Shown piece after piece: positions 1 to 64,000 of a DNA stretch of 64,000 nucleotides. Source of the stretch: Planctomycetota bacterium (GTDB lineage Bacteria > Planctomycetota > MHYJ01 > WSZJ01); NCBI GenBank assembly GCA_038060895.1, contig JBBTCT010000001.1, positions 96,001-160,000 on the forward strand. The letters are read 5' to 3'. Below the pieces are notes generated by a model. It saw only the letters and a program-made list of their open reading frames with translations, searched no databases and had not been told where the DNA came from. Made by a program: the position numbers and the translations under genes. Within the stretch, counting starts at the first letter, position 1, and the number at the start of each line of letters is the position of its first letter.

Positions 1-1
1 G

Positions 2-1138
2 CTGCGCGAAGGCTGGCATCCGTACTTCCGGGCGCTGGACAAGGCGATGGGGCCCAAGGCGATGTACAAGGGCCGCGAGATCATCATGTGCGGCTCGAAC
101 AACTACCTCGGGCTGACGCACCACCCGAAGGTGAAAGAAGCGGCGATCAAGGCCGTCCAGGACTACGGGACGAGCTGCTCGGGCTCGCGCTTCCTGAACG
201 GTACGCTCACCCTCCACGAGGAAGTCGAGCGGCGGCTGGCGAAATTCATGAAGCGGGAGGCCGCGCTCGTGTTCTCGACGGGCTTCCAGACGAATCTCGG
301 GACGATCACGCCGCTGGTCGGGCGCGGCGACACGGTGGTGATCGACAAGACGGACCATGCTTCGATTGTCGACGGGTGTTACCTCTCGTTCGGGGAGACG
401 AAACGCTTCCGGCATAACGAAGTCGAGGATCTGGACCGGGTCATGAAGGAAGTCAAGGACCCGCAGCGGTGCCTGGTGATCGTGGACGGGGTCTTCTCGA
501 TGGAAGGGGACCTGTGCGATCTGCCGGGGATCGTGGCGCTGAAGAAGAAGTACGGGTTCCGGCTGATGGTGGACGACGCGCACGGGATCGGCGTGATGGG
601 CGAGCACGGGCGCGGGACGTGCGAGCATTTCGGGCTGGAAAAGGAAGTCGACCTGGTGATGGGGACGTTCTCGAAGTCATTCGCTTCGCTCGGCGGGTTC
701 ATCGCGGGCGACGACCAGATCATCCACTACATCAAGCACCATTCGCGGGCGCTGATCTTCAGCGCGGCGATCCCTGCGGCCAATGCGGCGGCGGTGCTGG
801 CGTGCTGCGACATCATTGAAGCGGAGTTCCCGCGGTTGCGGGAGCAGCTCTGGCACAACACGAGGAAGATGCAGACCTCGCTGAAAGGGATGGGGTTCCA
901 GACGGGGCACACGCAGTCGCCGATCATCCCGATCATCGTGGGGGACATGCGGAAGACGTTCGACTTCTACCTGGGGCTGTTGGAAGCCGGGGTGTTTGTG
1001 AACCCGGTGATCCCGCCGGCGGTGGAGCCGAACCGGACGATGATCCGGACGAGCTACATGGCGACGCACACGGACGAGATTCTGGACCAGGCGCTGGGGA
1101 TGTTCCAGGCGGTGGGGAAGGCGACCGGGGTGATTTAA
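2..1138 (+). CDS. spt: Class II PLP-dependent alpha-oxoamine synthase, most likely serine palmitoyltransferase (5'-partial)
   Basis: Frame open from the window edge (LREGWHPYFR...). Motifs GSNNYLGL, GSRFLNGT, DDAHG, GTFSKS (PLP lysine). Adjacent to a bCerS-like GNAT, which favours Spt over BioF/Kbl. Confidence 0.75.
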   Translation: MREGWHPYFRALDKAMGPKAMYKGREIIMCGSNNYLGLTHHPKVKEAAIKAVQDYGTSCSGSRFLNGTLTLHEEVERRLAKFMKREAALVFSTGFQTNLGTITPLVGRGDTVVIDKTDHASIVDGCYLSFGETKRFRHNEVEDLDRVMKEVKDPQRCLVIVDGVFSMEGDLCDLPGIVALKKKYGFRLMVDDAHGIGVMGEHGRGTCEHFGLEKEVDLVMGTFSKSFASLGGFIAGDDQIIHYIKHHSRALIFSAAIPAANAAAVLACCDIIEAEFPRLREQLWHNTRKMQTSLKGMGFQTGHTQSPIIPIIVGDMRKTFDFYLGLLEAGVFVNPVIPPAVEPNRTMIRTSYMATHTDEILDQALGMFQAVGKATGVI

Positions 1139-1245
1139 GAAAAGGAAACAAGGAAACGAAAAACGAAAAACGAAAAACGAAAAGACCTCCGCTGCAGCGG
1201 CTTTTCGCTTTTTGTTTTTCGTTTTTTGTTTTTCGTTTCGTTTGC
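1139..1245. repeat. Heptamer-armed inverted repeat: (GAAAAAC)n arm, CCGCTGCAGCGG palindrome, (GTTTTTC)n-like arm; possible terminator
   Basis: Read directly between the spt stop and the GNAT start. Confidence 0.8.
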
Positions 1246-1249
1246 CGTG

Positions 1250-2362
1250 ATGACCACAGTCGCTACTGTTTCAACTTCCTCGGACCTGAAGGCGTTCCTC
1301 CGCCTCCCGTGGTCTCTCTACCGCGGCGACCCGAACTGGGTCCCTCCCCTTCTCGGCGAAGTCAAGAAGCTCCTCTCGAAGGAGCATCCCTTTCACCAGC
1401 ACGCCGAAACGAGACTCTTTCTTGCGAGGAGCGACGGCCGCGTCGTCGGGCGCATCGCGGCGTGCGTCAATCGCGCTCACCTGGAAGCCTGGAAAGACGG
1501 GGCCGGGTTCTGGGGCTTCTTCGAGTGCGAAGACTCGCACGAAACCGCAGCGGCGCTCTTCGATGCCGCCGCGGCCTGGCTCCGCGAACGCGGCATGAAA
1601 GTCCTTCGCGGTCCCTGCTCATTCTCAACCAACGAAGAGTGCGGGTTGCTTGTCGAGGGCTTCCGGGAGCCCCCGGCGTTCATGATGGCGTACAACCCGA
1701 AGTACTACGCGCCGCTGGTCGAAGGCTGCGGGTTCGCCAAGGCGAAGGACCTCTGGGCGTGGTCCGTTTACAAACCGTCGTTCACCCCCCCGGACAAAAT
1801 GTACCGCGTGGCCCAGCGACAGAAGGAGCGCGAGGGGATCGTTGTCCGGCCGGTGAACATGACGAAGGTCGACCAGGAACTCGCGCTCCTCCGCGAGGTC
1901 TATAACAAGGCCTGGGCGAACAACTGGGGAGCCGTGCCGATGACCCCGGCGGAATTCGAGGTCGTCGCCGATGACTTCCGCAAGATCGTCCGCCCCGAGT
2001 TCCTCCTCTTCGCGGAAATCAATGGCCGGCCCGCGGGCTTTTCCCTCGCACTCCCCGACTACAACTTCGTCCTCCGAAAGATGAACGGCTCCCTGTTCCC
2101 TTTCGGCTGGCTCACCTGGCTCCTGAACGTGAACAAGATCCGCCGCCTCCGCTACATCACCATGGGAATCGTGCCCGAGTTCCAGCGCCGCGGCCTCGAT
2201 GCAATCTTCTACATCGAACTGATGCAGGAAGGGCTGAAAGGAGGCTACGAGGAATGCGAGATGTCCTGGATCCTCGAGGACAACACCGTCATGAACAACA
2301 CGATCGAGGCGTTCGGGGGGAAGAGGACGAAGGTCTACAGGATCTACGACCGGGCTATCTGA
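1250..2362 (+). CDS. GNAT-fold acyltransferase, bacterial ceramide synthase (bCerS)/YghO-like
   Basis: LPWSLYRGDPNWVPPL, VVGRIAA, GFFECED, GLLVEGF...MMAYNPKYY and EMSWILEDN motifs; follows spt. Confidence 0.75.
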   Translation: MTTVATVSTSSDLKAFLRLPWSLYRGDPNWVPPLLGEVKKLLSKEHPFHQHAETRLFLARSDGRVVGRIAACVNRAHLEAWKDGAGFWGFFECEDSHETAAALFDAAAAWLRERGMKVLRGPCSFSTNEECGLLVEGFREPPAFMMAYNPKYYAPLVEGCGFAKAKDLWAWSVYKPSFTPPDKMYRVAQRQKEREGIVVRPVNMTKVDQELALLREVYNKAWANNWGAVPMTPAEFEVVADDFRKIVRPEFLLFAEINGRPAGFSLALPDYNFVLRKMNGSLFPFGWLTWLLNVNKIRRLRYITMGIVPEFQRRGLDAIFYIELMQEGLKGGYEECEMSWILEDNTVMNNTIEAFGGKRTKVYRIYDRAI

Positions 2363-2382
2363 CCGTCGGATAGCATGGCGCC

Positions 2383-4434
2383 ATGCGCGCTCTCGCCGCC
2401 ATCCTCGCGCTCGTTACGGCATCGATCGTCCATGCCGAAACGATGGACGAACTCCTCGAGCGCGACCGCTACGACCGCAAGGCCTGGAGAGCGCTGAAGA
2501 TCTCGCTCACCGGCCGCGTCGTCGATGAAGACGGTTTCGGCGTCCCGGCAACGGTCGCCGTCCCGGGACACACCGTCACGGCGGACCTTCGCGGCTGGTT
2601 CCGATTCGACGGCCTCGACCGCAACAACGCGCTGCTTGGAGTCGCCTCCCCCGGCTATTTCGTCGAATTGCGGTTGGCCGACCTGGAGCTTCCCGCCGAT
2701 GGCGCGGGAGTCGATATTGGCACGATCCGGCTCCGCGCCCGCCGTCCCGGCCGCGCCCGAATGGTGTTCGGCGGCGATGCGATGATGGGCCGGCGATTCC
2801 TGAAGCCGGACAATATCGAGGCCCCGGCGAGCCCTCTTTTGCGCGGCAAAACGGTCGCGGGAGACGCGGCGCGGGTCCTCGAGCAGATCGCGCCCATTCT
2901 CGGGGCCGCGGACCTCGCCGTCGTCAACCTGGAGTCGGTCGTCACCGACGGAAGCGGCGATCCGATACCGAAGTCCTACTCCTATTGGACCCCTCCAGGC
3001 GCGCTGGATGCGCTGAAGGGCGCGGGGATCGACGCGGTAACGCTGGGAAACAACCACACCTGGGATTTTGGTCCAGACGGTCTTCGACAGACCATGGAGG
3101 AATTGCGCTCTCGCGGCCTGGGTTGGTGCGGCGCCGGCCTGACTGAGGCCGCCGCCCGGAAGGCCCTCTCCCTGAAGGCAGGCCGTGAGAAATTTCGCCT
3201 GCTCTCCTACAGCGGCATTGCCGGCAAGGAAGGCTCGCTGCACGCGTTTGGCGACCGCGGCGGCGCCGCCCCGATGGATCCTGAGCGGATCACGGCGGAC
3301 GTCCTCCTCTCGGCGAAGGAAGCTCCGACGATCGTCGCGCTTCACTCCGGAACCGAGTACTCCGACCGGCCGACGAAACGCGCGAAAGCCGCGGCGACGG
3401 CGGCGATCAAGGGAGGCGCCGTGCTCGTCGTCGGCCACCACGCTCACGCGCCCCAGGGACTCGCGCTGGAAGACGGCGTGCTCATCGCCCGCTGCCTGGG
3501 CAACCTGGTCTTCGACCAGTCGCGGTACGAAGCGCTTCCAGGCCTTCTGCTCATCGTCGACTTCGAGGACGGACGGCTCGCTTCAGCCCGATTGCTGCCC
3601 ATCGTCAACGACGACTACCGGCCGAGGCCGGCCGCAGGGCCGGTCTCACGCTGGACGGCGCGGCACGTCGGCCGGCTTTCGCGCGACGTCGATGTGTTCT
3701 GGGACGCCGGCGGCATCGAAGTGGCCCTGGAAGGGGCGCACCGCGCGCCGTCGACGCGGAACGCCCTGCTCAACGGCCGCCAGCCGCTTCACGTCGCTCC
3801 TGACGACTCAGCGGCGTTCGTGGTGGAGGCGAAAGCGGAGTCAACGCTCGAGGCGGGGAGCGACGTTCTCCGCGTCGGTGGATTCGAGGACGGCGATGCC
3901 GACCGGTCGGTGCTGGAGGGAGACGTCTGGAGGCTGTCTACCGAGGCGCGGATTTCAACCGTGGAACCACGTACGGGCGCAGCTTGCCTGCGGCTCTTCT
4001 GCGCGCCGGGCGCCGAGGCCGCCGCTTCGACAAAGCTCCGAATCCCCGTGCCGCTGAAATTCACGATTGCCGGCTGGGCGAGGATTCCCAACGGCGGTTC
4101 CGCATCGGTGGAGTGCGATTTCTGCTCGCATGCGGGGATGGAGCCCCTGAAGCGCGTCGCCGCCGGCAAGCTGGCAGCGGGCGCGCCGGGCTGGACCTTC
4201 TTCTCTTTCGAGGTCGAGCGACCCGACAAGGCGTTCTCGATGCGCCTGAGGCTTTCGGCGAGGGGACCGGATGAAATGGTTGCCCAGGCCGCCTTCGACG
4301 ACGTCGCGGTCATCGCGTGGGAGCCCGTGAAGGGGCCTCGCCCGGCGCCCAACGAGTGGGACTGGCTACGGGCGACGGGGCCGAAGGCGACGACCGCGGT
4401 GACGCTGGAGCTGGAGCGGCTCACGAAGGAATGA
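2383..4434 (+). CDS. capA: CapA/PgsA-family metallophosphatase-fold protein with signal peptide, N-terminal beta-sandwich and C-terminal CBM-like domain
   Basis: GGDAMMGR, VNLES, LGNNHTWDFG, LHSGTEY, GHHAHAPQG and LGNLVF motifs; lies in the pgs locus. Confidence 0.8.
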   Translation: MRALAAILALVTASIVHAETMDELLERDRYDRKAWRALKISLTGRVVDEDGFGVPATVAVPGHTVTADLRGWFRFDGLDRNNALLGVASPGYFVELRLADLELPADGAGVDIGTIRLRARRPGRARMVFGGDAMMGRRFLKPDNIEAPASPLLRGKTVAGDAARVLEQIAPILGAADLAVVNLESVVTDGSGDPIPKSYSYWTPPGALDALKGAGIDAVTLGNNHTWDFGPDGLRQTMEELRSRGLGWCGAGLTEAAARKALSLKAGREKFRLLSYSGIAGKEGSLHAFGDRGGAAPMDPERITADVLLSAKEAPTIVALHSGTEYSDRPTKRAKAAATAAIKGGAVLVVGHHAHAPQGLALEDGVLIARCLGNLVFDQSRYEALPGLLLIVDFEDGRLASARLLPIVNDDYRPRPAAGPVSRWTARHVGRLSRDVDVFWDAGGIEVALEGAHRAPSTRNALLNGRQPLHVAPDDSAAFVVEAKAESTLEAGSDVLRVGGFEDGDADRSVLEGDVWRLSTEARISTVEPRTGAACLRLFCAPGAEAAASTKLRIPVPLKFTIAGWARIPNGGSASVECDFCSHAGMEPLKRVAAGKLAAGAPGWTFFSFEVERPDKAFSMRLRLSARGPDEMVAQAAFDDVAVIAWEPVKGPRPAPNEWDWLRATGPKATTAVTLELERLTKE

Positions 4435-4493
4435 GGTTGACGGCGATGCCGCAGTCTCTACCCTGATCGCCCCGAACTTCTCCTGAGGAACCC

Positions 4494-6077
4494 TTGATGA
4501 TCCGACGGTGCCGCTTCGTCCTCCCTCTCGCCCTCCTGGCTGCCGCCTTTGCGCAAGCGGAGACGCCGCTTCCCGAGCCGGCTCCGAAAGAGGGAGATCC
4601 CCGGCCGGGCCAACGGTGGGTCGATGCGAGGCCGGAAATCGGCCTGCGCGAAATCCGGGTGCTCGAGGGGGGGCGCGAGCTCAAGGCCTGGATTCTGCCG
4701 CCCGGAGAAGAGATCAAGTTCCTGATCAGCGGGGAGAACCGTCTCCTGGTACAGGCGCGGCTGCAGATGGAAAGCCGCACGTCGCCGGAAGCGTCGTACT
4801 CGATCGGATGGACGGTCGATGGCGGGGCGGAACAACGGAAGGAATTCCGGACGAAGCCGCACAAGACGGCGACTTTCGAGAGCGGCATGGAGGGCGTTCC
4901 AGGGATCCCGGGCGCCGGCGTGCCGGGAATCAAGCGAGAAGCCGTGGTCGAGATTCCCACCGATGGTTCCCACGCGGTGATTTTCCGGTTGCCGGAAGGC
5001 GCGACCGCTTCCGTCGTCGTGCGCGTCCGGTACGAACAGCCGGAGCGCGCCGGCAAGAGCTATGGCTCGACGATCGGCCCGAAATCGCACAAGGAAACGT
5101 GGTGGATGGGGACCGTCTCGCGCCTGACGATCGGCTACGACGACAACGTGTTCCGCTTTTCCGACGAGGATTCCCACCAGTGGGAGGAACTCGACGGGAA
5201 CGACGCCCAGGACAAGTACGACCGCGTGACGTCCGTGGGAGACGTGTACATCGACTCCGACCTCGACGCCCACATCATCAGCCCGGAGTTCGCGCTGGGG
5301 CGTTTCTACGTCGGCGGTACGCTCAAGAACCGCTGGTACCTCGGGAACCACCACAAGACTCGCGACGAGTACGGCCTTTTCTTCCGGCACCTCATCAGCA
5401 ATTCGCTTTCGTACAAGGTGTTCGGCACGTGGGGGCCGGACAAGTACTACCGCGACCTGAACCCGAGCCAGTCGCCGGGCCCCTCCCGGGCGCATGCCCA
5501 TCACGACGACTACGAGATCGGGGGGCTGGTGAGGATGAAGTGGGCACCGCAGATCACGACCGGGCTGAAGTACACGTGGGAACTCAGGGACTGGAATACG
5601 AACTTCAACGAGAAGGATGCGAAGATTCACCACCTGGACTTTGACCTGGTGGTGTCGCCTGCGAAGTGGATTTCGTTCGAGCTTGATCTCGACGGGTCTA
5701 TCGCGCACGCGCTTGCCGGGGGAGGCGAACGCGATGCCTCGTACCGCCAGTTTTCGCCGAAGCTGGCAGTGGATTTCCGGGTGAAACGCCTGCTCTTCGG
5801 GGCGTCGTACGGGTTCGATTCCCGGGTGTACACGACGGACAATTCGCGGCAGGTCGATCCGGCCCACGCGCACCGCCGGGACAAGCGGCACACGTTCGGG
5901 ATCTACGCCGGGTACCAGCTCGGGGAGTCCTCCGAAATCACGCTGGCGTATTCAAGAACCAAGCGGACGGTCCAGCTGCCGGGGCGCGAGTCCTCGACGG
6001 ATCCGTCGGACTTCGACGACGACTTCGAGTACACCTCGAATTCGCTGGAACTCACGCTTCTCTTCAAATGGCCCTGA
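4494..6077 (+). CDS. Outer-membrane beta-barrel protein with an N-terminal periplasmic domain
   Basis: Signal peptide (AFA-QAE); GYDDNVF; alternating aromatic strands; C-terminus LELTLLFKWP. Confidence 0.65.
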   Translation: MMIRRCRFVLPLALLAAAFAQAETPLPEPAPKEGDPRPGQRWVDARPEIGLREIRVLEGGRELKAWILPPGEEIKFLISGENRLLVQARLQMESRTSPEASYSIGWTVDGGAEQRKEFRTKPHKTATFESGMEGVPGIPGAGVPGIKREAVVEIPTDGSHAVIFRLPEGATASVVVRVRYEQPERAGKSYGSTIGPKSHKETWWMGTVSRLTIGYDDNVFRFSDEDSHQWEELDGNDAQDKYDRVTSVGDVYIDSDLDAHIISPEFALGRFYVGGTLKNRWYLGNHHKTRDEYGLFFRHLISNSLSYKVFGTWGPDKYYRDLNPSQSPGPSRAHAHHDDYEIGGLVRMKWAPQITTGLKYTWELRDWNTNFNEKDAKIHHLDFDLVVSPAKWISFELDLDGSIAHALAGGGERDASYRQFSPKLAVDFRVKRLLFGASYGFDSRVYTTDNSRQVDPAHAHRRDKRHTFGIYAGYQLGESSEITLAYSRTKRTVQLPGRESSTDPSDFDDDFEYTSNSLELTLLFKWP

Positions 6078-6185
6078 TTTCGTGGTGAGGGGTGGGTGTG
6101 GGAGTCGCGAAGCGGGGGTCGCACCGGGTGCGGATCGGCGCGCGCACCCCTGTCCGGGAAATCCCCCCTCGGGTAGGCTGCACCC

Positions 6186-7388
6186 ATGAGCATTCTTGCC
6201 GCTTCACTTGCCGGCGCGCTGGCGGCCGGCGGCTGGTGGGAGTACCACCGCCACCTGAAGCACGTGCGGGCGATCCCGTCGCGGATTCACGTGAACGGGA
6301 CGCGCGGGAAGTCGAGCGTGACGAGGCTCATCGCGGGCGGTCTGCGGGCGGGCGGCATACGGACGTTCGCGAAAACGACCGGGACCGAGCCTCGGATGAT
6401 CTTCCCCGACGGGCGCGAAGAGCACATTCCCCGTCCCGGGCGCGCGAACATCATCGAACAGCTCAAGGTCTTCCGCCGCGCCGCGCAGGAGGAATCCCAG
6501 GCGATCGTCGTGGAGTGCATGGCGCTTCAGCCGCACATCCAGTGGCTCGCGGAGCACCGGATCGTCAATTCTACCGTCGGCGTGATTACGAACGTCCGCG
6601 CCGACCACCTCGACGTCATGGGGCCGACCGTCGCCGACGTCGCGCGGTTCCTTTCGGCGACCATACCGCGTCAAGGGACGCTCTTCACGGCCGAGCGGGA
6701 GTTGCTTCCCGTGCTCCAGGAAAAGGCGGCGGCCCTCGGCACGAGGGTCATTGCTTCGATGGAATCCGAGGTCTCCGAAGCGGAAATCCGGTCCTTCGGC
6801 TACGTCGAGCACCGCGAAAACGTGGCGCTGGCGCTCCGCGTCGCCGAGCACTTTGGAGTCGCGCGAGCGGCGGCGTTGGAGGGGATGAAGAGGTGCACGC
6901 CGGACGCCGGGGTGCTGCGCGTACACCGGATCCGGTATTTCCAGAAAGAGATCGAGTTCGCCAACGCCTTCGCCGCGAACGACCGCGACTCGACGCTGAT
7001 GATCTTCAAGCGGCTCGGGCTGGGCTCGGTCCCCGGCCGGCGCAGCATCGTGATTTTCAATTCGCGCGGCGACCGGATCCAGCGCGCGGAACAGTTCGCG
7101 GACATGATCGCCGGGGACATGGGACTCGTGGACGCCGTGATCCTTACGGGCGACCTGACCGGAGCGGTCGTGAACCGCGCGGTCCGTCACGGCGCTTCTG
7201 AAGAGAGAATCGTGGACCTTGGCGACTTGCGCGAAGAGCAGGTCAACCTGGTGTTCGAGGCCGTCCTCGACGCGACGCCCGAGCGGGCGCTCGTCATCGG
7301 GGTGGGCAACATCGGCGGCCTCGGTCACGCCATCGTTCACTTCTTCCAGAACCGCGGGGAGGACCGCCATGGCTCCGCGGCCTGTTGA
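6186..7388 (+). CDS. pgsB: Poly-gamma-glutamate synthase, ligase subunit
   Basis: RIHVNGTRGKSSVTRLIAGGL, AKTTGT, ANIIEQL, VECMAL, TNVRADHLDVMG, NAFAAND, GNIGG. Confidence 0.95.
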   Translation: MSILAASLAGALAAGGWWEYHRHLKHVRAIPSRIHVNGTRGKSSVTRLIAGGLRAGGIRTFAKTTGTEPRMIFPDGREEHIPRPGRANIIEQLKVFRRAAQEESQAIVVECMALQPHIQWLAEHRIVNSTVGVITNVRADHLDVMGPTVADVARFLSATIPRQGTLFTAERELLPVLQEKAAALGTRVIASMESEVSEAEIRSFGYVEHRENVALALRVAEHFGVARAAALEGMKRCTPDAGVLRVHRIRYFQKEIEFANAFAANDRDSTLMIFKRLGLGSVPGRRSIVIFNSRGDRIQRAEQFADMIAGDMGLVDAVILTGDLTGAVVNRAVRHGASEERIVDLGDLREEQVNLVFEAVLDATPERALVIGVGNIGGLGHAIVHFFQNRGEDRHGSAAC

Positions 7389-7974
7389 ACCTCCTGTGAA
7401 GCGCTTCCGCCCCGGGCCGATGGCATGGTCGCGGGCGGTCGTGGTTTCGCTCCTCATGGCTTCGGCCGCCTGGGCCGCCGGCGCTTCCCCGTCTGCCGCT
7501 GCGGAAGCAGAGCCCTTGATCGAGGCGATTGCGCTGGGGCTGGTGGTGTCGCTCGCGTTTTCAGAGACGCTCGGTCTGGCGACGGGCGGGATGATTGTGC
7601 CGGGGTATTTTGCGCTGTCGCTGGGGCAACCCCCGGTAGCCGCCGGCAGAACCGTTGCGGTCACGCTGGTGGTGGCGCTCGCGACGTACGGCGTCATCCG
7701 GATCCTGTCCCGCTACATGCTGATCTACGGACGCAGGCGGACCGTCATCATCATCCTTGTCGCCTTCGCCCTCGGCGCCCTGGTGCGCTCCATGCACTGG
7801 AACGTGGACGAAAAGACCTCCATCGTCCTGATCCCGATCGGCTTCATCGTCCCCGGCCTCATCGCCGACTGGATGGAACGCCAGGGACTCGTCCAGACCA
7901 TCTCTTCGCTCATCATGGCGAGCGTGATCGTGCGCCTCATCATGATCGCCATGGGCGGAAAGGCGGTCCTGTGA
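7369..7974 (+). CDS. pgsC: Poly-gamma-glutamate biosynthesis membrane protein (start uncertain: 7369, 7420 or 7516)
   Basis: GGMIVPGYFAL, IYGRRR, IGFIVPGLIADWMERQG; GGAGGA SD upstream of ATG 7369. Confidence 0.9.
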   Translation: MAPRPVEPPVKRFRPGPMAWSRAVVVSLLMASAAWAAGASPSAAAEAEPLIEAIALGLVVSLAFSETLGLATGGMIVPGYFALSLGQPPVAAGRTVAVTLVVALATYGVIRILSRYMLIYGRRRTVIIILVAFALGALVRSMHWNVDEKTSIVLIPIGFIVPGLIADWMERQGLVQTISSLIMASVIVRLIMIAMGGKAVL

Positions 7975-9164
7975 GGTATCGCGAAGGGAAAGTCCCGCCC
8001 GCGACGCTCGCCGGCCTCGCGCTGCTCTCCGCCCTGGTCTACATCGCCGTCGAGCGCTTCCAGGTCGACGTGCGCGAAAGCGGGTACCGGGAGAAGAAGG
8101 CCGCGGCGGTCGCGGCGCGGAAAGGGCAGGACGCGATCCGCGCGGCGCGCAAGCGCGGCTCGCCGACGATCCAGATGAACCACGACCAGGACCCGGCGCA
8201 AACGGGCCTGATCGGGACGGACGACCAGGCCGGCGAGCTGACGACCGACAAGGGGTACCTCCGCGCGAAACAGATCGCCACGCAACCCAATCTCGCGGCC
8301 GTGATCGTCGGATTCCTGAAGAAGGCGAAAATCCAGAAGGGCGACATTGTTGCCGTCGGCCTCACCGGCTCCTTCCCCGGCGCCAACCTGGCGACGATCT
8401 GCGCGATCGAGGCCATGGAAGCGCGCCCGCTGGTCATCACCTCGATCGGTTCTTCCACGTTCGGCGCGAACCAGGCCGAGTTCACCTGGCTGGACATGGA
8501 GAAGGCCGCGTTCGACGCGGGCTGCATCCGCACGCGATCCATCGCCGCTTCCATCGGCGGCGACAAGGACAAGGGAATCGGCCTGAACAAGTCCGCCATC
8601 GACCAGATCCGCGCCGCCATCGCACGCAACGGGATCGAGAAGATCGAGGAGAAGACGCTCGTGGATTCCATCGCGCGCCGCATGGAGATCTACGCGAAGG
8701 CGGCGGGCGGGATCGACAACGTGAAGTGCTACGTGAACATCGGCGGCGGTCTCGCTTCGGTCGGCTCGAATCTCGTCGGCGACAAGCTGATCGCCACCGG
8801 GGTCACCGAATCATGGGTCCAGAAGAACTATCCGACGCACGGCGTGCTGGTGAAGATGCTCAAGGCGGGCAAGCCGGTCGTTCACCTCATGGACTTCCGC
8901 AAGATTGCCGAGGAACACGGGCTTTCCCTGGTCCCTGCCTCCCCCGGGGAGGCAGGCGAAGGTCCGCTCTTCATCTCACGGAAATACAACCTGGTGCTCG
9001 TGCTGGGCGCGCTTCTGGGACTGATTGCGACGATCGTCGCCGTGGGTCTGCTCGACCTGCGCCACGCGCTCTTCGGCCGTCCGCCGCCATCGCCGGCGCA
9101 GCCGAAGGTGGAGTTGCCGGCCGGAGGTGGGACGCCACCCTCATCGGGGGAGACTGTCCTTTGA
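7971..9164 (+). CDS. pgsW: Poly-gamma-glutamate system protein (TIGR04332/PgsW-like)
   Basis: DPAQTGLIG, TTDKGYLRAK, VAVGLTGSFPGANLA, SSTFGAN, YVNIGG; GTGA overlap with the pgsC stop; N- and C-terminal TM helices. Confidence 0.85.
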   Translation: MRYREGKVPPATLAGLALLSALVYIAVERFQVDVRESGYREKKAAAVAARKGQDAIRAARKRGSPTIQMNHDQDPAQTGLIGTDDQAGELTTDKGYLRAKQIATQPNLAAVIVGFLKKAKIQKGDIVAVGLTGSFPGANLATICAIEAMEARPLVITSIGSSTFGANQAEFTWLDMEKAAFDAGCIRTRSIAASIGGDKDKGIGLNKSAIDQIRAAIARNGIEKIEEKTLVDSIARRMEIYAKAAGGIDNVKCYVNIGGGLASVGSNLVGDKLIATGVTESWVQKNYPTHGVLVKMLKAGKPVVHLMDFRKIAEEHGLSLVPASPGEAGEGPLFISRKYNLVLVLGALLGLIATIVAVGLLDLRHALFGRPPPSPAQPKVELPAGGGTPPSSGETVL

Positions 9165-9250
9165 AGAGCGACGGCGGCGCGTTCTTGGAACGTGGCCTGA
9201 GTTCCGATAGAATCCAATGCGACCCCAGGGGAACTCCTTTCAGCCCTTCC

Positions 9251-10144
9251 ATGAAAAAAACCGCCACCATCGTTCTCGCACTGTCGGCGCTCGTCCTCGC
9301 GTCGCCTCCCGACCGGACGGTCTGGAACACGATCAAACCATCCGGCTCGCCGAAGGCCGTGAAACTGGTGGTCGCCGGCAAGCCGCTGACCTACTACGCG
9401 CTGGACGGCGAAGGAATCAGCGCCCGCGTGAAGGGCCCCTCGCGCCTGCGGATTTCGCTGCGGGGTCACTTCGGCCAGGGCGACGCCAGCCCGCGGGACA
9501 TCACTTTGAGCGTCGCGATGGATGGCGGAGACGCGAAGACGACAAAGAAGGCGTGCTCCCGCTCGAAGACGGCGTCCTACGCGGAGGGGGCGGAGGGGGA
9601 ATCGCCGGGGGGCCGCGAGGAACTGATCCTGGACGTGCCGGAGGGGGAACACACGTTTGTCGCGAAGACCGACGCGCGAGCGTGCGGCGCCTTCGCCATC
9701 CCTTCGAAGAAGAAGAAAATCCTCCGCACCGAAATGACGCCGACGGGATTCGACAAGGCGGCGGAAGAAGTCTTCGAAGAGCGAGAGCGCACCTGGTATT
9801 TCGCGAAGCAGGACAAGCCTGTCGCGCTCGAGGTCACGGGTCCGACCACGCTGAAGATCTACACGGCGCTGAATTTCGATTCCTCGATGCGCACGGCGAC
9901 GGAATGGAAACTGGAAGCGACCGTGGACGGGGCCGCGGTGGCGGAGAAAACATGGAAGAGCAGCCGGAGCCACACGCGCAGCTACCCGGACGAGAAGAGC
10001 GTGGTTCCGGGACAGATGGAGACGTTTGACCTCGCGATCCCGGAGGGCCGGCACAAGATCGAGATTCGCCCGCGCGGAAGCGTTTCGGCTGCCATCCGGG
10101 TCCAGATCCCGACGGGCGACCTCGACAAAGGCGGCAAGAAGTAG
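9251..10144 (+). CDS. Secreted protein with two tandem copies of an uncharacterised beta-rich domain
   Basis: Signal peptide MKKTATIVLALSALVLA; internal repeats ending DVPEGEH and AIPEGRH. Confidence 0.7.
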   Translation: MKKTATIVLALSALVLASPPDRTVWNTIKPSGSPKAVKLVVAGKPLTYYALDGEGISARVKGPSRLRISLRGHFGQGDASPRDITLSVAMDGGDAKTTKKACSRSKTASYAEGAEGESPGGREELILDVPEGEHTFVAKTDARACGAFAIPSKKKKILRTEMTPTGFDKAAEEVFEERERTWYFAKQDKPVALEVTGPTTLKIYTALNFDSSMRTATEWKLEATVDGAAVAEKTWKSSRSHTRSYPDEKSVVPGQMETFDLAIPEGRHKIEIRPRGSVSAAIRVQIPTGDLDKGGKK

Positions 10145-10209
10145 CTCAGAGCGCCGAAATTTGACCAGCAGAGATCCGCAGCCGGCGGATAGAGCCGCCG
10201 CGAACGTTT

Positions 10210-11139
10210 TCAGGTCTTTACAGGTTCCGCTTCCCCGGCCTGTGGCGCTTCCTTTGCGCGCGAAGTCGTGATCAGCGCGACGGCCCCGATGACGAGGGCC
10301 CCGGCTGCGACGGTCCAGGCCGACGGAGTTTCGTGGTTGAAGGCCCAGCCGAGCAGAACGGCGACGAACGGGTTGACGTAGGCGTAGGACGTCGCGACGA
10401 CCGGCGAGGTCTCCCGGAGGAGCCAGACGAACGCCGTGAACCCGACGATCGAGCCGAACACGGCCAGGTAAGCCATCGCGAGCACGGATTTCGTCGTGAC
10501 GGCGCCGGGGTCGAAGCGCCCCCACTCCCCTGCCGCCGCGCCGACGGCGACCAGGAGCGCGCCCCCCGCGATCATTTCCATCGCCGTTGCGAGCAGCATC
10601 GATTCCGGCAGGCGGACCCGCTTCGAGAGGACGGAGCCCAGCGCCCACGAAGCGGCTGCGAAGAGGAGAGCGCCTGCGCCGGCAGGGTCGACGGCGCCGG
10701 ATTGCCACGGGCGGACGAGCAGGGCTACGCCTGCGAGGCCGATGACGATTCCCGCGACGACGCGGAATCCCGGGAGCCGGCCACCCGGCAGAAGCGCTCC
10801 TATGGCGACGGCCCAGAGAGGCACTGTCGCGATGATGAGCGAAGCGAGCCCGGACGGAACGGTCTTTTCGGCCCAGCACACGGCTCCATTCCCGCCGAGC
10901 AGCATCAGCCCGCCGACGAGCGACGCGCCGGGCCAGTGCGCGGCCTGGACGCGCACGCCGGTGCGAACTTTCACGAACGCCATCATCGCGGCGCCCGCGA
11001 TGAAAAACCGGACGCCGGCCATCGAAAACGGGGGGAGGCTGTCGATGGCGAAACGGATCGCGAGGTAGGTGGAGCCCCAGATGAGGTAGACGGAGGAGAG
11101 GGCGAGGGCGATGCGGGAGGCGGGGGCGCGCGGGGGCAT
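10210..11139 (-). CDS. EamA/DMT family transporter (YedA-like)
   Basis: VYLIWGSTYLAIR, YLAVFGSIVGFTAF, SYAYVNP; about 10 TM helices. Confidence 0.9.
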   Translation of the reverse strand: MPPRAPASRIALALSSVYLIWGSTYLAIRFAIDSLPPFSMAGVRFFIAGAAMMAFVKVRTGVRVQAAHWPGASLVGGLMLLGGNGAVCWAEKTVPSGLASLIIATVPLWAVAIGALLPGGRLPGFRVVAGIVIGLAGVALLVRPWQSGAVDPAGAGALLFAAASWALGSVLSKRVRLPESMLLATAMEMIAGGALLVAVGAAAGEWGRFDPGAVTTKSVLAMAYLAVFGSIVGFTAFVWLLRETSPVVATSYAYVNPFVAVLLGWAFNHETPSAWTVAAGALVIGAVALITTSRAKEAPQAGEAEPVKT

Positions 11140-11180
11140 GGGTGGGCGAAGGAATACGATGGGAGGGGGGAAAGTGCAAG

Positions 11181-11347
11181 GGGAACGGAAGGGGATGGGG
11201 AATGACGGGATCGGGATTGGAGGGGATGGGGATCGGGATGGGGATGGGGAAACGACATCCTCGAAAGTGCGTCGCTGCCCCATCCCCATCCCAATCCCTA
11301 GCCCCCCCCAGCCCCAGCCCGTCCTCCCCCATCCCCTGCCGTTTTCC
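11181..11347. repeat. G-rich palindromic (MITE/REP-like) element, copy 1
   Basis: GGGGAT/GGGATC hexamer arms; right end CCCCATCCCCTGCCGTTTTCC (11327-11347) identical to copy 2. Confidence 0.8.
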
Positions 11348-12569
11348 CCGCCGCACACTCCCCCGCCAGCCATCCCGTACTGAACGCCCCCTGAAAGTTG
11401 TATCCCCCGATCCACCCGTCGAGGTCCAGGATCTCGCCGGCGAAGTAGAGGCCAGCATTCTTCCGGCTCTCGCAGGTGCGCGGATCGACTTCCTCGAGCG
11501 CGACGCCGCCGGCCGTGACCTCCGCCTTCTCGAATCCAAGCGTCCCTGAAAGCGGCGCCGGCAGCCGCTTCAGTAGTTTCACGACGGTTGTGCGCTCTGC
11601 GCGTGACAGCTCGGACGCGCGCCGGTCCGCGGGAATACCCGCGACGGACAACACGACGTCCGCAATGCTGCGCGGCACGCGCTCTCCGAGAATCGTTGCG
11701 ACCAGCCGCTTCCCGCCGAGAGACGCCTCGCCGACGAGCCACTGATCGAGCTCGGGGGATTTCACGTCGGGGAGGAGATCGATGCCCAGGAACAGTTCCT
11801 GCGGCCTCGGATGGCCGCTGACTTCGCGCGAGAGATCCATCGGGACGGGGCCCGTCGCGCCGAAATGCGCGAAAAGCAGCGGGCCGCGGCGGCGGGCAAG
11901 GACGCCGGGGCCGAGGATGACGCCCTCCACGTCGGGAAGCGTCACACCGGCCAGCGCGCGGACCCACGCCGCCGGGGACGCGATCGGCGTCAGCGCGGGG
12001 CGCGGAGTCACGATCCGGTGGCCGAGCCGCTCCGCCCAGCGGTAGCCGTCCCCCGTCGTGCCCACCGCCGCATAAGATTTCCCGCCCGTCGTCACGATGA
12101 CTTTCGGAGCGCGCACTTCGCCTTCGCCCGTACGGAGGAGGAATTCGCCGGGAAGCGCTTCCAGGTCCTTGAGCGGGCGGCCGCACTCGAGCGTCGCGCC
12201 GCTGCGCTCGAAGCGCTGCATGAGCGCGCCGAGGACGTCGCGCGACTGGCCGGAGACGGGGAAGATCTTGCCCCGGTCCTCGACCTGCGTCGGCACGCCT
12301 TCGTCCTCGATCATCTTGACGACGTCGCGCGGCCCGAGCCCGCGAAGGGCGTCGCGGAGCCACCGGCCGTTGGCGCCGAAGGCCTCCATGATCCCGGCTG
12401 AGCCGCAATCGTGCGTCACGTTGCAACGCGTCCCGCCGGAGATCAGAATCTTTACCCCGGGGCGGCGGTTCTTTTCGAGAAGGACCACCTTCTTTCCCAG
12501 TTCAGCAGCCCGCGTCGCGGCGAGAATCCCCGCGGCGCCGGCCCCCACGACAGCGACGTCCCATGTCAT
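11298..12569 (-). CDS. HI0933/YhiN/BaiN-family NAD(P)/FAD-dependent oxidoreductase
   Basis: VVGAGAAG, KILISGGTRCNVT, TTGGKSY..GTTGDG, VTAGGV, GEILDLDGWIGGYNFQ. Confidence 0.9.
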   Translation of the reverse strand: MTWDVAVVGAGAAGILAATRAAELGKKVVLLEKNRRPGVKILISGGTRCNVTHDCGSAGIMEAFGANGRWLRDALRGLGPRDVVKMIEDEGVPTQVEDRGKIFPVSGQSRDVLGALMQRFERSGATLECGRPLKDLEALPGEFLLRTGEGEVRAPKVIVTTGGKSYAAVGTTGDGYRWAERLGHRIVTPRPALTPIASPAAWVRALAGVTLPDVEGVILGPGVLARRRGPLLFAHFGATGPVPMDLSREVSGHPRPQELFLGIDLLPDVKSPELDQWLVGEASLGGKRLVATILGERVPRSIADVVLSVAGIPADRRASELSRAERTTVVKLLKRLPAPLSGTLGFEKAEVTAGGVALEEVDPRTCESRKNAGLYFAGEILDLDGWIGGYNFQGAFSTGWLAGECAAGKTAGDGGGRAGAGGG

Positions 12570-12645
12570 GGGGAGGAATGTTCGCACAGCGGCGAATCCT
12601 TCCTAGCCCCTTTCCCCGGGGTTAGCATTAAAAGTTTGTGAACCC

Positions 12646-15600
12646 ATGACGACCAACACCTCCCTTCTGAACGGCCGGTACCAGGTCATCCGCACGCTTG
12701 GCCGCGGCGGGATGGGGGTCGTTTTCGAAGTGATGGACCAGGTTCGCAAAGAGGTGCTGGCGCTGAAGACCGTGCGCGCCGATCGCTTGCCGAACGTCGA
12801 GCTGTTCCGTCACGAGTTCCTGCTGCTGTCGCGGTTCCGCCACCCGAACATCGAGCGCGTTTACGACTTCGGGAAGCTGGAGCCCGAAAACGACTATTTC
12901 TTCACGGCCGAGAGAGTGGACGGGAAAAACCTGTTCGAGGCGACGGAAAACGTCGACCTCGCGCGCTGCCTCGACCTCGCGGCGCAGGTCGCGCGCGCGC
13001 TGTCTTTCATGCACGAGCGCGGGCTGGTCCACCGCGACGTGAAGCCCGCGAACATCCTCGTGCCGGACTTCGGGCCGACGCGCGTCATCGACTTCGGCAT
13101 CGCGAAACCGCTCGACGACCTCGGCGAGGTCGCCGGCACGCTCGGGTACCTCGCCCCCGAGGCCCTCCGCGGCCAGCCCTTCGACCACCGCGTCGACCTG
13201 TATGCCCTCGGCGTCACGCTCTACGTCATTCTCGGCCGCATGCCGCCCTTCGAAGGCGTCACGACCACCGAAATCATCAGCTGCCACCTCCAAGAACAGC
13301 CCCGCCCGCTGCGCGAGATCAACCCATCGATCCCCACGCGCGTCGAAGCGATCGTCATGCGCCTCCTGCAGAAAGATCCCGGCGACCGCTTCCAGAGCGC
13401 CGATGAAGTCGCCAACGAGCTCGCCATGGCCGCGGGGCAGTCGCCGTCGCTCGAGATGCGCAAGACGGTGGACGGGTTTCTGGGAAGCGGCACGCTGGTG
13501 GGGCGAGATCACGTGCTGAAGAAGATGATGGACGCGATGGCGGCGCGCGCGCGGATGCTGCTGCGGCACGGCGAGGTGACGCGCGAGTTCGGGCGGCGGT
13601 CCGGGAACGCGCCGGTCCCGTGCGCGTACGCGGTTGTCGGCGAATCCGGGTGCGGCAAGACGCGCTTCCTCAGGGAATTCCGCATCCAGTGCCAGGTGCG
13701 CGGCGTGGCCTGCTACGAGGGGGAGCCGGACGGGACGCGGCTGGGGGCGTGGTCACGCGTGCTGGCGGCGATGGCCGCGATGCGCGGGGGCGGGCCGCCC
13801 GAGGGGGACCCGTTGCCGTTCATCCTCGACACGGCGCGCATGAAGGCGTGCGCGATCCTGATCGACAACTTTGAAGAGGCGGACGAGGACTCGCGCGACC
13901 TGCTGTCGCGGCTGGTGAACATGATGAAGCTGGCGCCCGCGGACGACCCGGTGCCGGCGCTGGTGGTGACGGCGTCGAAGCCGGGGATGCCGATTCCCGG
14001 CGACCCGGTCACGCTGGACCCGATCGACGCGAAGGGCGCGACGTCGATGGTGAAGTCGATGTTCGGCGTGACGATCCCGCCGGTGGTCTCCGAGCGTCTG
14101 GCGAGCGAGACGGGCGGAAATCCGGCGTTCATCGAGGAAACCGTGAGGTGGTGGGTCTCGACGCGGAAATTCCGGCGCACCAACCGCGGATGGATCCTCG
14201 GCGACGTCGCGCGCGAGGACGTCGTCCCCGCTTCGCTCCACGAAGCGCTCAGCGCCCGCCTCGACAAGATGCAGCCCGCCGAGAAGGAAGCTGCGCTCAC
14301 GCTTGCCGTTCTCGGCCGCCCGATCTCCGTCGCCCACCTCGGCACCCTGTTCGGCCTCCCCGAGGCCGACGCCGCCGCCATCGGCCTCTCGCTGACCGCA
14401 TCCGGCGTAGCCGTCACCGACGCCTCCCGCGTCAACATCCGGTCGCGCTTCCCCGACGCCGGCCTTCGAATCGCCGAGGGATCCGGATGGAAAGGCTTCA
14501 CCGCGGCGCACGGGCGCGCCGCCGCAGTTCTCGAGAAAGACGGCCACGGCGGCACCCCCGCTTACGCGCTTCACCTCCTCCAGTCCGGCGACACCCTGGG
14601 CATTCCCGCGGCTCTTCGGCTCGTCGATTCCTCGCACGTGCCGCCGTCCGAGGTGGCGCGGTTGGCCGAAGCCGTGCTGGCGTGGCCGATGCCGACCGCC
14701 CTGGAATCGTTCGCGCGGCGGCGGTGGGCGATGGCGGAGGTCCGGCGCGGACGGCCGGAAGCGGCGAGGACGATCCTGACGCGGGCGATCGACACGGCGG
14801 GATCGGCGGCAGGAGTCGCGCACGGACGGCTGCTGCTGGCGCTGACGCTGATGCGGCTCGGGAAAGCCGCGGAGGCGCGTGTCGAGTATGAAGCGGTCGC
14901 CGGCGCGGCCAGCGCGACGCCGGACGCGAGGCTGCGCGGTCTCGCGGCGCGCGTCGCCGGGGAACTCGCGCTGGCGGACGGACGGCCCGAAGAAGCCGCG
15001 CAGCGGCTCGCCGACGCGGCGACCTCCGGCGGCGACGACGACGATTCAACGGGCGAAATCCTCGAACGGCAGGCGAACGCGCTCGAGGCCTGCGGCCGCA
15101 CGCAGGAAGCACTTCATGCGATCGAGGACGCCATCGCGCTCTGCTCGCTCTCAGGCGACCGCGACCTCGTCGTGAACTGCGAGCGCACGCGCGGCCGCGT
15201 CCTTCGCCGCGTCGGCCGCCACGCGGACGCGCTGGCCGCCTTCGAGCGCGCCCTCGAGATCCGCCAGCGCATGTCCGAGCAGGGAGACCTGCAGCACCTC
15301 CACACGGAAATCGCCCTCATCCACCTCCAGTGCGGCCGCGCCTCGCTCGCGCTCGCCTCCTCGGAACGCGCCGTCTCCGCTTCCAGGAAGGCCGGCGATC
15401 CTCGCGCCGAGGCCCGCGCCCTCTTCGCCCTCGAGGCCGCCTGCCTCCGGCTCGGGCACGCCACACGCGCCGAGGAACTGCTGGGGCAGGCCGAAGCGCT
15501 TCAGGGAGCCGGGGCCGAGGGACGCGTGCTGCTGCGCCGAGCGGAGCTGGCGCTGTTCCGCGGGAGGATCGGGGAAGCGCGGCAGCTGCTGGACCGGTCG

Positions 15601-16716
15601 GATCTCCTGCTGCCGCGCACGGACACGGAGCGGTGCTCGCTGGGCGTCCGGCTGCAGATTGCAGAGGGGAAGACCGGGCAGGCGCAGGCCTCCGCCGACT
15701 CGCTGGTGGACATGCTCGACAGGACGCACGCTTCGCCGGACGACCGCGCCGCGGCGCGGGCGCTGGCGGGCGAAGCGTTTTTTGCCGCGGGGTGGATCGC
15801 ACGGGCGCACGAGCGCTGGTCGCGGGCGTTCCAGGAAGCGTCGGCGCCGCCGCCGCGGGTGGCCGCGGCGCTGGGGCTCGCGCGCACGGCGCACGAGTGC
15901 GGCCGGCCGGCGCTCGGACTGGAGTGCCTGGCGTGGGCGCGTGAAGCGGCGGAGGGGATGGACGATCCGGCGATGCTCGCGGAATTCGCGCTCGCGGAAG
16001 CGTCGCTCTGCTCTTTCGAAGGACGTCACGCCGACGCGCTCGCGGCCGCCGAGCGGGCGATCGTCTTCGCCCGGCAGGTCGGCATCCCGCTCGCCGAGGC
16101 GCGCGCCCTCATCGCCCGGATCGGCATCTACGAAACCCTCGGCGCCTTCTCGCGCGCCGCCGAGGACGCAACCCACCTCCCCAAGGTCGATCAGCCCACC
16201 ACCCGCGCTTCCGCCCGCGCCGCCCTCGTCCGCCTCGGCCGCTGGACGACCATTCCGCTGCCGCCGCAGGAGACGCGCGCGCTCATCGACCAGGAGGCCA
16301 CGGACTTCTGGGGACGGCTCGATCTGCTTGCCGCCCGCGCGGGGACGGATGCCGCGGCTGCACGCGAAGGTCTCGCCCTCTGCCGCCATGCCGGGGCCGG
16401 GGGGCGCGGCGCCTGGTTCCACCTGATCATCGCCCAGCACGACGCAAGCCACGCCCTCCGCCACACGCGCGCCGCCTTCGCCCGGGGCGCCGAGGAAGTC
16501 AAATGGCGAAGCTTCGCCGTCCAGGCGCGGCTGGCTTCGAAGCGAGGGGCCGCGGGAGAAGCGCAGGATTGGCTTCGCCAGGCGGGCGAGCGCGTCGCGA
16601 TGATCGCGCCGCGATGCGGGCCGTTCGGGACCCAATACCTGTCCCACCCGGAGCGGGCGCTTCTGCCCCGCCCCGGCGGGCTGACGCAGGTCCTCGGGAA
16701 CATCGTCGACGAGTAA
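12646..16716 (+). CDS. Hanks-type Ser/Thr kinase fused to a P-loop (AAA_16/STAND-like) ATPase and TPR array
   Basis: LGRGGMG, HRDVKPAN, DFG, APE; Walker A GESGCGKT; GGNPAF; Ala-rich TPR-like C-terminus. Confidence 0.85.
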   Translation: MTTNTSLLNGRYQVIRTLGRGGMGVVFEVMDQVRKEVLALKTVRADRLPNVELFRHEFLLLSRFRHPNIERVYDFGKLEPENDYFFTAERVDGKNLFEATENVDLARCLDLAAQVARALSFMHERGLVHRDVKPANILVPDFGPTRVIDFGIAKPLDDLGEVAGTLGYLAPEALRGQPFDHRVDLYALGVTLYVILGRMPPFEGVTTTEIISCHLQEQPRPLREINPSIPTRVEAIVMRLLQKDPGDRFQSADEVANELAMAAGQSPSLEMRKTVDGFLGSGTLVGRDHVLKKMMDAMAARARMLLRHGEVTREFGRRSGNAPVPCAYAVVGESGCGKTRFLREFRIQCQVRGVACYEGEPDGTRLGAWSRVLAAMAAMRGGGPPEGDPLPFILDTARMKACAILIDNFEEADEDSRDLLSRLVNMMKLAPADDPVPALVVTASKPGMPIPGDPVTLDPIDAKGATSMVKSMFGVTIPPVVSERLASETGGNPAFIEETVRWWVSTRKFRRTNRGWILGDVAREDVVPASLHEALSARLDKMQPAEKEAALTLAVLGRPISVAHLGTLFGLPEADAAAIGLSLTASGVAVTDASRVNIRSRFPDAGLRIAEGSGWKGFTAAHGRAAAVLEKDGHGGTPAYALHLLQSGDTLGIPAALRLVDSSHVPPSEVARLAEAVLAWPMPTALESFARRRWAMAEVRRGRPEAARTILTRAIDTAGSAAGVAHGRLLLALTLMRLGKAAEARVEYEAVAGAASATPDARLRGLAARVAGELALADGRPEEAAQRLADAATSGGDDDDSTGEILERQANALEACGRTQEALHAIEDAIALCSLSGDRDLVVNCERTRGRVLRRVGRHADALAAFERALEIRQRMSEQGDLQHLHTEIALIHLQCGRASLALASSERAVSASRKAGDPRAEARALFALEAACLRLGHATRAEELLGQAEALQGAGAEGRVLLRRAELALFRGRIGEARQLLDRSDLLLPRTDTERCSLGVRLQIAEGKTGQAQASADSLVDMLDRTHASPDDRAAARALAGEAFFAAGWIARAHERWSRAFQEASAPPPRVAAALGLARTAHECGRPALGLECLAWAREAAEGMDDPAMLAEFALAEASLCSFEGRHADALAAAERAIVFARQVGIPLAEARALIARIGIYETLGAFSRAAEDATHLPKVDQPTTRASARAALVRLGRWTTIPLPPQETRALIDQEATDFWGRLDLLAARAGTDAAAAREGLALCRHAGAGGRGAWFHLIIAQHDASHALRHTRAAFARGAEEVKWRSFAVQARLASKRGAAGEAQDWLRQAGERVAMIAPRCGPFGTQYLSHPERALLPRPGGLTQVLGNIVDE

Positions 16717-16720
16717 ATCC

Positions 16721-17137
16721 ATGCCACCGCTCAAATCCGCCGGATATTCGACTGTCATCCCGTTCCTCGCTGCGAGTGACGTCGAGAAGGCGCTGTCGTT
16801 CTACGAAGCGGTGTTCGGGCTTCGCCGCACGAACGTCAACATTCAGGACGGGAGAATCGTCCACTCGGAAATGGAAAGCGGCGGCGACATCGTGCTGATG
16901 GTCGCCCCCGATGCGATCCACTCCGAGCTGAACCGGTCCCCGGCGTCCCGCGGCGCCGTCTCGCCTTCGGAGATCTTCGTTTTCGTGGCCGACGCCGACC
17001 GTGCGCACGAACAGGCCCTGCTCCATGGCGGCAAGAGCCTGGCCGCGCCCCGCGATGTCCCCTGGGGCGAGCGGCACGCGCTGATCCAGGATCCCGACGG
17101 GTATCGCTGGCTTGTTTCGCAGAATCTCGGCGCCTGA
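16721..17137 (+). CDS. VOC/glyoxalase (PhnB-like) family protein
   Basis: ALSFYEAVFG, PWGER..IQDPDGYRW. Confidence 0.85.
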   Translation: MPPLKSAGYSTVIPFLAASDVEKALSFYEAVFGLRRTNVNIQDGRIVHSEMESGGDIVLMVAPDAIHSELNRSPASRGAVSPSEIFVFVADADRAHEQALLHGGKSLAAPRDVPWGERHALIQDPDGYRWLVSQNLGA

Positions 17138-17156
17138 CCCTCTTCAGGAGTTCGCG

Positions 17157-19232
17157 ATGCGCCTCATCTTCGTCACGCTTCTCCTCGCCGCCGTTGCTTC
17201 TGCCGATGCCCTCGACGACACCCTCGCGAAGGTCGGCCTCGAACGCAAAGACCTCGGGTGGCGGCCGCGCGGATACTGGAACCGGTACCCGCAGGACATC
17301 CCGTACAAGCTCCGCCACTTCGACGATTGCCTCGCGGAGCCGCTTTCGGTCGTCAACGTCGCGAGGACGCTCGGCAACTCGGAGAAGCTCTTCCTCGACC
17401 CCGTCGCGCTCGCGAAGCCCGCGGAGAAGTCCGACGGCGCCCTTTACAAGGCCGCGTTCGCCCTCGGCGTCGAGCGCAGGATCGGAAGCTTCCGCGCGTA
17501 CTCGGCGAATCTCGTCGCGAAGGACACCGACATCGTCGAAGCGCTTCTTGAAGTCCTGCGCGACTCAGGCCGTCCGGACAAGCTGGTGACGTTTGGCAGC
17601 GAGTCACCGTACCCGGCCATCCGCAAGGACCTCGAGACCGCGGCCGCCGCCATTCCCGCCGCCGCCCGCCCGATCCTCGGCCGCCTCGTTCTCAACGCGC
17701 TCGACGCGCACCGCTGGACGAAGCTGGCCCTTCGAAACGTCCCCCTCGAGAAGCGCGTCGCGGCCTGTGCCCGCCTCGAGCTGGGCGTCGAGAACACCGA
17801 CGCGCTCGACTTCGAGCCCGCCGTCGACGACGTCGCGAAGGCATGGGACGAACCGTCGATGTGGTACGCGGGGCTCAAGTGCGTCGCGGCGCTCGACGAA
17901 GCGCGCCTGGCGCTGGGGAAGATAGCGGAAGCGCCGGGGCCGTTCGTGTTCGACTGGAAGTCGCCATACGGCTGGGTGCGCTTCCGCGGCACGGGAGACG
18001 ACGCGATCGACGCCGCCGACTCGTTCCTGATCGTGGATTTCGGGGGGAAGGACTCGTGGAAGGGGCCCGCGGGCGCGAATGACGCACTGCGTCACATTGC
18101 CCTGGCGCTGGATCTCGCCGGAAACGACACGTACAAGTCGGACGGCCCGGCGCAGGGCGCGGGGCTGTGCGGAATCGGCGTGCTCGTCGACGTGGCGGGC
18201 GACGACGACTACGCGGCGGAATGCTGCGCGCAGGGATTCGGCCAGCTCGGGATGGGCGTCCTCGCCGACCTGGACGGGAAGGATTCGTACTTCGTGAAAT
18301 TCCAGGGGCAGGGGGCCGCGTTCCTCGGCGTTGGAGAACTCCTCGAAATCGCCGGAGACGACACCTACGACCTCTGGTGCCACGGGCAGGGCTACGGCGC
18401 CGTGGGCGGCGTCGGCGTGCTGGCCGACCGCGCGGGGAACGACAGGTACGTCGCCGAGCGCGACCCCAACATCACCGGGCGGCCTTCCTACCACAGCGAG
18501 CTCAAGATCTCCGTCTCCGAGGCCCAGGGGTGCGGCATGGGTCGCCGCGGCGACGGCGCCGACGGACACTCGTGGGCCGGCGGGCTTGGCGCTCTCCTCG
18601 ACGCTTCCGGCGACGACAGCTACACGGCCGGCAACTGGTGCATGGGCACCGGCTACTGGTTCGGGACCGGCGTCCTCTGGGACGGCGGCGGCAACGACCA
18701 CTTCCGAGGCAGCGTCTGGTCCCAGGCCACCGGCGCGCACTTCTGTATCGGCGCGCTCGTCGACGAGGCCGGGAACGACTGGCACGTCGCGATGGACGGC
18801 GCCGTGAACTCGGTCGGCTTTGCCCACGACTTCACCGTCGCCCTGCTGGTCGACGCCGCCGGCGACGACACCTATGAGTCCGCGAACGGCCCCGCCACTT
18901 CCATCAATCGCTCCGTCGCCATGCTGCTCGACCTCGCCGGCGACGACACCTACGTCATGGCCGCCGGCAACCGCCCCGGCACCGCCGTGTTCGACGAGAA
19001 GTTCCGCGACCGCTCCGGCGGCGCTACGTACTTCGCCGACGCTTCCTCCATAGGCCTCTTCCTCGATGTCGGCGGCAGCGATAAGTACAACTCCCGCGAA
19101 GAGAGCAACTTCTCCTGGCTCGATCCTCCCGACTCTCCCAACCCCTCCGTGCGCAACTGGTCCGTCGGGGTCGACCGGGCGGATGGCACGGTTTCGCTCG
19201 ATCCAATCCCGGAGAAAACGCCGCGCAAATGA
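17157..19232 (+). CDS. Secreted protein with about 12 D-x-x-G-x-D-x-Y glycine-rich repeats
   Basis: Signal peptide; DLAGNDTY, DVAGDDDY, DRAGNDRY, DASGDDSY and similar; AGGAG SD. Confidence 0.75.
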   Translation: MRLIFVTLLLAAVASADALDDTLAKVGLERKDLGWRPRGYWNRYPQDIPYKLRHFDDCLAEPLSVVNVARTLGNSEKLFLDPVALAKPAEKSDGALYKAAFALGVERRIGSFRAYSANLVAKDTDIVEALLEVLRDSGRPDKLVTFGSESPYPAIRKDLETAAAAIPAAARPILGRLVLNALDAHRWTKLALRNVPLEKRVAACARLELGVENTDALDFEPAVDDVAKAWDEPSMWYAGLKCVAALDEARLALGKIAEAPGPFVFDWKSPYGWVRFRGTGDDAIDAADSFLIVDFGGKDSWKGPAGANDALRHIALALDLAGNDTYKSDGPAQGAGLCGIGVLVDVAGDDDYAAECCAQGFGQLGMGVLADLDGKDSYFVKFQGQGAAFLGVGELLEIAGDDTYDLWCHGQGYGAVGGVGVLADRAGNDRYVAERDPNITGRPSYHSELKISVSEAQGCGMGRRGDGADGHSWAGGLGALLDASGDDSYTAGNWCMGTGYWFGTGVLWDGGGNDHFRGSVWSQATGAHFCIGALVDEAGNDWHVAMDGAVNSVGFAHDFTVALLVDAAGDDTYESANGPATSINRSVAMLLDLAGDDTYVMAAGNRPGTAVFDEKFRDRSGGATYFADASSIGLFLDVGGSDKYNSREESNFSWLDPPDSPNPSVRNWSVGVDRADGTVSLDPIPEKTPRK

Positions 19233-19348
19233 GATGTCGAAGTTGGCGTTCCAGGCCCGTTCGCGTTGTAAGATTGCTTTCCTCAGATGTAACACCAAGG
19301 GCGTCCGTCCGTCCCTCCTTCATACCCCTCCTCTGCCCGGAGCCTCCC

Positions 19349-20377
19349 ATGCGCTTCGCACTCCCCGTCGCACTTCTCCTCGCGCTTCCCGCCCTCGCCC
19401 AGACGCCGAAGCAGGTGCCCATCAAGAAGGGCGTCAACGAAGTGGACACGGCCGAGGGGAAGTACTGGCTGGACATTCCGAACAACTACGACCCGAAGAA
19501 GCCGATGCCGGTGATCTGTTTCCTGCACGGGAAGACTGTTGACCTGAAGGCGGACAACGCGCGCGGGCAGCTGGACAACGCGTTCGTCATCCAGATGAAG
19601 AAGCGCGGCTACATTGCGGTGGCGCCGGTGATGCCTCCGGCGCACCGGCCGCACTGGTTTGAGAACGGGAACTCTTATCCGTTCATGGAGACGTGGCTGA
19701 CGGACCTGCACTCGAAGGTGAACGTGCAGTACATCGTCTGCAGCGGGTTCAGCGCCGGCGCGAACTACACGATGCACTACGGTCAGCACCGTACTTACCA
19801 CGCGTGGTTCTCGGGATACCTCGTGATGGCGGGCGGGTGTCCTGTCGACAAAGGAGCGCCGGAGCTGATCCGGAAGAAGCCGATCTGGCTCGGATGCGGC
19901 GACCAGGACAACGACATGTACGACGACAAGATGAACACGACCGGCGGCGCGCGGCTGACCTCGGCCGACCTCAAGGCCAACGGGTTCGACAGCTACTACG
20001 ACGAGTTCCCGAAGGTCGGGCACACGATGGACCAGAAAATGGTCGAGAAGGCGCTCGTTTTCCACGACGCCAACCAGGGGAACTTCGCCGCGATCGGCGC
20101 GTGCATGAGGGCCAGCCAGATCAAGGACAAGGAGCCGGCGAAAGCGCTCGTGCTCCTTGAGATGTCTGCGGCCGGAAAGCTGAAAGCGAACGAGTACTGG
20201 GCGAAGAAGGTCGCCGAAACCACGACGGCCATCGTCGATGCCGCGAAGAAGGCCATTGCCGCTGCGGTCGCGATGACGGACGAAGCGAAGAAGAAAGAGG
20301 AGCTGGGGAAGCTCGGGCAGGCATGGGTCGGGACGAGCGTTGAGAAGCTCGTGAAGGATGCGATGGCCAAGAAGTAG
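19349..20377 (+). CDS. Secreted alpha/beta hydrolase (esterase/peptidase-like)
   Basis: Signal peptide; PVICFLHG, GFSAG nucleophile elbow, GDQD, VGH. Confidence 0.8.
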   Translation: MRFALPVALLLALPALAQTPKQVPIKKGVNEVDTAEGKYWLDIPNNYDPKKPMPVICFLHGKTVDLKADNARGQLDNAFVIQMKKRGYIAVAPVMPPAHRPHWFENGNSYPFMETWLTDLHSKVNVQYIVCSGFSAGANYTMHYGQHRTYHAWFSGYLVMAGGCPVDKGAPELIRKKPIWLGCGDQDNDMYDDKMNTTGGARLTSADLKANGFDSYYDEFPKVGHTMDQKMVEKALVFHDANQGNFAAIGACMRASQIKDKEPAKALVLLEMSAAGKLKANEYWAKKVAETTTAIVDAAKKAIAAAVAMTDEAKKKEELGKLGQAWVGTSVEKLVKDAMAKK

Positions 20378-20405
20378 GTAGTTGGTAGTGGGTAGGAGGT
20401 AGGAA
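20372..20405. repeat. Short degenerate heptamer tandem repeat (TAGTNGG-like) between convergent genes
   Basis: aagtagg tagttgg tagtggg taggagg tagga. Confidence 0.5.
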
Positions 20406-20436
20406 CAGCCTCCCGGTGGGAAGTTTCTGGCCTGAC

Positions 20437-21567
20437 CTACTTGATCTTCCGGAATTCGGCGTTGCCGCCCTGTTCCCAGACGACCCCGACCGATTTCCCG
20501 GCCGAAAGGCTCGGGTACGTCGCTTCGGCGCCGTCGGCGCTCATCCGCTCCGGTTTGGCTCCCGCCGCGGACGTCTGCATCCATATCCCGGGCTTCCCGC
20601 CTCGCGCGTCTTCCCAGGCGATGTAGAAGACGCCGGTGCTGTCAGCGCCTGCGCTGGGATGGCCCTGCACGCCCTCGGGCTTCTCGGGCAGGAGCGCCTC
20701 GGGTGGAAGCTGGCCGCCTGCCGATGACACCGCCCACATCACGTCGCGGTCCTTGCCGCCCGGATTCCCCATCCAGCCCACCGCAAACCTCTTTCCATCG
20801 TCGCTCACGGCGACCGTGGGGGCGTCCATGGGTCAGTCGGGTATCTTTGTGTCCTTCTTGTTCACGCGCGCCGGCGGCGCGAACGACTTTCCTCCGTCAC
20901 GCGACATCGTCAGGAAGATCTCGCGGCTCGAGTCGTCCGCCATCTCCCGGTAGGCAACGAACGGGTTTCCTTTGCCGTCAATCGCAATGCCCGGCGCACA
21001 GCAGGGACAAACGGGCGGTGAAATCTTCACGTTCTTCCCCACCTTGCCGCCCGACACCTTCGCATACCAGAGGCTGTTCCCCTTCCCCGCCCGGTCGTCG
21101 AGCCAGACGACGTGCGCGTCCCCGGCGTCCGATACAGCGAGCTGGTGAAGCGATTCGGCGGCGGAACCCGGCGTGTCGTTGACCTGCACGGGCTTCTCGA
21201 ACGTCTTGCCGCCGTCCTTCGAGATCGCAAGCCAGAGCTCGCACTTCGGATACTTCTCCTTCTGTTTCTCCGGGTCAAAGCAAAGCGGCGCGGTGATGAA
21301 GACGTCCTTCTTCCCATCGACCCCGATACGCGGCCCGCGCTGCTTCCCGCCCTGGGCCTTACCCTTCACGTCGATCGCGACCGCGGGGGCGCTCCAGGTC
21401 TTGCCGCCGTCCGTGGAGATCGACAGCTCGATATTCCCGTTGCGCACGAACGTGCAGTAGAACGCGCCGTCGGAATCCTGCGCGAGCTGGGGCTGGGTTG
21501 CGCCGGAGGCGACAGTTTCTGCCACGGCTGCGCTGGCGAGCAACAGGACGGCGAAGAGGCTTCTCAT
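20437..21567 (-). CDS. Secreted BNR/Asp-box beta-propeller (sialidase-like) protein, probable selenoprotein (Sec at TGA 20835-20833, about 376 aa)
   Basis: ORFs 20833-21579 and 20437-20829 are in one frame, joined by GAC-TGA-CCC-ATG-GAC (D-U-P-M-D). Three SxDGGKT/S Asp-boxes; VCPCC motif; hairpin just 3' of the TGA. Confidence 0.8.
20800..20832 (-). promoter_or_regulatory. Candidate bacterial SECIS element
   Basis: On the minus strand after UGA: CCCAUGGACGCCCC-CACG-GUCGC-CGUG, so a G-U-initiated loop starts 19 nt after the UGA. Confidence 0.5.
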
Positions 21568-21575
21568 GCCCGAAA

Positions 21576-23084
21576 TCATACCCCGGAAGCCGCCTGGATG
21601 GCACCCGAGGAAATGAGATCGCGGACGCGTTCGATGTCGGCCGACATCGCCCGGTCGCGATCCAGCCGCCTTGACTTCGAGCGGATCAGCCGGTGCACGC
21701 GCTCGAGGGCGGCGCTGGACCGGAGCGGACGGTGAAACTCGATTCCCTGCGCCGCGGCGATCAGTTCGATCGCGACGACACGCTCGACGTTGTCGAGGAT
21801 CCGGCGGAGCTTCAACACCGCCGTCACCCCCATGGAGACATGGTCTTCCTTGTTCGCGGACGTCGGGATCGAATCGACGGAGGCAGGGTGGGCGAACACC
21901 TTGTTCTCGCTGACCAGCGCGGCCGCAACGACCTGCAGGATCATCATCCCGCTGTTCAGGCCGCTCTCGCGGGAGAGGAAGGGCGGGAGGCCGCTCAGGT
22001 CCGGATTGACGAGGTTCTCCGTGCGTCGCTCGCTGATCGCGCCGAACTCGCAGATGCCGAGCGCGACGAAGTCGGCGGCCTGCGCGACCGGCTGGCCGTG
22101 AAAGTTGCCGCCGGAGAGAATCGCGCCGTCGTCCGGGAAGACAAGCGGGTTGTCGGTCGCGGAGTTCATCTCAATTTCGACCACGCGCTCCGCGAACGCC
22201 ATCGCGTCCCGCGCGGCGCCGTGCACCTGGGGCACGCACCGGAGCGAGTACTGGTCCTGCACCTTGCCGCAGTTCTTGTGCGACACGCGGATCGCGCTGC
22301 CTCTCATGAGATCCCGAACCCGCTTCGCCACCAGCCCCTGCCCCGGGTGAGGACGCACCTCCTGGATCCGCGCGTCGAACGCCGACGTCGTCCCCTTCAG
22401 CGCGTCCAGCGTCAGCGCCGCCGCGATGTCCGAAGCGTCGGCCAGCCGGCGGGCGCGCAGGAGGCTGATGGCGAGAAGCGACGACATGATCTGCGTCCCG
22501 TTGATGAGCGAGATTCCCTCTTTCGCGCCGAGCTGCAGCGGTTTCAGTCCCGCGAACTTCAAGGCCACCAGGCCGGGGACTCTCCTTCCGGACGGAAGGA
22601 ACGCCTCGCCTTCCCCGATGAGGACCAGCGCCAGGTGCGCCAGCGGCGCCAGGTCGCCCGACGCCCCGACGCTTCCCTGCTCCGGAATCACCGGGACGAC
22701 GCCCGAATTGGCGAGGTGAACGAGCTGGGCGACAACCCGGCGACGGACGCCCGAGTGACCGCGCACCAGCGTGTTCGCGCGAAGAAGGACGGCCACCCGC
22801 GCTTCGGCGGACGACAGCGGCGCGCCCACCCCCACGGCATGGCTACGCAGCAGGTTGAGCTGCAGGTCGCGGATCTGGGCGTCCGGAATCCGGACATTCG
22901 CAAGCCGCCCGAACCCCGTGTTCACCCCGTAGATCGCTTTCCCGGACGCCAGCAGCTTCTCGACCACTTTCCTCGCCGCGTCCACTCGCTTCCATGCCGC
23001 CGGAGCCACCCGCGCGGCATCGCCCCCGAGGAAGCGCGCGACGTCGTCCAGCGAGACTGACCGACCGTCGAGGCGAATGGGCAT
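21576..23084 (-). CDS. hutH: Histidine ammonia-lyase
   Basis: YGVNTGFG, GASGDLAPL (MIO), QDQYSLRC, GGNFHG, EDHVSMG. Confidence 0.95.
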   Translation of the reverse strand: MPIRLDGRSVSLDDVARFLGGDAARVAPAAWKRVDAARKVVEKLLASGKAIYGVNTGFGRLANVRIPDAQIRDLQLNLLRSHAVGVGAPLSSAEARVAVLLRANTLVRGHSGVRRRVVAQLVHLANSGVVPVIPEQGSVGASGDLAPLAHLALVLIGEGEAFLPSGRRVPGLVALKFAGLKPLQLGAKEGISLINGTQIMSSLLAISLLRARRLADASDIAAALTLDALKGTTSAFDARIQEVRPHPGQGLVAKRVRDLMRGSAIRVSHKNCGKVQDQYSLRCVPQVHGAARDAMAFAERVVEIEMNSATDNPLVFPDDGAILSGGNFHGQPVAQAADFVALGICEFGAISERRTENLVNPDLSGLPPFLSRESGLNSGMMILQVVAAALVSENKVFAHPASVDSIPTSANKEDHVSMGVTAVLKLRRILDNVERVVAIELIAAAQGIEFHRPLRSSAALERVHRLIRSKSRRLDRDRAMSADIERVRDLISSGAIQAASGV

Positions 23085-23176
23085 GCGGCGTGTGTAAACG
23101 TGGCAGAAGCCTGAGTCAAGGAATGCAGAGCCTCACCCGCGCGATTTCTCCACAGCCTCAGTAGAATCCTTCAGCG

Positions 23177-23464
23177 ATGCCCCCCCTGAACGAGATCCTC
23201 TGCTCGCGCTGCCGCGCCCGGATTCCCGAAGCGGGCCCCCAGCGGCTATGCAGCAGATGCGTCGCCGAGCTCATGAAGTCCGACCACCGGGAGGAAGCGA
23301 AGGGCTTCCTGCCGGGCGACCACGTGCAGATCATTCAGGGGGTCTTTGCCGGCCAGTCGGCCGTCGTGGTGTCGGCGGACGAGGACGGCGTCGTGAGGGC
23401 GAGATCGGTGATCATGAAGATCCCGCTGGAAGTGGAATTCCTCCCGTGGCAGCTGGCGCGGTGA
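23177..23464 (+). CDS. Small protein: CxxC-CxxC zinc ribbon plus NusG-type KOW domain
   Basis: CSRC...CSRC; FLPGDHVQIIQGVFAGQSAVV...PLEVEFLPWQL. Confidence 0.65.
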   Translation: MPPLNEILCSRCRARIPEAGPQRLCSRCVAELMKSDHREEAKGFLPGDHVQIIQGVFAGQSAVVVSADEDGVVRARSVIMKIPLEVEFLPWQLAR

Positions 23465-23488
23465 CGGGGGTCGACCGGCGGGGCGCCT

Positions 23489-24685
23489 CTACTCGTCCGC
23501 GACGCGCGGGATGCTGTCGCCCAGGATCTTGACGGCCGCTTCCATCTTTTTCTCCAGCTCTTCCCACTCCGCGCCGGGCTTGCGCCCCGCCGCGAGTTCC
23601 CGAACGTGGTCGAGCATCCGCATCGCCACCTTCTGGACCGATTCGGCCCTTGCGAAATAGGCTTCGGGCAGCTCGCCCGAGAGGTTGAGAGCCGCCTCCA
23701 TCAGCCGCCCTGAAATGTCGGTGGAGGCATCCGCCCAGCCTTCAGCGTCCGCCGCCGCCTTTTCGCGCCACCCCTTCACTTCCCCGGCAAGTTTCTGAAC
23801 TGTATCGAGGGCCGAATCGACTTTCGCGGCATCGATGATCTGCCCGATCCCGAGGAAATCGAGGTAGTGCTGGAAGTCCTCTTCCGCATCCGCCATCGCG
23901 AGGTCGAACTCCTTGGCATCGGGGCGCTTTGCGGCGGCCTTGCTGAAGTGGATCGTCGCCTGGTCGAGCAGCGGACAGACCTTCTGGAGAATCCAGTCAA
24001 TGCGCTGTTTGCCGCGGCACTCCATCCAGTAGAGCTCGGCTTTGCGGCGGCGGCCGTTGCGTTCCTTGACGGCATTGATCCGGCGGTCGGCGTCGCCGCG
24101 GAAATCCGGCCATCCGGCGTCGGCGGCGGCGCCCAGTTTCGCCCACTTGCGGCGGAGGGCGTCCAGGACGCGCCCGATGCGCGCCATGTCCTCGTACACC
24201 TCGCGGTCGGCCCTCGCGCGCATCGCAGGCAGGTCTTTCGCGGTGCCGACGTGAACGTCCGCACTGGCATGGGCCTGCCCGTCATCTCCCGGCGCATTCT
24301 CGTCGGGCCACGAAACGACCACGCGGTATTGACCCGGCCACGTCGCAAGCTCCGAGGACCCCATTTTGGCGCTGATCGAGCCGTCGCTGGAACGGACGTC
24401 GTCTTTGTCCACGTCGATCAGTTCCTCTTCGAAATCCGGATCCCCGGGAGCGACCAGGGCGGGCGGGATCTTGTACTGCCGGACGTAATAGAGGCGCAGG
24501 TCGAATCGCGTCCCCTCGGGCTTCGATGTCCTGGCGGCGAAAACGAAGGCCGACTGCCCCCGGGACTCCTCGAGCCGGACCTCCGCGCCCGTCACGGCGG
24601 AGGGCGACTCCTCCGCGAAGCCGCGAGAGGCGTACCCCGCCACGACCACGGCCACCAGCATCAGAACTCTCTGCATCAGTCTCAT
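23489..24685 (-). CDS. Hypothetical secreted protein
   Basis: Signal peptide (GFA-EE), GGAGG SD, helical C-terminal half. Confidence 0.7.
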   Translation of the reverse strand: MRLMQRVLMLVAVVVAGYASRGFAEESPSAVTGAEVRLEESRGQSAFVFAARTSKPEGTRFDLRLYYVRQYKIPPALVAPGDPDFEEELIDVDKDDVRSSDGSISAKMGSSELATWPGQYRVVVSWPDENAPGDDGQAHASADVHVGTAKDLPAMRARADREVYEDMARIGRVLDALRRKWAKLGAAADAGWPDFRGDADRRINAVKERNGRRRKAELYWMECRGKQRIDWILQKVCPLLDQATIHFSKAAAKRPDAKEFDLAMADAEEDFQHYLDFLGIGQIIDAAKVDSALDTVQKLAGEVKGWREKAAADAEGWADASTDISGRLMEAALNLSGELPEAYFARAESVQKVAMRMLDHVRELAAGRKPGAEWEELEKKMEAAVKILGDSIPRVADE

Positions 24686-24733
24686 GCTACACCCTCCCGG
24701 AATCCGTCGAGCCGGCAATCCAGCGGGGGCTCC

Positions 24734-24785
24734 GCCCTGAGCGAGCCCCCTGAGCGCCATCGGCGCGAAGGGGCGAGTCGAAGGG
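24734..24785. repeat. REP-like palindrome (CCCTTCGACTCGC...GCTCGCTCAGGGC on the minus strand)
   Basis: Resembles the widespread CTTCGACTCGC/CGCTCAGG intergenic palindromes; single copy in this window. Confidence 0.45.
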
Positions 24786-24869
24786 AATTTCGCTTGTTGC
24801 ACCTCAGGAGCCTCCCTAGACTTTCCCCCCCTACCAACGAATTCGCCCGCGAAAGGGTCGGTTCTTCCC

Positions 24870-26198
24870 ATGATCGTCATGAAATTCGGCGGCACCTCGG
24901 TCGGCTCGGCCGACCGCATCATGAGCTGCGCCGAGATCGTCAAAAAGAACCTGCCGCGATCGCCGATCGTCGTGGTCAGCGCGCACTCGAAAGTGACCGA
25001 CATGCTGATCGCCGTGGCCCGGAAGGCCGTCAAGGGTCAGCCTGAGATCGACGAGATCCGGGAACGCCACCTGAAGATCATCGCAGACCTGGGACTGAAG
25101 CCGTCCCTGGTGGAGAAACTGCTCAACGAACTGGAAGTGCTTCTCAAGGGAATCTCCCTGGTCAAAGAGCTGACCCCGCGCACGCTCGACTACGTCCTCA
25201 GCTTCGGCGAGCGCATGAGCGTCCGGACCGTCACCGCAGCCTTCGAAAAAGCCGGTCTCCCCGCCACCGCGGTGGACGCCTTCGATCTCGGGCTCATCAC
25301 CGATTCGAATTTCGGAAGCGCCGTCCCGCTCGCCGAGGCGGACAACATCATCGCGTGGAACGTGAAGCGCTTCGAGAAGCTCCCCGTCGTCACGGGGTAC
25401 ATCGGCAAGAACAAGGAAGGTGACATCACGACGCTCGGCCGCAACGGGAGCGATTACACGGCGGCGATCCTCGGCGCGGCGTGCGCCGCGGAGGAGATCC
25501 AGATCTGGAGCGACGTCGACGGCGTCTGCAGCGCGGACCCGCAGATCGTGAAGGGCTCGCACTCGATCGACGAGATGTCGTTCGACGAGGCCAGCGAACT
25601 CGCGTACTACGGCGGGCGGATCCACCCGGCGACGCTCGTGCCGGCGGTGAAGAAGGACATCCCGATCCGCCTGAAGAACACCTACAAACCTGAAAACCCC
25701 GGCACCCTGATCCGGCGCAAAGTCGTGGTGAAAGGGATCGTGAAGAGCGTGGTCTACAAGGAGGACCTCTTCATGATCGACCTCATGAGCACGCGCATGC
25801 TCCAGCACCACGGATTCATGTCCCGGATCTTCGAGATCTTCGGCAAGTACGGGATCGTCGTGGACATGATCGCGACGAGCGAAGTGTCGGTCTCGCTGAC
25901 GGTAGACAGCGATCGAAACCTGGAACCCGCGATCAAGGAGCTGCAGGAGTTCGCGGACGTCCAGGTCGAGGGAGGCAAGGCGATCATCTGCGTCGTCGGC
26001 GAGGGGATCCGCAACCACATGGGCGTCCCGGGCCAGGTCTTCGGCGCGCTGGCGGGGGCGGGGATCGGCGTCCAGATGATCAGCCAGTCCGCAATGAACA
26101 TCAATATCGCGTTCCTGGTGAACAACGACCAGGTCGCCCTCGCCGTGGGGACGCTCCACGAGACGTTTTTCGGGAAGGGCGAAGCGACAGGCGGCTAG
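24870..26198 (+). CDS. lysC: Aspartate kinase
   Basis: MKFGGTSVG, TTLGRNGSDY, WSDVDG, two ACT domains. Confidence 0.95.
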   Translation: MIVMKFGGTSVGSADRIMSCAEIVKKNLPRSPIVVVSAHSKVTDMLIAVARKAVKGQPEIDEIRERHLKIIADLGLKPSLVEKLLNELEVLLKGISLVKELTPRTLDYVLSFGERMSVRTVTAAFEKAGLPATAVDAFDLGLITDSNFGSAVPLAEADNIIAWNVKRFEKLPVVTGYIGKNKEGDITTLGRNGSDYTAAILGAACAAEEIQIWSDVDGVCSADPQIVKGSHSIDEMSFDEASELAYYGGRIHPATLVPAVKKDIPIRLKNTYKPENPGTLIRRKVVVKGIVKSVVYKEDLFMIDLMSTRMLQHHGFMSRIFEIFGKYGIVVDMIATSEVSVSLTVDSDRNLEPAIKELQEFADVQVEGGKAIICVVGEGIRNHMGVPGQVFGALAGAGIGVQMISQSAMNINIAFLVNNDQVALAVGTLHETFFGKGEATGG

Positions 26199-26233
26199 AA
26201 TCAACCCGCGCGCACTTTCCCGCCGCGCACACG

Positions 26234-26635
26234 ATGACCCTTCCCTACGAGCAGGAACGTCGCGAATTCGTCCGGGTCCGCCTCCAGATCCCGGTGCGCT
26301 ACAAGTTTCTCTCGAAGGTGCGAACCGGCGAGGCGATGGACGACGTGTACGAGGGCGCGACGACGAACCTGGGCGGTGGCGGGCTGCTGCTCCTGGGGAA
26401 AATCCCGGTCGTCGACTGGATTCCCGAACTGCTCATGCAGAAAATCGTGATCGGCGTGAACCTGCTTCTGCCGCACGACGAGGCGCCGATCAAGGCGCTG
26501 ACGCGGGTGGCCTGGGTGGAGACGTTTGACGAGACGACGATGAAGTGCAACCTGGGGCTGAAGTTCAAGGAGATCACCCAGGCGGACAAGGACCGGATAT
26601 TCAAGTTCGTGATCAAAGTCCAGATGCCGTCATAG
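26234..26635 (+). CDS. PilZ domain protein
   Basis: ERREFVR (RxxxR) and NLGGGG (D/NxS/GxxG-like). Confidence 0.8.
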   Translation: MTLPYEQERREFVRVRLQIPVRYKFLSKVRTGEAMDDVYEGATTNLGGGGLLLLGKIPVVDWIPELLMQKIVIGVNLLLPHDEAPIKALTRVAWVETFDETTMKCNLGLKFKEITQADKDRIFKFVIKVQMPS

Positions 26636-26650
26636 TCGTTCGACACGCTT

Positions 26651-26690
26651 GATTCCCGGGGTCGCGCCTTTCGGCCGCGCCCCCGGAATC
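26651..26690 (+). terminator. GC-rich intergenic hairpin
   Basis: GATTCCCGGGG...CCCCGGAATC; no U-tail. Confidence 0.4.
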
Positions 26691-26727
26691 AGTGCTGACT
26701 GACCACCAGCCGGACACAGGGAGAGCG

Positions 26728-27126
26728 ATGCCTCTCGAACCCGAACGACGGGATTTCGTTCGCGTGGCCGCGGACATCATCGTCCGCTACCGCTTCAGGT
26801 CCGTCCCGCGCAAAGACGCGGACGCGACCGACAAGGTGTTGTCCGGGGCGACGACGAACCTGTCAGGGGGCGGGCTTCTCCTGCGCGGGCCCATCCCGGA
26901 GATTTCCATTGTGACGCAGCTCGTCACCGGCAAGGCGACGCTCGACGTCGAGCTGACGCTTCCGTCCGACCCCCGACCGATCATGGCGAAAGCGCGGTGC
27001 GCGTGGGTAGAAACGGTGGAAGAAGAGACGCTGAGGTGCCACCTCGGCCTGCGCTTCACCGAAATCACGGCGGAGGACAAGGAGCGGATTTTCCGCTACG
27101 TCATCCGCGTGCAGATGCCGGTCTGA
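26728..27126 (+). CDS. PilZ domain protein, tandem paralog
   Basis: ERRDFVR, NLSGGG; collinear with the upstream paralog. Confidence 0.8.
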   Translation: MPLEPERRDFVRVAADIIVRYRFRSVPRKDADATDKVLSGATTNLSGGGLLLRGPIPEISIVTQLVTGKATLDVELTLPSDPRPIMAKARCAWVETVEEETLRCHLGLRFTEITAEDKERIFRYVIRVQMPV

Positions 27127-27223
27127 GGGCTGCGGAGGGAGAGGCAGGCGGATGGTCGGCGAAATGCTGCCGCCCGCCCGCCTGCCTCTCCCTCCTTCGC
27201 CCTCAGACCGGCATCTGCACGCG
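27106..27223. repeat. 118-bp near-perfect inverted repeat covering the 3' end of the second PilZ gene
   Basis: 27106-27130 is the exact reverse complement of 27199-27223; inner 18-bp perfect stem. Confidence 0.9.
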
Positions 27224-27234
27224 CACCTAAAAAC

Positions 27235-28737
27235 ATGAAAGAATCCGACACCGTCGAGGAAGTCTCACCGGGCGCCTCCGTGGATTTCTGGCGAGCGCGG
27301 ATCACCGTGATCCTCGGGCCGATTCTGTTTGTGCTGATCTGGTTCCTGCCGCTGCCGCTTCCGGAGCAGGCTCACCGTCTGGCGGCGGTCATGGCGCTCG
27401 TGGTCACCTGGTGGATCGGCGAGCCGGTGCCCGTCGCCGTCACGGCGCTGCTCGGTCCTACACTGGCGCTGCTGGTGGGCGCGGTTCCCGGGAAGTCGGC
27501 CAGGGAGGCGGTGGAATTCGCCTACAAGGGTTTTGGGAACCCGATCCTGATGCTGTTTGTCGGGGGTTTCTTCATCGCCGAGGCCATGACCGTGCACGGC
27601 CTGGACCGCCGGATGGCGATGAGGATTCTCTCGTTCCGGGCATTCTCGGCCTCTCCGGCGCGGATGGTGGCAGGGCTGGGGCTTTGCTCGTGGCTTCTCT
27701 CTATGTGGATGTCGAACACGGCGACGACCGCGCTTCTCATCCCCATCGCGGCGGGGATGCTCTCGGTCTGCCGGGAAGGCCGGCCGATCGGGCGGCTGGA
27801 CGCCGCGGTCATGCTCATGCTCCCCTTCGCGGCGACGGTCGGCGGCCTCGGGACTCCTGTCGGCACGGCGCCGAACATGATCGGAATCGCGCAGATGACG
27901 AAAGAAGCGGGGCACACGTTCGGATTCGTGTCCTGGATGAAGTACGGCGTCGTGGTGGGCGGAATCATGATGGTCGCGCTGGCGCTGCTGTTGACGCGCG
28001 GCCTCGGCACGACGGGCGCGGACCTCCGGGGCCACGCGCTGGAAGAACGCAAGAAGCTCGGGCCGATGAAGCGCGGGGAGTGGATCACCCTGGCGTCCTT
28101 CGCGCTCGCCGTCTCCCTCTGGATCGCGACCGGACTCGTCCAGGCGATCGACTGGAAGCGGGCGTCGAACTGGCTCGAGGGGCATCTGCCCGAAGGCGCG
28201 ATCGCGCTGGTGGCCTCTTCCCTTCTGTTCGTCCTGCCTGCGGCCCGCGGCCGCCCTGCCCTGACGTGGAAGGAGGCGTCGCGCATCGACTGGGGGACGC
28301 TCCTCCTCCTCGGAGGCGGCCTGTGCCTCGGGGACCTGATGAAAGACACCGGCCTGTCCAAGGCGATCGGGGAAGGCGTCGTCGGTCACCTCCAGGTCAG
28401 GACCGCCTTCGGCCTGATGGCCGCTTCGGCCGGCCTCGCGATCGTGCTGTCCGAAGTGACGTCGAATACTGCCACGGCGACGATGCTCGTGCCGGTCGTG
28501 ATCAACATCGCGAAGTCGGCGGGCATCGATCCGATTCCGCCCGCGCTCGCGGCCACGTTCGGCTGCTCGTTCGGGTTCATGCTCCCGGTGTCGACGCCGC
28601 CCAACGCGCTGGCTTACGGCACAGGGATGGTCCCGATCGCGACGATGGTGAAGCGCGGGGCGATCTTCGACGTCATCGGCTTCGTGCTCATCGTGGTCGG
28701 AATTGCCACGCTGGTGCCCCTGTTCGGGCTGAAATAG
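27235..28737 (+). CDS. DASS/SLC13 family sodium:dicarboxylate/sulfate symporter
   Basis: SMWMSNTAT, GGLGTPVGTAPN, SNTATA, MLPVSTPPNA. Confidence 0.9.
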   Translation: MKESDTVEEVSPGASVDFWRARITVILGPILFVLIWFLPLPLPEQAHRLAAVMALVVTWWIGEPVPVAVTALLGPTLALLVGAVPGKSAREAVEFAYKGFGNPILMLFVGGFFIAEAMTVHGLDRRMAMRILSFRAFSASPARMVAGLGLCSWLLSMWMSNTATTALLIPIAAGMLSVCREGRPIGRLDAAVMLMLPFAATVGGLGTPVGTAPNMIGIAQMTKEAGHTFGFVSWMKYGVVVGGIMMVALALLLTRGLGTTGADLRGHALEERKKLGPMKRGEWITLASFALAVSLWIATGLVQAIDWKRASNWLEGHLPEGAIALVASSLLFVLPAARGRPALTWKEASRIDWGTLLLLGGGLCLGDLMKDTGLSKAIGEGVVGHLQVRTAFGLMAASAGLAIVLSEVTSNTATATMLVPVVINIAKSAGIDPIPPALAATFGCSFGFMLPVSTPPNALAYGTGMVPIATMVKRGAIFDVIGFVLIVVGIATLVPLFGLK

Positions 28738-28741
28738 GCGC

Positions 28742-31700
28742 TTAGCGGAAAAGCAGCAGCCGGCCGTTGTACTGGATCCAGACCGTTCCGCCCTGTTCCC
28801 CGGCGCCACGCAATGGGCCGCCGGCCGCATCCGGGGCCGGCTCGACCTCCCAGAGAAGTTTGCCAGACCGCGGCTGCCAGCACCGGATGGTCGCCGCAAG
28901 GGAGTCTTTCGAGTTCCCCGCCCAGGTCATCACGAATCCTTCGCCCGAAGCCATCAGGCCCTCGGCCGCATCGCCAGACGCAAGCGTCACCTTCCAGGCC
29001 TGCTTCAGGTCCGCGCCATCGACCGCGTACTTGCGAAGCGTCGCGGCCGGCCGATCCCCCGCCTGCCCACGGCGTGTCGCAACGTAGAGCACGCCGTCCC
29101 CTCCGAATCCGAGCCCGTAAGGATCGGGGAGACCGTCGGGTAGCGGGGCGATGAGGGGTTTCTGCACCGGATTGGGTGAAGCGAGGATGACGCGCCGAGT
29201 GGCGCCGTACGCCAGCGCCGCCCGGCCGCCGCCGGCAGCGAACGCGTCCGGAACACCTTTCTGGCCACCAAGGTCCCTGGAAATCTCGACGTTTGTGAAG
29301 AGGTCGTAGGAGGCGAGCATGTTCGCTTCGCGGAGGTAGACCAGCCTTCCCCCGTCCAGCGCCGCAGCGAGGCGGGGCGAATTCGGGATCGTCGAGGCGT
29401 TCAGGTCGCGCTTCTCGACTCCCGTCGCCACATCCATGAGCCTGAGATGGCCTCCGACTCCGCGGCGTTCGCACTTCACGAGCAACCCGCACCCGGAAAC
29501 CGCAAAGAGGTCGGTCACGTCGCTGTTGCTTTCGCGGTAGAGCCAGAGGGGGCGGCCCGCGGCTGCGTCGATGGCCTCGAGGGAGACGTCGCGCTCGTTG
29601 GGATTGGGCTGGCCTGCGGTGGCGACGGGGGTCCAGGAGAGGAAGAGACGGCCATCGGCGGCGGCGGCGTGGGTGATGCGGGCGGCGCGGGGGTGCACGG
29701 GGCAATGGATCCAGACCGTCTCGCCGGACGCGGGGAGTACGGCCTGGACGGTCGCAGCACGGATGATCATGAGGAGGCCGCCGTCGGCGAAGAGCAGGCG
29801 TTCGACGGGTTCTGCCGGCTCGGTGTCCGCATCGCGACGGCCGTTGGTGAACGTCAATGTCATGGCCTTGCCCTTCCGGCGCACCGTCAGCCTGATTTCC
29901 TTCCCGGGGGAAGCGGAAATCAGGCGGCGCAGCTGGTCCTGGTTTCGCAGAACTTCGCCGTTCCACTGCTCCGCGATGTCGGCCGCGACAATGCCGCCGC
30001 GATCCGCGGCTCCGCCAGGGACGACCGCTCCGAATTGCGTGGAGCCGTCCGACATCGGTTCGAAGGTGACGCCGAGGTAGCCGCGCGGATCGGTCGAGGT
30101 CCAGAGGGTCGCGTCCGTTTCTGCGTCGCGGGCCTCCAGCACAGCGGCGCGCTGGACGAAGACCACGCGCGCGGGGTCCAGCCCGGCCCAGGAACCTTCA
30201 GGGACGATCAGGACCGGCCCCGGATCGCGCGCCACGGTGTTCTGTCGAGCGACGCGCACCTTGTCGGCGTCGGCGACACGCCACTCGCGCCACAGAACGG
30301 GACCCGGACGCTCCGCGGCCGAAGCCGTGCCGGGGCGAAGCGCCCGCAGGGCGGCCGCCGCTTCCGGTCCGGTCATGTCCTTGCCGGCCACCTTGACGGT
30401 TTCGGTCGCGTGGCAGCGTTCCAGTCGCGCGGCGGCTCCCTCGAGGCGCTCCCAGGCGCCGGCGCGGGCGAAGAGCTCGCCGGCTCGCGCGACGTACAGG
30501 CCGCTTCCCGCGGCGGCTTCGGGACGGCGGGCGACCTCGAGCAGGGCGAGTCCGGCCTCGGACGTGCGCCCCTCCACCTCGAGGCGGTCCGCGAGCAGGC
30601 TGGCGGCGGCGCCGGCGCTGGAGCTGTTGGGGAAATTCTCCCACAACTTGCGAAGCTCGTCCGAAGAGCCTTTCTCCTTCAGCTTCTCCAGGAGATCTTT
30701 CGCCTTTTTCTCGACGTCCTCGTACAGGTCGAGCCCGTGTTCGAGCACGATCTCCCGGATCTTGTCCTCTGCAAACTGGCGCACCGGCCGCGCGAGCCCG
30801 GCATCCGTCACGAGCAGCTTCTCGCCGTATTTCTCGATGACTTCCTGGTACACGGCGACGGCCGCTTTCCACTGCCCCTGCTTTTCCAGGCATTCGCCCA
30901 GGTCGCGGAAGACATCTCCGAGCGGAGCTTCCGCGGGCGCCGAGGCCACGGCCTTGGCGAAGTGCTCGATCGCGTCGGCGAATTTTCCAGAGCGCTTGGC
31001 GGCCTCGCCGAGCGTCAGGTGCAGCTCCATGATCCTCGTCTTCGCGCGGCTCGCCCGAACGGGGTCGCTGGTGGCGGCGGCGACGGCGATTTTCTCGTAG
31101 TCCGCAATCGCGCCGGCGTAGGTCGTTGGATTCCGGGCGAGAACCTCGGCGTGGCGCTCGAGTTTCACCAGGTCGGGATTCGCCGCGCTGAGCACGTCCG
31201 CGTAGCCCTTGTCGAACGTCTCGCGGTCCGTGAAGCAGGTGATGCCCGCGGGGCTGAGCGTCAGCATCCGGTCGCCGACGAGCAGGATCGTCCCCGCATC
31301 GACCGTCTTCGTGTCGTCCTGCCACTTCGCGTCGAAGGACAGCTTGTAACTCTTCGAGTCGTACACGCAGATCGCCGAGTCGAGAGGAAGGTAGAACTTG
31401 TCGGCGGAGAGGAAGCCCCTGCCGGACACACGGACCTGAAGGGTGCCGGTCGTGAGCTGATTCGTGCTGATTTCTGCAGGATTGGAGCGGTCGATTTTCG
31501 AGAGGTCGATCGCGAACGCAAACGCCGTCCCCTGGAACCAGGCGCGCTCTTCCCGGATTCCGATGAACCACCGCACGGAGTCAGTGCCGGTGGCCCCGGC
31601 CTTTTCCTTGAGGCGGGCGGGAATCGACAGGATTTTCTTCCCGGTCCGCGCGTCGTACTCCATGTAATTGTCGCCGTCGCCGGCAACGAAGCACACGCGC

Positions 31701-33328
31701 CGGTCGATGACGACGATCGGGCTCAAACCGCGGCCGTTGCGGTCGTTCACCTGCTGCTGCCACCGGCGGTTGTTCGGCTGCGGCTTCGCGCCGCCGGCCT
31801 CGTACTCCGTCAGCCACAGCACCTCGGCCGTCGCCGCCTGCACCGCCGCGAGCGCGCCGATGTTGGTATTGACGAAGAGAATCCCGCCCGACTCCGAGAT
31901 GACGGGCGCTTCGGTGGGCAGGAAGCCGCCCCATCCGGGATTGGCGCGGCGCAGTTCGCAGAGGAACACCTTGCGCAGCAATTTTCCGGTGTCTGCGTCG
32001 AGGACGAGGAGGTCGGCGGTCGGCGCCGCCTGCCCCGAGGACGTCACGGCGGCATAGACGCGTCCGCCGTACACCACCGGAGGCGACCCGAACCAGACGT
32101 TCTGCAGGTCCGGATCTGGGTCCGTCTGGGTCGACCAGAGCTGCGTGCCGATGTCCAGCGCGAACGCCGCCAGGAACGTCGGGTCGTTGTTCGCGCCCAT
32201 GTTGACCTGGCGCGGGAGGAAATTCACGTAGACCCGGCCGTCCGCAATCACGGGCGCCACCATGCTCATCACGCGCGGCTGCCCGATCATCGCCTGCACG
32301 AAAATCGACTTCGCGTTGGAGGCCGGAGGGTTGACCCACAGCTCTCGCCCGTCCTCGAGCGACAGCGCCCACACGCTCGCGCCGTCGGCAATCACGACTT
32401 CTCCACCGGGGCCGACCGCCGGGTAGGCCTGCAGGAAGGGAACCTGGACCTGGTTGCGCCCCACGACCTGGCGCGCCTGGTTCATGTGCGCCGTCAGCTC
32501 TTCCCCACTCAACCCCGGAAAAGACCAGAGACGCACGTCGTTCCTCGAACGCGAGTCGCTCACCCGCGTCCCCGCGTTGTTCCCGCCGATCCGCGGCCAG
32601 TCCGTGCCGCGGTCCGTCCGCATACGCGCCGGCTCCACCTTCGCCAGGACCCCGACCGCTTCCTTCGCTGTTATGCGCTTTCCCGCAATCGTCAGCGGCG
32701 CGTCCCCCAGCGCCTCCAGCCGGGCCTTCGCTTCCGCCCATCCCGCTTCATCCCCCGCCCGCCGGCAGGCCGCCGCCCATTTCGCCACCAGCGGCGCCAT
32801 CGCGACGTCGGGACTCGGGTAGAGGCGCGCGGCGAGTTCCCAGTAATGAAGCGCGTCTTCGAGCCGGCCCTGCTCGGCGCAGGCGTCGGCGAGGCGGACG
32901 GCCGCGTCGTCGCCCACGGAGGTGAAGAAGTAGTCGTTCACGACGCGTTCGAGCCCGACGCCGCCCTCCTTGATGGCCTGCTCGAAGAGCGACTTCGCTA
33001 CGGCGTCGTTCGCGGTCCGGTACGCCGTCAGTCCCTCGATGGGGAATTTCGAAATCCGCTCGAAGACGTGCCGGCGCACGCCCCGCCACATCTTCGAGTC
33101 CTTCCCGTCGGGCGTCATGCTGTCGGGATGCTCCCGCAGGACGCGCGCGTACTTGTCCACCGCGAGGTCCCAGTTTCCGTTCTTCTCGGCTTCAGCCGCC
33201 TGCTTGAGAAGCGGCTCGGCCTCGTCGGTTTCGACGTAGATCGGGCTCTCGACCCCTTCCTGGGCCCGGACGGACGCAGCCAGGGCGGCCGAGAAGAGAA
33301 AGGCGACGGCCATGTGTCGCGGCATCAT
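28742..33328 (-). CDS. Large secreted TPR + PQQ-like beta-propeller + PDZ protein
   Basis: Signal peptide; DGRELW, TGKLL and AEVLW propeller motifs; TPR-like helices; GYLGV...GGAADRGGI PDZ. Confidence 0.8.
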   Translation of the reverse strand: MMPRHMAVAFLFSAALAASVRAQEGVESPIYVETDEAEPLLKQAAEAEKNGNWDLAVDKYARVLREHPDSMTPDGKDSKMWRGVRRHVFERISKFPIEGLTAYRTANDAVAKSLFEQAIKEGGVGLERVVNDYFFTSVGDDAAVRLADACAEQGRLEDALHYWELAARLYPSPDVAMAPLVAKWAAACRRAGDEAGWAEAKARLEALGDAPLTIAGKRITAKEAVGVLAKVEPARMRTDRGTDWPRIGGNNAGTRVSDSRSRNDVRLWSFPGLSGEELTAHMNQARQVVGRNQVQVPFLQAYPAVGPGGEVVIADGASVWALSLEDGRELWVNPPASNAKSIFVQAMIGQPRVMSMVAPVIADGRVYVNFLPRQVNMGANNDPTFLAAFALDIGTQLWSTQTDPDPDLQNVWFGSPPVVYGGRVYAAVTSSGQAAPTADLLVLDADTGKLLRKVFLCELRRANPGWGGFLPTEAPVISESGGILFVNTNIGALAAVQAATAEVLWLTEYEAGGAKPQPNNRRWQQQVNDRNGRGLSPIVVIDRRVCFVAGDGDNYMEYDARTGKKILSIPARLKEKAGATGTDSVRWFIGIREERAWFQGTAFAFAIDLSKIDRSNPAEISTNQLTTGTLQVRVSGRGFLSADKFYLPLDSAICVYDSKSYKLSFDAKWQDDTKTVDAGTILLVGDRMLTLSPAGITCFTDRETFDKGYADVLSAANPDLVKLERHAEVLARNPTTYAGAIADYEKIAVAAATSDPVRASRAKTRIMELHLTLGEAAKRSGKFADAIEHFAKAVASAPAEAPLGDVFRDLGECLEKQGQWKAAVAVYQEVIEKYGEKLLVTDAGLARPVRQFAEDKIREIVLEHGLDLYEDVEKKAKDLLEKLKEKGSSDELRKLWENFPNSSSAGAAASLLADRLEVEGRTSEAGLALLEVARRPEAAAGSGLYVARAGELFARAGAWERLEGAAARLERCHATETVKVAGKDMTGPEAAAALRALRPGTASAAERPGPVLWREWRVADADKVRVARQNTVARDPGPVLIVPEGSWAGLDPARVVFVQRAAVLEARDAETDATLWTSTDPRGYLGVTFEPMSDGSTQFGAVVPGGAADRGGIVAADIAEQWNGEVLRNQDQLRRLISASPGKEIRLTVRRKGKAMTLTFTNGRRDADTEPAEPVERLLFADGGLLMIIRAATVQAVLPASGETVWIHCPVHPRAARITHAAAADGRLFLSWTPVATAGQPNPNERDVSLEAIDAAAGRPLWLYRESNSDVTDLFAVSGCGLLVKCERRGVGGHLRLMDVATGVEKRDLNASTIPNSPRLAAALDGGRLVYLREANMLASYDLFTNVEISRDLGGQKGVPDAFAAGGGRAALAYGATRRVILASPNPVQKPLIAPLPDGLPDPYGLGFGGDGVLYVATRRGQAGDRPAATLRKYAVDGADLKQAWKVTLASGDAAEGLMASGEGFVMTWAGNSKDSLAATIRCWQPRSGKLLWEVEPAPDAAGGPLRGAGEQGGTVWIQYNGRLLLFR

Positions 33329-33425
33329 GCGTCGATCCCCTGAGCGGACGGTCCTTCAATGAAACGGGGCGGGCGAACGGGTCTTCCCCCGTCACGCCCG
33401 CCCCCGTGGATGGCGAATTCCCGGG

Positions 33426-34124
33426 CTACTTGTACTGGCGCAGCTTCTCGACGAGCGTGGAGACCTGTCCGTGGCCCTCTTTCGTCTGCACCACGATCAG
33501 AATGCCGTTCTGGATTTCGACCGAGCATTTCGGGTTGTCGTTCCAGCTGGTGCCGCAGGTGTGGTTCTTGATCAGGTCGACGAGGACGGTCGGGTCGTCC
33601 AGCGACGAACTGGAATCCTCGCTCGCAGTCACCTCGACGCCGATTCCCTCGGAGGTTCCCGCGCCGCTTCCCAGGCTGATTTCCGGCGCCTTGAAGTCGC
33701 GCAGGTGCAGAAGCAGGTCGCGGACGTCGTACAGCTCGAGGTAGGTCTCTTTCTTCGTCTCCTCCATCGTGACGATCATCACGACGCCTTCCTCGATCCT
33801 GTAGCTCAAGTCCACCATCTTGGTGATGAGCGCGAGGCAGTCGGTCGCCTTGAGCTCGTCCACCTTGAGCGTCACGGGGTGATCCTCGCCCCCGTCTTTG
33901 ACGCCTTTCGAGATCAGAATGTTCACGCTCGTGACTTCGCGGAAGAAGTCCACGACCTCGGTCAGCGGGGCGTCGGTGAAATTGAGCGACACCTTCAGCG
34001 TCTCGAGCATCGCGATCGTCTTGCGGTCCTCCTCCGACTTCGCCTCGAGCTTCGGGCCATCGGCCCGGGCAATCGCGGCGCAGGCGAGAAGAGCAGTAGC
34101 GCATAGCAGGTTGGACGTTTTCAT
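33426..34124 (-). CDS. Secreted secretin-N/STN-like domain protein
   Basis: VSLNFTDAPLTEVVDFFREVTSVNI, YDVRDLL, LIVVQT. Confidence 0.65.
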   Translation of the reverse strand: MKTSNLLCATALLACAAIARADGPKLEAKSEEDRKTIAMLETLKVSLNFTDAPLTEVVDFFREVTSVNILISKGVKDGGEDHPVTLKVDELKATDCLALITKMVDLSYRIEEGVVMIVTMEETKKETYLELYDVRDLLLHLRDFKAPEISLGSGAGTSEGIGVEVTASEDSSSSLDDPTVLVDLIKNHTCGTSWNDNPKCSVEIQNGILIVVQTKEGHGQVSTLVEKLRQYK

Positions 34125-34240
34125 GTCTCACTCCGTTCCAAACGGCTCCCCCCGCTCGGAAGGCCGATCATTGTAAAGAAAAGTGGCAATGCGGAGATAG
34201 CGGAAAATGAAGTGGCGCGTGGCGGTCGACGAAGAGGAAC

Positions 34241-34837
34241 TCAGGGCTGAGCGGTGAAGAATGAGAGGGCGGTTTGGCCGTACTTGCGGACCTCGTCTGG
34301 CGTAAATCCTGACGGAGCATTGAGTTCCGCGCTGGAGCGGTGCTCGACTACCAGCCAGGCACCATTTCGAAGCGCGCCTTCTGACTTCAGCCGCGACAGC
34401 AGCGCCCGAAACTTCTCGCGAGCTTCCGGCTCGTCGATGAAAGCATAAGGCGGGTCGGCAAACGCCAGGTCAGCCCCTTCTCCCGCCACCTCGACCAACC
34501 GCTGCGCGACATCGCCGTCAAGCACGCGCAGCCGAGGTTCACATTTCAGTTTCGAGGCGCTCGCCCGGATCGCCGAAAGGCACGCGGCGTCCTGTTCGAA
34601 AACCGTCGCGGAAGCCGCCCCGCGGGAGAGCGCTTCGAACGAAAGTGCTGCAGTTCCCGCGTACAGGTCCAGCACGCGCGCCCCTTCCATCGCGCCCAGC
34701 ACGTTGAAGATCGCCGCGCGAACCTTCGCGAGCGCGGGCCGCGCGACTCGGCCCGGGGGAGAGAAGATCCGAGTCCCGGACCATGCGCCGCCCGTAAGGC
34801 GGATCGGGCCCGGCGAGGCGCCACGGGACACGGTCAC
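34241..34837 (-). CDS. rsmD: 16S rRNA m2G966 methyltransferase
   Basis: VLDLYAGT, EALSRGA, FADPPY, KYGQT. Confidence 0.85.
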   Translation of the reverse strand: MTVSRGASPGPIRLTGGAWSGTRIFSPPGRVARPALAKVRAAIFNVLGAMEGARVLDLYAGTAALSFEALSRGAASATVFEQDAACLSAIRASASKLKCEPRLRVLDGDVAQRLVEVAGEGADLAFADPPYAFIDEPEAREKFRALLSRLKSEGALRNGAWLVVEHRSSAELNAPSGFTPDEVRKYGQTALSFFTAQP

Positions 34838-37542
34838 TTCGTGAACAGCTTGTCGATTTCGATGGAGAGGCGCGTGTCGACTTCCGGGTCCTTGAACTCT
34901 CCCTGTACAAAGATTGCAACGCCGGCCCGCATGACGCGGCCCACCGTTTCTCCGAAGACTCCGTGAAACTTCGGCGACATCTTGAGGCGGATTTTGCCGT
35001 CGAAGTCCAGGTACCCCTTGTCCGACAGCAAGTCCATGGACTTCGATTCCAGGCTGAGCTGCTTGAGGTTGAATCGACCGTTGCCGACGTCAAACGTGAC
35101 CGAGCCCCGCTCAAAGACGTCCTTCTTCCCGAAATCAAGTACGTTGAACACCCGCGCAAGGAGCGGCACGTCGTAGAGCTCGCTGTCCTTGAAGGAGACC
35201 GCGCCGGAGCCCGTAAACCCGTTCGAATTTCCGCCTGTCCCTTCCATCCTCAAGTCGCTGCTGGCCCGCCCGGTGATGTTCTTCCCGGCGAACGCCGTGT
35301 CCCGCGTCAACTGGAGCAGATCGACGTTGACGCCCTTGAGCTCCACCTTCCAGTCCGACGTCGCCGTGTCGTACGAAACGTCTCCGGAGATCCGCCCGTC
35401 GTAACAGGTCGCGTCGATGTCATCGATGTTGAGCATCCCGTCCCGCAGGCTCGGGTTTGCGCGCACGCCCTGGATCTTGAAGTCCTCGACGCGCAGGCTC
35501 GCATTCTTGATCTGCGTCACGACCGTGCTCGAACCGGGCTTCATCGCACCGTGCGTCACCGTGATGTCGGCGTTCACTTCCCGGTAAGCCAGCCCCGCAT
35601 CAAAGGACCCGTCCTTCAGCTTGATGGACGACGCCGTGAACCGCGACTCCCCTGCACCCATCTCCGGGTCGCCCTTCCTGAAATTCAGGTCCGTAAGGTC
35701 CAGCGCCCCTTTCAGGTTCATGTCCGAAATGATCCCGCCGAAATCGGTCGGAAGGGCCGCGCGCAGGTCGCCATCGATCGGAATGTTGTTGCCGCTGATC
35801 GTCAGGTTGTACGAAGGATCGGCGTCCAGCCCGTCCACCGTACCGCGAATTTCCAGGCTCGCCTTTCCGTGCTCCCCGTCCAGCCGGCGCACCTCGACCC
35901 GCTTCGCATCCGTCCAGACTTCGCCCGTAATGTTCGACACCAGATAGGGCACCCCGTCAAACGTCGCCTTCATCCCCTTCGGCCGGACCGTCACGTCATA
36001 CGTCAGTTCCTTGTCCAGCCCCGGCTCCCGCTTCGTCACCCAGTGAAACCCGATCGAGCCCTCGGGGCTGAAGTGCTTCCAGACCTGCTTGACCGCGTCC
36101 GGGAGCGCCGCGAAAGTTTCGTCGGACAGGCGGACGCCGTCCGTATCGACCGTCACCTCGATCCCGCCGTCCGCCTGGATGCTGGTCAGGTGGCCGTTCA
36201 CGGAGAACCACGATTCGTGGTTGCGGCAGCGCGCGTTCTCGATCGTCAGCTCATCTCCGCGAAGCACGATCAGGCCGGTGACGTTCGTGATCGGGAGGGG
36301 GAACGGCTTGAACGTTGCGGAGCAATCCATCATGTTCATCTCGATGTCGTGCTTGACCGGGATCCCACGGCCGTGAGGCTTGATGACGTCGACCTTGCCG
36401 CGCAGCCGTCCGGCAGGGCTGAAGAGGTCGTAGACGTTGGCGGCGTCGCTCTGGAGAGCGGCGCGCAATTTCGGGTTGATCGGGAGGTTTTCGATATTGA
36501 AGTGCAGGGTGTAGGCCGATTCACCGACGTAGCCGTCCGTCGAACCGGACATCGCGATCTCGACCGGGTCCGCGCCGGCGACGGGCGAAGCGGACTCCCC
36601 GTCCGTCCCGCGCGGCCAGAACTTCGCCGTCATCCCCTGGAATTCGATCCCGTCGTCCTTCAGGCGCATCAGCCCGTTCACATTCAGGACCTTGTACCGG
36701 AAGTTTGCGTACTCGATCGAGATCCCCCGCGGCACAACCTCGGCGACGACGGAAACGGGTTTCGCGGACGCCGGATCGTAGGTCCCTTTCAAGGTCGCAT
36801 CGACCAGCCCGACGGCCTTGTACATCCCGTAGACGCGCTGCACTTCTTCGCCAAATGCCGCCACCGTCTGCGGCCCGACGTCCAGCCCCCTGGTCTCGAG
36901 CCGCACGTCGCTCTTGCCGCTCAAGGTGTCGATCGTGCCGTGGATCAGCCAGCGGCCGAGCGGCCCCGCGTCGGCGCTTCCCTCTACCACGAACTGCTCG
37001 CCGCCGCCGTAGGGAAGGATGTTGAGGTCGAGGTCCTTGACCAGGATCTCGAGTCCTTCCTTCATCAGGGCTTCGTACGCGAACACGAATTCCCCTCGAC
37101 GCACGCTGATCCTCGGGATGGGCCCGCCTGCGGCCTGCGACTCGCCTGCGCGGCGGGCGATTTCCGTCACCAGGTCGAACAACTCGGCGCGCCCGTCCTT
37201 CGTGATCTCGAGCCGTACCATCGGCCGATCGAGTTCGATCGACGCGATCGAGACCTTTCCCTCCATGAGACGGTTGCGGTCGAGCTGCACCCGGATGCTC
37301 TCGGCCCGGAGAAAGGGCGACCCGTCGCGCTTCGGGATCGAAAAATCCTTTGCCACCAGGCCCCTGAACGGGCCGAATGAAATGTCCTCCAGGTGTACGG
37401 GACGCCCGACGATCCGCTCGAGCTCGGTGGTCACGAAGTCCCGATTCAGGAACGTGCGGTAGGCAAGGGCGGTGTCCGCGGCGGCCAGGGCGGCGACGAA
37501 GAGAGCCATGAATCCGAAGGCCGCGAATTTTTTTGTGAGCAT
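34834..37542 (-). CDS. AsmA-like lipid-transfer (beta-taco) protein
   Basis: N-terminal anchor; repeating beta-strand pattern; AsmA_2-like C-terminus (YDGRISG, VQGEFKDP). Confidence 0.65.
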   Translation of the reverse strand: MLTKKFAAFGFMALFVAALAAADTALAYRTFLNRDFVTTELERIVGRPVHLEDISFGPFRGLVAKDFSIPKRDGSPFLRAESIRVQLDRNRLMEGKVSIASIELDRPMVRLEITKDGRAELFDLVTEIARRAGESQAAGGPIPRISVRRGEFVFAYEALMKEGLEILVKDLDLNILPYGGGEQFVVEGSADAGPLGRWLIHGTIDTLSGKSDVRLETRGLDVGPQTVAAFGEEVQRVYGMYKAVGLVDATLKGTYDPASAKPVSVVAEVVPRGISIEYANFRYKVLNVNGLMRLKDDGIEFQGMTAKFWPRGTDGESASPVAGADPVEIAMSGSTDGYVGESAYTLHFNIENLPINPKLRAALQSDAANVYDLFSPAGRLRGKVDVIKPHGRGIPVKHDIEMNMMDCSATFKPFPLPITNVTGLIVLRGDELTIENARCRNHESWFSVNGHLTSIQADGGIEVTVDTDGVRLSDETFAALPDAVKQVWKHFSPEGSIGFHWVTKREPGLDKELTYDVTVRPKGMKATFDGVPYLVSNITGEVWTDAKRVEVRRLDGEHGKASLEIRGTVDGLDADPSYNLTISGNNIPIDGDLRAALPTDFGGIISDMNLKGALDLTDLNFRKGDPEMGAGESRFTASSIKLKDGSFDAGLAYREVNADITVTHGAMKPGSSTVVTQIKNASLRVEDFKIQGVRANPSLRDGMLNIDDIDATCYDGRISGDVSYDTATSDWKVELKGVNVDLLQLTRDTAFAGKNITGRASSDLRMEGTGGNSNGFTGSGAVSFKDSELYDVPLLARVFNVLDFGKKDVFERGSVTFDVGNGRFNLKQLSLESKSMDLLSDKGYLDFDGKIRLKMSPKFHGVFGETVGRVMRAGVAIFVQGEFKDPEVDTRLSIEIDKLFTK

Positions 37543-37593
37543 GAGGGTCAATTCTAGCCCGCGTGACGAAGTGAAGTGCCGGAATTGCGGCGC

Positions 37594-38598
37594 TCAGGAC
37601 GGCTCAATCAGCATCGAATCCCCGTATGAAAAGAACATGAATTTCCGGCGAACGGCCTCCGCGTACGCCGCCAGCACCCGCTCCCGCCCGCCGAACGCGC
37701 ACGCGAGCATGAGCGGCGTTCCGCCGGGCAGGTGGAAATTGGTGAGAAGGCGGTGGACGGCGCGGAAGCGGAATCCGGGCGTGATGAAAAGCGCGGTCTC
37801 GCCGGCGCCGGCCCGGACGGCGCCGTCCTTCCACGCAGCCTCCAGCGTCCGGGTCACCGTCGTGCCGACCGACGTGACGCGTTTCGCAGCCGAGATCGCC
37901 GCCGCAGTCTCCGCGGGAACGACAAACGGTTCCGGATCCATCCGGTGGTCCTCCACGTTCTCTGCCGTCACGGGCTTGAACGTCCCGACCCCCACGTGCA
38001 GAGTGACGAACGCAATCCCGGCGCCCGTCGCCCTGATCGACTCCAGCACCGCTTCCGTGAAGTGCAGCCCGGCCGTCGGCGCCGCAATCGCCCCTTCTGT
38101 CTTCGCATACACCGTCTGGTACCGTTCGCGGTCCTCGGCGTCCGCCGGGTCGCCGGCGCGGCCGCGCTTGATATAAGGAGGAAGCGGCATCCGGCCGGCG
38201 GCCGCGATGTCGGCATCCGCAGGGAACTCGACTTCCCATGCGCCGCGCGCACGCCGAACGCTTCCCTCGAACGCCCCGAACGACAGCACTTCCCCCTCGC
38301 GCAGCTTCCCGCGCCCGCCGACCATCGCTTCCCAGACTCCACCGCCCTTCGGCCGCACCAGCAGCACGTCGAACGCCCCGCCGGTCTTCCGCTTCCCGCT
38401 CAACCGCGCCGGCCGCACGCGCGTATCGTTGAGAACGAGGAGGTCGCCGGGGCCGAAGAACCGGGGCAGGTCGTGAAAGAGAAGGTGTTCGTCCCGATCC
38501 CGCAGCAGCGCGAACAGCCTTGACGCGTCTCGGCGCGCGGCAGGGTGCTGCGCGACAAGTTCCTCGGACAGGTCGAATTGGAATTCGGAAAGTTTCAC
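37594..38598 (-). CDS. queA: S-adenosylmethionine:tRNA ribosyltransferase-isomerase
   Basis: NDTRV, PLPPYI, YQTVYA, AAPTAGLHFT, TNFHLP, FSYGD; GTG start. Confidence 0.95.
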   Translation of the reverse strand: MKLSEFQFDLSEELVAQHPAARRDASRLFALLRDRDEHLLFHDLPRFFGPGDLLVLNDTRVRPARLSGKRKTGGAFDVLLVRPKGGGVWEAMVGGRGKLREGEVLSFGAFEGSVRRARGAWEVEFPADADIAAAGRMPLPPYIKRGRAGDPADAEDRERYQTVYAKTEGAIAAPTAGLHFTEAVLESIRATGAGIAFVTLHVGVGTFKPVTAENVEDHRMDPEPFVVPAETAAAISAAKRVTSVGTTVTRTLEAAWKDGAVRAGAGETALFITPGFRFRAVHRLLTNFHLPGGTPLMLACAFGGRERVLAAYAEAVRRKFMFFSYGDSMLIEPS

Positions 38599-38869
38599 AG
38601 GGTGGACTTCATGTCGCGCTCTCACGCAGTGCCGGGACGATGTTCGGCTGCTCGGGATCAGGCATGCGACGAAAACATACCAGCCGCGGCGCTTCAGATG
38701 TACTCCCTTGAGGAAGAAGAAGCCTGGACCATTGCGCAGTTGCGCGAGGGCGAGCCGTTTCCTCCGTCGAAAGTAGAGTGCGACAAGATCACCCTTGGCC
38801 GTCCGGACCACGCCGGCCTGTAGCGCGTCGCCTTGCCCTGCGCCCGCGCGCCGCTTACGCTCTTTCGCG

Positions 38870-40789
38870 ATGCAGGACATCTTCAATATCGTCATCGGGA
38901 CCGCGGGGCACATCGACCACGGCAAGTCCACGCTGGTCCGCAAGCTGACCGGCATCGATCCCGACCGCCTCCCGGAGGAAAAGGAGCGCGGCCTCACCAT
39001 CGACCTCGGCTTCGCGCCCTTCACGCTCAAGGACGGCCGCCGAATCGGGCTCATCGACGTCCCGGGGCACGAGAAGTTCGTGAAGAACATGGTCGCGGGG
39101 GCAACGTCGCTCGACGGCGTCATCCTCGTCATCGCGGCGGACGACGGGATCATGCCGCAGACGCGGGAGCACCTGAACATCCTGCGGATCCTGGACGTGA
39201 AGCGCGGGATGGTGGCACTGACGAAGATCGACATCGCGGAGCCGGACATGCTGGAGCTGGTGGAGGACGAGATCCGGCAGATGCTGCAGGGGACGTTCCT
39301 CGAGGCGGCGCCGATTTTCCGGGTCAGTTCGCACACCGGCGCGGGTTACGAAGCCCTGATCGACGGGATCAACAAACTGGCGGTCGCGACGCCGCCGCGC
39401 ACGACCGAGGGCGTATTCCGGATGCCGATCCAGCGCGTCTTTTCGGCCAAGGGGTTCGGGACGATAGCCACAGGAGTCCCGATCACCGGGAAGGCGAAGC
39501 TCGGCGACACTGTTGAAGTCCTCCCGCTCGGAAAATCGTCGCGCATCCGCGGCCTCCAGGCCTACAAGGGCGATGTCACCGAAATCCGCGCCGGACACTC
39601 TTCCGCCGTCAACCTCTCGGACATCGATCACGCCGAGGTCATCCGCGGCATGGTCATGGCCACCCCCGGATACCTGCACGCCGCCGATCACGTCAACGCG
39701 CGCTTCCGCTTCCTGAACGAGGAAGTTGGCCGGCTGAAGAACGGCGCCGCGGTGCGCCTGCACACGGGGACGGTGGAAGGCCTCGGGACGCTCAACCTCG
39801 TCGAAGGGCAGGATCTCGTAGCGGGAACCGACGCGCTGATCCAGATCCGGCTCGCCGAGCCGGTCGTCGTCGCGGCCAACGACCTTTTTGTGCTGCGCCT
39901 CCAGTCGCCGACGGTGGTTCTCGGAGGCGGGCGAATCCTGTCATCGACGCTCGGCCGGCCGAAGATGAACCGGGCAAAGCTGGTGGAAGATCTCAAGGGA
40001 GCGGAAGCGTCATTGGGTGACTCACGCAAGACCCTCGAGCACCTGATCCGCCGGGCCGGCTCGGACCCCGTGTCGCTCGACTCGATCGCGAAGCAGTCGC
40101 TTCTTCCTATCGCTCAGGCATGGGACCTCGTCGGCGGCCTCAAGCAGAAAGGGCTGGTCACGGAGCTGCCCGAGACGAAGCGGCTCCTGCACCGCGACGG
40201 CCTTGCCGCCGCTGCGGGCGAAATCACGAGGACGCTCGAGGAGTTCCACAAGACGAATCCGGTTTCGGTCGGCATGGAGAAGATTCCTCTTCGCACCGCC
40301 AGCGGCCTGGACCCGGAGGCGTTCGAGGCGGGGCTTGCGCTCGCGCGCAATTCGGGGGGCGCGGCCGAGGAGCGCGGGCTGTGGCGCAAAGCGGCCCACG
40401 CGGTCGCGCTGACTGCGGAGCAGGAGAAACTGATCGAGGCGGCGCGCAAGCTGCTGCTTGCCGACAAGTACGCGACGCCTCGCGTGGACGAAATGGCCGG
40501 GAAGCTCGGGAAGACGCCGCAACAGGTGGACAAGCTTCTCAAGCTGATGATGCAGACCGGCGAGATCGTGAAGCTGAAGGACGACATCCTCCTGCACCGG
40601 GACGCCATTGCGGAAGCGGTGGAGACGGCGCGGAAACTGTGTACGGAAAAGGGAGAAGTCGGCCCGAGCGAGTTCCGCGACGCGATGAAGACCAGCCGGA
40701 AGTACGTGATTCCGCTGCTGGAGCATCTGGATGCAATCGGGGTGACGGTCCGGCAGGGGGACAAGCGGGTGCTCCGGGCTTCCCCGTGA
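38870..40789 (+). CDS. selB: Selenocysteine-specific translation elongation factor
   Basis: GTAGHIDHGKS, GLTIDLGF, DVPGHE; C-terminal SECIS-binding winged helix TSRKYVIPLLEHLD. Confidence 0.95.
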   Translation: MQDIFNIVIGTAGHIDHGKSTLVRKLTGIDPDRLPEEKERGLTIDLGFAPFTLKDGRRIGLIDVPGHEKFVKNMVAGATSLDGVILVIAADDGIMPQTREHLNILRILDVKRGMVALTKIDIAEPDMLELVEDEIRQMLQGTFLEAAPIFRVSSHTGAGYEALIDGINKLAVATPPRTTEGVFRMPIQRVFSAKGFGTIATGVPITGKAKLGDTVEVLPLGKSSRIRGLQAYKGDVTEIRAGHSSAVNLSDIDHAEVIRGMVMATPGYLHAADHVNARFRFLNEEVGRLKNGAAVRLHTGTVEGLGTLNLVEGQDLVAGTDALIQIRLAEPVVVAANDLFVLRLQSPTVVLGGGRILSSTLGRPKMNRAKLVEDLKGAEASLGDSRKTLEHLIRRAGSDPVSLDSIAKQSLLPIAQAWDLVGGLKQKGLVTELPETKRLLHRDGLAAAAGEITRTLEEFHKTNPVSVGMEKIPLRTASGLDPEAFEAGLALARNSGGAAEERGLWRKAAHAVALTAEQEKLIEAARKLLLADKYATPRVDEMAGKLGKTPQQVDKLLKLMMQTGEIVKLKDDILLHRDAIAEAVETARKLCTEKGEVGPSEFRDAMKTSRKYVIPLLEHLDAIGVTVRQGDKRVLRASP

Positions 40790-41385
40790 AAAAGCCGCCC
40801 CCGCCGACAGGTCCTTCCCCCGCGGCCGAACCGGATCCGGACACGCTTCTCATGATCCGTGTCCGCGACGACGACATGGAGGCCTATACCCTCCTCGTCG
40901 AGCGCTACCAGCAGCGAGTCGTCAACACGGTCTTCCGTTACACGGGAGACGGCGCAGGCGCCGAAGACCTCGCGCAGGAGGTCTTCATCAAGATCTTCAA
41001 GGCCCGCAAATCCTGGGAGCCCGTCGCGAAATTTTCAACGTGGCTCTTCCGAATCGTCACCAACATCTGCCTGAACGAAATTCGGAACCGGAAGCATCGC
41101 CCGAACGTCTCGCTCGACGACAATCCGCTTCTCGATCCAGGCCAGGAGGACCCGGCCGCAATTGAGACCTCGAGAAAGGAACTGGTCCATGCCGTGAGGA
41201 AAGCTCTCGACTCTCTGCCCGAAAACCAGCGCATGGCCGTCGTGCTCAACAAGTGGGAAGACCAGAGCTACGAGCAGATCGGCGAGGCGATGAACCTGAG
41301 CGTGCCGGCCGTGAAAAGCCTGCTGTTCCGGGCCAGGCAGGCGATGAAGGATCAGCTCGAAAAGTTCCTGAGCCCGGACGCGTAG
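40786..41385 (+). CDS. ECF sigma-70 factor
   Basis: AEDLAQEVF, FSTWLFRI, SYEQIGEAM...VKSLLFRAR. Confidence 0.9.
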   Translation: MKKPPPPTGPSPAAEPDPDTLLMIRVRDDDMEAYTLLVERYQQRVVNTVFRYTGDGAGAEDLAQEVFIKIFKARKSWEPVAKFSTWLFRIVTNICLNEIRNRKHRPNVSLDDNPLLDPGQEDPAAIETSRKELVHAVRKALDSLPENQRMAVVLNKWEDQSYEQIGEAMNLSVPAVKSLLFRARQAMKDQLEKFLSPDA

Positions 41386-41391
41386 GCGCCT

Positions 41392-42072
41392 CTACTTCGG
41401 CTGGATTGCCGCGCCGTTCGATCTTTCGACGTGCCGCGATTCTGTGCCCGACGCCGGAACCGAAAAGATTCCACCGGGGCGTTTCGCGATTTCCTCGTAT
41501 TGGATCTTCTGCTCCGCCGTCAGGAGCGGCATCATCTTCTCGTTCGTGTCCGCCTTGAGCGCCTCGAGGGCCGCCATGGTGTCGTCTCCGGCCTGGCCGG
41601 CGCGGGCCTTCCTCCAGTTCTTCACCTGGACTCCGACCAGCTCCGAAACTTGTGACGTCTGCTGGGCCGATAGCTCGAGTTGATCGGTCAGGTGCTCGAC
41701 GATGGACCTGCACATCTCGTCCAGCCACGACATTTGCCGCCGCTCCTCGTCTTCAATCGCCTCCTTTGCGGCGGATTCGGCAGTCGACGCCCCCTCCGGA
41801 GATTTCGCGGCAGGGTCCGTGCCTGAAGCGGGTGGAAGGGATGCGAGCGAGGAAACCTGGGCCCGGATCGCGGCGATTTCGCGTGCGAGATCGGCGTTGG
41901 ATGGACCGGCCGGAGCGACGGCCGGAAGAGGCGTCGCGGATTCCATCTTCGCGACGCGGTCCGAAAGCCCGCGGACTTCCGAAGAGGCGCCGCGCGCTTC
42001 GAACACGGCAACCAGCATCCCGGCCACCGATACCGCGGACAGCACGAGCGAGGCCACCTGCAGTTTCATCAC
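41392..42072 (-). CDS. Membrane-anchored coiled-coil protein with LTxxQ (Spy/CpxP-like) C-terminus
   Basis: N-terminal TM helix; LELSAQQ...LLTAEQ; paralog of the next gene. Confidence 0.6.
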   Translation of the reverse strand: MMKLQVASLVLSAVSVAGMLVAVFEARGASSEVRGLSDRVAKMESATPLPAVAPAGPSNADLAREIAAIRAQVSSLASLPPASGTDPAAKSPEGASTAESAAKEAIEDEERRQMSWLDEMCRSIVEHLTDQLELSAQQTSQVSELVGVQVKNWRKARAGQAGDDTMAALEALKADTNEKMMPLLTAEQKIQYEEIAKRPGGIFSVPASGTESRHVERSNGAAIQPK

Positions 42073-42101
42073 GTCAAATCTCCCTGCTGTTGTAACGGAG
42101 C

Positions 42102-42842
42102 CTACTTCTGCGAACTGTCGCTTTCGTCAACGCTCTCGACGCTCCCGCCCCACATGTTTCCCTTCTTCATCATCTCGTCGTACTTCGCGCCCTGCTCTGG
42201 CGTCAGCACCAGCTTGACCTTTTCGTTCGTTTCCGCCTGCAGCTTGTTGTAGTCAACCGCTTCCGCGTTTTCGTTTTCCTGGGTGTCGGTCCACATTGTG
42301 TTCATGCGTCCCCACTGGTCGGCGAAGATCGTCGCCAGCTGGTTTTTCTGCGTCTCGGTCAGCTCCAGTTTCTTGGCCAGGCTCTCTGCCCAGCTTTTCG
42401 CAGAGACCTCCAGCTGCTTCCTGTACGCCCGCGCCTGTTTCTCCTTGTCGATCTTGTCCTTCTGCACCATCGCGTCCTGGACCGCCTTGGAGAGGTCGTC
42501 CTTGCTGAGGCCGGGGCCGCCCTTGGCCGCGACCAGCGGGTCGCCCGGCGCGCCCGCCGCGCCCGGGAGATGTGAAGCCGAACCTGTTCGAAGCGCCGCA
42601 ATCTCCTCCCGGAGCCTGGCGATCTCGAGAGCGACGTCGGGAGAGGAAGACGGAGCCTGTTTGTTGGCGTCAGCGGTTGCGCCCGGCTCGGAGCGGGACG
42701 TCGAGCCGCCCTCGAGGCGCTCTACGCGGTCTCCGAGGGAGTTGAGGGAGCCGGCCATGCGGCGGAATTCGATGGAGGCGAAGACGAAAGAAGCGGAAAC
42801 GACGAGGCCCAGGAATGCGGACATGACGGTCGAAGTCTTCAT
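42102..42842 (-). CDS. Membrane-anchored coiled-coil protein with LTxxQ C-terminus (paralog)
   Basis: N-terminal TM helix; LELTETQ...VLTPEQ. Confidence 0.6.
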   Translation of the reverse strand: MKTSTVMSAFLGLVVSASFVFASIEFRRMAGSLNSLGDRVERLEGGSTSRSEPGATADANKQAPSSSPDVALEIARLREEIAALRTGSASHLPGAAGAPGDPLVAAKGGPGLSKDDLSKAVQDAMVQKDKIDKEKQARAYRKQLEVSAKSWAESLAKKLELTETQKNQLATIFADQWGRMNTMWTDTQENENAEAVDYNKLQAETNEKVKLVLTPEQGAKYDEMMKKGNMWGGSVESVDESDSSQK

Positions 42843-42946
42843 GGGATGCTCCGGCTGGGGTCCTGCGCGAAGACGGCACGGGGGGGCGCTGAGTTCAGAC
42901 CCTGAATCATAATGATTGGAGCCACGGAATGGGCCCGCGAATCGCG

Positions 42947-43384
42947 CTAGAACGGCACCGGGTCGTCCAGCATCTCCAGCTTTGCTTCGACTTCCAGCAT
43001 CATCTCGAGCAGGCGCCTGCGCCGCTCGTCCATGGTCATCCTGGTGATCAGTTCGGTCGGGGTGTCCTGCGTCGGCCGCCGGAGAATCCTGGTTTCCGGT
43101 GTCGAGGCCGGCGCGACTGCGGGCGGGCTGTCGAGCCTGAGAGTGACCTGCAGTTCCGCTTTCGGGAGGCGGGCCTCCAGGCGCGGCGTGGGAGCGAGCT
43201 TGGGCAAGGGCGCATCGGGGCGGGCATCCGGTCGCCCGGCGGTTGGAAACCAGACGCCGTGACGTCCCGGTGAAACGGGCACCAGGATGGGAATCGGCCG
43301 GCTTTCCCCGGCGGCTGGCAGGAGTCGCGGCGAGGGACGGGGAGCGTCGCTCGGGGAAGGCGGCGGCTGGGGTTTGTTGGGCAT
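42947..43384 (-). CDS. Hypothetical proline-rich protein
   Basis: Open frame with a helical C-terminus (MDERRRRLLEMMLEVEAKL); AT-rich region upstream. Confidence 0.4.
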   Translation of the reverse strand: MPNKPQPPPSPSDAPRPSPRLLPAAGESRPIPILVPVSPGRHGVWFPTAGRPDARPDAPLPKLAPTPRLEARLPKAELQVTLRLDSPPAVAPASTPETRILRRPTQDTPTELITRMTMDERRRRLLEMMLEVEAKLEMLDDPVPF

Positions 43385-43759
43385 GCGATGGCCGGGGGGA
43401 ATGGGCGCAAGGAACGTGCCCGGGGACTCAGGAAGCCAGGCGTGATGGAAGGTCTTCCGGCGCGACACTTTAGCGAAATTCTGCACGTTCTTAAATATCT
43501 TAAAGTTTTATGATTTTTGTACAGGTGTACATTCCGAATTACAGAGAGCGCGCGAAAGAATCGAGCGCCAACGCGCGATCCGGACTCGCAATCCGCCGTT
43601 GGAAAGGCTCGACGGCGGGGCGCGAGCCCAAATCACGCGCCGTCTCGAGCCTCACCTCGAAGTTGGCAGCCCGCTTTGAGTCGCTCACAGGCTCCTCCCA
43701 AATGGAATGCGCTTCCAACACTCAAAGGACAAAAGCGTTTGCAGAGAAGTCGTTTTCCG

Positions 43760-43875
43760 CTGAGCGCGAAAAAAATCCTCGTGGGCCGGGCGGAGTCGGC
43801 CCTTAGACCAAGAACACATCCGCAACCGTCACAAGGCCGACGTAGCCTGCCCCGCGAGGATTTTTTCGCGCTCAG
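43760..43875. repeat. 116-bp long imperfect hairpin; possible terminator or structured RNA
   Basis: CTGAGCGCGA7TCCTCG ... CGAGGAT6CGCGCTCAG, with inner GTCGGCC/GGCCGAC stem. Confidence 0.7.
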
Positions 43876-43889
43876 ACAGGTCGAGGTGC

Positions 43890-44807
43890 CTACGTCGCCA
43901 CCCCCGACTCTTCAATCTCCACCTCCCCGCCCCCAATGCGGCACTTGACGCCAATAGGCACGACCCAGCTTGAAACGTGATGCCCGAACGATTCCGTCTT
44001 CATCACCGGCCACCTCTCGTCCTCCGAGGCTTTCAGCGTCACCTGCTTCACCGTCACCCCGAACTTCTGTTCCTCGATCCCCTCCAGATGCCCCACAACC
44101 ATCCCCTTCAGCCCCCGGAATTCCCCGCCCAGCCTCAGGTGCCAGAGCGCGCTGTTGACGTCGTCCACGTTTTCGCCCACGTCCTCCCAGAAGTACACCC
44201 GTCCGCGCCATGCCGGCTCGTACCCCGTCCCCTTCAGCCAAACCGTGCTCCATAGGTTCCCGGCAACCGTCAGCCCGCGCCGGACCGCGGCATCCCGCCA
44301 GGCCGCCGTCTCACCGGGCGGCTTTCCCGCCGGCCGCGGATCCATCAGCGCCCTCGCGAAAAACTCGCGCGACTTCTCTCGTCCTTCAGAAAGTCCCCAC
44401 AACACGTTCTCACCCATGAAGGTCACAAGCCCGGTCTTGCGGTGGACGGCATTGAGCAACGACGTGTTGTCGCTGAATCCCATGAAGACCTTGGGATTGC
44501 GCGAGATCCGCGGGTAGTCGAGCAGCTCCAGAATCTCGAACGCTGAAAAGCCGCCGACAAGGCAGAAGATGCCCTTCACTTTCGCGTCCACGAACTGCCG
44601 GTTCAGGTCGTCGGCACGAAGCGCCCGGTCGCGCCCGATGTAGCCGCGTGATTTCTTCACCGATTCCCCGACGCGGACGCGCAGCCCCTGTCCTTCGAGG
44701 AAGCGGACGCCGTTCTGGATCTGGTCGTCGTATGGCGGACACCCCGAGGGCGCGACGATGGCGACCAGGTCGCGCGGGCGGAGGATGCGGGGCTTGACGG
44801 GTGTCAT
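43890..44807 (-). CDS. S66 family LD-carboxypeptidase (LdcA/MccF-like)
   Basis: IVAPS, RADDLN, GFSDNT, GNL, EDV, FGH. Confidence 0.9.
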   Translation of the reverse strand: MTPVKPRILRPRDLVAIVAPSGCPPYDDQIQNGVRFLEGQGLRVRVGESVKKSRGYIGRDRALRADDLNRQFVDAKVKGIFCLVGGFSAFEILELLDYPRISRNPKVFMGFSDNTSLLNAVHRKTGLVTFMGENVLWGLSEGREKSREFFARALMDPRPAGKPPGETAAWRDAAVRRGLTVAGNLWSTVWLKGTGYEPAWRGRVYFWEDVGENVDDVNSALWHLRLGGEFRGLKGMVVGHLEGIEEQKFGVTVKQVTLKASEDERWPVMKTESFGHHVSSWVVPIGVKCRIGGGEVEIEESGVAT

Positions 44808-44959
44808 GCTGAGATCCTCTCGAGGAGTGCGCGGAAGCGTGTCAGGAGCGCGTCGATGAGATCGCGAGCTTCCTCCGGAACACGACCCGAGGCGAGTCTC
44901 GTGAAACCGGGGAGGTGGCAGAAGAGGACGGCGACGGTGCTGCGTTCTGAAGAAGGCAC
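44804..44959 (-). pseudogene. 51-aa mini-ORF resembling the N-terminus of a class III adenylate/guanylate cyclase domain
   Basis: VPSSERSTVAVLFCHLPGFTRLASGRVPEEARDLIDALLTRFRALLERISA; stop overlaps the next ATG (ATGA). Confidence 0.55.
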
Positions 44960-45048
44960 GGGGTCATGATACGGCCCGCGGAGCGATCGGGCATTCAGAG
45001 GACAGATCCGTTTTCCGCCCGGCCTCGTAGAATGTCCGGGTCACCGGC

Positions 45049-45795
45049 ATGGCACCGCAAACGACGACGAAGCGCTTTCCCGGCAGGACCGCTCCCCAGG
45101 CGGCGGCAGGAGCGTCGCCTTCCACCGTGCTGTCCCTCGCGGTGGTGATCCCGGCGCTGAATGAAGAAGCCCGGATCGATGCCGCGGTTGCCTCCGCGTG
45201 GGCGGCCGGCGCGTACGAAGTCGTGGTCGCCGACGGCGGCTCGACGGACGGGACGCGCGAGCGAGCCGCGGCGGTCGCGCGGGTCATCGCTTCTCCTCAG
45301 GGGCGCGCGGCCCAGATGAACTCGGGCGCCGCCGCCACGAAGTCCGACGTCGTCCTGTTTCTGCACGCCGACTCCCGCCTTCCGCGCGACGCCGCAGCGC
45401 TGGTGCGAAGCGTCCTCGCCGACCCGCTCGTCCGCGCCGGTGCGTTCCGCATGCGCTTCGACGCCCCGGGGTTCTATTTCAGATTCATCACGGCGCTCTC
45501 CCACGCCCGCGCCTGGTGGTGGGGAATCACGCTGGGCGACCAGGCGATCTTCGCCCGGCGGGAACTGTTCCGGAGCCTGGACGGCTTCCGGGACCTCCCC
45601 ATCCTCGAGGACCTCGACTTCGCCGACCGCGCCCGGCGCGCGGCGAGATTTCGCGTCCTCAAGGCCGAAGTCCTGACAAGCGCGCGACGATGGGAACTCC
45701 GCGGGCGGCTTCGCACCAGCGTTTCGAACTGGGCTATCCTGTTCCTGTACAAGCTGGGGATGCGCCCTGAAGCGCTGGCGGGCTTGTATCGATGA
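45049..45795 (+). CDS. GT2 glycosyltransferase, TIGR04283-like (start may be 45127)
   Basis: VIPALNEE, DGGSTDGT, GRAAQMNSGA, LFLHAD, GDQAIF, EDLDF, TSARRW. Confidence 0.85.
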   Translation: MAPQTTTKRFPGRTAPQAAAGASPSTVLSLAVVIPALNEEARIDAAVASAWAAGAYEVVVADGGSTDGTRERAAAVARVIASPQGRAAQMNSGAAATKSDVVLFLHADSRLPRDAAALVRSVLADPLVRAGAFRMRFDAPGFYFRFITALSHARAWWWGITLGDQAIFARRELFRSLDGFRDLPILEDLDFADRARRAARFRVLKAEVLTSARRWELRGRLRTSVSNWAILFLYKLGMRPEALAGLYR

Positions 45796-45832
45796 AGCGC
45801 TTCCAGGGCGAACTGAATCCGGAGGATCGAGG

Positions 45833-46642
45833 ATGAAGAAGCTGAAGATCACCCTCTGTGCCGTGGCGATCCTTGCCGCCGGCGCCCTGGCCTTCTGGAA
45901 ACTTCGCCCGGCCGAGAAGGTTCCCGTCAAGCTGACGGACAAGGAGCTGACGAAGGACGAGGCCTTTCCTCATACGCTGTGGACCAAGGTCCTCAAAAAG
46001 CACAGCAAGGACGGTTACCTCCGTTACAAGGCGGTGAAGGACGATCCCGCCGACCTCGACGCGTACCTCGGTTACGTGGCCAAGTTCTCGCCGGAGTCGA
46101 AGCCCGAGACCTTCCCGAAACGCGAGGACAGGTTCGCGTACGCGATCAATGCCTACAACGCCTACGTCGTCAAAGGCGTGATCGATCACTACCCGTGCGA
46201 GTCCGTGATGAAGATCGGCTCGATCCCCGACGACTTCTTCAGCCAGTTCGAGTACCCCTTCGGCGGCAAGTCCTACACGCTGAAGGCCTGGGAAAACAAG
46301 GCCCGCGAAGAATTCGGCGATCCTCGCATCCACTTCGCCGTCAACTGCGCTTCCATCGGCTGCCCGCGCCTTCCGGACGAAGCGTTCGAGCCGGGGCGCC
46401 TCGAGGAGCAGCTGGCCCGCGAGACGCAGAAGTTCGTGAACGAGGAACGAAACGTGAAAGCCGAGGACGGCAAGGTAAAGCTCTCGAGTATTTTCAAGTG
46501 GTACAAGGGCGACTTCACGAAGTGGCTGGAATCGAAGGGGAAGCCGCCGGACCTGCTTGTGTATCTCAAGGAGTGCGGGCGCGACGTGACGGGAGAGATC
46601 GAATTCCTGCCGTACGACTGGGGAATCAACGACCTGAAGTAG
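45833..46642 (+). CDS. DUF547 domain protein
   Basis: AYAINAYNA, DPRIHFAVNCASIGCP, LSSIFKWY..DF, YDWGIND. Confidence 0.9.
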   Translation: MKKLKITLCAVAILAAGALAFWKLRPAEKVPVKLTDKELTKDEAFPHTLWTKVLKKHSKDGYLRYKAVKDDPADLDAYLGYVAKFSPESKPETFPKREDRFAYAINAYNAYVVKGVIDHYPCESVMKIGSIPDDFFSQFEYPFGGKSYTLKAWENKAREEFGDPRIHFAVNCASIGCPRLPDEAFEPGRLEEQLARETQKFVNEERNVKAEDGKVKLSSIFKWYKGDFTKWLESKGKPPDLLVYLKECGRDVTGEIEFLPYDWGINDLK

Positions 46643-47618
46643 CGCGTTCCGCCAGGCCCGCCGGCGCCGCCGCAAGCCCTGCCCTCTCGCGTCCTCCCGG
46701 TGTAATCTTCCACCTCCGGTGCATCCACTGCCACTGCTCCGGGGCCTTGCGGATGTGTTTCTCCAGCGCCGCGGTCGTCTCGCGCGTCAGCCGCGCAACT
46801 TCCTGGTCCCGGGGCGCAGCCAGGTCGGGACGGATTGGCTCGTCGAAGTAAAGCGTGTACCGGAAAGCTCTCCCTTCCCGAAGGCACGCGAAGGGGACCA
46901 TCGGCGCCCCTGTCGCGCAGGACAGCAGCGCGGGAGTCGTGACCGTCAGGATGTCCCGCCCGAAAAACGGCACCAGCATCCCCGTATCGCGCGGGTTGCG
47001 ATCCGTCAGGAGAGCGACAATCGACCCGGTGCGCAGCGCGCGGATGAGCCCGCGGAACGCGCCGTTCATGGCAACCGTGGTGTGGCCGCGCAACTGCCGC
47101 TCGCGTTCCATCCTCTCGTGCAGGCGCGCGTTGCGGGAGCGGTGCGCGATGCTCGTCAGCTTCAAATCGTTGCGCCCGGCCCACTGCGCCCCCAGCTCCC
47201 AGTTCCCCAGGTGTCCCGAAACGAAGATCAGGCCCTTCCCTTCTCGCGCCGCCTTGAGTACCGGCCTCTCTCCCGAAATCTTCACGATCTCCGACCACCC
47301 GCGGCTCTTGGCGCTTCGCGGCGCCTTCAGCATTTCCGCGGCCATCTGTCCGAAGTGCTCGAAGCAGGCGACGGCGGTGCGCGCGGCCCAGGCCTCCGAC
47401 TTTGCAGGGAACGCGGCGCGGAGCTGTTCTTCGGCGCGGCGGCGGTAACGCGGAAGAGCCACGGCGGCAGCGCGCCCGGTCGCGCGTCCGAGTTCGAGCG
47501 CGGCGGCGAGGGGCAGCGCGTGCACCGGAAGAAGCGCGAAGTTGAGGACCTGCATCTCGACCGCGCGCGCGACGCTGCCGAGGAGGCCTTCACCGAAGCG
47601 GAAGATTTTGACGGTCAT
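46626..47618 (-). CDS. LpxL/HtrB-family acyltransferase, paralog 1
   Basis: SGHLGNWE, LTDR, VPFFGR, PEQWQWMHRRWK. Confidence 0.85.
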   Translation of the reverse strand: MTVKIFRFGEGLLGSVARAVEMQVLNFALLPVHALPLAAALELGRATGRAAAVALPRYRRRAEEQLRAAFPAKSEAWAARTAVACFEHFGQMAAEMLKAPRSAKSRGWSEIVKISGERPVLKAAREGKGLIFVSGHLGNWELGAQWAGRNDLKLTSIAHRSRNARLHERMERERQLRGHTTVAMNGAFRGLIRALRTGSIVALLTDRNPRDTGMLVPFFGRDILTVTTPALLSCATGAPMVPFACLREGRAFRYTLYFDEPIRPDLAAPRDQEVARLTRETTAALEKHIRKAPEQWQWMHRRWKITPGGRERAGLAAAPAGLAERATSGR

Positions 47619-47686
47619 TTCGAGCGTTTCATTCTAGAAGGAGGCTCCACTGGCGCGTACCCCAAGTTTTCCGGAGGAATTCGCGT

Positions 47687-48685
47687 TCATTTTCGGACGG
47701 CCTCCGGACCTGCCCGGGGCGCCTCCCAGGTTCTCCTGGTTCCGTCCGGCGTGCTGCGCCAGCGGCGATGGGCCCAGAGCCATTGCTCGGGCCGTTCCCG
47801 GATCGACCGTTCGAAAATCGCGGTGTACCAGGCGGAGATCGACTTGACGTCTGCGTCGAGGTTGCCCGTCCGTGCCGGTTCCGGATCAGAATGACAACCG
47901 AAGACGTACCGGAATGGCGCCTCGCGGTACGTGTAGAACGGGAGGAGGCGGCATCCGGTCTTGAGCGCAATGACCGCGGGGGTCGGCCACGTCGATGCAA
48001 GCCGGCCGAAGAACGGCACGAACACGCCGTCTCTTCCCGCATTCTGGTCGGACAAGATCACCCCGATCCGGCCGGCCCTCACGTCACGCATCAGTTCCCG
48101 CAGCCCGCCTCCCTGCTTGACGATTTTCCCGCCCGTCGCCCCGCGGGCGGAATTCAGGAATTCATCCACGAAGGGATTCCGGAACGGCCGCGCGATGCTC
48201 GTCAGCGGATAGCCCAGGAGGTTCATCACGATCCCCGCCAGCTCCCACGAGCCCTGGTGCGCGCCAACGAAAATCGCTCCCCTGCCGCTCTTCAGCGCCT
48301 CATCCAGGATCTCGCGCCCTTCGAGCCGCACATACTTCGGCCAGTTTTCCTTTGCGACCCGCCTCCGGAGCACCATGCCTTCGATGATGGAGGAGGCGAA
48401 GTGCTCGAACATGTGCCTCGTGATCTGGCGGGCTCGCCGGGGCTCGTATCCGGCGGCGACGAGGTGCTCGATTGCCCGGGGACGATGCCGGGCGTCTACG
48501 CGAAAGGCAATTCTTCCCGACAGCTTGGAAAGGCCTCGCAGCATCGGGTCGCCCATGCCGAGGAGAAGCGACACCGCGAGCCGGGGCCCTGCGTACTGGA
48601 GCCAGTACGCCGCGCGCACCAGGGGCGGCATGTCGTCCGGCCGGCTCCCGCGACGGGCCGGCGCGGCCTCAGGCGGTTGCGCCAT
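47687..48685 (-). CDS. LpxL/HtrB-family acyltransferase, paralog 2
   Basis: GAHQGSWE, LSDQ, VPFFGR, PEQWLWAHRRWR. Confidence 0.85.
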   Translation of the reverse strand: MAQPPEAAPARRGSRPDDMPPLVRAAYWLQYAGPRLAVSLLLGMGDPMLRGLSKLSGRIAFRVDARHRPRAIEHLVAAGYEPRRARQITRHMFEHFASSIIEGMVLRRRVAKENWPKYVRLEGREILDEALKSGRGAIFVGAHQGSWELAGIVMNLLGYPLTSIARPFRNPFVDEFLNSARGATGGKIVKQGGGLRELMRDVRAGRIGVILSDQNAGRDGVFVPFFGRLASTWPTPAVIALKTGCRLLPFYTYREAPFRYVFGCHSDPEPARTGNLDADVKSISAWYTAIFERSIRERPEQWLWAHRRWRSTPDGTRRTWEAPRAGPEAVRK

Positions 48686-49598
48686 CGGAGGCCACCGCCT
48701 CCCCGGGTTTCGTCTTCCACCGTCGGTGGATCCACATCCACTGTTCCGGCGCAGCCAGGATCCGCTTCTCCAGCGCCTCCGTCAGCCGCCGGGTCGCTTC
48801 CAGCACCGCCTCGGGCATGGGAAGCGTGCCGTCGGGGACGAACGGTTCTTCGATCTGGATGAGGCTCCGCCCGCCGGGGAGCCGCGTGACGGCAAACCCG
48901 ACGATGGGCGCGCCGGATTTGATCGAGAGCAGCGCGGGAGCCTTGATGGTCGAGGCGTCCTGTCCGAGGAATGGGACGAACACCCCGTGATGGCGCGCGT
49001 CCTGGTCCACGTAAAGCGTCAGGACCCCGCCGTCGCGAAGCGCCTGGAGTCCTTCCTTCATGGCGCCGGCGCGCCAGATCACGCGGGTCCCGACTTGTTT
49101 CCAGAAGTCCTCGAAACCGCGATTCATGAGCGGGTTGTCCATCGCACGGCGAACGACGTTGACGTTGTAGCCGCGCGCCGCCATGGCGACGTTGAAGACT
49201 TCCCAGTCGCCGAAATGTCCGCTGACGGCGATGACGCCGCGGCCCATCGCACGCGCGCGCTCGAGGCGGTCGAGCCCTTCGACTTCGATTCGCTTGTCCC
49301 AGCTGCCGCGTGCCCGGTCGCGCGGGATGCGCACGGTCCGGATAATCGTCTCCATCAGGTGGTAGAAAGATCCCTCGGCGACGTCCTTTCCGCGACGCCC
49401 GAGAACCCGGGTCGCTTCCTTCTTCGCAATCGCTCCGCGCTTCCGCATCACGGACCATAGCAGGCCCGACAGGACGCGCCCCATTCCGAGGGCGAGCGCT
49501 TCGGGGAGCAGCAGCGTTGCATACTGGCCGCCGCGTCCGAGCCAGTACTGCAGGCGCCAGGCGGCCGACATGAAGACGCCGCCGGAGTGCGAGTTCAT
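48669..49598 (-). CDS. LpxL/HtrB-family acyltransferase, paralog 3
   Basis: SGHFGDWE, YVDQ, VPFLGQ, PEQWMWIHRRWK. Confidence 0.85.
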   Translation of the reverse strand: MNSHSGGVFMSAAWRLQYWLGRGGQYATLLLPEALALGMGRVLSGLLWSVMRKRGAIAKKEATRVLGRRGKDVAEGSFYHLMETIIRTVRIPRDRARGSWDKRIEVEGLDRLERARAMGRGVIAVSGHFGDWEVFNVAMAARGYNVNVVRRAMDNPLMNRGFEDFWKQVGTRVIWRAGAMKEGLQALRDGGVLTLYVDQDARHHGVFVPFLGQDASTIKAPALLSIKSGAPIVGFAVTRLPGGRSLIQIEEPFVPDGTLPMPEAVLEATRRLTEALEKRILAAPEQWMWIHRRWKTKPGEAVASDGATA

Positions 49599-49653
49599 GC
49601 GGACAGGATACACCTTGCGAGGCCCGCGACCTAGACGGACCCGTCGGCGACGG

Positions 49654-50553
49654 TCACGCGGTCCGCGGCCGCCACCGCCGGTGCATCCAGAGCCACTGTC
49701 CCGGCGTCTCGCGGATGTGCTCTTCGAGCTTCCCGGCCATGCGCTCCGTCGCACGGCGCACCGCTTCTTCAGGCTCCCCCGAAGGATCGGCCAGGAACAA
49801 CGGGTCGAACACCAGGCGGATGCGCCCGTCGGGCAGCCTCGGCGCGGCGAAGGTCACGATCGGCGCGCCGTACCGGACGGAAAGGACCGCGGGAGTCCGG
49901 TACGTCGCCGCGAGGCGCCCGAACCACGGCACTTCAATCGAGTCCTGCCGGGCGTACTGGTCGGCGAGAATCGCGAGGAGCTCGTTTCTGCGAAGTGCCC
50001 TCAGTGCGTCGCGCATGGCGCCCTTCTTGTCGATCGTCGCCTGGCCGGTCGCCCGGCGGAACGACTCGAGCTTCCGGCGGATGAACGGGTTGCGCGGCGG
50101 CTTGATGACCGTGTTGACCTTGTATCCCTGAAGCGACATTCCCCACCCGGCCGCCTCCCAGTTGCCGAGGTGGGCGCCGACGACGATGACGCCTTTGCCC
50201 AGTTTCAGCGCCGCATCGACGTGCTCGAGCCCCTCGAACACGATCGCCTTCCGCCACCGTTCGCCGCCGAAAATCCGGTGGGCGCGCACCATTTCAACCA
50301 TGACTTCCCCGAAGTGCCGGAATGAAGCGCGGGCCGCCTGCGCGCCGGAGGGACCGAGGGCTGCCACGGCATTGTCGCGTGCCGTGCGGTTCCGCCCGCG
50401 GAGCACGAGCCGGGCGCAGGAGCCAAGGAAGCGTCCGCAGGCCCGGGCCAGCCCCTCGGGCAGGATGAGAACCCCGGCGCGCGCCACGAGGAAGAAGACG
50501 TAAACGAGCAGCGAAACGGGCGTGCCGAGGACGGGGTGGTCTTCGAGCTTCAC
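49654..50553 (-). CDS. LpxL/HtrB-family acyltransferase, paralog 4
   Basis: GAHLGNWE, LADQ, VPWFGR, PGQWLWMHRRWR. Confidence 0.85.
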   Translation of the reverse strand: MKLEDHPVLGTPVSLLVYVFFLVARAGVLILPEGLARACGRFLGSCARLVLRGRNRTARDNAVAALGPSGAQAARASFRHFGEVMVEMVRAHRIFGGERWRKAIVFEGLEHVDAALKLGKGVIVVGAHLGNWEAAGWGMSLQGYKVNTVIKPPRNPFIRRKLESFRRATGQATIDKKGAMRDALRALRRNELLAILADQYARQDSIEVPWFGRLAATYRTPAVLSVRYGAPIVTFAAPRLPDGRIRLVFDPLFLADPSGEPEEAVRRATERMAGKLEEHIRETPGQWLWMHRRWRPRTA

Positions 50554-50586
50554 GGCAAGACGATAGAGCGAAGCGGTTGGAGCGGG

Positions 50587-52107
50587 CTACTTCTTCCGAA
50601 TCTTGAACCCGTTGACCTGCCACGCCAGCTGCGGATCCAGGGGATCCAGTTCGAGCGCCAGCTTCTTCAGCTTGTCGCCCTTCTCCTTCTCCCCCTTGTC
50701 GATCCACGCTGCGCCGAGGTGCAGATAGAAGTACGGGTTCATCGGGTCCAGCTCGCAGGCCTTGTCGATCATCTTGATGGCCTCGTCCGTCTCGTTGTTG
50801 TTCATGAGCCACTGGCCGTAGTCGTCGTAAGTCAGCGGGTTCTGAGTCCCCTTTTCGACCGCCGTCTTGTAATAGCGCCCCGCCTTGATCCGCAGCCCCC
50901 ACCGCTCCGCCCACCCCGCCGCATCCTCGTACCCGCGGTGCGAAACGAGCTTCAGCGTCTTCACGTAGTCGTACCACTCCTTCTCCAGCGCCTTCATGTC
51001 CTTGATGCCGAGGTACTGCTTCAGCAGCCGGATCACCTCGTCCGGCTCGCACATCACCATGTCCCCCTGGTACGGGACCCGCTTGACGTTCTTGTCCGTC
51101 GAGAGCGCGACGTAGAACTTCTGGAAGGGCGCGCTGTACTTCTTCGACTCCATGAGCATGTGCACGAACGACCAGCCCCACGCGTACTGAAGCGCGCTGA
51201 ACTCCTGCATCCGGATCATTTCCTCGAGCCCCTGCCACTCGTCTCCGGACATCGCGTCCAGCAGCACGACGAGTCGCCCCTCCTGGATGTTCCCGACGGT
51301 CATCTTCTTCGCCTTCGCGTCCCAGGTGCTCGAGCCGTAGTACTCGGCCAGGGACTCGTTCACCCACGCCGGATAGTCGAATTTCGGGTTCAGCAGGTGC
51401 GTCAGGTAATGGTTTGTCTCGTGGAACATCACGTCCAGCGTCAGGCGTTCGTCGTTCCGGTCGTAGTAGAAATTCAGATCCAGCGGCGGGACAAACCGGA
51501 AGTACCCGATGGCCCCGCGCGGCGCGCCGCTCACCTGGTAGTACAACTCGTCGTCGTGGTAGAAGCAGACGGGCAGCTTCGGCGTCTTCGCGTCCGTCTT
51601 GATCCCCCACTTCTTCGTGAATTCATTGAAGTAGGTCTCCATCAACTCCTGGTACTCCTTGCACTTCGACTGGGGGATCGTGTATTCGAACTTGAAGTGC
51701 GCCGTTTCCGTGATGTACCGGTCGCGCCACTCCTGGTGCTTCTTCGCTTCGTCCATCGCCTTTTTCGCGTCGTCCGACCTCTTCTTGACCGTCTTGTCGC
51801 GGTCCGCTTTCGAGACCCACTTCCCCTCGAACGGCACCAGCCCCTTTTCCACCTTCGCCTTCTCCTCGTCGTTCTGCGGCACGTAGTTGCCGCTCGAGTC
51901 GGAGAGCTGGGCAAGCACGACGAGATCCTTCTTCACGAAGATCTCGCCGCTCGAATAGATGATCTTGTACCCGCCTTCGGCCGCTTCGATCTTCGTCGCC
52001 TCGACGAATCGCCCGTCCTTGAACTGCAGGGTGTCTGCGGACGCGGGGGAAACGAAGGCCGCTGCGAGTGCGGCGGGGAGCAGGAATCGAAGGGGGTTCA
52101 TCGGCAT
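50587..52107 (-). CDS. Secreted zincin-like (DUF1570/peptidase MA-like) protein with C-terminal TPR
   Basis: Signal peptide; HETNH...PAWVNESLAEY; YAWGWSFVH; TPR tail. Confidence 0.7.
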   Translation of the reverse strand: MPMNPLRFLLPAALAAAFVSPASADTLQFKDGRFVEATKIEAAEGGYKIIYSSGEIFVKKDLVVLAQLSDSSGNYVPQNDEEKAKVEKGLVPFEGKWVSKADRDKTVKKRSDDAKKAMDEAKKHQEWRDRYITETAHFKFEYTIPQSKCKEYQELMETYFNEFTKKWGIKTDAKTPKLPVCFYHDDELYYQVSGAPRGAIGYFRFVPPLDLNFYYDRNDERLTLDVMFHETNHYLTHLLNPKFDYPAWVNESLAEYYGSSTWDAKAKKMTVGNIQEGRLVVLLDAMSGDEWQGLEEMIRMQEFSALQYAWGWSFVHMLMESKKYSAPFQKFYVALSTDKNVKRVPYQGDMVMCEPDEVIRLLKQYLGIKDMKALEKEWYDYVKTLKLVSHRGYEDAAGWAERWGLRIKAGRYYKTAVEKGTQNPLTYDDYGQWLMNNNETDEAIKMIDKACELDPMNPYFYLHLGAAWIDKGEKEKGDKLKKLALELDPLDPQLAWQVNGFKIRKK

Positions 52108-52174
52108 CCTCGAGAAAACGAGCCGCCCGGGCGGCCTCGAAGGGCTCCCGGGCGGCGGTTGAGTGCGGTCACGG

Positions 52175-53818
52175 CTACTTTGCGAACTTCTCCCAGTTGG
52201 ACTGCAGTCCGGCCCAATCGGCGTCCGTCCAGCTGCCGAACACGGCCTTGAAAATCTGCTCGTTGAACTCCTTTTCCTTCGCCGACCAGTCCTGCTTCTT
52301 GCGCTTCTTGAATTCTTCTTCCTCTTCCTCTTCCGTCTTGGCGCCTCCAGCCGCCTTGACGGCATCGCGCGCGGCCTTTTCGTTCTCCTGCATGACGGCG
52401 AGGAGGTTCTTGAGGTAGTCCTTGATCATCGTCGAATGCTTCTTGACGCCCCGGCCCGGTCCCATGAGGTAGCGGATGAGCGACGCGCACTGCGCGTAGA
52501 GGTACTGGCCGTCCTCGCCGCCGAACATGTCCTTCTGGGTCACGTTCAGCAGGTCGCGGATCGTCTTGAACTTGCCCTTTTTCGCGCCATCGTTCATCCG
52601 GGTCTTCTCGGAGTCGTCCGGCCCGAACTGGAGCTGGCCCCCCTTGAGGACCGCCGTCCCGATGTACCCGCGAAGGCCGTTCTCGAGCCACGTCGGCAGT
52701 GCGGAGTAAAGTTCGCTGTTCTTGTCGTAGAAGAAGAAGTTCATCACGCCGCGCCCGAGGTACTGGAACTCGTACGGGTTCAGGCCGTCCTTGCTCTCGC
52801 TGGTGATCAGCTCGCGCGAGTCGTTCGACCAGGAATCCCCCGAGCTGCTGCCGAACGCGCGCTCCTCGTCCCGGTCCTTGCAGATCCGCAGGATGCAGCC
52901 CTGCACATACCCCGGCCCGATGTCGCCGAACTCCTTGTCGAGCCATGTCCGCACCGCCTCGGCGTGCGCGATCACCTTGTCCTGGTACTTCGTGCCGGCG
53001 TGGTTCAAGACCAGGAAATGCGCCGTGCGCTTCGTCGTCCAGTCCTTCGGCAGGTCCGCGATCGCCTTCTTGAACATCATCTCTTCGACCTCGAGCCGGC
53101 GCTTCTTCTGCTGCTCAGGCGTCTCGTTCGGGTCGACGACCTTGATCTTCGGGCCGCCGCCGACGTTCTCCTTCTTGGCGTTCGGGTCGCGCGCGATGAG
53201 CTTGAAGCTCTTGAACGAATTCATGACCGTCGTCTGGAGCTTGTCGACGAACTGCTCGAGCACTTCGCACTCGATCGCCAGGTCGCCCCACTCGGCCTTG
53301 TAAATCCAGCAGTAGATCCGCTTCTTCCCGGTCACCACCAGTTTCTCGATCTTTACCTCCAGCATCTTGACCGGCGTCTCACCGATCTTGATGTCCTTCT
53401 CGGCGGAGATGTAGAAGCCGCCGTCGCGGAAGTTGCGCTTGAGGTAGTCCTTGTAATCCACGTACGGGCGCGAGAGGTCGATCACGTCGCCCGGCTTCAC
53501 CGTTCCGCCGCCCGCTTCGCCGCCGCCGGAGTCGGCATCGCCGCCGCCGGGATTGACCACGGCCTTGTCGAAGATGATCACCCGCATGAGCGGGTTGTGC
53601 GTGTACCCGGATTCCTTGTCGTCGTACTTCCGGTCGCACAGCCATTTCGTGGCGATCCACTTCTCCTCCACCTGGATCGGCACCTGCGTCCAGTCCTTCG
53701 GCGGCTGGAACTGGAAGCCATTCCCCTTGTCGACGCACAGCCCCTGGGAAAAGGCGGAAATCTGGGCACCCAGGGCAAGGACGGGAACGAGCGCGAGCGC
53801 GCGGCGAAGAGCGGTCAT
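52175..53818 (-). CDS. Secreted DUF1570-like protein lacking HEXXH
   Basis: Signal peptide; TAHFLV, PTWLENGL, YAQCASLIRYL; no HEXXH. Confidence 0.6.
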   Translation of the reverse strand: MTALRRALALVPVLALGAQISAFSQGLCVDKGNGFQFQPPKDWTQVPIQVEEKWIATKWLCDRKYDDKESGYTHNPLMRVIIFDKAVVNPGGGDADSGGGEAGGGTVKPGDVIDLSRPYVDYKDYLKRNFRDGGFYISAEKDIKIGETPVKMLEVKIEKLVVTGKKRIYCWIYKAEWGDLAIECEVLEQFVDKLQTTVMNSFKSFKLIARDPNAKKENVGGGPKIKVVDPNETPEQQKKRRLEVEEMMFKKAIADLPKDWTTKRTAHFLVLNHAGTKYQDKVIAHAEAVRTWLDKEFGDIGPGYVQGCILRICKDRDEERAFGSSSGDSWSNDSRELITSESKDGLNPYEFQYLGRGVMNFFFYDKNSELYSALPTWLENGLRGYIGTAVLKGGQLQFGPDDSEKTRMNDGAKKGKFKTIRDLLNVTQKDMFGGEDGQYLYAQCASLIRYLMGPGRGVKKHSTMIKDYLKNLLAVMQENEKAARDAVKAAGGAKTEEEEEEEFKKRKKQDWSAKEKEFNEQIFKAVFGSWTDADWAGLQSNWEKFAK

Positions 53819-53971
53819 AACCGGAAGCCTCGAGTGGGGGCTGAATGTGCAGCCCGTTTGGGGTGGGGTCGGGAACGCTGCCGTCCCTCGGGAAACAGCG
53901 TCTCTGTCCGGTACATTAGACGCTGGTCGGGGCAAAATGTTTCCGGATTTCTGAAGAATGTTGCACGCGAA

Positions 53972-54907
53972 CTAACTCGTTGTCGCTTCGCCGGTTGCGG
54001 CGGGCATTCCCTTGCGCTGGGTCTTCCAGCGCCGATGCACCCAGAGCCACTGCTCCGGGAATCGCCGGATCCAGTCCTCAATCGTCTTTGTGAAGCGAGC
54101 CGTCGATTTCTCCAGGTCCGCTTCCTGGTCCACCGATCCCTGCGCGACGAACCCTTCGCCGATTTCGACGAGGAACTTCCCGTCACGCTGACGCATCGCC
54201 GCGAAAGGCACGATCGGCGCCCCCGTGCGGTGCGACAGGAGCGCGGGCGATTTCAGCGTCGAGGCTTCGCGCCCGAAGAACGGAACGAACACGCCCTGGT
54301 CGCGCGCATCCTGGTCCACCAGCATCGCGAGCACTTCCCCGCGCCTCAGCACGTGAATCGCCTCGCGCAGCCCGCCCCACTTCTCGATGACATGGATTCC
54401 CGCACTCGCGCGGGCGTCGTTCAGCAGCTCCTGGACACCGGGATTCTCGATCGGCCTCAGGAGCCACGTCGGCGGGTGCCCCAGGTGGCCGAGCACGACC
54501 GCGCCGATTTCCCAGTTCCCAAGGTGCGCACTCACCGCGATCACTCCCTTGCCCAGCGCCCGCGCAGCCCGGAGATTTTCTTCGCCCACCACGGTGACGC
54601 GGCGGCGGAAGCGGGCGCGGGAGAACATCGAGGTGATCTGCATGCACTCGAAGAGGATCTGGCCGAACTCGAGGACCGATTCTGCGGCGATCCGGCCGCC
54701 GCCGGGGCCGAGGGCCAGCTCCGCCTGGTCCGCTGCAAACTTGAGCTTTCCCTTCACGATCGCGGCGGCCAGGCGACCGAGCCAGCGGCCGCCGGAGCGG
54801 GTGAGGGGCTGGGGAAGGAACTCGATGAAGTCGCGCAACCGGTCGGCGATTCCGGTGACGAACTGGTTGAAGACGGGGCCCCAGACGGGGTCGCGCTCGA
54901 GTTTCAC
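53972..54907 (-). CDS. LpxL/HtrB-family acyltransferase, paralog 5
   Basis: SAHLGNWE, LVDQ, VPFFGR, PEQWLWVHRRWK; GTG start VKLE...PV, like paralog 4. Confidence 0.85.
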   Translation of the reverse strand: MKLERDPVWGPVFNQFVTGIADRLRDFIEFLPQPLTRSGGRWLGRLAAAIVKGKLKFAADQAELALGPGGGRIAAESVLEFGQILFECMQITSMFSRARFRRRVTVVGEENLRAARALGKGVIAVSAHLGNWEIGAVVLGHLGHPPTWLLRPIENPGVQELLNDARASAGIHVIEKWGGLREAIHVLRRGEVLAMLVDQDARDQGVFVPFFGREASTLKSPALLSHRTGAPIVPFAAMRQRDGKFLVEIGEGFVAQGSVDQEADLEKSTARFTKTIEDWIRRFPEQWLWVHRRWKTQRKGMPAATGEATTS

Positions 54908-54932
54908 GCTGGAAAGGGTAACCGAGGGGTGG

Positions 54933-55111
54933 GGAAAACGGCAGGGGATGGGGTGAAGGCGGGTATGGGATCGGGGGGGCTGGGGCTTGGGATGGGGATG
55001 AGGCAGCGAAGCACCCACGATTGCGTTCGGTGCTTCGCTGCCCGATCCCCATCCCGATCCCTATCCCCCCCCATCCCCATCCCGCTTTTTCCCCATCCCC
55101 TGCCGTTTTCC
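54933..55111. repeat. G-rich palindromic (MITE/REP-like) element, copy 2
   Basis: Perfect 21-bp terminal inverted repeats GGAAAACGGCAGGGGATGGGG (54933-54953 and 55091-55111); central GCAGCGAAGCACC/GGTGCTTCGCTGC stem. Confidence 0.85.
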
Positions 55112-56236
55112 ACCGATCTCATACCGAATCAACCTGCAGTCAATCGGCCCGTTCATCACAGGCCACTTCTTCGCGGCCTTTAGCCCGAGGAACTTCGTCA
55201 GCTCCGGGTTCCCGCACAGAACGAACGCCGTCGCCCCGTCGCACCGGTGCAGGAAATTCCCGAGCGCCTTCCACGATTCGTCGAGGTCGTCGCCCTCCCC
55301 GAGCCGCTCGCCATACGGCGGATTCGTAAAAATCGTCGCGGGCGCGACCGCCGGCTTCCAGTCTTTCGCGTCCGCCTGCTCGATCGTCACCAGCCGGTCC
55401 ACCCCCGCCGCCACCACGCTCTTTCGCGCCAGCGCCACCGCACCGGGATGCCGGTCCGCCCCCATGATCGCGAACGGCAGCCGCGCCTTCGCCCGCCGCT
55501 TCGCTTCGTCCCGCTCCTTCGCCCACGCCGCTTCGTCCAGATCCTGCCACCGCTCGAACGCAAACCGCCGGTTCAGCCCCGGCGCACGATCCGCCGCCCA
55601 CATCGCAGCCTCGATCAACAGCGTCGCACTCCCGCACATCGGGTCCGCCAGCGCCGACTTCCGGTCCCACCCCGCCAGCATCAGAATCCCCGCCGCCGTC
55701 GCTTCGTTCAGCGGCGACTTCACCAGGATCTGCCGGTACCCGCGCTTGTGCAGGCTCTCCCCCGCCCAGTCGCGATACAGAAGCGCTTCATCGCGCTTGA
55801 GCACGAGCTTGAGCGGCAAGTCCGGGTCCTGCGTGTCCACGTTCGGCCGGTCGCCGAAGCGCTCCCGGATCTTGTCCACGATCGCGTCCTTGATCGTGAG
55901 CGCCGCGAATCCGCTGTGCGTGAGTTCGGAATCGCGCACCGAAGCGTCGACCGCGATGGTGAACCCGGGGTCGAGGTACTTCGGCCAGTCAACCTCCGCC
56001 GCGCCCGCGTAAAGTTCGCGCGGCCCGCGCGCCGGGCCTTTCCACAGAAGCTCCTGCACGCGAATCGCGGTGCGGAGCCAGAGGCAGGCCTTCCTCGCGA
56101 CGGAGGCGTCCCCCCGGAACTCGACCCCGCCGCGCTTCTCGACCACGTCCGAAGCGCCGATCGCGCGCAGCTCCTCCGCAAGCGCGGGCTCGAAACCGGG
56201 GCCGCAGGGAGAAAAAAACGTGGATGTAAGCGCCAT
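55061..56236 (-). CDS. rlmL: THUMP-domain class I SAM RNA methyltransferase (RlmL-like)
   Basis: GESLHKRGYR, DPMCGSAT, TNPPYGERL, NGPIDC. Confidence 0.8.
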   Translation of the reverse strand: MALTSTFFSPCGPGFEPALAEELRAIGASDVVEKRGGVEFRGDASVARKACLWLRTAIRVQELLWKGPARGPRELYAGAAEVDWPKYLDPGFTIAVDASVRDSELTHSGFAALTIKDAIVDKIRERFGDRPNVDTQDPDLPLKLVLKRDEALLYRDWAGESLHKRGYRQILVKSPLNEATAAGILMLAGWDRKSALADPMCGSATLLIEAAMWAADRAPGLNRRFAFERWQDLDEAAWAKERDEAKRRAKARLPFAIMGADRHPGAVALARKSVVAAGVDRLVTIEQADAKDWKPAVAPATIFTNPPYGERLGEGDDLDESWKALGNFLHRCDGATAFVLCGNPELTKFLGLKAAKKWPVMNGPIDCRLIRYEIGGKRQGMGKKRDGDGGG

Positions 56237-56309
56237 GGGTGGCCGAGAGGATACACGCCTTTTTGATCAACTCTCGTTTCCGTCGGCCTCCTGCGAATAA
56301 CATTCACCC

Positions 56310-57545
56310 ATGAACCATTCCAGCGCCTTCGCCGTTCTCTTCCTGGTCTCCGCTTCCGCCCTCGCCGCTCCTCCCGAGCAGAAAGTCTCCGCCAGGGGTC
56401 TCACTTACCAGCTGCGCGTTCCGGAGAACTCCGCCAGGGGAAAACATCCGCTCATCGTCGCGCTCCACGGCGCGGGCGACAACTGCGCGAACTTCATGCG
56501 CTGGATCAGCGGCCCGCAGGCGACGTTCGCGAAGGACGCGATCCTGCTCGCGCCGCAGGCGCTGAAGAACGGATCGTGGGACAAGGAAGACCTGGAGCCG
56601 CTCGCGGATCTCGTGCGGGAGATGAAGGCGGCGCACGCGCCGACGCGCACGATCGGCTTCGGCTTTTCGCGGGGGGCCTACTACACGTTTCACCTCGGCA
56701 CGACGCACCCGGAGCTCTACGACGGCGCCATCCCGTTCGCCGGCGGACTCCCAGGCGCCGTGCCCGACAGCGACGATATGCGCCGCTTGCCCTTCTATGT
56801 CTGCCACGGCGACGCCGACGACGTCGTGCCGGTCGCCGAGAGCGAGCGGTCAGTGAAGGCGCTCGAAACGGGGAAGGTGCCGGTCAAGTTCGAGAAGGTC
56901 GCCGGGCTCAAGCACACGGTGGACTGGGCGGCCGTGAAGCGCGGGCTGGATTGGGTGAATGGGATCCTCGACGAGCGGCAGAAAGCGCTCGACGACGAGG
57001 TCGCGAAGAAGATTGCGGAGTTGGAGAAATCGTTGAAGGAGAAATCCTGGGAAGCGGCGGCCGCGGGGTTCACGGCGATCACGCGCGTGCCGGCGAGGCT
57101 GGCGCCCAAGCTCGCCGGGCTTGCGAAGGCGCACGCGACTTCGGCGGAGGAAACGGTTGCCCTCGCGGCGATCGCCGCCGCCGGCCGTTGTGGCACAGAC
57201 GGCGTTGCGGCTCTCAAGGGGATCGCCGGCACAAATGAAAAACTCGCCCCGGCCGCCGCTTCCGCCCTCGGCGAAACCGGCTCCCCCGCCGCTGCGGAGC
57301 CGCTTCTCGCGTACCTGAAGACGAAGTCAGACACCGTGGCGACGGCAGCCGCGGAGGCCCTCGGAAAGCTCGGCGGCGACGCCGCGACCGGCGCGCTCGT
57401 CGCAGGCCTCTCCAATTGCGAGGCACTCCTCCCTGCGAGCCCGCGCAGAGATGCGATCAACACGGCCCTCAAGAAAACTACCGGGCAGTCGTTCTCGAAA
57501 GCGTCCGAATGGAAGAAGTGGCTCGCCGAAAGCGGGAAGAAGTAA
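56310..57545 (+). CDS. Secreted alpha/beta hydrolase with C-terminal HEAT repeats
   Basis: ALHGAG, GFSRG, HGDADDVVP, LKH; AASALG and AAEALGKLG repeats. Confidence 0.8.
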   Translation: MNHSSAFAVLFLVSASALAAPPEQKVSARGLTYQLRVPENSARGKHPLIVALHGAGDNCANFMRWISGPQATFAKDAILLAPQALKNGSWDKEDLEPLADLVREMKAAHAPTRTIGFGFSRGAYYTFHLGTTHPELYDGAIPFAGGLPGAVPDSDDMRRLPFYVCHGDADDVVPVAESERSVKALETGKVPVKFEKVAGLKHTVDWAAVKRGLDWVNGILDERQKALDDEVAKKIAELEKSLKEKSWEAAAAGFTAITRVPARLAPKLAGLAKAHATSAEETVALAAIAAAGRCGTDGVAALKGIAGTNEKLAPAAASALGETGSPAAAEPLLAYLKTKSDTVATAAAEALGKLGGDAATGALVAGLSNCEALLPASPRRDAINTALKKTTGQSFSKASEWKKWLAESGKK

Positions 57546-57553
57546 TCGCCTCC

Positions 57554-58237
57554 ATGAAGAGGTTTCTGCCTGGCGGCATGTTCTTCTTCATGGGCGCGAT
57601 CTTTCCGTTCGTCGGCTGGAGCATGGCGGAGGAGACGCGCAGCGCGATGAAGCGCTGGATCGAGGTTTCCGCGCAGGTCGCGGGGCACGAGATCCTGTTC
57701 GAGGCGGAACCGGTGCAGGCGGAGGCGGAGCTGGAGGAAGTAACGGGCGGGAAGGCGAGCCGGCCGGGGCTGCGGTTGCGGTACCTGGTGGACGGGATGC
57801 CGGCGGAGGCGGAGGGGCTGTACTCGGCGGACCTGGGTCTCCCTACGATCTGGAACCCCGAGGATCTGGCTCCCTATCCTGTCGGCAGGAAGCTCACGGT
57901 GTGGACGGACCCGCAGGACCTGACGAAGGCCTACCTGGATCGCGCGGTGCCGGCGATGCCCTACGTGATCATCCTGATGCCGATGATCTTCGTCAGCTTC
58001 GGCGCGATGTTCCTCCTGTTCCCGCCGGTAGAGGGGAAGAAGCAGTACGACCCCGGCACGCCGTGGGCCTGGCGGACGTTTCTGTTCATCTGGAACTCGG
58101 CCGGGATCGCGGCGGCCGCGCATTACTTTTCGCAGCCCGGATCGATGAACGCGGGCGATATCGCGCTCTTTTCGATCTATCTCGGCATCGGGGTCCTGCC
58201 GGTGCTGGTGATGGTGAATCGGGCCGTGCGAGCTTGA
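57554..58237 (+). CDS. DUF3592-like membrane protein
   Basis: TM helix, W.EVSAQV, YPVGRKLTVWTDPQD, then three TM helices. Confidence 0.6.
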   Translation: MKRFLPGGMFFFMGAIFPFVGWSMAEETRSAMKRWIEVSAQVAGHEILFEAEPVQAEAELEEVTGGKASRPGLRLRYLVDGMPAEAEGLYSADLGLPTIWNPEDLAPYPVGRKLTVWTDPQDLTKAYLDRAVPAMPYVIILMPMIFVSFGAMFLLFPPVEGKKQYDPGTPWAWRTFLFIWNSAGIAAAAHYFSQPGSMNAGDIALFSIYLGIGVLPVLVMVNRAVRA

Positions 58238-58310
58238 ATACCTAACTTTGTAAGTAATTAATCTTAAATGTGTACTTTTTAGTTGATTCTCACCGACAGT
58301 TACTCTATAT
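58238..58310 (+). promoter_or_regulatory. AT-rich promoter region upstream of glnA
   Basis: Abrupt AT-rich stretch (TAACTTTGTAAGTAATTAATCTTAAATGTGTAC) in a high-GC background; no specific operator identified. Confidence 0.45.
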
Positions 58311-58424
58311 CCCTCACTTCAATTCTGCCCCCCCCCTCCCCCGCAACTCCTCATCGGAGAGCCCGACATGCGTCACCACTTTCAGTCCTACGCCGCCCCC
58401 GGCACCACAAAGGAGCCCGCTTCC

Positions 58425-59864
58425 ATGGATCACCCGCCCCTGCGCTCGTTCCTCGAAATACCCTACGACAAGCTCGAGGAGATGAACCTCGAGGTCAAGG
58501 AAGCGCGCATCAAGCGCGTGGACGCGGGAAAACTCCAGGAGCAGCGGATGAAGTACCTCGCCGACGAGAAGCGGATCAAGGCCGTCACGGTCTGCTTCAC
58601 GGACCTCGAGGGCCGGCTGCACATGCTCGACTACGACAAGAAGTTCCTGCTGAAGTCCGCGGACAACCTGACGTTCGATGGGTCGTCGATCCGCGGGTTC
58701 TCGCAGCAGGCGGAGTCGGACCTGCGGCTGAAGTGCGACTGGTCGTCGTTCTACTGGCTCCCCGCCGACGTTTTCGGGCCCGGGAAAGTGCTGGTGTTCG
58801 GCGAAGTCCTGGAGCGCGACGGGAAGCCTTATCCCGCCGACATGCGCTCGCGGCTGAAGCAGTTCTGCAACAACCTGTTCTCGAAACAGGGACTGGAGCT
58901 CCACGCGGCCAACGAAATCGAGGGGTTCCTCTTCAGCGGCCGCGAGGCCGAGCGCCGCTACTACGAGACCGGGAAGTTCGACTTCATCTCGACGGGCGGC
59001 TACTACCACTCGCTCCCCGGCGACCCGCTGCGCCGCTTCATCGATACGTCCGCCGAGGTCCAGCGGTCGATGGGGTTCGCGAACGAGAAGGACCATCCGG
59101 AGGTCGCGCCGTCGCAGTTCGAGATGAACTACTCGTACACGCAGGCGCTCATCGCCGCCGACCAGGTGCAGCTCTACAAGCTCATCTGCCGCCAGGTCGC
59201 CGACCGCATGGAGATGAGCGCTTCGTTCCTGCCGAAGCCCGTCACCGGCGTGAACGGCAACGGGATGCACACGAACATCTCGGTCAACAAGAACGGCAGG
59301 AACCTGTTCTACGACAAGAACGGCCAGGACGGCCTGTCCGCGATCGGCTGGAAGTTCATCGACCGGATCCTGAACAACGCGAACGACATCTGCCTGATCC
59401 TGAACTGCAGCGTGAATTCGTACCGCCGGCTCGACCCGCACTTTGAAGCGCCCAACCAGATCAAGGCCAGCGCGATTGACCGCGGCTCGATGGTGCGGAT
59501 CCCGCTCGGCAACGAGCGTTCCGCGCGCATCGAGGTCCGCTCCGTCGCCCCCGACGCAAACCCGTATCTCGCGATTTACACGATGCTCGCGACGGGCCTC
59601 GAGGGCCCGGAGGCGCCGACGTCCGACGCCGACAAGCGCGCGCGGACCCGGTTCCTGCCGGACAACATCCACGACGCGATCCGGCTGTTCAAGACGAGCG
59701 AGTTCGCGATGAAGCTGCTGGGCGAGGAAGTCCACACGAAGTACGCGGAGCTCAAAATGGCGTCGGCGGAGCGCTGCCCGAAGGCGCTGGGCGCGCGCGT
59801 CAAGGTGGCGGAAGTCCAGTTCCACCACGAGGTGACGAACCAGTTCCTGTGGAATCTGTTCTAG
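58425..59864 (+). CDS. glnA: Glutamine synthetase (start could be 58368)
   Basis: FDGSSIRGF, HPEVAPSQFE, FLPKP..GVNGNGMH, SYRRL..EAP, RIEVRS..PDANPYL. Confidence 0.92.
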   Translation: MDHPPLRSFLEIPYDKLEEMNLEVKEARIKRVDAGKLQEQRMKYLADEKRIKAVTVCFTDLEGRLHMLDYDKKFLLKSADNLTFDGSSIRGFSQQAESDLRLKCDWSSFYWLPADVFGPGKVLVFGEVLERDGKPYPADMRSRLKQFCNNLFSKQGLELHAANEIEGFLFSGREAERRYYETGKFDFISTGGYYHSLPGDPLRRFIDTSAEVQRSMGFANEKDHPEVAPSQFEMNYSYTQALIAADQVQLYKLICRQVADRMEMSASFLPKPVTGVNGNGMHTNISVNKNGRNLFYDKNGQDGLSAIGWKFIDRILNNANDICLILNCSVNSYRRLDPHFEAPNQIKASAIDRGSMVRIPLGNERSARIEVRSVAPDANPYLAIYTMLATGLEGPEAPTSDADKRARTRFLPDNIHDAIRLFKTSEFAMKLLGEEVHTKYAELKMASAERCPKALGARVKVAEVQFHHEVTNQFLWNLF

Positions 59865-59888
59865 GAGTCGGGCTGAAGCGGACATTGC

Positions 59889-59925
59889 GGCGCGCGGGGG
59901 CGATGGCTCCCGCGCGCCTTTTTTT
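59889..59925 (+). terminator. Rho-independent terminator of glnA
   Basis: GGCGCGCGGG-loop-CCCGCGCGCC followed by a T-tract. Confidence 0.8.
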
Positions 59926-60039
59926 CGGCTCGAAATGCGAGAATGAGAATCGGCGGAACCAGGTCGAATTCCCCGCGCAGGCGCTCAAGTCTGTTCGCGG
60001 CGTGCGGCCACTCGTCACTATCGAGAAAAATGGGAGGTC

Positions 60040-60465
60040 ATGGTGCCCGATCTCAACCACCCGATGGCGCCGCACAGATTTGCTGCCACGAGACAGGAGG
60101 ACCTCATCCTAGGTTGCTGCAAACACATGACCCTGGAAGACTCGTTTGAGCGGCAATTCACACTGGATATCATTCGACCGGCGTTTGCAGCTCTACGCTG
60201 GCTGAATTCGGAACGATTCGGGAATTCAGCGACTATCAAGAACAGCATCGAGCACCTTGAAGCGGAGGTCGAGAAACTCTCGAAACTCCCCCTGAGATTC
60301 TCGTCGACCACGAAGGAGACGAATCGTCGGTGCCCCCACTGCGGGAGCGTGGGGCGTTCGCGCCCTCCGGAAGTTCCGTACTGTGACAAGTGCCTGGGCC
60401 TGGTGAGGTGTGGCCTGGACAAAGTTAGTTCACTCGAAGAAGGCTTCGGTACGGATGCGATCTGA
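60040..60465 (+). CDS. Hypothetical protein with CxxC...CxxC zinc ribbon
   Basis: GGAGG SD; CPHC...CDKC; lower GC than flanks. Confidence 0.55.
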   Translation: MVPDLNHPMAPHRFAATRQEDLILGCCKHMTLEDSFERQFTLDIIRPAFAALRWLNSERFGNSATIKNSIEHLEAEVEKLSKLPLRFSSTTKETNRRCPHCGSVGRSRPPEVPYCDKCLGLVRCGLDKVSSLEEGFGTDAI

Positions 60466-60517
60466 GTCGCCGGCAATGCAGGGAGTGCGGCTCTTCGGCG
60501 TGCGGTACAATGACTCC

Positions 60518-60805
60518 GTGCATTCGCTCACTCAGAATCAGGACTACAAGACGCAGGCCGAAGATACTTCGCCCGAAGCGGAGCGAATTCTGGTCGAAGC
60601 CTGGCGCCGGATGGCCCCTTGGCAGAAGATCGAGAGCGTCCTCCGGATAAATCGGGCATCCGACGACATCGCGACGGCCGGCATCCTGATGCGGCACCCG
60701 GGCGCGACGCCTGATGAAATTCGCCTTCGCCTGGCTGCGCTGCGACTGGATCGCGACACTATGGTGAAGGCCTTCGGCTGGGACCCGGAACGAAACGGGT
60801 ACTAG
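60518..60805 (+). CDS. Small putative antitoxin/partner of a nucleotidyltransferase
   Basis: DTSPEAE...WRRM.P..K...RHPGA...EIRLRLA pattern, commonly found upstream of such NTases; TACAAT 6 nt before the GTG. Confidence 0.6.
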   Translation: MHSLTQNQDYKTQAEDTSPEAERILVEAWRRMAPWQKIESVLRINRASDDIATAGILMRHPGATPDEIRLRLAALRLDRDTMVKAFGWDPERNGY

Positions 60806-60809
60806 GGCA

Positions 60810-61388
60810 GTGCCTGACATCATCGACGTTACGGGCGATGTGGCTCACATTCTCACGGAGCTAGGGATCCGTCACGCCGTCGGTGGCTCGATGGCCTCGA
60901 TTCTCCATGGCGAACCGCGGCTCACACAGGATGTCGACTTCATCATCGAGCTTGGTGAGGCGAAAATCCCGGACGTCGTCCGCGCCTTCGGAAACGGGTA
61001 CTACATCGCCGAGCCAGCCGTCCGCGACGCGGTGCAGAGAAGCGCCTCATTCAACGTGATTCACCTGGCCACAATGCTGAAGGCCGACCTTTACGTTGCC
61101 GGGAGAAGCGTGCTTGACCCGTTGCAGATCGGGCGCGCGATCCCGATGAAGCTTCGAAAGGACTCCGCGGCCGAAATTCGGGTCAGCAGCGCAGAGGACA
61201 TCGTGCTCCGAAAACTTGAGTGGTATCGCAAGGGCCGGGAGGTAAGCGATCGGCAGTGGAGGGACATCTTGGGTGTGTTGAAAGTCTCCGGTGCCAGGCT
61301 CGACAGAAATTTCATGGCTACGACAGCCGAGGCCGCGGGCGTCACTGATCTGCTCGAACGGTCGATTCGTGAGGCGGGTCTGGCGTAG
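60810..61388 (+). CDS. Pol-beta-superfamily nucleotidyltransferase (DUF6036/AbiEii-like), putative toxin
   Basis: VGGSMAS.LHGEPRLTQDVDF; SAEDIVLRKL..YR.G...SDRQWRD. Confidence 0.7.
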   Translation: MPDIIDVTGDVAHILTELGIRHAVGGSMASILHGEPRLTQDVDFIIELGEAKIPDVVRAFGNGYYIAEPAVRDAVQRSASFNVIHLATMLKADLYVAGRSVLDPLQIGRAIPMKLRKDSAAEIRVSSAEDIVLRKLEWYRKGREVSDRQWRDILGVLKVSGARLDRNFMATTAEAAGVTDLLERSIREAGLA

Positions 61389-61403
61389 CCTGAATCGACC
61401 TGC

Positions 61404-62492
61404 CTACTTCGTCCTCTTGATCACGTGATACCCGAACGGCGTCTCCACCACGCCCGAGAGCTTCCCGACTTCCAGGTCCTTAAGTGCCTTTTCGAACTCG
61501 GGAACCATCGCGCCGGGGCCGAACGTGCCGAGGTCGCCGCCCTTGGACTTCGAAGGGCAGTCGCTGATTTCGCCCGCCACTTTCGCGAAGTCCTCACCTT
61601 CGGTCAGGCGCTTGATCAGCGCGTCGATCTCCTTCTTTGCGTCTTCCTTCGTGCGCGTGACGGACGGCGGACAGCGCATCGTTCCTTTCCAGCGGATGAG
61701 GATGTGGCTCGCGCGCCACTGCGGCGGTTTCGCGGCGTTCGCGATCTTCATGCCCTTGATCACGTGGAATCCGAAGGGCGTTTCGACGACTCCGGAAATT
61801 TCACCGGGGGCGAGCGCGAAGGCAACGTCCTCGAACGGGGGCGCCATCATGTTGCGCACAAATGTGCCGAGGTCGCCGCCTTTGGCCTTTGAGGAGCAGT
61901 CACTCATTTCACCGGCGACCTTGGCGAAATCCTCGCCTTTCGTGGTCACGGCCTGGTGGACTTTTTCGGCCAACTCCTTCGCTTCTTCCTTCGTTCGCGA
62001 AACCGTCGGTGCCGCCCGCTCGGCGCCTTTGTAGGCGATGAGGATGTGGGAAGCCGCAGCCTTGGCCGCGAGGCGCGAGGCGATCATGTAGCCCATGTCG
62101 CACTCGAAGATGTCGGAGACCTGGCCGAACTCCATGCCGCAGAGAGCGGCCTCGAGGGCGGGGATCGTGCAGTGCCCGACCGGGATGATGCCGACGCTTC
62201 CCCGCCCGCGAGGCTCGTCCGAGTACTTCTGGACGACGTCGAAGAACGAGCTCCCTTTCGCCCGGGCAGCCTTCAGCGCCTCGTCGGCCCGGGCTTTCGC
62301 TTCTTCCTTCGTCCGGGTGGCGTTCGGAAACGCCTTGGGCGCTCCCTTCCAGCCGATGATGACGACCGCGCCGGAAACTTCGTCGGGAGCCTCGGCGGGT
62401 TTCTTCGGCGACTTTGCGGGATCGGCCTCCGCATCCTCGGCGAAGGCGGGGGCTGCGAAACAGAGCAAAAGGGCGAGGGCGGCGAAGCGCAT
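61404..62492 (-). CDS. Secreted parvulin-type peptidyl-prolyl isomerase (three domains)
   Basis: ASHILI, SDC.SK.KGGDLG.F and VETPFG repeated; first domain degenerate. Confidence 0.9.
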   Translation of the reverse strand: MRFAALALLLCFAAPAFAEDAEADPAKSPKKPAEAPDEVSGAVVIIGWKGAPKAFPNATRTKEEAKARADEALKAARAKGSSFFDVVQKYSDEPRGRGSVGIIPVGHCTIPALEAALCGMEFGQVSDIFECDMGYMIASRLAAKAAASHILIAYKGAERAAPTVSRTKEEAKELAEKVHQAVTTKGEDFAKVAGEMSDCSSKAKGGDLGTFVRNMMAPPFEDVAFALAPGEISGVVETPFGFHVIKGMKIANAAKPPQWRASHILIRWKGTMRCPPSVTRTKEDAKKEIDALIKRLTEGEDFAKVAGEISDCPSKSKGGDLGTFGPGAMVPEFEKALKDLEVGKLSGVVETPFGYHVIKRTK

Positions 62493-62596
62493 GGGGCCTC
62501 CGATTTCGGTGAGTTTATGGTGCCGGGCGGCCCGGAATGATACGGGGGAGCGCCTGCGTCGGGAATAAACGGCCGGCCGGGCGGCGATATTCCCTT

Positions 62597-63688
62597 CTAT
62601 CCAGCAGTGACGGAGTCCGGGCCTGCGCCGGAAGCGCGGGTCGAAGCGCGGCTGCGGAAGCGATCCTCCACACGCGCGAGCCCGGCTTCCAGTTCTTCCG
62701 CGCCGCTGACGACTTCGAGATCGACGCCGAGGACCCAGACGGGAACGGTCCAGTCCCTCTCGGAAAGCCGCGCGGCGTCCTTTTCCGTCGTGACGAGCGC
62801 GTCCACTTCAAGCTCGCGGCCCTCAGCCTCGAGGCCATCCAGCTCGACTTCGCTGTAGCGGTGGTGATCCGGGAATGCGCGGAACGCGTTGAGCCGGGCT
62901 TTCTGGCCACGGAGCGTCGCTTCAAATCCCCGCGGGTTGCCCAGGCCGCAGAATCCGAGGATGCGTTTGCCGTGGAGTGACTCGGCCGCAGAACTGCCGC
63001 CGAGCGTGCGCGGGGCGCGGGGGCGGTGGACGGCGGCGGCGGTCGGGCGGCCGCCGGAGACGCTTCCCAGGTGGGCGCGCAAAAGAGCGAGCTCGCCGGC
63101 ATCGAGCATGTCGGCGCGCGACACGACGATGACGTCGGCGCGCTTGAGGCCGTGCGGCGACTCGCGCAGGCACCCGCGCGGGAAAAGCCTGCCGTTCCCG
63201 AAAGGCGCGGAGGCGTCGACCATCGCGATGTTGAAATCGCGGTGCAGGCGCAGATCGTGGAATCCGTCGTCGAGGACCGCTGCGTCGCACCCGTCGGCAA
63301 ACGCCTGGCTCGCCAGCGCCAGGCGGTCCCGCCCCGTGTACCGCTTCCCCGCCCCGAATCGCTCGTCATCGACTCCGCCGACTTCCAGGCCGTACCCGCG
63401 CGACACGACCGCAACTTTCAGCCCCTTCGACTCCAGCCGCCGCGTCAGCATCTCGACCATCGGCGTTTTGCCCGTGCCGCCGAGCGTGATGTTGCCGACG
63501 CCGATCACAGGGCCCGAGAGGCGGTGGCGGCTCTTCAGGCCCAGCGCAAACGCCGCGCTCCGGATCGCCAGCGCGCCGCCGTAGAGGGCGGAAGCGGCCG
63601 AAAGGGCGGCGCGCGAGCACGCCGCGCCGAGTCCGGTGCGACGGCCGGTAACGAGGTCGAACCAGGCGCGTTGGCTGGCAGGAGACAT
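62597..63688 (-). CDS. lpxK: Tetraacyldisaccharide 4'-kinase
   Basis: VGNITLGGTGKTP, SRGYG, LDDGFH, P.G.LRE, FPDHH.Y, TTEKDA. Confidence 0.93.
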   Translation of the reverse strand: MSPASQRAWFDLVTGRRTGLGAACSRAALSAASALYGGALAIRSAAFALGLKSRHRLSGPVIGVGNITLGGTGKTPMVEMLTRRLESKGLKVAVVSRGYGLEVGGVDDERFGAGKRYTGRDRLALASQAFADGCDAAVLDDGFHDLRLHRDFNIAMVDASAPFGNGRLFPRGCLRESPHGLKRADVIVVSRADMLDAGELALLRAHLGSVSGGRPTAAAVHRPRAPRTLGGSSAAESLHGKRILGFCGLGNPRGFEATLRGQKARLNAFRAFPDHHRYSEVELDGLEAEGRELEVDALVTTEKDAARLSERDWTVPVWVLGVDLEVVSGAEELEAGLARVEDRFRSRASTRASGAGPDSVTAG

Positions 63689-63798
63689 GAGGGCCTCATT
63701 GTATATCGGCAGGCGGGCGTGATTCGAGTTGGGAGTTGCGAGTGGCGAGGAACAACTTTTCCGTCGGACGGAACCCGGTGCTAACCTCTCGCGCTGGC

Positions 63799-64000
63799 AT
63801 GAAAACGAGCTCCCTCTTGCTGGCGTCGTTCCTCGCCATCGCCGCGGGCGCGGAAGAGCCGCGCGAATGGCTGGTCGTGGGGCCGGTCAAGGGGAAGGGC
63901 CGGAGTCTGGTCAGCGCGGATGCGATCGGCGAGATGATGTTCGGGGCGGAGTCGCCGCGGTACCCGAAGAAGGGGGACAAGCTCGGCGACCTCGAGTGGA
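63799..64000 (+). CDS. Secreted protein, 3'-partial
   Basis: MKTSSLLLASFLAIAAGA-EEPREWLVVGP...; frame open to the window end. Confidence 0.6.
   Translation, partial: MKTSSLLLASFLAIAAGAEEPREWLVVGPVKGKGRSLVSADAIGEMMFGAESPRYPKKGDKLGDLEW

What the first reader, a model, noticed from the sequence alone, without database searches (positions are those of the whole stretch)
20437..21567. Hidden selenoprotein: secreted BNR beta-propeller with CxCC plus U-P-M-D
Seen: the ORF caller splits this gene in two, but both halves are in one frame separated only by TGA (…ATA CCC GAC TGA CCC ATG GAC GCC… = I-P-D-U-P-M-D-A). A hairpin with a GU-initiated loop starts 19 nt downstream, and selB is at 38870. Recalled family knowledge, not searched: related sialidase-like propellers carry C-E/P-C-C followed by a C-P-M-D-G motif, so the TGA sits on a conserved Cys. 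Inference: Sec245 and the three Cys of VCPCC form a soft-metal-binding or redox site on an exported propeller, not a sialidase site. I do not know of this fold among classical selenoprotein families.
Basis: partly seen in the sequence, partly recalled or inferred. Interest (0 to 1): 0.88.

Follow-up and report, generated by a model that had tools for sequence, protein, structure and literature searches.

The report
Uncatalogued selenocysteine beta-propeller protein
The "stop" codon that splits this exported propeller-shaped protein almost certainly encodes selenocysteine at a position where relatives have cysteine, which points to a selenium protein family missing from current lists and marks the likely active site of proteins that databases label sialidases.

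Summary
One minus-strand gene (20437-21579) carries a single in-frame TGA at 20833-20835, giving I-P-D-U-P-M-D-A.

Evidence that the TGA encodes selenocysteine:
- All 27 full-length proteins among the 120 closest database clusters have Cys in this column. The other 93 end exactly one residue before it.
- The same column is TGA in 13 of 22 classifiable genome loci across 7 families of the phylum, and in 55 of 70 metagenome loci. Every other locus has TGC or TGT.
- The reading frame stays conserved after the TGA.
- The genome encodes selA, selB (in the window), tRNA-Sec and selD.
- An independent run's contig bridges the TGA unchanged.

A 5-bp hairpin with loop CGUGA starts 19 nt after the codon. 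Sec forms show synonymous-site constraint there (GCC-GUG) and more SECIS-like hairpins than Cys forms or recoded controls. Overall stability and fixed-register covariation tests gave no support.

The AlphaFold model is a seven-bladed Asp-box propeller, not a six-bladed sialidase. The family is absent from a 2026 catalogue of 119 prokaryotic selenoprotein families.

Function is inferred only. Sec249 and C191/C193/C194 probably form a soft-metal or redox site at the propeller centre.

The parts
20437..21579 (-). Single coding sequence of the selenoprotein. It is 380 codons from ATG 21579, or 376 from ATG 21567, with a TAG stop at 20437-20439.
   Evidence: Searches show one frame with one internal TGA. 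One search shows full-length Cys homologues of 366-402 aa aligning end to end. One search gives one seven-bladed propeller at pLDDT 89.2 and pTM 0.89.
21520..21579 (-). Predicted Sec-type signal peptide, residues 1-20 (MISGMRSLFAVLLLASAAVA, then E). It has no twin-arginine and no lipobox Cys.
   Evidence: Read from the sequence. Homologues have hydrophobic N-termini. The AF2 model shows a low-confidence N-terminal helix 4-16. No signal-peptide predictor was run.
20998..21009 (-). C-P-C-C motif (C191, C193, C194), in the loop before the innermost strand of blade 4.
   Evidence: Invariant in 23 of 23 rows and in 22 of 22 phylum-wide loci. 32 of 43 full-length superfamily representatives, the window's own protein included, have all three Cys together with Cys at column 249.
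20833..20835 (-). In-frame TGA, read as selenocysteine 249.
   Evidence: sequence; Cys or TGA in this column in every relative examined; Sec machinery; an independent contig bridges the codon with 0 differences.
20824..20835 (-). U-P-M-D motif, in the loop before the innermost strand of blade 5.
   Evidence: C/U249, P250, M251 and D252 are conserved in 22 of 22 loci. Wider clades keep C-P but vary the third residue (H, D, N).
20800..20814 (-). Minimal bSECIS-like hairpin: GUCGC (20814-20810), loop CGUGA (20809-20805), GCGAC (20804-20800). The stem starts at the 19th nt after the UGA.
   Evidence: Synonymous-site constraint on GCC-GUG is specific to Sec forms. The stability and fixed-register covariation tests were negative.
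21394..21417 (-). Asp-box 1 (S-x-D-G-G-K-T-W, residues 55-62). Further Asp-boxes lie at residues 120-127 (21199-21222) and 226-233 (20881-20904).
   Evidence: Pfam BNR PF02012, E 7.1e-8 at residues 54-63. The repeats are visible.
38795..40789 (+). selB, the selenocysteine-specific elongation factor. It is the trans-acting decoder, about 18 kb away in the same window.
   Evidence: TIGR00475 at 344.2 bits against a cut-off of 242.25.

Best explanation
This is one gene for an exported, seven-bladed Asp-box beta-propeller of about 360 mature residues.

Decoding. The internal UGA (window 20833-20835) is read as selenocysteine by SelB and Sec-tRNA(Sec), with help from a short hairpin (GUCGC-CGUGA-GCGAC) that begins 19 nt downstream inside the reading frame. 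What is shown: the UGA lies on a column that is otherwise always Cys, the same UGA is kept across deeply diverged relatives, the downstream frame is conserved, and the Sec machinery is present.

Active site (inferred). Sec249, together with C191, C193, C194 and M251, sits at the mouth of the propeller's central channel and forms a selenolate/thiolate-rich centre. My preferred reading, at about 0.4, is that this centre binds a soft metal such as Cu(I) or catalyses its redox conversion in the periplasm. That would resemble the CxCC-plus-Met copper cluster of CopG. A metal-free selenol/thiol oxidoreductase is nearly as likely, at about 0.35.

The confidence value given applies to the selenoprotein claim, not to the functional reading.
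For: Sequence: one frame with one TGA.

Sec/Cys pairing:
- Of the 120 best protein clusters, 93 end exactly at the residue before the column and 27 are full length, all with Cys.
- In alignment A1, 17 of 17 full-length rows have Cys and 5 of 5 short rows stop before it.

Other genomes: 27 matches in 24 of 401 phylum genomes.
- 22 loci were classifiable: 13 TGA (own locus included; 7 GTDB families; identity down to 31-35%) and 9 TGC/TGT.
- P-M-D follows in frame in every case.

Metagenomes: of 78 loci, 70 contain the column. These split 55 TGA, 11 TGC and 4 TGT, with no other codon.

Tree: 68 rows with the column masked need at least 10 Sec/Cys changes, of which 8 are forced by well-supported branches.

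Sec machinery:
- tRNA-Sec at 71.7 bits, and ARAGORN calls SeC(tca).
- selA at 541 bits.
- selD at 364 bits, itself carrying one in-frame TGA.
- selB in the window.
- selA is over its cut-off in 11 of the 12 other TGA-form genomes. The exception is only 67% complete.
- The two near-complete genomes without selA (99% and 100% complete) carry only Cys forms.

TGA is an ordinary stop in this genome: hutH ends on TGA at 21576-21578, and its family alignment runs to residue 499 of 502.

Not an assembly error: a contig from a different study spans 20760-21289 with 0 differences.

SECIS:
- Hairpins with a perfect stem of at least 7 bp and a GU-containing loop starting 16-37 nt after the codon occur in 27 of 56 Sec forms, 3 of 21 Cys forms and 18% of synonymously recoded Sec forms.
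- Ala codon +8 is GCC in 46 of 48 Sec forms against 7 of 15 Cys forms. Val codon +9 is GTG in 42 of 48 against 4 of 13.

Site:
- CxCC and C/U-P-M-D are invariant in 22 of 22 loci.
- They co-occur across the superfamily.
- By the DSSP blade pattern, both lie in the loop before the innermost strand of adjacent blades.

Metal lead:
- 3 of 20 genome loci, all Cys forms, sit inside CusA/CzcA-type RND plus P1B-ATPase operons.
- A review passage states that CopG binds a tetranuclear Cu cluster through CxCC and two Met, and that it is linked to copA/cusCBA (PMC7558416).
Against: No selenium incorporation has been measured.

SECIS evidence is mixed:
- The 76-nt fold is only modestly better than shuffles (z -1.83, 11 of 200 as good).
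- Overall folding energy of Sec forms is not lower than synonymous recodings (mean z +0.42, 41 of 56 above 0), while Cys forms average -0.68.
- One fixed 8-bp register shows no covariation (74.5% paired against 74.2% shuffled).
- The conserved A-V-A-V...D-G peptide in GC-rich codons partly creates the stem by itself. 13 of 21 Cys forms also pass the 5-bp hairpin test.
- Relatives are not independent, so the Fisher tests overstate significance.

Function:
- No heavy-metal genes lie beside the window's gene. Its neighbours are hutH and unannotated ORFs.
- None of the 83 ORFs flanking the metagenome loci is a metal-efflux gene.
- The ATPase in one of the three metal operons scores best as a Zn/Cd/Pb type, so copper is not singled out.
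- Met251 is not conserved outside this clade, where CPH, CPD and CPN occur.
- The Sec-to-CxCC distance could not be measured.
Confidence: 0.88

Rival explanations
1. The protein is a genuine selenoprotein, but the Sec/CxCC centre is a metal-free redox site. Sec249 acts as the nucleophile and the CxCC cysteines resolve the resulting selenylsulfide. The substrate would be a periplasmic oxyanion, (per)sulfide, peroxide or disulfide.
For: Most catalogued selenoproteins are thiol-type oxidoreductases with Sec next to Cys (review text). Invariant Arg and acidic residues surround the site (R81, R84, R163, R211, E142, D161, D252) and could bind an anion. Thioredoxin/DsbD-like and AhpC-TSA genes neighbour two loci. 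The window's own locus has no metal genes nearby.
Against: No conserved reductant partner or substrate-pathway gene appears across 20 genome loci and 70 metagenome loci. The CxCC-plus-Met arrangement and the three heavy-metal operons point toward metal. Nothing here distinguishes the two readings directly.
Confidence: 0.35
2. The TGA is a real stop. The locus would be two genes, or a freshly broken pseudogene, or an assembly error.
For: ORF callers and public annotations treat relatives as proteins of about 250 aa (names). C-terminal pieces starting at M251 exist as separate database entries (P0164, P0187, P0249).
Against: The same TGA is kept in 13 of 22 genome loci and 55 of 70 metagenome loci, with the downstream frame conserved. 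Cys homologues are single proteins. Half a propeller would not close, and AF2 folds the read-through as one seven-bladed domain. An independent contig carries the TGA. TGA forms go with selA.
Confidence: 0.03
3. The UGA is read through without selenium, for example by near-cognate Trp or Cys insertion or under an alternative genetic code.
For: The overall-stability and covariation tests gave no support for a SECIS.
Against: TGA ends hutH immediately upstream, so the code is standard. The column is Cys, never Trp or Gly, in all non-TGA relatives. The full Sec machinery is present and co-occurs with TGA forms. Synonymous sites are constrained in the loop region only in TGA forms.
Confidence: 0.03
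4. The protein is a carbohydrate-active enzyme (a sialidase, or a hydrolase or lyase like GH145, PL42 or PL25), and the four Cys/Sec residues are structural, forming a disulfide and a selenylsulfide in an exported protein.
For: Pfam BNR_2 scores 38.1 bits against a cut-off of 31.4. Public names include 'sialidase family protein'. Structural matches include GH145 (5mum, Z 29.3), PL42 (7esk, Z 26.2) and PL25 (5uam, Z 25.9).
Against: Sequence matches to solved sialidases cover only the Asp-box region, residues 52-141 (best E 2.7e-7). Identity to all structural matches is 4-16% in the rows listed. Sialidases align at TM of about 0.46-0.54 against 0.64-0.67 for the seven-bladed GH145-type enzymes and CylK (0.57-0.64 for the PLL/PHL lectins). 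From my own knowledge, using costly Sec for a purely structural bond is unknown. No carbohydrate-utilisation genes are conserved nearby.
Confidence: 0.06

Closest known systems
Bacterial Sec/Cys selenoprotein families decoded by UGA plus an in-ORF SECIS hairpin and SelB (prototype E. coli fdhF; the bSECIS consensus criteria are recalled, not taken from a call)
   Same: An in-frame UGA aligns with Cys in homologues. A hairpin with a G/U-containing apical loop follows within the permitted distance. selA, selB, selC and selD are present. Sec and Cys have interconverted repeatedly on the tree.
   Different: The protein fold and family are not among the 119 families or subfamilies listed in the 2026 review. 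No NCBIfam selenoprotein model matches. The protein is Sec-pathway exported and is a beta-propeller, whereas most listed families are thioredoxin-like.
CopG (DUF411), a periplasmic copper-resistance protein
   Same: It has a CxCC motif plus methionine, is periplasmic, and some homologues of the present family sit in cus/copA-type operons.
   Different: CopG has a thioredoxin-like fold, whereas this protein is a seven-bladed propeller. No DUF411 match appeared. The fourth ligand here is Sec or Cys from a separate loop. The window's own gene has no copper context. This is an analogy of mechanism only, not membership.
Seven-bladed propellers: the C-terminal domain of CylK (7ron), GH145 (5mum/5mul), PL42 (7esk), PL25 (5uam), and PLL/PHL lectins
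   Same: The overall fold matches: VIA-align Z 33.3 (rmsd 3.0, 327 aligned), 29.3, 26.2 and 25.9, with Foldseek TM of about 0.6-0.67.
   Different: Sequence identity is 10-13%. Their sequences were not checked for a CxCC or C/U-P-M-D site. A shared fold does not establish function.
GH33 sialidases (Pfam clan with BNR_2)
   Same: Asp-box repeats are present. BNR_2 is above its cut-off. An R-G-P-R motif resembles the sialidase F-R-I-P motif (this resemblance is recalled, not tested).
   Different: Seven blades are predicted instead of six. Sequence matches to solved sialidases cover only residues 52-141. Structural alignments are poorer than to the seven-bladed GH145-type enzymes, CylK and the lectins.
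Catalogued metal-handling selenoproteins, such as the SO_0444-family Cu/Zn efflux transporter (UxC), the YHS-domain protein (GxU), CopZ-family proteins and MbdU, as listed in the 2026 review table
   Same: Sec sits in a Cys-rich presumed metal site. This is precedent that Sec can serve as a metal ligand outside Mo/W and Ni enzymes.
   Different: The folds and families are unrelated. None is a propeller.

Membership tests
Bacterial selenoprotein (UGA/bSECIS/SelB-decoded) | In-frame UGA at a position occupied by Cys in homologues | tested here: met
   27 of 27 full-length proteins have Cys. TGC/TGT loci number 9 of 22 and 15 of 70, and all remaining loci have TGA.
Bacterial selenoprotein (UGA/bSECIS/SelB-decoded) | Coding conservation continues in frame downstream of the UGA | tested here: met
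   P-M-D/S-A/G... follows in all 13 + 55 TGA loci. The read-through folds as one propeller.
Bacterial selenoprotein (UGA/bSECIS/SelB-decoded) | SECIS hairpin downstream with a G/GU in the apical loop at a suitable distance (criteria recalled from the bSECISearch model) | tested here: inconclusive
   The hairpin is present in the window. 49 of 56 Sec forms pass at a 5-bp stem, against 13 of 21 Cys forms and 65.5% of recoded controls. At 7 bp the figures are 27 of 56, 3 of 21 and 18%. Synonymous sites are constrained in Sec forms. The stability and fixed-register covariation tests were negative.
Bacterial selenoprotein (UGA/bSECIS/SelB-decoded) | selA, selB, selC and selD present in the genome | tested here: met
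   selA is also present in 11 of the 12 other TGA-form genomes.
Bacterial selenoprotein (UGA/bSECIS/SelB-decoded) | Selenium physically incorporated at the UGA position | not testable with these tools
   Needs 75Se labelling, ICP-MS or peptide mass spectrometry.
Any of the 119 catalogued prokaryotic selenoprotein families | Listed in the catalogue or matched by its domain model | tested here: not met
   The table of PMC13188914 (section 7, parts 1-2, read) has no BNR, sialidase or propeller entry. The terms occur 0 times in that review, in deep-Sep and in BSepDB main texts, and 0 times in the supplements that are held as text (the BSepDB file was cut when stored). NCBIfam gives only a sub-threshold PDIAV_lipo match.
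GH33 sialidase | Six-bladed propeller | tested here: not met
   DSSP shows seven four-strand blades. The best matches are proteins I recall as seven-bladed: CylK, GH145 and the PLL lectins (the blade counts come from recall, not a call). Sialidases align at TM 0.46-0.54. This rests on a predicted model.
GH33 sialidase | Catalytic Arg triad, Tyr/Glu nucleophile pair and Asp acid/base | not tested
   No residue-level structural superposition was available. Sequence matches to solved sialidases cover only residues 52-141.
CopG (DUF411) | Thioredoxin-like DUF411 domain | tested here: not met
   No such Pfam match. The fold is a propeller.
CopG (DUF411) | CxCC motif with nearby Met that binds a Cu cluster | tested here: inconclusive
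   CxCC is invariant and M251 is conserved in this clade, but Met is replaced by H, D or N in other clades. Metal binding was not tested.
CopG (DUF411) | Genetic linkage to copA/cusCBA | tested here: inconclusive
   3 of 20 genome loci show it, all Cys forms. None of the 83 metagenome flank ORFs does, and it is absent from the window.

The most novel reading that the evidence does not exclude
Sec249, C191/C193/C194 and M251 assemble a selenium-bridged multinuclear soft-metal cluster, for example copper, at the centre of a seven-bladed propeller. That would be a previously undescribed selenium metallocentre and a new class of periplasmic metal oxidoreductase or detoxifier. It would be widespread in soil and groundwater Planctomycetota and other phyla, and it is currently mislabelled as sialidase.
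Probability: 0.25. Interest if true: 0.85.

Novelty: new member of a known kind. Interest (0 to 1): 0.62.

Why it matters
- It would add a selenoprotein family in a fold class, an exported beta-propeller, that is not represented among the 119 families and subfamilies listed in 2026.
- Among the closest relatives the Sec form is the majority: 93 of 120 protein clusters and 55 of 70 metagenome loci. Public databases therefore hold mostly truncated entries of about 250 aa named 'sialidase family protein' or 'hypothetical'.
- The Sec position marks the functional residue of a large uncharacterised family. Together with the CxCC motif it gives a concrete, testable hypothesis of a soft-metal or redox centre.
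- Annotation pipelines could recover hundreds of split genes with one profile model.

Tried and rejected
1. Fixed-register covariation of an 8-bp stem on 50 Sec-form sequences gave no signal. Subclades use shifted registers, so a single consensus structure does not fit.
2. Folding energy against synonymous recoding showed Sec forms are not more stable (mean z +0.42), while Cys forms average -0.68. Overall stability cannot be used as SECIS evidence in this GC-rich gene.
3. I looked for a conserved gene partner and found none. hutH is adjacent only within the window's genus (L039, L059). FecR-domain genes lie upstream in 8 metagenome loci. Heavy-metal efflux genes appear in 3 of 20 genome loci. 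No ThiS/MoaD-type neighbour appeared, but my ORF picking dropped ORFs under 80-90 aa, so that test is weak.
4. I could not measure the Sec-to-CxCC distance, because model coordinates are not exposed (one search lists no model file).
The natural Cys homologue P0002 returned only 'sialidase family protein' clusters and gave no functional lead.
6. The PDB sequence search returned only Asp-box-local matches to sialidases.
7. Reads: contigs of run X3 do not cover the TGA, and X1 may be the source sample. The RNA run X9 gave one 218-nt contig over 20486-20697 plus fragments. That is only a weak hint that the part after the TGA is transcribed.
8. The Pfam Tli3 match (32.1 bits) and the NCBIfam PDIAV_lipo match (33.6 bits, below its cut-off of 90) look like generic propeller/Asp-box similarity, and I did not pursue them.
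9. Five of the 27 genome matches (L030, L032-L035) and 8 of the 78 metagenome loci did not yield the motif with my pattern. These were partial matches or contig ends, and they are left unclassified.
Full report
**The observation.** On the minus strand a single reading frame runs from ATG 21579 to TAG 20437-20439. A second in-frame ATG lies at 21567. The frame is interrupted once, by TGA at 20833-20835. The mechanical ORF list splits it into a 248-aa piece and a 130-aa piece. Read through, the context is I-P-D-U-P-M-D-A, with U at residue 249, or 245 counted from the second ATG. V-C-P-C-C lies at residues 190-194. The upstream gene is histidine ammonia-lyase (690 bits to PRK09367 and 682 bits to TIGR01225 hutH). 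It ends on a TGA that overlaps the first ATG (ATGA, 21576-21579). TGA is therefore an ordinary stop in this organism.

**Is the TGA a selenocysteine codon?** Five lines of evidence agree.

1. Sec/Cys pairing in protein databases.
   - The word-indexed search returned 775 relatives.
   - Among the 120 best clusters, 93 end exactly at the residue aligned to position 248. The other 27 are full length, and all 27 have Cys in the column.
   - In alignment A1, all 17 full-length homologues show C-P-M-D/S and all 5 short ones stop just before it.
   - Several short entries carry public names such as 'sialidase family protein', so they are annotated as truncated proteins.
2. DNA of other species.
   - A read-through-aware search of 401 genomes of the same phylum found 27 matches in 24 genomes.
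   - My motif scan could classify 22 of them: 13 have TGA (own locus included) and 9 have TGC or TGT. P-M-D follows in frame in every case.
   - The 13 TGA genomes span 7 GTDB families and identities down to 31-35%.
   - Five partial matches stayed unclassified.
3. Metagenomes. Of 78 related loci, 70 contain the column: 55 TGA, 11 TGC and 4 TGT, with nothing else.
4. Machinery.
   - The genome has tRNA-Sec (71.7 bits, anticodon tca), selA (541 bits) and selD (364 bits, itself with an in-frame TGA). selB lies in this window at 38795-40789.
   - selA is present above its cut-off in 11 of the 12 other TGA-form genomes. The exception is only 67% complete.
   - The two near-complete genomes without selA (99% and 100% complete) carry only Cys forms.
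5. Assembly error is excluded. A 530-nt contig from a run of a different study covers 20760-21289 with no differences.

A quick maximum-likelihood tree of 68 non-identical, sufficiently complete rows, with the Sec/Cys column masked, needs at least 10 Sec/Cys changes. Eight of these are forced by well-supported branches. This is the usual behaviour of a Sec/Cys family.

**The SECIS.** In the window the hairpin is GUCGC (20814-20810), loop CGUGA, GCGAC (20804-20800). The GU is at loop positions 2-3 rather than at the start of the loop. The evidence that this hairpin is selected for is mixed, and I report both sides.

Against:
- The 76-nt fold is only modestly better than shuffles (z -1.83).
- Sec forms are not more stably folded than synonymous recodings (mean z +0.42, n = 56), whereas Cys forms average -0.68 (n = 21).
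- One fixed 8-bp register shows no covariation.
- The conserved peptide A-V-A-V-S-x-D-G, written in GC-rich codons, partly makes the stem by itself.

For:
- A geometry test asked for a perfect stem and a GU-containing loop of 3-14 nt that starts 16-37 nt after the codon. These criteria are recalled from the published bSECIS model.
- At a 7-bp stem it passes 27 of 56 Sec forms, 3 of 21 Cys forms and 18% of recoded Sec forms. At 5 bp it passes 49 of 56, 13 of 21 and 65.5%.
- Two synonymous sites flanking G28-U29 are nearly fixed only in Sec forms. Ala +8 is GCC in 46 of 48 Sec forms against 7 of 15 Cys forms. Val +9 is GTG in 42 of 48 against 4 of 13. Other Ala codons in the same Sec-form sequences are freely GCC or GCG.
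- Among the 17 Sec forms with loop CGUGA, stem position 24/34 is U-A in 13, C-G in 3 and unpaired in 1.

Relatives are not independent, so these counts are descriptive only.

**What the protein is.** The N-terminus reads as a Sec-type signal peptide with no RR and no lipobox (read from the sequence; no predictor was run). AlphaFold2 with alignment A1 gives a confident model (pLDDT 89.2, pTM 0.89) with seven four-stranded blades.

- The best structural matches are the propeller domain of CylK (Z 33.3), GH145 (Z 29.3), lectins and integrin alpha. That these are seven-bladed I recall rather than take from a call. Identity to the listed structural matches is 4-16% overall.
- Sialidases align worse, at TM 0.46-0.54 against about 0.6-0.67.
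- Pfam BNR_2 is just above its cut-off (38.1 against 31.4 bits). Sequence matches to solved sialidases cover only the Asp-box region.
- The 'sialidase' label is therefore a fold-family echo and not a functional assignment.

**The site.** Across 22 phylum-wide loci the invariant residues are R81-G-P-R84, E142, W159-L-D161-x-R163, C191, C193, C194, P196, R211 and C/U249-P-M-D252. In a wider sample of 43 full-length superfamily representatives (the window's protein included), 32 have all three CxCC cysteines together with Cys249. Five have two of the three plus Cys249. Four have neither the CxCC cysteines nor Cys249, and two more keep Cys249 without them. The two motifs therefore largely travel together.

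By the DSSP blade pattern, CxCC precedes the innermost strand of blade 4 and U-P-M-D precedes the innermost strand of blade 5. These are equivalent positions at the mouth of the central channel. I infer that they form one site, but I could not measure the distance.

**Mechanism.**

- Shown: recoding of UGA at a conserved Cys position in a single exported propeller.
- Inferred: Sec249 is the reactive member of a four-chalcogen centre.
- Preferred reading (about 0.4): a soft-metal site, binding the metal or carrying out its redox conversion. The reasons are as follows.
  - CxCC plus Met is the ligand set of the CopG copper cluster (review passage, PMC7558416).
  - Three of 20 genome loci place Cys-form homologues inside tight operons with CusA/CzcA-family RND pumps and P1B ATPases.
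- Against that reading:
  - The window's gene has no such neighbours.
  - None of the 83 ORFs flanking the metagenome loci is a metal-efflux gene.
  - One of the ATPases looks like a Zn/Cd type.
  - Met251 is clade-specific.
- Nearly as likely (about 0.35): a metal-free selenol/thiol oxidoreductase acting on an anionic substrate. The ring of invariant Arg residues suggests this.

**Novelty.** The 2026 review's table of 119 prokaryotic selenoprotein families and subfamilies has no BNR, sialidase or propeller entry (section 7 parts 1-2 read).

- The terms sialidase, BNR, propeller, glycoside, Planctomyc and neuraminidase occur 0 times in that review, in deep-Sep and in BSepDB main texts.
- A slightly different term set (sialidase, BNR, propeller, glycoside hydrolase, Planctomyc, exo-alpha) was searched in the held supplements. 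It gave 0 hits in the deep-Sep files. In the BSepDB file only 'Planctomyc' occurred, in its genome list, and that file was cut when stored, so its full family list was not seen.
- Three full-text searches found nothing relevant.
- No NCBIfam selenoprotein model matches.

Earlier notes of this scan describe look-alike Sec propellers in other genomes. They are AI leads and not independent support. I re-derived the Sec/Cys evidence here and only partly reproduced the copper context.

**Verdict.** This is a real selenoprotein gene with high confidence. It belongs to an apparently unpublished family, and its function is not yet known.

Noticed in passing
G000:C2:48628-49548 (own genome, outside the window; locus L010): The genome's selD (364 bits) itself contains one in-frame TGA. 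Selenophosphate synthetase is therefore probably also a selenoprotein in this organism.
   Followed up: no
window 21576-21579 and 21576-23084 (-): The stop of histidine ammonia-lyase (hutH) overlaps the first ATG of the propeller gene (ATGA). The hutH-propeller adjacency recurs only in the same genus (L039) and in one close metagenome contig (L059), not in other clades.
   Followed up: partly
L068, L074, L076, L078, L089, L105, L108, L136 (metagenome loci): A FecR-domain protein of roughly 400-490 aa is encoded directly upstream on the same strand in 8 loci of one subclade. This hints at ECF-sigma/anti-sigma control of the propeller gene there.
   Followed up: no
L056:6759-11059 and L057:7045-10560: In two genomes of one family, the Cys-form propeller sits in a tight same-strand operon with CusA/CusB-type or CopA-type genes. 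The operon also holds three conserved ORFs of about 295, 130 and 305-320 aa that match no Pfam or NCBIfam family.
   Followed up: partly
Proteins P0125, P0173, P0252 and others: Giant proteins of 2,000-5,000 aa contain 3-17 separate stretches matching this propeller at about 26-32% identity. None of these long entries carries a CxCC or C-P-M-D motif.
   Followed up: no
Alignment of 43 representatives: Sister clades keep CxCC and C-P but replace Met251 by His, Asp, Asn or Glu (CPH, CPD, CPN). A small group has lost one of the three cysteines (CERC, CDDC, CEKC) while keeping Cys249.
   Followed up: partly
window 17112-19232 (+), 19229-20377 (+), 23489-25033 (-): Three long ORFs flanking the locus (706, 382 and 514 aa) have no Pfam match. 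The 382-aa and 514-aa ORFs also have no NCBIfam match.
   Followed up: no
window 20486-20697: A 218-nt contig from a metatranscriptome run (X9) matches the part of the gene downstream of the TGA with one difference. DNA carry-over cannot be excluded.
   Followed up: partly
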